Below are positions 1-26,240 of a stretch of DNA of 26,240 nucleotides, piece after piece. The notes beneath the pieces were generated by a model. It made no database searches. It worked only from the letters and a program-made list of their open reading frames with translations, and had not been told where the DNA came from. Position 1 is the first letter of the stretch. Every line of letters starts with the position of its first letter. The stretch covers positions 1 to 26,240 of IMG/VR virus record IMGVR_UViG_3300032319_000216. One strand, given 5' to 3'. Source of the stretch: a virus (Duplodnaviria > Caudoviricetes). The translations under genes and the position numbers were made by a program.

Positions 1-126
1 ACCAGCAAGGAAGCCGACCGGCGTCTGGATGCGTGCCCGGGATACGAACCGCCGAAACGCGACTACGGGCGGAACTGCGTGCATTGCGGGTTTGATTGGT
101 GGGATCACCAACCGACGCCTAACTGA
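1..126 (+). CDS. Partial (5'-truncated) small protein with a Cys/His motif
   Basis: Frame 1 reads ...TSKEADRRLDACPGYEPPKRDYGRNCVHCGFDWWDHQPTPN* (C-x13-CxxC-x6-H). Same strand as the next gene. Confidence 0.5.
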   Translation, partial: TSKEADRRLDACPGYEPPKRDYGRNCVHCGFDWWDHQPTPN

Positions 127-154
127 GTAATCGCCAGAGCCTGCAAGGTCTGCA

Positions 155-487
155 ATGTATAAACGACTATCCAATAGGCGCAAAGCAACCCAAGCGCGAC
201 GGCTAGACGCTTTGCGGCGCGGGCGCGACAGAGCCAATGCCGCTAAAGCACCGCGAGAGTACCCGCTGGATTTGCCAGACTTGCGGCGCGAGCTAATCGT
301 CATTGACTACGATACCGGCCAACCGGTTACGCACACGCTGCATTTTTACAAATCTAGGCGCGTGGACGTTTATCGGCTGGAAGCAGACGGAAAGCCGCGG
401 AAGTGTTGCGGATGGTCGGCGGCGCTGGAGGGGCTGCGCAAGGCTTACCCGCGCGTGCCGTCGCCAAGGTCGGATTTTTGGCGGTGA
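155..487 (+). CDS. Hypothetical basic protein (110 aa)
   Basis: ATG-started ORF with protein-like composition; ends 10 nt from the convergent holin stop. Confidence 0.7.
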   Translation: MYKRLSNRRKATQARRLDALRRGRDRANAAKAPREYPLDLPDLRRELIVIDYDTGQPVTHTLHFYKSRRVDVYRLEADGKPRKCCGWSAALEGLRKAYPRVPSPRSDFWR

Positions 488-497
488 AAATGAACAA

Positions 498-905
498 TCA
501 GTTCCGGGCCACGCCTTGCAGTTTTTCGGCAGTGCGATATGCTCCCAGGCCCAACATGCCAAAAAGCAGGGGCATCATGGTTGCAACGTCCATTGGAGGC
601 AGGTCAACAGGTTTGCCGTACAAGCGCGACCCCCACGAAAGCAGTGGGCCAACAACAAATTGCGCCGCAAACGCGGCACCACACACCCAGCCGATGAACG
701 GGCGCCACCCGGATACGAACACACTTGCGCTTGCCGCCTCAACTTTGTTAATCTCAAGTTGACCGGCAATTTGTTGCAACTCGCCGGATTGCTGCAGTTT
801 CAACAACTCAAGTTTTGCCGCCGCCGTTTGCGCCGGGTCAGGCAATACTCGCTCAAGAACTATGCCGCCAAAATTAAGCAGCGCGCTTACAGGGTCAAAG
901 GCCAT
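498..905 (-). CDS. Holin, GTA 3TM-like family
   Basis: GWRPFIGWVCG motif, hydrophobic segments, and C-terminal LFGMLGLGAYRTAEK; directly downstream of the endolysin. Confidence 0.85.
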   Translation of the reverse strand: MAFDPVSALLNFGGIVLERVLPDPAQTAAAKLELLKLQQSGELQQIAGQLEINKVEAASASVFVSGWRPFIGWVCGAAFAAQFVVGPLLSWGSRLYGKPVDLPPMDVATMMPLLFGMLGLGAYRTAEKLQGVARN

Positions 906-908
906 TGT

Positions 909-1373
909 TCAATTCTCCAAAATGCCAGCAAACGTGCCGTGTTTGTTGATCGTGATGACGCGATTAACCGCTTTATCTATTAGCCGCGTCGAGGTATGAA
1001 CCCAAATGCCTCGCGGGCATTCGTAGATAAGTTGGCCAATGCCTAGGTCGGACACAAGCGGCGCGAGCACGACGGCAATTTGATACGGCGTGCCAAATGT
1101 CGGGGCGATCCAGTCTGCGGCCTGGGCGCGCATATGGTCGCTGTTAAGCTGGCCGCCCACCGCCGCGTTAAGCGCTAGGCAGCGAAACCCGCTGTCTAAA
1201 ATGATCGGCACGTCATGCCCCGCAATTGCGCTAAGCTCGGCGCGGATGCGCTCCAGCATTTCGAGCGTAATCAGTGCGTTGTCTTGCAACGCAGCGGGTA
1301 AAGTGTTGTGGATCCCAAGCTCGGCGGCTTTGTCGCTATGTTGAAACTCTGCAAGGGTGAAATGTGGCGTCAT
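909..1373 (-). CDS. Endolysin, peptidase M15A-like Zn peptidase
   Basis: HFTLAEF N-terminus, SGFRC..LN..VGG..NSDH...AAD and WVH motifs typical of M15 phage endolysins. Confidence 0.88.
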   Translation of the reverse strand: MTPHFTLAEFQHSDKAAELGIHNTLPAALQDNALITLEMLERIRAELSAIAGHDVPIILDSGFRCLALNAAVGGQLNSDHMRAQAADWIAPTFGTPYQIAVVLAPLVSDLGIGQLIYECPRGIWVHTSTRLIDKAVNRVITINKHGTFAGILEN

Positions 1374-1402
1374 GATATGCCCTTGGTGCGTGATGCGTGA
1401 TG

Positions 1403-2488
1403 CTACGCTCTTTCTTTGCGGCGCAAAAATGTAAGGTAGTTGGCAGCTTCTTCGAGGTCGTAAAATTGCTTAACCACTTCGCCAATGTTGCGATGATCCG
1501 GGCGAAGTAACAGCGCTACCGATGGGGCAATCTTGGCTTTTTGCACGCCTATTTGTTTGGCGTAATCGTCAAACCCCTTGTAACCAGAGACGCGGAATTG
1601 CCAATGAACAAACCCTTCCGGGCTGGGCGTTGCGGCCATGGCGTCAATATGCTTGTGCCCAGCTATAGTGATGTGGTCGCGTTTTCCAAACGCATGTTGG
1701 CGCTGGTGTGAGTGCGTTGGGTTGTATTGAGAATGCCCCGGAAAATCATGCCGAGCATGAATGCGCAGCATGTTGCCGTCTGGAAAGTTAAGGGCTAAGC
1801 GAACACCGTGTTCTTGCACAATTTGGCATCCGGCTTGTTTGGCAACAAAGTTAAGCCAATTCATGCCCTCATTCCAAAGGTCATGATTCCCGCCTACCAC
1901 GGCCAGCGGGCTTGCCAGCTTAAACATATGCTTGGCTAACCTAATGCCGTCGCTGGCTTTTGTGCTTTGGTGCGCGTAAAGCTTGCCAAGCCTGCCAACC
2001 CAATTGTTAGTAATGTCGCCCAGGTGCAGCGCGTGCATTCCCTTTGTGCGGCCAATCAGCTCCATGTCGCGCATAAGCTGTCCGATGTCGCACAAGTCAT
2101 CGTCAACGTGCGGGTCGCCAATTGCAACAACAACAACTGGGCCGCCGTGCTTTATGTCAATGTTGATAAGGTCTTGATACTGTTCCACTTTTTGCAAACG
2201 CTGATGCGTTTTCATCTTGCGAGCTATCAAGTCTTCAATTGGCTCGTCGGCGTCTGGTGCCGGGGCAATTTCTATTTCTTGTGCAATGTCGCGGCCAAGT
2301 TTCCCAGCAAGCGCAGCCTTGTTTTTGACGGATTCGACCGCTTGGCGGACTACGGTGTAATTGACGCCTAACTGTTGCGCTGCGCTTCTGAGTGACCCAT
2401 AAAGATTGACGGCTTCAAGCAATTCTTTTTGTCTATCAGTAGCAAAGTGCAAATATCGAGAGTCAACAGCGCCGATAGGTGCAACCAT
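1403..2488 (-). CDS. Calcineurin-like metallophosphoesterase with an N-terminal HTH-like segment
   Basis: Motifs GDPH, LGD, GNHD, RH and GHKH in the canonical order; N-terminal GSLRSAAQQLGVNYTVV resembles an HTH. Confidence 0.85.
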   Translation of the reverse strand: MVAPIGAVDSRYLHFATDRQKELLEAVNLYGSLRSAAQQLGVNYTVVRQAVESVKNKAALAGKLGRDIAQEIEIAPAPDADEPIEDLIARKMKTHQRLQKVEQYQDLINIDIKHGGPVVVVAIGDPHVDDDLCDIGQLMRDMELIGRTKGMHALHLGDITNNWVGRLGKLYAHQSTKASDGIRLAKHMFKLASPLAVVGGNHDLWNEGMNWLNFVAKQAGCQIVQEHGVRLALNFPDGNMLRIHARHDFPGHSQYNPTHSHQRQHAFGKRDHITIAGHKHIDAMAATPSPEGFVHWQFRVSGYKGFDDYAKQIGVQKAKIAPSVALLLRPDHRNIGEVVKQFYDLEEAANYLTFLRRKERA

Positions 2489-2497
2489 GCTCGTCTC

Positions 2498-2782
2498 CTA
2501 ATGTCGAGGTTTTAGCTCGCCGCAATAGTAGGGCAAAATTTGGATTGCTTTTGAACCGGTCATTTGTTCGCTACCGTCGCCATCTTCCCAATACAGAGTT
2601 TTTTGAGGAAAGCGCCAACACTCGCCCCACTCATCATTGCCGAGTTTTCCTTCACCTTCGTGAAAATGCTCGCAATTTCTGCAAGATTTTGTTCCCGCCT
2701 CAAGTGCATCAGACGTTTGCTTTGCCGTGGATTTTTTGCAACGCTTTGGCAATGGAGGCTCAATTGTTACTGGCTCACCCAT
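2498..2782 (-). CDS. Small Cys-rich hypothetical protein, possibly Zn-binding
   Basis: CRNCEHF...GECWRFP...YCGE pattern; fills the gap between neighbours with 3-9 nt spacers. Confidence 0.7.
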   Translation of the reverse strand: MGEPVTIEPPLPKRCKKSTAKQTSDALEAGTKSCRNCEHFHEGEGKLGNDEWGECWRFPQKTLYWEDGDGSEQMTGSKAIQILPYYCGELKPRH

Positions 2783-2785
2783 TGT

Positions 2786-3103
2786 CTATCCCCACTTCCA
2801 ATGCGCCTGCACAAAATGCCACAGCCCCGTGCCCAACGCACCCAACAAACTCAACACGATTACCGGCAAGCTTTTTTTGGTTAACTCGCGTATGAATTCA
2901 GCTCGGGCCATTTCGCGGTTGATCTGAGCGCGCACCCAAGCGTGCTCTTCGGCGCGAGCCTCAGCGCCTGGGTTATTGCGCCCGTCTTCCTCGCGCAGTT
3001 CGCGCAACGCGGTCAATAGCATTTCGCGCACGGTTTCGGCATCGGCGGCATCAGACCGGCGCCGTCGCTCAAGGCGCGGCAAAGGTGTGGTGTCGGTGCT
3101 CAT
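2786..3103 (-). CDS. Hypothetical membrane protein with one C-terminal TM helix (possible lysis accessory)
   Basis: Charged helical N-terminus followed by SLPVIVLSLLGALGTGLWHFV. Confidence 0.7.
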   Translation of the reverse strand: MSTDTTPLPRLERRRRSDAADAETVREMLLTALRELREEDGRNNPGAEARAEEHAWVRAQINREMARAEFIRELTKKSLPVIVLSLLGALGTGLWHFVQAHWKWG

Positions 3104-3195
3104 ATCTTATGTTAATTAACTCTCAATACAACCCAAGTATAACTAGGACTACCACCGGCGCGCTTTTGGGGTGCTCAAGGTACAGTCCACCTATA

Positions 3196-4683
3196 TTACG
3201 CTAACGTTATATTAGCAACGCGAGTCGTGCCATCAGTACCGCGCACACTAATACGCAAATTTGTATTTGAGGTCAGTGTAAACACCATGTCCTGATTGAC
3301 AGTCAAACTTGGAACGGAAGTGTTTACGTGCGTAACCACATCTCTTGCAGTTGTAATTGCTAAAGTCTTACTCCCAACAACGCGCCATTCATAGTTATTT
3401 GCATCAACCGTTTTTTGGGCATAACCGCCTCTACCGCGCGTATAACAGATAGTCAACACTTTGTCGGTGTTATCAATACCGTCGACACGTTCGGCGTTTG
3501 CTGTTGTCGACGCCATTGACCGCTCGTTGCGTTTTTCAATCGTTGACCATTGAGCACTATCGCTAAGACTCTTACCAGCCGCAAAATAATTACCAGTAGC
3601 GTAAAGCCATAATGTGCTTGACTGTACAGTCAAATTCACACCAAACTCATTGCCGTGCAGATTCACAATACCTGCGTTATACACAACCATGTCGTTGACA
3701 AGCGTACCGGCAACTTGGTTTCGGTTAAAAGCAAGATTTGTTTGCGCGGATGAATTAGCGCCGTTATTGCCCGAACCAATTGATAAAACATCCATCGATG
3801 TTTGGCCAGATTCTCCTTCAAAATAACATGCATTTACGTCCCAAAGGCTATCGCCGTTTGGTATTTTTATAGCAGGATATTGCGCCCCAAAGCTGCTGTT
3901 ATTTATTCGAGCACCAGAACCATTGCCCGACACCGGGTTTAATGGTGATGCGGCTCCGTAAAAAGTACCTGCAACACCAACGGATCGAGTATCAAACGTA
4001 CCGTTGTTAATGCAAGTCATTGACCCGCCATCAAGCAATACTGCAACGTCTGTAGTGTTGGTATAGTAATAAAACGAAGGCGAACTAAGAGTTGATTGAG
4101 CAGATTCCGACAATTTTATGCCGTATCCGTTCATGCTGTTTAGATGCAGTTGATCTAAAACACCATAATAACTATTGGACAAGTACAATCCTGATGCTTT
4201 GTTATTTCCCTCTACTCGCATTTGCGCAATGCGCCAATCAGAAGCACTTGACCAGGACAACATGGGGGCTTTAGTAGCAGAAGCATAATTTGCTTCCAAT
4301 TTGGTGTTGACGACTCCACGCCCTTCTATTGCTTCACCACTAGGAACAGTCATTCCTGCCGTGATATTATGATATCCGGGCAAAAAATATAGTTTGTTTT
4401 GAAATGTACCATAACCATTTGTTAATGCTGGAGCAGTCAACCCGGCTTGAATCTGCGTCTGGTTCGCTGTCCCGTCGCCGTTGGCATTAAAGTCAGCGCT
4501 CGAAAATACGTCGCTGTTTTTGGATTCCTGCGTTCGAGCTACCGCCGATGTTTGCCGCAAAATTGCCGTAATAAGCGCGGCGCCTTTGCCGATGGCCGAA
4601 CTGGCAAAATCATTAAAATTGTCGTCTAAATACGACAGTGGAACACTGCTGCTTTGATTTTTGAATATCCAAGACAATCCCAC
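3196..4683 (-). CDS. Tailspike / receptor-binding protein with a pectate-lyase-like beta-helix
   Basis: GTG start with AAAGGAG SD. AVARTQESKNSDVFSSADFNANGDG..QIQA resembles the beta-helix N-terminal cap. Body is Asn/Ser/Gly-rich; C-terminus ends LRISVRGTDGTTRVANITLA. Confidence 0.75.
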   Translation of the reverse strand: MGLSWIFKNQSSSVPLSYLDDNFNDFASSAIGKGAALITAILRQTSAVARTQESKNSDVFSSADFNANGDGTANQTQIQAGLTAPALTNGYGTFQNKLYFLPGYHNITAGMTVPSGEAIEGRGVVNTKLEANYASATKAPMLSWSSASDWRIAQMRVEGNNKASGLYLSNSYYGVLDQLHLNSMNGYGIKLSESAQSTLSSPSFYYYTNTTDVAVLLDGGSMTCINNGTFDTRSVGVAGTFYGAASPLNPVSGNGSGARINNSSFGAQYPAIKIPNGDSLWDVNACYFEGESGQTSMDVLSIGSGNNGANSSAQTNLAFNRNQVAGTLVNDMVVYNAGIVNLHGNEFGVNLTVQSSTLWLYATGNYFAAGKSLSDSAQWSTIEKRNERSMASTTANAERVDGIDNTDKVLTICYTRGRGGYAQKTVDANNYEWRVVGSKTLAITTARDVVTHVNTSVPSLTVNQDMVFTLTSNTNLRISVRGTDGTTRVANITLA

Positions 4684-4701
4684 AGCAACGCTCCTTTTGT
4701 C

Positions 4702-4914
4702 TTACTTAGTGTTGGATGGCTTAAGCGGCGCTACTGGGCCTCTGGTGCGCTTGTACATGCGCGTTGGGCCGTTAACCACATGCTCTTGAAAATGCACGGT
4801 TGGTGTATATACACCTTGCGTCATGCTTGTCGGCGTAATCCGGTCGTCATACCACTCGCTGCTTGATGGCGGCGGCTTGATGTTTGGGCCTTGAAACAAC
4901 GCTTTTTTGAACAT
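4702..4914 (-). CDS. Hypothetical protein (70 aa, MFKKALFQGP...)
   Basis: ATG at 4914 preceded by AAAGGAA; start moved from the track's 4965 to remove overlap with the upstream gene. Confidence 0.6.
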   Translation of the reverse strand: MFKKALFQGPNIKPPPSSSEWYDDRITPTSMTQGVYTPTVHFQEHVVNGPTRMYKRTRGPVAPLKPSNTK

Positions 4915-4930
4915 GTCTGTTTCCTTTGGG

Positions 4931-5299
4931 CTATGCCCATACGCGAACCGGATTGCTTGGTTCAATTGCGATAGCGGCTAATTCTGGCAATTCAACGGTG
5001 CTTCGCACATTGACATGCCAACCATCCACGCGCACCATTTCCTCAGTGTACCCGTTTTCGGCTGTTTTTTCTTGACTTTCAACCCCAAAAATTGTAGCAA
5101 CATCCACCAACCATTGCCAAGCTGCGCGCAACGTGGGAACAGCCGAGGGCTTTATCATCTTTCCAGTTGGCTTGTACTTGATGCCAATTTCATCTGCGTC
5201 AATCTTTGCGTCTTCGTACAAAGATTGCAGGTGGACAAGCCAGGCATCCCAATCGGGCTTGTTGTCTGTTACTACAAAATAGTCAAAGAACGTGGTCAT
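4931..5299 (-). CDS. Tail-fibre-associated hypothetical protein (122 aa)
   Basis: ATGA overlap with the upstream fibre gene. GWHVNVR and terminal PSNPVRVWA resemble small proteins found after phage fibres. Confidence 0.65.
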   Translation of the reverse strand: MTTFFDYFVVTDNKPDWDAWLVHLQSLYEDAKIDADEIGIKYKPTGKMIKPSAVPTLRAAWQWLVDVATIFGVESQEKTAENGYTEEMVRVDGWHVNVRSTVELPELAAIAIEPSNPVRVWA

Positions 5300-6576
5300 G
5301 TAGTGAGCGTTTTTATGTCCGCGCTGCTGAGGGCGGTGTTGTAATAGGAAAACGACTGAAACCAACCGTCAATGCCATTTGCCCCTGCGCCGTCTGTGCC
5401 AATGCTCAATTTGTTGATTCCCGTTGGCATAGATGCAATGCTCGCGGTGACGGCATCGTTGCCGTTTGCCGACACACTGCACACACCGGCTTGAGCAGCA
5501 AGAGCGGCTTTTAGGGTGCCAAGCGCCGCCATTGTTATGCCAGAAGATTGATTGAACACCAGTGCGCTTGTTACGCGAATGTTGCCGCGAACTTGTGTAC
5601 TAACGCTTTCTACGATTGCAAGCTCGTTGCTGGTGGCCCCGTTATTTATAGCCGCCCATCGCGGCGTATTTGCGGAATCTGGCAAACCATCCAAAATTCC
5701 CTGAACAAACATCGTGCCTTGTGTTGCGTTGTACCAACTAATTGGTGTAGAGGTGATGGTTTCAGACGCCCGCGTCACAGCCGTTGTGCTGGTCAAGATA
5801 GGGCTAGAAGCAAATGCTCCCTGTTCAAACTGCGGCAGCGCAATGCGCAAAGTAACGTCAATGGTTGTTGCCGCCGCGAATGTCAACAGTACATAACCGC
5901 ACGCGGACGTTGATACATCGATAAGCGTATTGCTTATTTGAAAGCGCTTCAGCGTTGAAGTAATAGAACTTTTTATGTCCGATGAAAAATACGACTCGAC
6001 AACTACACCCGCATCAAACCCCGCAAAAGCAATATAAGCCGCTGTAATGTTTGTAAAAGAACCAGCTTGCAAAGCCAGATAGACCGAGGAACACCATGTT
6101 TGCCCAGCAGTCGCGGTAATGAATGTGCTACTGTCAAATTGGATTGCTACGCCAGTTGTTGAGGTCGTTCCCGATAGCCGAAGGTCAACGTAGGCCATGC
6201 CGTTGACAGTGCCCGTAGCAACGATTTGTTGTGCAAGCGTGCCTTTGCCAGAGCCACCATAAATCCAGTTGGTCGGTAGTGTGCCCGGCGTTCCTGCGAC
6301 CGCGCCGACCATTGTGTTATTGCGAAGGCTGTTAGTTCGAGCGTTTTCTCGCCGCAACCCGCGCAAAACTAGCGTGGTGGGGTCGTAGTCAAAACGCGGC
6401 GTGTTGGCACTTGCTTTTTGCAATGTGCCGGTGCTGTCAAAATACCACGCATTGCTTGACCTGGCAAACGTAAAATCTGCCGATAACGTGCCGCCCAAAA
6501 AACTATACGACACCACGGGTTTTACCCCGGTTGACGTAGGGCTTCGATGCGCCAAACGTCGAGTGTTGCGTATCAC
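5296..6576 (-). CDS. Tail fibre / spike protein with lectin-like (ConA/LamG-like) domains
   Basis: FTFARSSNAWYFD..G.LQ.A..NTPRFDYDP....RGL..E.ARTN and PQFEQGAFASSPI.T..TAVTRA motifs typical of phage fibre/spike proteins. Likely GTG start at 6576. Confidence 0.7.
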   Translation of the reverse strand: MIRNTRRLAHRSPTSTGVKPVVSYSFLGGTLSADFTFARSSNAWYFDSTGTLQKASANTPRFDYDPTTLVLRGLRRENARTNSLRNNTMVGAVAGTPGTLPTNWIYGGSGKGTLAQQIVATGTVNGMAYVDLRLSGTTSTTGVAIQFDSSTFITATAGQTWCSSVYLALQAGSFTNITAAYIAFAGFDAGVVVESYFSSDIKSSITSTLKRFQISNTLIDVSTSACGYVLLTFAAATTIDVTLRIALPQFEQGAFASSPILTSTTAVTRASETITSTPISWYNATQGTMFVQGILDGLPDSANTPRWAAINNGATSNELAIVESVSTQVRGNIRVTSALVFNQSSGITMAALGTLKAALAAQAGVCSVSANGNDAVTASIASMPTGINKLSIGTDGAGANGIDGWFQSFSYYNTALSSADIKTLTT

Positions 6577-6577
6577 C

Positions 6578-6901
6578 CTACACCCCGTCGCCCGGAGTGA
6601 TGTAAACGGCTGCGCTGCTGCTTGATGTGCCGGTAAACCACAAATTAGCACCAAGCGTGAATGGCTGAGAAGTCCCTGGCAATAGCACTAGCGCTGGGCC
6701 GGTACTTGTGACGGTTGCCGAATTGCTTGTTGCTTGAGCAGAAGTCGCGCCATAACCCAAAAACACTATCGTTGTTCCGGCGTTGGTAATAAGGTATTGG
6801 CTTCCAGGCGAAGTCAACGGCACCTGCACCGGCGCAGGCGGGCTTGCTGCTGCCGTAAATGTGACGGTGTTACCGGACTGTTGAAAAGCCTGAATGCCCA
6901 C
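6578..6901 (-). CDS. Small beta-rich putative virion protein (107 aa)
   Basis: Thr/Ser/Gly-rich with strand-like pattern, ending VYITPGDGV; located in the tail module. Confidence 0.65.
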   Translation of the reverse strand: MGIQAFQQSGNTVTFTAAASPPAPVQVPLTSPGSQYLITNAGTTIVFLGYGATSAQATSNSATVTSTGPALVLLPGTSQPFTLGANLWFTGTSSSSAAVYITPGDGV

Positions 6902-6905
6902 GACA

Positions 6906-7148
6906 CTACTCTTTGTTAGGCATCAACACTTCACGCTCTTTTTTAAGCGCGACATCAATGCGAGTGACGGGCAGCCACACCAACAGGGCAAACGCCGATG
7001 CCGTGGCCAGCCTCAACAAGTCGGGTGCATACATGCTATACGCAAAGAGCGCAAACGTCAGCAAAAGGGTAAGCAACAGCGCCAGCCGAGCTGATAGAAC
7101 TTTGAGGCCCAGGCTGACGTACAACGTCACAATTTCAGTGCGATCCAT
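6906..7148 (-). CDS. Small membrane protein, about 2 TM helices
   Basis: GAGGA SD; hydrophobic LALLLTLLLTFALFAYSM and LATASAFALLVWLPV. Confidence 0.7.
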   Translation of the reverse strand: MDRTEIVTLYVSLGLKVLSARLALLLTLLLTFALFAYSMYAPDLLRLATASAFALLVWLPVTRIDVALKKEREVLMPNKE

Positions 7149-7150
7149 TG

Positions 7151-7399
7151 CTATTCCTCTTTGTCATCGTTGGTTGTGTAAAACCCGGTGCCGTACTCGT
7201 CATCTTTGAGTTTAGCTTTAATGGCCGCAAGTTTTATGACGCGATCAAGCACTTTCATCTTGTCTGTGAGCGTGAACACTTCTGCCGGTGCGCCATCGTC
7301 CCGTACTTTAATCTTGCCCGTCACTTCTTTGAGCATTTCACGCAAAGCCTTTTCGGCTTCGTCAATCAAAACCTCGGTTGTCTGCTGTTTTTTGCTCAT
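7151..7399 (-). CDS. Hypothetical helical protein (82 aa)
   Basis: ATGA overlap with the upstream gene; charged, helical, acidic tail. Confidence 0.7.
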   Translation of the reverse strand: MSKKQQTTEVLIDEAEKALREMLKEVTGKIKVRDDGAPAEVFTLTDKMKVLDRVIKLAAIKAKLKDDEYGTGFYTTNDDKEE

Positions 7400-9021
7400 G
7401 GCGCGGTACTTGGCAAAATAGCGGCTGTTGGAATGGCGGCGCGTTTTTGTGCCTCTTGTAATGCTTTTTCAATGTCGGCGGCCTTGGCATTGAATGTAGG
7501 GCTTGCAATGCCCCGCGCGCGCAGGGCCGTAACCGGAGTTTGCAACGCTCGACTGATAGCCTGCACATTGGTTTTGAGCGGCGTGCCCGGTATGTGCAAA
7601 CCAACACCAGAAAATTCTGGCCCAAGCGTTTGCTCTCCAGACAATGACAAACCCCATTCGCCCAATTCTTTCAGGGGCGTTTGTTTTTCATACAATACTT
7701 TTTGACCAACCCTGTTGGCCCACTCTTTGCCGACTTGTGCCGGAGTTACAAAACCTGGGCCTTTCCCGGCCATAGCGTCTGACAAAATCATCAAGTTTTG
7801 GTATTGCCCGCGAGCAACGCTCAGGTCTTGAGCAACGTCCTGCGGCAAATTGCGTTCTGCGGCATCATCAAGCGCCTTTTGCATACGCCGCAACAAATTT
7901 GACCGATCAATGTCGTTTTTGGCGCGTTGAGCGTCTGATCCAAGTTGCGAGCGCAATTGGTTGTAAAGTTTGCCGTCAATTTTTATCCCGCCAGCGCCAC
8001 CCAAAGTCCGAATTGTGTCGAACACCGACTTGACTTCGGGGAACATTGGCCCGGAACGAGCAAGGGCTTTTTGTTCGGCCTCAAGCGCCGCCATGTCGGC
8101 AGAAAATTTAGCGTCTAATGGTATTTGTCTGCCGTTCAAAATCCTGTCATATTCTGCGCTGATCTTATCTTTGCCGGTTTGCAATTCTTTTTTGCCAAAC
8201 GTGTTGCTTTTGGGCAAACCAACGGATTCGTTGTAAATTTCGTTTGCTACAGCCTGTTGTCCCTTAACATTTTTATTGGGTTCGCCAAACACCAACGCCG
8301 AACCTTGCGGGCGAGCGCCTTTTTCTGTCATGCCACGATATGCGGCCACACGTTCTTCTGGTATGTCGGCTGTGCGTACCGACATTTTTTTCGGCAAAGT
8401 ACCGCCAAGCGCGGTTGTAATGCTGGGCGCCAACAAACCGGCTGCAACGGCCAATGCGTTTTGTTGAGAGTCACTCAATTTGGCTTTCTGCGCTAACGCT
8501 TGTGTGCTTGCGGCTGCGCCCGTTGATGTAGCGCCAGACAATCCACCTGTAATTGCAGAGCGCAAACCACCAACACCGCCGGTTAAAGCTCCTGCGCTTG
8601 CGCCTTGCAAAAGCACATCAATAGCGCGCTCCACACCCGTTGTGGGCGTGACGTTTTTGTTGTAAAGGTACGGTATTGATTGCAACAACTTGCGCACCGC
8701 ATCAGGATTTTCCGTAATTGGTTGCGCTAAATCTGGCCTTCCCAATGCCGTAGCCACCGTTCCTGCGGCAGCTTTGCTTAGGTTTAAGACGTTGTTAGGC
8801 AAATTGCCAAGCATGTCCGGCACTGCTGCTGCGCCTTCCAAAATAGCATTTGTTGCAATGCGGGCTTTGCGCGGCAAAAAATCGTCGTTTTGCGGCGGCG
8901 CTGGCTGTTTTGTTGCGGCGAGCGCTGGCTTAGTTTGCGCCAACACTTCTTCATCGGACAAACCGCTGCCCGATGTTTTTGCCAACACTTCCTCGTCAGA
9001 TAAACCAGGCATTAGTGCCAC
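7396..9021 (-). CDS. Putative internal virion / DNA ejection protein (541 aa)
   Basis: Last of three large Ala/Gly/Gln-rich genes after the nozzle and GNAT; Gly-rich hydrophobic stretch; podoviral synteny. Confidence 0.6.
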   Translation of the reverse strand: MALMPGLSDEEVLAKTSGSGLSDEEVLAQTKPALAATKQPAPPQNDDFLPRKARIATNAILEGAAAVPDMLGNLPNNVLNLSKAAAGTVATALGRPDLAQPITENPDAVRKLLQSIPYLYNKNVTPTTGVERAIDVLLQGASAGALTGGVGGLRSAITGGLSGATSTGAAASTQALAQKAKLSDSQQNALAVAAGLLAPSITTALGGTLPKKMSVRTADIPEERVAAYRGMTEKGARPQGSALVFGEPNKNVKGQQAVANEIYNESVGLPKSNTFGKKELQTGKDKISAEYDRILNGRQIPLDAKFSADMAALEAEQKALARSGPMFPEVKSVFDTIRTLGGAGGIKIDGKLYNQLRSQLGSDAQRAKNDIDRSNLLRRMQKALDDAAERNLPQDVAQDLSVARGQYQNLMILSDAMAGKGPGFVTPAQVGKEWANRVGQKVLYEKQTPLKELGEWGLSLSGEQTLGPEFSGVGLHIPGTPLKTNVQAISRALQTPVTALRARGIASPTFNAKAADIEKALQEAQKRAAIPTAAILPSTAP

Positions 9022-10520
9022 CCATCAGTTTGCCATGTGTGACCACGCCAAACGGTTACGCCAGGAATACGTTGCTCTTTAGGTGGCGGTTGGTCGGTGT
9101 TTTGCGGTTGCGCTGGCGTGGTGGGTTTGCGTTGCAATAACCGCGCTTGTTCGTTTTCCATTGCTGTAATTCTGCGCGTTGCATCATTTAACAATCGATC
9201 AACAACTCGGTTGGTTGTTTCAATGGCCATGTCGCCATTCACAATGTTTTCAATTTCCTTTCTGGCGGTGTCAGTCAATTGACCCACCAAACGAGGATTG
9301 TTTATGACGCGGGCTGATTCGGTTTGTACTAACCGCATTTGCGCCAAATACTCAGTCACATCAGGGTCGCTGGTTGGATGTGTTTGCAAATAATTTAAAG
9401 TTTTGTTTGCCCACGGAGAATCAGTGCGCGACAGTTTTGCGCCCAACTCTTTCAAAATTTGGGCGTTTCCCTCTAGCATGTCGTGATAGGGGCGAATTGC
9501 CGCAATATCTTTGGTGATTGCATTTAAGGCCGCTTTGTCGGCTTTGAATGCGGCGGCATCTTTTGCCATTCCAGCACCATCGCCGCCCGCTGCCAAGGCG
9601 TCTTTGGTGGCTTGTTCAATAACGGCTCGGCGCGTTGTTTTGTCAAACGCGCTTAATGCCCGCAACCCCTCTGGCCCTTCCAAACGATAACGATCCGCCA
9701 TCATTTTGATAGCGTCTGCGCTTATGCCGCCACCAGTAGATTGAGCCAATTGCGCTTTGCGCTCCTCGCGCCGTTGCCGCGCTTCTTCTTCACGCTGCTT
9801 AATGCGTTCCATTGTGGCCGACTGGTCGGCAAACATCTTGGCCGTGGTCTGCACCAATTTCTCGCGCTGTGCAACGTCTTTGGTGTTGCGATCAAGTTCT
9901 TTGCCGTACTTGAGGTTAAGCAAGTTTAGCTCGCGCTCTTTGTCGGCGTAAGTCGTGTGTAAGTTAGACATCAACTTGTTGTATTCGGTGTCGTACTGTT
10001 TTTGGATGCCCTCGGCTTTGCGAAAATTGGCTTCGTACTCTTTCATGCTGCGGTCGTACTGCTCTTGGTCGCCCTCGTGCAACCCTTTCATGGCCGCCGT
10101 AATGTTGCCAAGTGCAGCGGTCAAAGGTTGTCGAGTCAACGCGCCCATGAGTGACGCGGCCAGCATCAACCAATTGCCGGTTTGCTGCATTTCTTCTTTG
10201 CTCATGTGTTGAGCAGTGTTGATCGGCAACTCGGCTTGTTTTGGGCCTTGCTGCATCAAGTCTGTGCGCTGTTGCGTCAAGTCCGCAAGTTGGCTTTGAA
10301 TTGGCGCGGTTTCGGCTTGTTGGCGCTGCGTAATGTCTTGTTCTTTGGCATTACCCGCCCCGTAAACCTTGTTCAATGAGGCCATCTCATCAATTGGCAC
10401 AATGCCATTCACGGGCGCGCCCTGGCCGCGCACCATAAAATCAGGCACACCGCCGTATGGAATGCCTGCGCCAACGCCAAACGGCTTAGGCGTGACAAGG
10501 CTGTAAATATCAGATTTCAT
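9012..10520 (-). CDS. Putative internal virion / DNA ejection protein (502 aa, coiled-coil)
   Basis: Coiled-coil-like Q/E/K/R-rich body, one hydrophobic segment, C-terminal GVTVWRGHTWQTDGWH; synteny. Confidence 0.6.
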   Translation of the reverse strand: MKSDIYSLVTPKPFGVGAGIPYGGVPDFMVRGQGAPVNGIVPIDEMASLNKVYGAGNAKEQDITQRQQAETAPIQSQLADLTQQRTDLMQQGPKQAELPINTAQHMSKEEMQQTGNWLMLAASLMGALTRQPLTAALGNITAAMKGLHEGDQEQYDRSMKEYEANFRKAEGIQKQYDTEYNKLMSNLHTTYADKERELNLLNLKYGKELDRNTKDVAQREKLVQTTAKMFADQSATMERIKQREEEARQRREERKAQLAQSTGGGISADAIKMMADRYRLEGPEGLRALSAFDKTTRRAVIEQATKDALAAGGDGAGMAKDAAAFKADKAALNAITKDIAAIRPYHDMLEGNAQILKELGAKLSRTDSPWANKTLNYLQTHPTSDPDVTEYLAQMRLVQTESARVINNPRLVGQLTDTARKEIENIVNGDMAIETTNRVVDRLLNDATRRITAMENEQARLLQRKPTTPAQPQNTDQPPPKEQRIPGVTVWRGHTWQTDGWH

Positions 10521-10522
10521 GA

Positions 10523-11491
10523 TTACTGTGTACCGCTTGGCGTGCCGCCGTATTGTTTAGCAAGTTCTTGCAAAAAAGCCGCGGAATTGCCAGCAAGTTG
10601 AGCGTCTTGTTTGAATCCGGCTTGCACTCCTGCGGTTAACGCGGGGTTGGCAATGCCAAGGGCCGACAAGCCTTGTTTTAGCTCATTTGCAATTGCCTGC
10701 TGCCGCATTGTTTCTGCTTGAGAATCAATCTGCGACAAAGCGTTAACAGCCATGCTGGAGTCCGACAATCCGGCTTTGGCGTAATACTGTTTGATGGCCG
10801 CTTTTTGTTGCTGCACCCATTGCTGGATAGCAAATTGATCGCTGCTAGATAGAGTGCCAGTTTGATACTGAGCCAGCAATTGATTGCCCACTTCTTGCGC
10901 CGGTCGAGCAATGTTAGCAAATTGTTTCTGTGCATCTTGCGCCCTGTATTGTCCAAGCGCGTTCAAACCCAAAGACGCTGTTGGCGCGTATTTGTTAATT
11001 GCTTGAAGCGCCGTTTCCCACGTTCCAGTGCTAGGCAGCGCATTGGGAACAGTTGTTTGCGCCAAAGACGCGGCATCCGTGGGCGCAATGGTTGCGCCAT
11101 TTAATCCCGGTACTGAGGTGTAGCTTGTTCCTGGCGCTCCAAAGCCATTAGCCGAACCGTAGTCGCCAAGACTTGCTGCGCCTTGAGACACCGCGCCCGA
11201 CGCCGCGGACGGCACAGCGGCAGCGCTTTCAAACCCGGAACTTGGTACGGCATATGCGCTATCTAATCCAATGTTGGCGGCGGCATCGGCGGCTCCGGCA
11301 AGGCTAGATGCCGCACTAGGAATTGCCTCGGCTGCTGCCGCAGTGCCCGCTGTTTCAAGGGCTGCGGTTCCGGCAGCATCAAGCGCCGCGGTAGACCCCA
11401 AAACTTCTCCGCCCGCGCTCGCTGCTGCCGCGGCCTCCGCGCCAGATTTTGCGGCTTCGGTTGCTGCGGTTGCTGTAACTGGATCACACAT
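10523..11491 (-). CDS. Putative internal virion / pilot-type ejection protein (322 aa)
   Basis: Real start is likely MCDPVT at 11491, 1 nt after the GNAT stop. An MCDP/MCEP N-terminus and Ala-rich low complexity are typical of small podoviral ejection proteins. Confidence 0.65.
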   Translation of the reverse strand: MCDPVTATAATEAAKSGAEAAAAASAGGEVLGSTAALDAAGTAALETAGTAAAAEAIPSAASSLAGAADAAANIGLDSAYAVPSSGFESAAAVPSAASGAVSQGAASLGDYGSANGFGAPGTSYTSVPGLNGATIAPTDAASLAQTTVPNALPSTGTWETALQAINKYAPTASLGLNALGQYRAQDAQKQFANIARPAQEVGNQLLAQYQTGTLSSSDQFAIQQWVQQQKAAIKQYYAKAGLSDSSMAVNALSQIDSQAETMRQQAIANELKQGLSALGIANPALTAGVQAGFKQDAQLAGNSAAFLQELAKQYGGTPSGTQ

Positions 11492-11492
11492 T

Positions 11493-12014
11493 TTATAACG
11501 CCTTTGCGGTATTAAAGCCCGTGCAGACGTAACCGCAATGGGCAAAGAGTTTGAAGGTTCTTTCAACGTCAATTCTGACGGATTGACCAACCATGCAAAT
11601 GTTGGCTCCAGAGTTTTTTGCCCAAAGCTCAAATTCACGCAACAAGAGGATAGCAGCAGCACCGCCACGAGCAGATTGCTTAACCCACCACCCCATGTCA
11701 CGGGCCAGCAACGACTCACTAAAAAAGGTTTTAGAAACACATCCATAAAACCCTCCAAGCACTTCGTCGTTGCGAACGGCCAGCCGAAACCACCTGTCGG
11801 GCGATCCGTTGCCTGACATTGACAACTGTTCAATCAACTTTTTGTTGTCAAGCGGCAAGTTTGAATAAATAGAATGGGCGTGAATTTCTCGCGCCACTTC
11901 CAACGTGCCCGCAAGATACTTTGGCTCATACGGAACAATGGCAATGCTGCAGCCGAAGCGCTCGGCAATGCGGTCGAAAGCGTTTACTGGCATGTCCATG
12001 TAGTGTCCCGTCAA
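11493..12014 (-). CDS. GNAT-family acetyltransferase-like protein
   Basis: WWVKQSARGGAAAILLLREFELWAK..GA and terminal KLFAHCGY match GNAT motifs A/B. The start may be ATG at 11999. Confidence 0.8.
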   Translation of the reverse strand: MTGHYMDMPVNAFDRIAERFGCSIAIVPYEPKYLAGTLEVAREIHAHSIYSNLPLDNKKLIEQLSMSGNGSPDRWFRLAVRNDEVLGGFYGCVSKTFFSESLLARDMGWWVKQSARGGAAAILLLREFELWAKNSGANICMVGQSVRIDVERTFKLFAHCGYVCTGFNTAKAL

Positions 12015-12352
12015 ACGTAAATGCCCGCCACAAGATTGATCTGCTCGTGCAAAGCGCCGTGATATGCCATCCAGTCATAAAACTGGCTTTCGTTATTCAA
12101 ATCTACAGCAGAAAGGTCGCCTACGCCACTCATGCGGAATGCTGAGGCAATGGCTTGGTGTAGATTGTAATGCGTCAACAGCCAATCTTTATCATCTTGC
12201 GGCACGCCCGTCAACGGGACGCTAGGAACCAATTGTTTGATGTTGCTGGCTTTTGTTGCAATAGTGTTGTGGGCCAGCTCGTGCATGCCCAAAAACTCAA
12301 AAAATGAATTCTTGTCGCCGAACGGAATTTGCGTAAACGGTGTCAAGTTCAT
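12011..12352 (-). CDS. Hypothetical protein with three HxxxH repeats (113 aa)
   Basis: ATGA overlap with the nozzle gene at 12349-12352; contains HELAH, HYNLH and HGALH. Confidence 0.7.
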   Translation of the reverse strand: MNLTPFTQIPFGDKNSFFEFLGMHELAHNTIATKASNIKQLVPSVPLTGVPQDDKDWLLTHYNLHQAIASAFRMSGVGDLSAVDLNNESQFYDWMAYHGALHEQINLVAGIYV

Positions 12353-14352
12353 GGTGCCGTCCACTGGGCGCGCTTCACAAACTGCATGTGAAAACCGGTA
12401 AACACTTCCGAGGCGCTGCTGGCATTGATAGTCAAGCCAAGATACCGGCCTGCCGTTTGCACGTCTTTGGTCTGAAACGTAAATCCGGACGCAATCCAAC
12501 CCACCGTTTGGCCCGATGCGTTTGTCCAGCTTACAATGTTTCCCGTGTTGTTGACCCATTGAATCACATTGCCACCGGCAAAAGTAAAGGGGTAGCTATT
12601 GCTTGAGTATTCGGTGTCGAGCGTTCCCGTCATAGTGATTGGCTGCAACGGAACCTGAAATTCTGCCCCAATTTTTAGCGCTTCTTTCGTGGAAAGCTGA
12701 TCGCCCATGTTCCAAAGTTTAGTTTGGATGGTTTGCTGAATAGGATAGGTCGAGTCAGCAAACAGCTTGTACATCTTGGTGCCGTCTGTCGCAAACAGCG
12801 TCGGTGTGTTGTTGATTTGCACAGAAGTTATGTACGTCAGCGCCGTACCTTGCGACGCAAAAAACCACTTGTTGTTAAAAAATATGGCAAGCAGCGATCG
12901 ATAACCGTTGACCGGATCGTTGTAAGGCAACAAAAACGCCACGCACAAAATGTCAAAAAGATTGACAACGCCTGCGCTGATAGGTTTTGTGTTGTCAAGC
13001 AGCGGCCATATGCCGTCTAAAGCATCGGATGCTTTTTGCGCTGTGCTGCCATACAGCGCATAAATGCCAAACGAGCACGCCATCCACACGGCTCGATAGT
13101 ACGTTGTAAGCGATAGTGGCTGGCTGCTGCCAATGTTGGCGCTAATGTTTGTGTTGCTAAACGTGGTGACTCCGCTGACCACGTTGACGTCGCCCTCTAC
13201 GTTGATACTGTCGGTGCCAAACACATAAAGGAAATTGTTAGCCGATAAAAACGCCTGTATAGACGAGTGCAGCGTTTCGTCGTTCATGATGAACGATCCG
13301 CCCGCGCCAGAACTTGTAAAGTCCGTGTAAGAATTGGGCGCGCTGTAAACAACCGTGCGAATTTTGCCGCTGGTGCCGGTTGCAATCCACACTCGATTAG
13401 CGTAAGTGGCAATCTGTGTACCTGTGCTTGGCACCACGTTCAAATTGGCCGTCACAGCTCCGCCCGTACCGCTTCCGCCGGTCACGGTAATGGTTGGAGC
13501 GCTGGTGTAGCCGCTGCCAATAGCGGTCAACGTGATTGGCCCTATGCCAAAATCCAAGTCCATCTGAAACCCTGAGCCGTACCCTCCCGTAGTGGACACA
13601 GGATTGCCTGGCGCAATGGTGTAGTCGCCAGAATCAACAAGGGAAATGCCAGTTACCGCACCGGTTGAAGTGTTAATCGCCGTAACTTTGACTTGAGCGG
13701 CTCGGTTGAACGTGCCGCCAGTAACGGTCACAACGTCGCCTACTACATATCCTGTTCCCGCGCTGCCGCTGTGAATTTTTGCCAAACCCACCTGAATGTC
13801 ACACGTCGCCGCGCCGCCACTTCCGCCGCCAGTTCCAAACCCGCCAATACTTGGTACGGTGGTGTAACCGCTACCAATAGCACTGATGGTCAACGATTGA
13901 AGCGTTCCATTCCACTGTGACAGCGTTGAACCATCCCACGAAAAATAGCCTTTAGCGGGGTCAATAATGACAATGTTTGTGTTTTGCCATTGCGCCGCAA
14001 TAGCGCCGCTGGTGCTAAAGGTTGATGCCGTGCCAATGGTTGTAATCGCATAGGTGCTGACGTTTATTTGATAGGCCGCGCCCGTGCTGGTGAACGCAAC
14101 AATGTAGTCTGTTCCGGAAAGATTGAACCCGCGCCAGTAATACACCGTGCCGCTCGGAATAGTGGCAAGCGCAGCACTTGGGCCAGGCAACGCGGGCAGG
14201 TTGCCAAAACTGATTGGCATGCAATTTTCAAGCCACGCAAATTCATTGTCGCCAATGGTCTGCCTTGACGATTGCGTGTTGACGCCGCGAAAGTCCTGAA
14301 AAGAGACGTTCTCTTTTTTGGGTTCTGGCACTAAGCGAAGGTCTGTTGCCAT
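12349..14352 (-). CDS. Tail nozzle / stabilization protein (P22 gp10 or T7 gp12-like position)
   Basis: 667 aa, beta-propeller-like pattern (FRGVNT, LENCMP, YANRVWIA, VVYSAP, FLYVFG); follows the adaptor. Confidence 0.7.
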   Translation of the reverse strand: MATDLRLVPEPKKENVSFQDFRGVNTQSSRQTIGDNEFAWLENCMPISFGNLPALPGPSAALATIPSGTVYYWRGFNLSGTDYIVAFTSTGAAYQINVSTYAITTIGTASTFSTSGAIAAQWQNTNIVIIDPAKGYFSWDGSTLSQWNGTLQSLTISAIGSGYTTVPSIGGFGTGGGSGGAATCDIQVGLAKIHSGSAGTGYVVGDVVTVTGGTFNRAAQVKVTAINTSTGAVTGISLVDSGDYTIAPGNPVSTTGGYGSGFQMDLDFGIGPITLTAIGSGYTSAPTITVTGGSGTGGAVTANLNVVPSTGTQIATYANRVWIATGTSGKIRTVVYSAPNSYTDFTSSGAGGSFIMNDETLHSSIQAFLSANNFLYVFGTDSINVEGDVNVVSGVTTFSNTNISANIGSSQPLSLTTYYRAVWMACSFGIYALYGSTAQKASDALDGIWPLLDNTKPISAGVVNLFDILCVAFLLPYNDPVNGYRSLLAIFFNNKWFFASQGTALTYITSVQINNTPTLFATDGTKMYKLFADSTYPIQQTIQTKLWNMGDQLSTKEALKIGAEFQVPLQPITMTGTLDTEYSSNSYPFTFAGGNVIQWVNNTGNIVSWTNASGQTVGWIASGFTFQTKDVQTAGRYLGLTINASSASEVFTGFHMQFVKRAQWTAP

Positions 14353-14355
14353 ACG

Positions 14356-14550
14356 TTATGCCTGTTTAAGCATAAACCATTTGCCACGGCACTCGCCCAT
14401 TTCGCGCTCGTACAACGCCGTCATGGCTTGTATTTGTGGCGGATACGCTAACGCGGTCAACAATGCCTTGTTTTGCGGGGCCATACACAGCAATTCTGCT
14501 GCGCGGCCCATGACCGAGTGTTTACATTGCTTGCAAGACGGTAGTGGCAT
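14356..14550 (-). CDS. Small Cys-rich hypothetical protein (64 aa)
   Basis: GAGG SD then ATG at 14550; CKQCKH...C...C; fills the gap between adaptor and nozzle. Confidence 0.6.
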   Translation of the reverse strand: MPLPSCKQCKHSVMGRAAELLCMAPQNKALLTALAYPPQIQAMTALYEREMGECRGKWFMLKQA

Positions 14551-14560
14551 GGCAAGCGCC

Positions 14561-15406
14561 TCACGATCCGTAAGCGCTTGACAATTTCCGCAACATAGTC
14601 GAGCGCAAGCACTCCTGAATCTTGCGGTTGTAAAGCCCCTTAAACATTTCCGCTTCTTGAAACGCTTGCTCTTGAAACTTGGCCCAGTGTGCAGCGTAAA
14701 ACGGGATGGGGTCTTGGTACAACGTAGCAATGTCGGAGTCAACGTCCGAGCTATTGACCAAATCTGTTGGCGTGATAATGCTGTCAAGCTCTGCCGTGTA
14801 CGTCTGGTCTGGAATGGGGCCAATAAAAAAACCCTGTTGGCCGTATTGCGCCCAGGTTGTAGGCCGTTGGCTAAACCCTTGCCAAGATCGCAGAGTGGTC
14901 ACAAATTGCGTGTAGCTCATGCGGTCAAGCACAATTCGCAAATTGCCCCACAACACCACAATGTTTACCAAATCCATTGTGGTTGGCAAAACAATGCTGC
15001 TTGTAGCGGTTGCGCCCGTGCCGCTACCTGCGGCAAAACTTACCGTTGGCGCAGTTGTGTAGCCTGTGCCGGTTGACGTAATCAAAACGTCCGTAACGGC
15101 CCCGCCGCTTACTACAGCCGTGCCTGTTGCGCCCGTTCCCGTTCCGGTAAAAGTGACGGCAAAATTTGAGGCGTAGCCAGTGCCGCCGGTCGTAATGCTA
15201 CAACCGGTCACGCCACCATAGGTGTATTGCTCTAGCCCGGTTGACAAATACACATTTTGCATTTTCCGGTTGCAACTTGTGTCTGCAATAACCCGGTTGC
15301 GGGCTTTGTTGACGTAGGCCGTTAAATCTACGTCAGTCCAATATCTGCCGCTTGCGTCGTGCAGCAGTCTGCGCGTGTCAAGAATGTACGTTGATAGCGT
15401 AGTCAC
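14561..15406 (-). CDS. Head-tail adaptor / tail tubular protein A-like, with a repeat insertion
   Basis: Helical N-terminus (TRRLLHD...WTDVDLTAYVNKAR), GPIPDQTY motif and helical C-terminus typical of adaptors. Confidence 0.7.
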   Translation of the reverse strand: MTTLSTYILDTRRLLHDASGRYWTDVDLTAYVNKARNRVIADTSCNRKMQNVYLSTGLEQYTYGGVTGCSITTGGTGYASNFAVTFTGTGTGATGTAVVSGGAVTDVLITSTGTGYTTAPTVSFAAGSGTGATATSSIVLPTTMDLVNIVVLWGNLRIVLDRMSYTQFVTTLRSWQGFSQRPTTWAQYGQQGFFIGPIPDQTYTAELDSIITPTDLVNSSDVDSDIATLYQDPIPFYAAHWAKFQEQAFQEAEMFKGLYNRKIQECLRSTMLRKLSSAYGS

Positions 15407-15416
15407 TCATTGTGCC

Positions 15417-15854
15417 CTACGCTGCTGCGCGCCCACCAAGCAAACGCTCGCGCATATCAATCTTTGGCGGCATAGCCTGAACGCCCGAAGCACGGGGCGC
15501 CGACCCGTCAGTGCCCTTGCCTCGGGCTTCGGGTTCTTGGACCACGGGGGCTGCTCCGTGATCGTCTAACTCTTGCTCAGCATCAATATCCGAAGCAAAA
15601 GGCACATCAATTTTTGGCACAACCCGCTCAAAAGCAAAGTTGTCCAAAATTGCAAGCCCGCCTTTAAGCGACTCGGTAGGGCGAACCCAACCGTGGCGCA
15701 TCAAAACGGTGGTTTTATCGGGGTCGCCAATAGCAAAAATGTGCGCAGCGGCTTCATCCGGCATTGCTACGGTTTTGCCTTGCGGGAAAAAATAGCTTAT
15801 CCCCGCGTGTTTGGCGACAAAATCAAACGGATTACGATTGGTAACTTTGAACAT
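15417..15854 (-). CDS. Hypothetical protein in the head module (145 aa)
   Basis: AAGGG SD, ATG start, fills the gap between neighbours. Confidence 0.7.
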   Translation of the reverse strand: MFKVTNRNPFDFVAKHAGISYFFPQGKTVAMPDEAAAHIFAIGDPDKTTVLMRHGWVRPTESLKGGLAILDNFAFERVVPKIDVPFASDIDAEQELDDHGAAPVVQEPEARGKGTDGSAPRASGVQAMPPKIDMRERLLGGRAAA

Positions 15855-15879
15855 GGCAGCCCTTGCATGTTGTTGAGAA

Positions 15880-17160
15880 TTACAGCGCGGTTAAAAACAC
15901 CGTGTCATCGATTCCGCCCATGGTAACAGTCCACGTTGCATCTGTGGTCTGGTACGTGCTGTTACCCGCACCTTGCAGCGCTTTGAGAACTGGCGTGGTG
16001 GCGTACCCGTAGCCGTTAAACGAAATGGCGGCTGGTGCGGCAGGAACACCACCGGCGCTGGTTGTCACGGTGAATAACGGGGCCAAAGGCGGGTTAATAA
16101 GCTGCGTCTGAATTGCAGGGTTGGTTGCCGTAGCGGCCTGAGTAGCGGTCACGCCGCCGCCCGACCACACCGGAATCCAAGGAATGCTGGTGCCGTAGCC
16201 AGCACCGGCCGCGTTAGCAGCAACGGCGGTAACCACAAGGTTGCAGATTGCTGTAGCCGCAGCGCTGGTAATGGTTTGCGTGCCCGACATGGTGATGGTC
16301 GGTGCAGAGGTGTAGGTTTGGTTGCCAGGAAAAGCAACCGTTACCGCAGCAAGCTGGTTCGTGTTAACCAACGTCAAAGTAAACGTGGTCGTGTTAAGCG
16401 CGCCGGTCGTATCGCCGGGAGCGTTGACAATCTGCAACGTAGGCGCTGCAACGTAGCCCGCCCCCTGGTTAATAACGGTTAAGCTACTAATTGCGCCGCC
16501 GGTCAAAACGGCCTTGACGGTTGCGGGAATGTACGGTTGCGCGCCTTGGTTGGCGGGCGGAACCACGATGACTTGCGGGGCTTGCGTGTAACCGCTGGAT
16601 GCGGTGGTGCCGTTGACAACCGTAATGGTCGTGCTGATGGAGCCACCAATAAACACGTTCAGCAAACCGCCCTGTGTGGTGGTTGCACTGACCGGAGCGG
16701 TGGCCGTGCTGAGGGCTGTGTTTGCCGTACCGTTTTGGATCACAACAAAGTTGTTGTACTTGTCGTAACCGTAAAACCCGTTAGGTACGGCTGTGTTGGC
16801 CGTGCCTACGTTGGTCACAACCGCGCCAACCACGCCGCCGGTGGTGTTGATAATGCGGGCGTTTGTGCCGTCAGACGATACAAAGTACGGAATTTGGTCA
16901 AATGCCGTCAGGTAGCGCCAAAAATAAGATTGTTGATCCCAAATTTGCACATTGCTGTACTGTCCGGCTTGCACAATCCAGTTGCCAGCAGGAATTGTAA
17001 ATGCACGCGAAGTGGTGCCAGCGGTGTTGCTTGCGGGCAAAGTGAGCGTCAACGCGCCGCCGGTCAAGCTGGTAGATTGCTGCTGTCCAGCGTTGTTCGT
17101 AACAAAAAACGTCCGGGCTGGCGGGTTGGTGCCAAACGCGGTAAGTTGATTTATGCCCAT
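15880..17160 (-). CDS. Putative capsid decoration / head fibre protein with GxGY-AP repeats (426 aa)
   Basis: Immediately after the major capsid gene, strong AAGGAG SD, very Thr/Ala/Gly-rich. Confidence 0.6.
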   Translation of the reverse strand: MGINQLTAFGTNPPARTFFVTNNAGQQQSTSLTGGALTLTLPASNTAGTTSRAFTIPAGNWIVQAGQYSNVQIWDQQSYFWRYLTAFDQIPYFVSSDGTNARIINTTGGVVGAVVTNVGTANTAVPNGFYGYDKYNNFVVIQNGTANTALSTATAPVSATTTQGGLLNVFIGGSISTTITVVNGTTASSGYTQAPQVIVVPPANQGAQPYIPATVKAVLTGGAISSLTVINQGAGYVAAPTLQIVNAPGDTTGALNTTTFTLTLVNTNQLAAVTVAFPGNQTYTSAPTITMSGTQTITSAAATAICNLVVTAVAANAAGAGYGTSIPWIPVWSGGGVTATQAATATNPAIQTQLINPPLAPLFTVTTSAGGVPAAPAAISFNGYGYATTPVLKALQGAGNSTYQTTDATWTVTMGGIDDTVFLTAL

Positions 17161-17170
17161 GATTGACTCC

Positions 17171-18178
17171 TTAGATGGTGGCCGAGTTAAACCCGGTCAC
17201 TTTAACCATCGATGACGGCTTTGTAAACACCAGTTCGCCCATGGTCAGCAGCACGCCCAAATAACCGAGCTGGCCGTTAGACACAAGCGACTCAAAACCC
17301 GTGAACGCAAAACTTGCGTTTTCGTGCAAATACAAATTCATGTAGTTGCTGTTGTTCAGGAACAGCGTGCCTTCGGGGCAGTAGTAGTCCGGGTAAATTG
17401 GCACGCCGCTAACCATCAAAGCACGAAACGACGAGCGCGGGCCGTCGCCGGTGGCGTCAAAGCTAGACCCGGGCGTAATGTTGTACTGCTCTTGACCAAT
17501 AAAGTCTTGTTGCAGCAACGTCCAGGTGCCAAAACCCATCAAACCGTAAGTCGGCACCTCGCCGCAGTTTTTGACTGCGCCGTTTATGTACTGGGCCACG
17601 TTTTGCCGAGTGGGGTTGACCGATCCCGCGCTATACAGTTTGGCTTTCCAGAACGTGTTGGTCGTCCGGTTGATGTTGCCAAACGTGGTTACGTTTGTGC
17701 CATCGTCAATACCGGCAGACAGTGAGCTGAACGCTTGAGGATTGCCAGTGTTGGAATACAAGGCGGTAGCCATTGCGTCAGACATGACGTTACCGGCGTC
17801 ATTCATGACGGCTTCAATCCGAGGCACAACCGCATAGTCAATTTGCACCGCAGCTTCCGTGCCAATAAACGGAATGGGAACCATTGCCATTTTGAGCGCA
17901 TATTCAGCGTCTTGAATGCCGTTTTGCTGCGACGGAATTTGGAACGATGCGTCATAACCTGACCATACGTTTGTCGTCATGCGAGCGCCCTGTACCGGCA
18001 CCGTGATCGGGCTGATACCGCCGCTTGCAAGCTGTGCATTGGCAATCGCCGACGCCAAAAACGGGCTAGCGTTGTAAATTTGCACCGTCACAGTGGGCAA
18101 AAATGCCCGGCGCGTGATGGCGGTCAATTCGGCTGCTGCTGCGCCGGACGGGGTAATACCAATGCCAGGAAGTGCCAT
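17171..18178 (-). CDS. Major capsid protein
   Basis: 335 aa, GGAG SD, follows the scaffold-like gene. ELTAITRRAF, FGNINRTTNTFWK and GVPIYPDYYCPEG fit HK97-fold capsids. Confidence 0.85.
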   Translation of the reverse strand: MALPGIGITPSGAAAAELTAITRRAFLPTVTVQIYNASPFLASAIANAQLASGGISPITVPVQGARMTTNVWSGYDASFQIPSQQNGIQDAEYALKMAMVPIPFIGTEAAVQIDYAVVPRIEAVMNDAGNVMSDAMATALYSNTGNPQAFSSLSAGIDDGTNVTTFGNINRTTNTFWKAKLYSAGSVNPTRQNVAQYINGAVKNCGEVPTYGLMGFGTWTLLQQDFIGQEQYNITPGSSFDATGDGPRSSFRALMVSGVPIYPDYYCPEGTLFLNNSNYMNLYLHENASFAFTGFESLVSNGQLGYLGVLLTMGELVFTKPSSMVKVTGFNSATI

Positions 18179-18189
18179 TTTCTACTCCA

Positions 18190-18720
18190 TTAACTGGGCC
18201 GACGCCCGCGTAGTTCGTCAATAACTTGATACGCCTGTTGCTGGGCGTGTGCTCTGAGGTTTCCGCCAAACTCTTTCAAGTCGGGCGTGCTAGGAACTGT
18301 AAATTTGCGCTGTTGGTGAAACGCCGCCGGGGTAGGCTCTGCTGCTTTGCGCGACGCCATCAAAAATTCGGCAGCGGTTTCGTGCGACACAAGCTGTTTT
18401 TCCACCATCATTTTTTCAAGCGCGGGCAAATCGTTTTCGTTCATGCCCTTGACTTGCAAGGCTTTTTTGCGGCCTTCTTCAATCTTGGCTTGCAATTCAC
18501 GCTGTTGGTGGGCCTTTTCCAATTCGGCCAAACGATCCAAATGCGGTTTGAAATGCGAACTCAATTGTTGAGGAATGTCAATCTCTGGAATTGCGGTGTC
18601 AGGGTTGGCAGTTTTGGTGAGCTGCAAAAACCCGTTGCGCGTTTTAGGATTGGTAGCCAACGTGCTTGCCAGCTCGGCAAGCGCGTTGATTTCTTCGGTG
18701 GTGCGGCCTTCAAGTGACAT
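18190..18720 (-). CDS. Putative scaffolding protein
   Basis: Charged coiled-coil protein directly upstream of the capsid gene, ending in a basic C-terminal helix. Confidence 0.55.
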   Translation of the reverse strand: MSLEGRTTEEINALAELASTLATNPKTRNGFLQLTKTANPDTAIPEIDIPQQLSSHFKPHLDRLAELEKAHQQRELQAKIEEGRKKALQVKGMNENDLPALEKMMVEKQLVSHETAAEFLMASRKAAEPTPAAFHQQRKFTVPSTPDLKEFGGNLRAHAQQQAYQVIDELRGRRPS

Positions 18721-18752
18721 GATGATTCCTGCTGACGGTCAGGGGTTGAAAA

Positions 18753-18932
18753 TTACTTGGTGCCGCCGGGCTTGCGCAATTTCAGCGTAGGCTCGGCTTT
18801 GTCCATGTTGTTTTTGGTCGCGCCACCAATTTCGGGCAACCGAGGCGGATTCAAAATGGAACCATTTCGCTTTGCCGTATCGGTGGGCATGCGAATAGGA
18901 TAGCTTTTGGGTGCAAACAGTTTGGTAACCAT
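18753..18932 (-). CDS. Small basic Pro-rich hypothetical protein (59 aa)
   Basis: AGGAG SD before ATG at 18932 (MVTKLFAPK...). Confidence 0.7.
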   Translation of the reverse strand: MVTKLFAPKSYPIRMPTDTAKRNGSILNPPRLPEIGGATKNNMDKAEPTLKLRKPGGTK

Positions 18933-18947
18933 GATTACTCCTATCAA

Positions 18948-19376
18948 TCAGTGCGGCATCATAGGTGGCATGCCACCGGGCATTTGCGGGGTCATACCGG
19001 CACCGGCAGCGCCTTGCATGGCTTGAGCAACCGGCGACGGTTTCAAACCTTGCATCAATTGTTGCAATTCTGCCGGAATAAGGTCTTTGGATTTGTTCCG
19101 CGCCCCGCCAAATTTCCGAGACAGCGTTGACAACACAGACAACACTGCGCGGCCTTCTTCGGATTCAGACCCAAGCGCGGGCAAAGATTGCTCCATCAAG
19201 TCCATGGCAATACTGAGATTGACCATTGCAGACTGTTTTTCGCCGTTGGCGGGCTGCGGTGTGGTCATGGGCGAACCTGCGGGAGATTCTGCGCCGGGCA
19301 ATTGAGGCGGCATTGCGGCTGGCGGGCCTTTAACCCCGCCACCGCCCGCTATTAGTTGCATCAAGTCTGGACTCAT
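18948..19376 (-). CDS. Hypothetical Pro/Met/Gln-rich protein in the head module
   Basis: ATGA overlap with the upstream gene; helical core flanked by low-complexity ends. Confidence 0.7.
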   Translation of the reverse strand: MSPDLMQLIAGGGGVKGPPAAMPPQLPGAESPAGSPMTTPQPANGEKQSAMVNLSIAMDLMEQSLPALGSESEEGRAVLSVLSTLSRKFGGARNKSKDLIPAELQQLMQGLKPSPVAQAMQGAAGAGMTPQMPGGMPPMMPH

Positions 19377-19987
19377 ACCGGGACTTCTTCCCAGCTAAAA
19401 CTAAACCACATGCCAGCAACCGATGCTTGAGTTGGAGACACCCACAAAGCATATCCGCCAGGAGGCAAAATAATTGAGCCTTCTAAATCAATCACAGACC
19501 CGATGCCGTTTTGAGTGGCCGTAGCGGTGTTTTGCACAAACACGTCGTAAAACGGCGCGGTAGGCAAGGTTGCCGAAATGGACGCCTGAATTACGCCGGG
19601 GCCAGAACCGGTAAACGCGTTGCGAACGGCAAGCGGCGTTGTGTTGGTAACGGCGGTTGTTGAATTGAACCCGGTGGCAATTGCAAACGCTTCAACCTGC
19701 GTAGATTGAATGACCGACTGCATGATGGAACATTTGTTCAACACCGCGTTTACCGTACTGGTAATCGGGTTAAAAATGCACAAACCCGTGTAAGTGGTTG
19801 CCAAACCGACCGTGGTGGTGGCAACGGCTTGCGAAGCGGCTTTGTAAATGTTTTTACGGTACGTTTGTTCGTAGTACCGGCCATGCAACTCACTTACCAA
19901 AGCGTCACCCTGCTTGCCAGCGCGAGCAACAATGGTTTGCGAATCGCTGTTGTTTTGCGGGCCAGTAACAATCTGATTTGCTGCCAT
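19373..19987 (-). CDS. Hypothetical beta-rich protein (204 aa)
   Basis: AAGGA SD; Thr/Ala-rich strands, GSIILPPGG and terminal WEEVPV. Confidence 0.75.
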   Translation of the reverse strand: MAANQIVTGPQNNSDSQTIVARAGKQGDALVSELHGRYYEQTYRKNIYKAASQAVATTTVGLATTYTGLCIFNPITSTVNAVLNKCSIMQSVIQSTQVEAFAIATGFNSTTAVTNTTPLAVRNAFTGSGPGVIQASISATLPTAPFYDVFVQNTATATQNGIGSVIDLEGSIILPPGGYALWVSPTQASVAGMWFSFSWEEVPV

Positions 19988-19996
19988 GGTTGATCC

Positions 19997-20254
19997 TTAC
20001 GACAATCGAATAAATGTGGGGTCAAGATATGTAAACACATCTTGCCGCAAAGTGTTTACGTCTTCAACGGGCGTGCGGCCAGCAGCCATTTCGCTTACCA
20101 AAGCGTTAAGCACCCGCAATTCAGACAAAATTCCAAACAAAATGGCGGTTTGCGACGCATTGCCACCGTCAATCGGCAAGTCTTGCGTATTGCCAAGCGC
20201 GTCCTTTGGATAAAGGACATTGATAAGCGTTGGCGTGACGGTTGGCTTAGACAT
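19997..20254 (-). CDS. Hypothetical protein (85 aa)
   Basis: Starts 2 nt after the upstream stop; amphipathic helix ILSELRVLNALVSE. Confidence 0.7.
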   Translation of the reverse strand: MSKPTVTPTLINVLYPKDALGNTQDLPIDGGNASQTAILFGILSELRVLNALVSEMAAGRTPVEDVNTLRQDVFTYLDPTFIRLS

Positions 20255-20256
20255 TT

Positions 20257-20868
20257 TTACGCCAAGTACACAATCGGCGCGTTGTTGGCCGTAAACGTGG
20301 TTGGAGTCGTGATGCTGGTTGGCACCGTCCCAAACGTACCGCTCACGGTTGTCGAGACAATTTCAATGAATGTCGATGCTGCCACCGTGCGAATTGCGCC
20401 AGCGGTAGTACCGTTGCCTTGCACAGCAATGAAATACTGTTGCGGGCCGTACAAAAGCACTGAGCTGATGGTCGCGCCAGCGGCATTCAGCACAAGCGAA
20501 AATTCTTGGAACGTGTTAGCGCCAGAAAGCACTGCCCCGGCTACCGCGCTGTTGGCAACCAAGTTGCCGCGAGAGTCGTACAACGCAACAAGAATGTTGT
20601 CAGTGGTAGCGGTGCCGCCTTGCAACACGCCAATTTTGGTGACGGTGCGGTTGTACGGTACAAAAATGTCCGTGACCCACAATTGACCCGCAACGTCAGT
20701 AGTGTTGGTGCCAAGCGAGCCGTAAGCCACGCTGCCAATAGAAATGTTGCTGACGCGGAGCTTACCGCCAATAGTCGAATTGCCGCCGTTCACCGTTTGG
20801 GCAGCAATAAAATTGTTTTCGGCCTGGGTGCCTACCGACTCACCAACCTGTATGTATCCGTTTGGCAT
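20257..20868 (-). CDS. Hypothetical beta-sandwich putative virion protein (203 aa)
   Basis: GGAG SD; Thr/Gly/Val-rich; VALYDS.G and YFIAVQ strands. Confidence 0.75.
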   Translation of the reverse strand: MPNGYIQVGESVGTQAENNFIAAQTVNGGNSTIGGKLRVSNISIGSVAYGSLGTNTTDVAGQLWVTDIFVPYNRTVTKIGVLQGGTATTDNILVALYDSRGNLVANSAVAGAVLSGANTFQEFSLVLNAAGATISSVLLYGPQQYFIAVQGNGTTAGAIRTVAASTFIEIVSTTVSGTFGTVPTSITTPTTFTANNAPIVYLA

Positions 20869-20886
20869 TCCGTACTCCGTTCACGA

Positions 20887-20917
20887 GAAAAACATGGGCC
20901 GGGTCTGACGCCCCGGC
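20887..20917 (-). terminator. GC hairpin after the micro-ORF; possible weak terminator or attenuator
   Basis: GCCGGG-GCGTCAGA-CCCGGC followed by CCATGTTTTTCT; the U-tract is offset from the stem. Confidence 0.45.
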
Positions 20918-20924
20918 TGTCGAA

Positions 20925-20966
20925 TTAACGACGAGCCTTGCGGCCCTTGCGCGACTTGCGTGCCAT
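20925..20966 (-). CDS. 13-aa Arg/Lys-rich micro-peptide MARKSRKGRKARR
   Basis: AAGGAG 6 nt upstream of ATG, TAA stop, its own upstream promoter, and uniform CGC/CGT/AAG codons. Confidence 0.7.
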   Translation of the reverse strand: MARKSRKGRKARR

Positions 20967-21024
20967 GGTTCACTCCTTGAACATTGGGGCCACCTGAAAA
21001 GGCAAGCAGCCATACCTTGCGCGC

Positions 21025-21052
21025 AATGTAACGCGACTTGGTATGTTGTCAA
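21025..21052 (-). promoter_or_regulatory. Sigma70-type promoter for the micro-peptide and capsid operon
   Basis: TTGACA (21052-21047), 16-nt spacer, TACATT (21030-21025); just downstream of the portal terminator. Confidence 0.65.
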
Positions 21053-21072
21053 ACTTGCGTTTTGGGTCAACC

Positions 21073-21097
21073 AAAAAAAATCCCGCACAAAGGCGGG
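21073..21097 (-). terminator. Rho-independent terminator after the portal gene
   Basis: CCCGC-CTTTGT-GCGGG-A followed by 8 T. Confidence 0.75.
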
Positions 21098-21121
21098 CAA
21101 GGGGGGAGGCAACGCACAAAA

Positions 21122-22792
21122 TCAGGTTTGTTTGGGTGCTTGTTTGGAGGCTTCCATTGCTGCTTTAGCCTGGGCTGCTTTGGCTTCTGCCGCCTCAATC
21201 TCCTCCAATTCCCGAAGTATAACTTCTTTGCTTGGAGGGTTGACCATCTCAATCAAGCGGCTGCGTTTGATGGCTTTGGCTTCGTAAAGTTCTGCCGCCA
21301 AAGATTTTTGATCTTCAACAAACAACGGCGAATTGCTGTGCGCGTCAACGCGCAACGTAGCGCCTTCTGGAATCTGGTCAAGCGCAAAGTACCGAATGTC
21401 CTTGCCCCTTTGTATATGCAATTTGCTGTCATCGTACCGCCGCAACGCTTTGAAATACTTGGTCACAATGGCGTCAAGACTATCTTCCACCAAAAGCGCC
21501 CGCTTTTTGATGCGCGCCGAACCCAAGCGAGCCAGCTCAGACGTTTGACGCCCGGAGCGCACGCCGCTTTCGCCTCGGCCCATCAGCAAATTGTGCAGGC
21601 CCACGGCTTCGCTAAACATTTCGTCAATGAACCGGATTTCGGTAAACACATCGGGTGGAATGTCCGGCTTGAATTGATGCACCTTAGACATTGGATCCGA
21701 CATGGCAAACACGCCGCCCGATTTGTTGAGCGCAAAATCCATTTCATCCAGCGCGCCGTTAAACGCTTCCAGCGCGGTAGGCGGGTTGACTTGTTTCGCC
21801 AGCAAGTCGCGCACCTGATCCATGCGTTCGTTGCGATAGTTTTGAAGCCCTATCAAGCTGGCAACAATACTTCTGCCCCAAAAATAACCCTGTTGCGGGT
21901 CGGGGCATATGTGGCCGTAGGGATGCTCACGGGGCAAGAAAAAATTTGGCCTGTCGTAAATGGTGACGTTTTGATCTGCGCGAGTAACAACGCGGTAGTC
22001 TTCGTCGTCGTCGTCCCAAATCCAGAGTTCTTCCATCAGGATTTGTTCTGCGCCCATAGACGGTGTGTAATCCACACGACCATCCATGGCATATGCTGCG
22101 TTGCCTCGCGCCGTGTTGCCGGGTGTCACTGGCCCGCTACCAATTTGGTTAGTCACAATGATCTGCCGCAACGCCTGCGGCATGTCGTCTCCCTTAGCGG
22201 CTGGTTTTGCCTCAAGTTGCGACAAAATTTGATTTTTGTTTGGGTGCGCGTGCAGTTCGTGCTCAAGCTGCGACTTGGTAATTGTGTACCGATGCGCTAT
22301 GGCTTCTTGCCTGTCAAGGTAGTTAACGTCCTCGCGGTACACGCCAATGCAGTGCGGCTCGACAACATAAGGCGCTACGTGAGTGCCCCTGACAATTAAC
22401 TTTATGATAGCGCTGTTGTACACAAGCGCCCACTCCAAACCCATGCCAAACGTGATGTCGCCATTGGATGAGCGCCATTCTTCGTTGACGGCTTTGCTGA
22501 CCGTAGAGGCCCGATCCCATTCTTCTTTTTGCACGCTAACTGGAAATTCGCATGAAAAACGCGTGGTGTCTGCGCTGTAAAGAAATGCCGTCAACGTGTC
22601 AATGGCCGGGTAAATTTTGTTGTAGGGCGTTGATCCGTACTGCGGAGCGCATCCGTACAAGTAGTAATGCTTAAGTTCGTCGTAGGTTTTTTTGCGACGT
22701 TCTACCGACTGGAAACAAACATCCAGCACTTCTTGATAGAGTTGGTCGCGGGCAAACAATTGCTCCGGCGTGTTGCCTTTTGGAATTTTCAT
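21122..22792 (-). CDS. Portal protein
   Basis: 556 aa between terminase and capsid; YNKIYPAID, YFWGRSIV..LIGLQ and GESGVRSG patterns fit podoviral portals. Confidence 0.85.
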   Translation of the reverse strand: MKIPKGNTPEQLFARDQLYQEVLDVCFQSVERRKKTYDELKHYYLYGCAPQYGSTPYNKIYPAIDTLTAFLYSADTTRFSCEFPVSVQKEEWDRASTVSKAVNEEWRSSNGDITFGMGLEWALVYNSAIIKLIVRGTHVAPYVVEPHCIGVYREDVNYLDRQEAIAHRYTITKSQLEHELHAHPNKNQILSQLEAKPAAKGDDMPQALRQIIVTNQIGSGPVTPGNTARGNAAYAMDGRVDYTPSMGAEQILMEELWIWDDDDEDYRVVTRADQNVTIYDRPNFFLPREHPYGHICPDPQQGYFWGRSIVASLIGLQNYRNERMDQVRDLLAKQVNPPTALEAFNGALDEMDFALNKSGGVFAMSDPMSKVHQFKPDIPPDVFTEIRFIDEMFSEAVGLHNLLMGRGESGVRSGRQTSELARLGSARIKKRALLVEDSLDAIVTKYFKALRRYDDSKLHIQRGKDIRYFALDQIPEGATLRVDAHSNSPLFVEDQKSLAAELYEAKAIKRSRLIEMVNPPSKEVILRELEEIEAAEAKAAQAKAAMEASKQAPKQT

Positions 22793-23298
22793 GCTGCTAC
22801 GTCGCCGCTAGGCAACCCCGCTGATTTGCCGTCATATGGGCGAATTCCCTGCAAGTTTGGCGTAAGCGTTGGCATTGCCACGCCTCGGCCAATGGGAACA
22901 TAGTTTTGCCCGCCGTCTGTTTTTTGCAACCCTGTTGGGCCAAGCGCGTTGAGGTTGGGCATTTGTCCAATAGGCTTGAACAGCCCATCTATAGCTTGTC
23001 CGGTTTTCTTGCCGTAGCCAAGAGAGTTGGCGTCATCGTAAAGTTTTTTGCGCGTCCAATAGTCAGCGCGTTGCATTCCGTCACCGCCTACGTTGTTCAT
23101 GTTTCCCACGCCTTGATCGCGTGCAAGCGTCTCAAACGTATTGTTGATGTTGCGAAAGCCTTGGCTTTGAATGGCTGGCGCCGTGCGAAATACGCGCTCA
23201 ATCATGCCATCGCCTTTGCAGCCTTTGGGGCACTGCGGTTTGGTGCCCTCAAAATCGCCATGGGCAAGGCATACCCATTCTTTTATAACTCTGCTCAT
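22789..23298 (-). CDS. Zn-ribbon (FmdB-like) protein
   Basis: EWVCLAHGDFE....CPKGC....ERVFRTAPAI; ATGA overlap with the portal gene. Confidence 0.6.
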   Translation of the reverse strand: MSRVIKEWVCLAHGDFEGTKPQCPKGCKGDGMIERVFRTAPAIQSQGFRNINNTFETLARDQGVGNMNNVGGDGMQRADYWTRKKLYDDANSLGYGKKTGQAIDGLFKPIGQMPNLNALGPTGLQKTDGGQNYVPIGRGVAMPTLTPNLQGIRPYDGKSAGLPSGDVAA

Positions 23299-23300
23299 AA

Positions 23301-23762
23301 TTAGCGCTCCAAAAGTAACATTTTGCCAAAAAAAACGTCAATTTTTTTGGGCAACGGCGCAACCGGCAACAATTGCAGCCTGGGCCGACCAGCCGGTGAA
23401 AACGTCACGCGGTGCCGTATTGGCGGTTTTGGTGGCTCAAAATCCGGTGGCGGATCCGACAAATAAACTATTTTGTTGTCGCGCTTTACAACCAAACCGG
23501 CGCGGTACAGGCTTAAAAACCGCGTCAAGTCGCGTGCAATGCCCGGCCTAGCGTGTTTTGTGAGTACGCCGCGCTCAATCTTGCCAAGGTAGCTGTTTTC
23601 TACTTGATCCAGCCCGCACTCGCGCTTAATGTCAGCAATGGTGATGTTGTTTTTCCAAAACTTATGGTCTCGGCTGCGCGGAATGGTCAACAAAACGGCC
23701 CGCATCTCGTCCATTGGCATGATGCGAAAGTTCGTATCTTCGCGCTCTTTGAACTTGGTCAT
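23301..23762 (-). CDS. Hypothetical protein with an HTH-like segment
   Basis: ITIADIKRECGLDQVENSYLGKIERG resembles an XRE-type HTH; ATGA overlap with the upstream gene. Confidence 0.55.
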   Translation of the reverse strand: MTKFKEREDTNFRIMPMDEMRAVLLTIPRSRDHKFWKNNITIADIKRECGLDQVENSYLGKIERGVLTKHARPGIARDLTRFLSLYRAGLVVKRDNKIVYLSDPPPDFEPPKPPIRHRVTFSPAGRPRLQLLPVAPLPKKIDVFFGKMLLLER

Positions 23763-24094
23763 GGCCGGTAATCAAAAATCCAACGGACGTTGATCGGATC
23801 AGGAACGTATTGAATTGCCCCTGCTGGCTTGATGTTTTTTGGCTTGGGTACGTTTTGCTGTATGCAGTTTGGGGACAGACACAATGAGTTGCCGCAAAGC
23901 GTCTTGAGTGTAGCGCGGCCTGGGCTTGGAATGTTGGCAAGCAGGTTGTAAAACACATGGCGTCGCACCAAAAAAGTGCCGCCGTCTTTCTTGGCTTGGG
24001 GATAGCCCTTGCTGTTGACGGCTCCTTGCCACAGCCAGCAATTTCCACGTTCATCGCATCGAGCTTTAATTTCTTGTAGCGTGTCGTAGCTCAT
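23759..24094 (-). CDS. Degenerate HNH / His-Me finger homing-endonuclease-like protein
   Basis: CWLWQGAVNSKGYP...RR...CGNSLCLSP; start either 24094 (MSYD) or 24136. Confidence 0.7.
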   Translation of the reverse strand: MSYDTLQEIKARCDERGNCWLWQGAVNSKGYPQAKKDGGTFLVRRHVFYNLLANIPSPGRATLKTLCGNSLCLSPNCIQQNVPKPKNIKPAGAIQYVPDPINVRWIFDYRP

Positions 24095-24176
24095 GCTAGC
24101 GCTTTTTTCAATGCTGCTAAAAATTGACCATACCATGTACGCCTAAGACGCATAGTTGGCAATGCTGGCTTGTTGC

Positions 24177-26006
24177 TCACGCAGGCACCTTGACGCCCAG
24201 TTTTTTCAAGTAGCCCTGCACCGTAGCGTTCATGACCTTGGAGTGTTGCTCTACGCCGTCTTCGCCGCCCCTGGTCGGACGCATGAGCTGGCGCTGAATG
24301 CAGACGTTGCGAGTAAAGTCATTCCACGCAATGTGAGCTAGGCAAGCCGCCACTACGCGATCATCTTTGCGCCGCCCTGGTGCGCCAACGTCTGACACGC
24401 CATCTGCATCGACGTCGCCCATCATGACACCGGTCATTTCGTCAAGCAAATATTCGCTGCGAATGATGCTCGTGCCGCGATGGAAACAGTCGCGGAAAAA
24501 GTTAAACACCCGGCTTTTAGCATCGCGGGTTGATTTCCAGTGGTAAGCATTGGGTCTGCCAAAGCTGTCCACCCGCTTGTAAAGATAGTTTTGAAGGTTG
24601 CGTACCACCATTAGTATCTTTTGGGATACATCGCTTTTTGGCGTCATGGAAGCGTGACGTCGCATGTTTTGCATTTCCGTCCACACAGCTTGACCTGGGC
24701 CGTTAATTTCCATGTTCAACATGACCATGTTTTGCTGCGCGCCGCTCACGCCTTGGCTGACCGTGGTATATGCACCTGATAGATACAAAATGACCCACGC
24801 AAATTGATACGGCAGGCAGTCCGCAGTGTTGAACTCCGCCACCTGTTCCATGCCGTCTGAGTAGCAGCGCCACACAGAAGCGCAATGCCGGTCTGCCCAT
24901 TCGCTAGACCCAAAAGCCGGGTCTGCCCCAATGACGTACATGGCACCCGGCTTTGGGTATTCCCAAATCCAGAGGTTGCCGTTGCGTCCTTTGGTTGGAA
25001 CGACATCACTTTCATCAAACGTGTCCCGAAGCGCGAACCGATAGATGTGCGGCACTGTCCGGCGCGCCTCTCTTATCTCATCGCTAATTCGGGCCGTGTT
25101 AAAGAAATTAGAGCCAGAAGCAATAAAGGCATGTTTTGCAGTTGGCGGAAAGTTTTGCATCATCTGATCTTCGTCGCCGATCTCTTCCGCCAATTTCCAT
25201 CGCCACCACACTAGCTGTTCGTCAGTAATATCAAAGTTGTATTGCTTCTTCACATCAGCAATCCAGCGCTTTTCTTCTGAAGTTTTGCGCCCGCCATCCC
25301 AATACACATCCCACTGCGGGGTGCCGCGCCCTTTGGCATAAGTTTCCTTGAGCCACCACCCTATAAATATGGCCCGCTCTGCCGTACTGCGCTCAGCCCT
25401 ATCCCACATATCTTTGTAGTGGTTAAAACCTTGGGCCGTAGATTCATAGATAAACAGCCGGTCTGGATTTTCCTCGGACAAAGAAGCCCGCAATGAAGCA
25501 AGCCCTTCCTCGTCGCCGTATGCGCTGGTTTCGGTAGAGTGAAGAAAAGTTAAACCTTTGCCTTTACCAAGCGCCGAATTCTTTCGCGTACCCGCCACTT
25601 GATAAGAAACCCTAGAACGATTGCGAGCAACAAGCTGCGTGCGGTTGTGCGATTCAATCGGCACCTTAAATTGTTTGGGCAAACCATCAATATACATGCT
25701 CAAGGTTGACTTGAACATATCCCGGCTTTCCTCATCGTGCGTCACAAGTGAGCCGTGAGTGCCAGGCTTGGAAAACAGCCAATACAGGTCTAGAGCAAGC
25801 GAGATGGTCGTAATGCCCATCTGCCGACCCTTGAGCACTACAAACGAATGGATGTCCTCATTGAATCCAGCAACGATCTGTTCAATAAAGTACCGCTGGC
25901 AACCGTACAGGTTTTGAGGCGCAAGCGTAATCTGCCCCCTATCTTTGGTGTCAACCTTTAGCGAAGCACAGAATTTCCAAAAGTTGTCAACGGAAAAGTT
26001 AGTCAT
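24177..26006 (-). CDS. terL: Terminase large subunit
   Basis: Walker A-like VLKGRQMGITT, Walker B-position FLHSTE, coupling motif ESTAQG, and RNase H-like nuclease motifs YVIGADPA, NMEING and KDDRV. Confidence 0.92.
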   Translation of the reverse strand: MTNFSVDNFWKFCASLKVDTKDRGQITLAPQNLYGCQRYFIEQIVAGFNEDIHSFVVLKGRQMGITTISLALDLYWLFSKPGTHGSLVTHDEESRDMFKSTLSMYIDGLPKQFKVPIESHNRTQLVARNRSRVSYQVAGTRKNSALGKGKGLTFLHSTETSAYGDEEGLASLRASLSEENPDRLFIYESTAQGFNHYKDMWDRAERSTAERAIFIGWWLKETYAKGRGTPQWDVYWDGGRKTSEEKRWIADVKKQYNFDITDEQLVWWRWKLAEEIGDEDQMMQNFPPTAKHAFIASGSNFFNTARISDEIREARRTVPHIYRFALRDTFDESDVVPTKGRNGNLWIWEYPKPGAMYVIGADPAFGSSEWADRHCASVWRCYSDGMEQVAEFNTADCLPYQFAWVILYLSGAYTTVSQGVSGAQQNMVMLNMEINGPGQAVWTEMQNMRRHASMTPKSDVSQKILMVVRNLQNYLYKRVDSFGRPNAYHWKSTRDAKSRVFNFFRDCFHRGTSIIRSEYLLDEMTGVMMGDVDADGVSDVGAPGRRKDDRVVAACLAHIAWNDFTRNVCIQRQLMRPTRGGEDGVEQHSKVMNATVQGYLKKLGVKVPA

Positions 26007-26059
26007 GGGCGGCGAGTGTCAGTTAACACTGCGTACAAGTCAATAGCTCCGCGACACAA

Positions 26060-26092
26060 AGGAAAAAGCCCTTTGCGGCCAAACAAAGGGCT
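26060..26092 (-). terminator. Rho-independent terminator upstream of terL
   Basis: Perfect 9-bp stem AGCCCTTTG / CAAAGGGCT with 8-nt loop, followed by TTTTCCTTT. Confidence 0.75.
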
Positions 26093-26197
26093 CTTGCCTA
26101 CAGCAGTTGCGCTCTGCATTCACTGTCACCCCCAGGCCCATATGTGCACAAACAGGCCATCGAAATGCAACTAGCGTTAAGGGTTCAAGCACAACGC
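26060..26197 (-). ncRNA. Candidate structured small RNA or leader, about 135 nt
   Basis: Bounded by a near-consensus promoter and a strong terminator; three hand-identified stem-loop domains. Confidence 0.5.
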
Positions 26198-26201
26198 CCT
26201 A

Positions 26202-26230
26202 AATTTAGCGCTTATGCACAGCAATGTCAA
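26202..26230 (-). promoter_or_regulatory. Strong sigma70-type promoter
   Basis: TTGACA (26230-26225), 17-nt spacer, TAAATT (26207-26202). Confidence 0.75.
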
Positions 26231-26240
26231 CAGGTTTGTG

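Follow-up and report, generated by a model that had tools for sequence, protein, structure and literature searches.

Layout of the portal-head region

The DNA analysed here, referred to as the window, is a virus contig of 26,240 bases with a CheckV completeness of 72%. On its minus strand, a micro-ORF coding for a basic peptide is located between an SU10-type portal gene (PF23899, E 1.8e-12; phrog_1216) and a block of head genes, with the following features.

21122-22792, minus: SU10-type portal gene, upstream of the micro-gene
21073-21097, minus: putative terminator-like hairpin (stem 21097-21082) and run of eight T after the portal stop, by consensus match
21052-21025, minus: sigma-70-like promoter TTGACA-16-TACATT, by consensus match, predicted +1 near 21018
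20988-21018, minus: H-type pseudoknot, PK-A (stem 1, 21018-21015 with 21002-20999; stem 2, 21011-21005 with 20994-20988)
20978-20973, minus: Shine-Dalgarno AAGGAG, 6 nt 5' of the ATG and outside the pseudoknot
20966-20925, minus: micro-ORF MARKSRKGRKARR, from the ATG at 20966 to the TAA at 20925, 13 codons, 13 aa
20917-20898, minus: GC hairpin with a CGUCA-containing loop and a weak U-tract (z -2.69)
17171-20868, minus: downstream head block, with ORFs of 203, 85, 204, 142, 64 and 176 aa, then the 335-aa major head protein

The initial annotation of this region had described a 13-codon ORF with Arg or Lys at 8 of 13 residues behind an AAGGAG Shine-Dalgarno, a TTGACA-16-TACATT promoter, a terminator-like stem with a T run after the portal and a GC hairpin, and each of these was located in the sequence. 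Its 5' hairpin does correspond to a base-paired element, but this element is stem 2 of the H-type pseudoknot at 21018-20988. Without its Met, the peptide has 12 residues, a mass of 1.47 kDa and eight basic side chains. Scans of the window alone were at chance level for promoters (6 found vs 7.3 expected) and for terminators (17 found vs 19.1 expected), so that the support for both signals comes from the relatives described below. The terminator-like hairpin after the portal gave a fold z of just -0.90.

The micro-gene had also been placed next to the capsid gene, and in fact six ORFs and 2.7 kb intervene before the major head gene. In the window, the transcription unit can be called self-contained only tentatively, the gap between the micro-ORF stop and the next gene, that for the 203-aa protein, being 56 nt and a U-tract being present after just 6 of the 22 hairpins of this type. 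The window scan found no promoter in this gap, and the micro-gene may therefore be the first cistron of an operon.

The major head protein (335 aa, gene at 18178) matches phrog_9953 (E 2.4e-27) and is acidic, with a median net charge of -7 in 42 loci and a range of -5 to -9; no solved structure related to it was found. The 176-aa ORF is probably the scaffold, judged by position only. Atlas searches with the 203- and 142-aa neighbours gave unnamed viral clusters and no named family, and the net charge of the 142-aa protein is -1 to -11. The 203-, 85- and 204-aa ORFs, which lie between the micro-gene and the head operon (19373-20868, minus), are present in just 8/60, 1/60 and 5/60 relatives, respectively; they look beta-rich by eye and are possibly decoration proteins. 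The 64-aa basic ORF before the scaffold (18753-18947, minus) is found in 29/60 relatives with a net charge of +6 to +8, and is another core-protein candidate. Elsewhere in the window, an acetyltransferase gene is located among the virion genes (11493-12014, minus), and a nuclease/phosphoesterase-like gene beside the endolysin gene (1403-2488, minus).

Conservation and coding signal of the micro-ORF

Portal searches yielded 163 loci, one relative coming from the single-protein locus search and the rest needing the alignment search. With the window added, the portal end was complete in 152 of the 164 loci, and 600 nt or more of downstream sequence was available in 136. Dereplication at <90% portal identity left 61 representatives, the window among them. 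The micro-ORF was defined as Shine-Dalgarno-led, 8-22 aa long, with at least 45% K+R and at most 600 nt from the portal stop. Such an ORF followed the portal stop in 57 of the 61 representatives, window counted, compared to 0/716 other windows (mostly coding), 0/61 reverse strands and 3/1220 shuffles with the same filter. The four representatives missed by this strict filter each had a basic micro-ORF under a looser one, which also gives background hits. Among the genome-bin loci with downstream DNA, 7/8 carried the micro-ORF, down to 36% portal identity. Four of the nine genome-bin matches are betaproteobacterial, which makes such bacteria putative hosts. When the peptide pattern was searched alone, 120 matches were obtained, and all 80 of those with sufficient flank fell in the head module. 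The initial annotation had named as its check a conserved short basic ORF with a Shine-Dalgarno and synonymous variation downstream of homologous portals, and such an ORF was found.

On the stretches read from the cultured phages Mx8 and Mx9, a TM7 phage and locus L289, we found neither the ORF (head strand) nor the pseudoknot motif. We found no cultured member and no virion proteome of the peptide-bearing phages. In the GenBank records of two relatives, the annotation covering the micro-genes consists of ORFs on the opposite strand alone (L002, 8246-8506; L003, 4740-5038). In about 30 main-clade loci, a basic gene of about 55 aa with an ADQPR motif and a net charge of +4 to +11 precedes the micro-ORFs; it lies directly 3' of the portal stop (L002, 8109-8264 region), where it is unannotated in GenBank, and it is not present in the window.

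The micro-ORF was present in one copy in 23 loci, two copies in 33 and three copies in 1 of the 57 positive loci, giving 34/61 multi-copy representatives. Multi-copy loci occupied several separate branches of a quick portal tree, which suggests repeated selection for dosage. In L092 (3040-3114), a tRNA gene is found immediately after the second micro-ORF.

In total, 92 ORFs coding for 79 distinct peptides of 9-18 aa were collected, all with their own Shine-Dalgarno, ATG (92/92) and stop, the latter being TAA in 88/92. Arg and Lys make up 64% of the residues and Asp and Glu less than 1%, with a net charge of +6 to +9, and the C-terminal residue is Arg or Lys in 91/92. Residues that could serve as a hydrophobic or aromatic anchor are lacking, and the peptide is not amphipathic. 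In a set of 22 copies picked as 13 aa long, with a MAR start and a pseudoknot upstream, the uncorrected pN/pS was 0.39, a value that is indicative since the copies are selected and related; the most frequent swap was K/R, and R3, R6 and R9 were kept in 22/22, 22/22 and 21/22 copies, respectively. In these copies, differences by codon position were 1540 at the third position vs 679 and 657 at the other two. Of 1989 same-residue codon pairs, 919 differed. The codons used, which are common ones (CGT, GCT/GCA, GGT), and the TAA stop resemble those of the major head gene and not those of the portal, TAA ending 39/43 major head genes vs 25/61 portal genes. The x-R-K rhythm of the initial annotation was recovered as a bias in dipeptide order, with 169 RK vs 50 KR compared to about 93 each in shuffles, shared ancestry being a confounder of this count.

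Three loci of one clade, L004 (7836-7898), L087 and L089, carry a short acidic/hydrophobic N-terminal extension ending in Leu-Glu-Ala before the basic core. This ending presumably resembles a Glu-specific head-protease site, in parallel with the T4 head protease; no protease gene was identified in these loci.

Conservation, synonymous variation, codon and stop use and tandem copies together indicate that the micro-gene is real, selected and built for high expression, in agreement with what had been proposed. It is conserved, and its product is a putative further form of the small basic viral nucleic-acid-binding peptides.

RNA structures and promoters around the micro-ORF

The PK-A detector flagged 49 of the 61 representatives, with a false rate of 70/980 in shuffles and 73/919 in random windows. 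One false match (L050) was dropped and three loci were re-registered, and the 48 remaining sequences were aligned with plain MAFFT. In this alignment, 93.8% of the PK-A cells were paired, compared to 80.2% in shuffles and 40-60% in slid controls, and 8 of the 11 pairs showed two-sided change; relatedness is not fully removed by these controls. The sequence of stem 2 is retained, including the wobble pairs at its centre, and that of stem 1 is variable. The 3' end of PK-A was located 17-24 nt before the ATG in 47/48 aligned loci, leaving the Shine-Dalgarno free. In the seven loci for which a promoter was called strictly, PK-A starts 3-13 nt past the -10 box, the distance in the window being 7 nt. 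In the window itself, stem 1 is short (4-5 bp) and a plain 9-bp hairpin competes with it. Energy folding by itself, with a method that cannot model pseudoknots, lent the 5' structure no support (z -0.44 and -1.60).

Independently, we searched with a permissive motif in which neither stem 1 nor the ORF was defined, and obtained 120 matches. An ATG-led basic micro-ORF after a Shine-Dalgarno was present in 56 of the 62 pseudoknot-capable matches vs 0 of the 58 incapable ones, and one further pseudoknot-capable match had a GTG-led micro-ORF. With a covariance model of PK-A, 14/15 matches were at the micro-gene position; seven peptide-bearing representatives (L014, L026, L047, L048, L050, L061 and L131) gave no match to this model. 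PK-A is thus common, yet not universal, among peptide-bearing loci. An Rfam search of window positions 18500-21500 gave no match at E<=1, and a search of 20 loci at the gathering score gave one tRNA and nothing else; PK-A, having no Rfam match, is a new RNA motif. A translational riboswitch was considered and rejected, as PK-A does not sequester the Shine-Dalgarno (17-24 nt gap, 47/48 loci); the alternative anti-Shine-Dalgarno fold was judged by eye.

The strict promoter scan found sites in just 15/57 loci. Unpositioned TTGAC counts were weak (35/57 vs 147/488), and TTGAC or TTGAA at a similar spacing before the pseudoknot was counted by eye in 12/26 rows. Of the promoter scans of the relatives, the positional one given below was the informative one.

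On the 3' side, the CGUCA-loop hairpin was found in 14/57 loci, including the window. Its stem covaries freely: among 21 sequences selected because they carry CGTCA, pairing was 82.9% and 5/5 pairs had changed on both sides. A U-tract (at least 6 U in 8) follows in the 6/22 cases given above: the loop is conserved, but there is no conserved terminator. In the main clade, this hairpin is replaced by a second H-type pseudoknot, so the 3' structure is clade-dependent. The second pseudoknot was detected in 36/57 loci, one of which (L029) is in reality PK-A, vs 282/1080 shuffles (26%) and 22/305 portal windows (7%), and was not detected in the window. It lies 10-100 nt past the last micro-ORF stop and ends just before TTGACA; its stem 1 varies freely, and one loop is A-rich.

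The start of the head operon was scored in 33 of the 34 loci with the 142-aa gene directly next. TTGAC or TTGAT was present 35-75 nt before the 142-aa gene in 27/33 main-clade loci, compared to 0/32 for the scaffold gene, 0/11 for the 64-aa gene and 2/28 for the head gene at the same position. Judging from these sites, transcription of the main-clade head operon likely starts at a separate promoter beyond the peptide ORF. In L034, L073, L074, L083, L138, L159 and L161, an inverted repeat (TTTGTA...TACAAA type) is found immediately before the 142-aa gene, where it overlaps the promoter-like site; it is a candidate operator.

Proposed role of the peptide and comparison with known systems

From its composition, position and copy number, we propose, with about an even chance of being right, that the micro-gene product is a late, bulk-made polycation that binds DNA and partly neutralises it during head assembly or packaging. 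Late transcription would proceed from the upstream promoter and start at the pseudoknot, and the pseudoknot and the 3' structure would stabilise the short mRNA to give a high output. Removal of the Met, which is expected before Ala, would leave the 12-residue, 1.47-kDa peptide, of which hundreds of copies would finally be located inside the head or close to it as it fills, bound to DNA. The peptide would thereby act as phiX174 J and adenovirus Mu do, without belonging to either. We calculated that about 900-950 copies would offset 10% of the charge of a genome of 36-38 kb; for comparison, the genomes of two named relatives, both complete, measure 34 and 36 kb. The location in the head module, the dosage, the codon and stop usage and the acidic major head protein all argue for this role.

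Several points count against it. In tailed phages, DNA is pumped into a shell that already exists, and we know of no entry route for the peptide into such a shell. The bias of RK over KR is more order than plain charge requires, and an ORF of this kind was not found on the head strand in what was read of the distant relatives Mx8, Mx9 and L289. The conserved loops in the flanking RNA suggest a specific binding that DNA neutralisation leaves unexplained. Spermidine leads to heterogeneous packaging and ejection in phi29, according to the available part of PMC4797306, citing Keller 2014, so that a strong condenser could hinder the motor.

In an alternative that we regard as unlikely, the product is an arginine-rich RNA-binding peptide that tunes late expression, its target being either ribosomes or structured phage RNA, namely the pseudoknot or the CGUCA-loop hairpin of its own transcript. 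Precedents are the arginine-rich motifs binding hairpins, as in lambda N, and the autoregulation of T4 gene 32 through a pseudoknot. The tight linkage of pseudoknot and peptide (56/62 vs 0/58), the constancy of stem 2, with its central wobbles, next to a variable stem 1, and the biased RK order speak for it. However, the pseudoknot stops 17-24 nt before the ATG with the Shine-Dalgarno uncovered, the seven loci listed above keep the peptide without a match to the pseudoknot model, and repeated duplication is not obviously needed by a regulator.

Less probable still is a head-assembly cofactor on the acidic inner face of coat or scaffold, similar to phiX174 J and without bulk charge neutralisation. 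Acidic partners do exist (-5 to -9 for the major head protein, -1 to -11 for the 142-aa protein), R3, R6 and R9 are nearly invariant in the selected copies, and the Leu-Glu-Ala extension precedes the basic core in three loci of one clade; but an anchor of hydrophobic or aromatic residues is missing from the peptide, its length varies from 9 to 18 aa and its copy number from 1 to 3.

We consider it very unlikely that a structured RNA of about 120-150 nt (pseudoknot, ORF, and hairpin or second pseudoknot) is the working product, with an ORF that mainly loads or holds ribosomes. Covarying structures do flank the ORF, PK-A on the 5' side and the CGUCA hairpin on the 3' side, with the second pseudoknot in 36/57 loci. 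Conservation is nevertheless at the level of amino acids and not of codons (919/1989 same-residue codon pairs differ), the 3' structure differs among clades, and ARAGORN gave 0 genes, tmRNA or tRNA, in the window and ten loci. A host-directed polycation, active in nucleoid compaction, in nuclease shielding of phage DNA or in late envelope weakening, is more doubtful again: the high charge and expression signals suit any bulk polycation role, but the location in the head block in 80/80 matches, the distance of about 20 kb from the endolysin gene of the window and the lack of amphipathicity speak against it.

The Arg/Lys-sensing leader peptide attenuating the capsid operon, which the initial annotation had offered as its alternative, is largely refuted and now scarcely credible: in the window, the ORF comes first after a promoter, and a hairpin with a weak U-tract separates it from the next gene, but 27/33 main-clade loci have a promoter-like site past the last micro-ORF copy and ahead of the head operon, so that a leader could not regulate that operon, and the micro-ORF copies are in tandem with separate Shine-Dalgarnos, use common codons and lack a conserved terminator (U-tract in 6/22).

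Returning to the bulk counter-ion, we tentatively put forward a broader picture, in which we have rather less than even confidence, of a widespread 'genetic polyamine' of tailed phages: a polycation of 9-18 aa whose mini-mRNA has new pseudoknots as caps and whose synthesis equals that of capsid protein, with hundreds packed per head and a copy number tuned by gene duplication. To our knowledge, it would, if true, be the first stand-alone core peptide in motor-packaging phages. These phages are thought to balance the charge of their genome by host ions and polyamines and not by basic peptides of their own, and a conserved phage-encoded polycation would change this picture. The micro-gene also falls in a blind spot, as gene callers drop the ORF, and trypsin destroys a peptide that is two-thirds Arg/Lys, making it invisible to tryptic proteomics. 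Apart from the peptide, the pseudoknot linked to it counts as a new RNA motif. We found no literature on such peptide strings or on a portal-linked pseudoknot in a search that covered subscription journals thinly, and small-protein catalogues may contain these ORFs; the available part of PMC10681747 held nothing specific to the peptide or the pseudoknot.

Among known systems, attenuator leader peptides share with the micro-gene a short ORF rich in particular residues, a promoter before it and a hairpin after it, whereas the micro-gene occurs in tandem copies, has neither a conserved terminator nor biosynthetic genes downstream and, in the main clade, is followed by a promoter-like site. The mRNA-like domain of tmRNA likewise combines an H-type pseudoknot with an A-rich loop, a short ORF and a hairpin, as here, where a second pseudoknot is added in the main clade; unlike tmRNA, the micro-ORF has its own Shine-Dalgarno and AUG and no tRNA-like domain.

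The J protein of phiX174 (Microviridae) is also very small, basic and Gly-containing, and is encoded by its own gene among head genes. It is longer than the peptide described here and has a hydrophobic/aromatic C-terminal end that docks on the coat. J belongs to a tail-less ssDNA phage and lies beside the coat gene F, whereas the micro-gene belongs to a dsDNA phage with terminase and portal, and its peptide of 9-18 aa, in 1-3 copies, ends in Arg or Lys in 91/92 cases without a hydrophobic end. Small size and a strongly basic character are shared, but membership in the Microviridae J family was rejected on the context, the portal being SU10-type and the major head protein that of a tailed phage. 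According to the available part of 10.64898/2026.07.25.740675, J binds the coat protein F during genome packaging.

Adenovirus protein X/Mu is short and arginine-rich like the micro-gene product and helps to condense dsDNA, and the virion contains 100-300 copies of the 19-aa Mu peptide; Mu, in contrast, comes from a eukaryotic virus, whose protease releases it from a precursor of 79 aa (PMC7998265, available part). Membership in this family was rejected as well, since the micro-gene peptide is a primary product with its own Shine-Dalgarno, ATG and stop, and a short extension is found only in L004, L087 and L089. As to polyamines and Mg2+, the accessible part of PMC7096446 places motor-packaging phages without a capsid R-arm outside the capsid-charge rule and gives Mg2+ and polyamines as their counter-ions. 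The job proposed for the peptide is the same, to offset the charge of the genome in such phages, but those counter-ions are host metabolites and the peptide is encoded by the phage.
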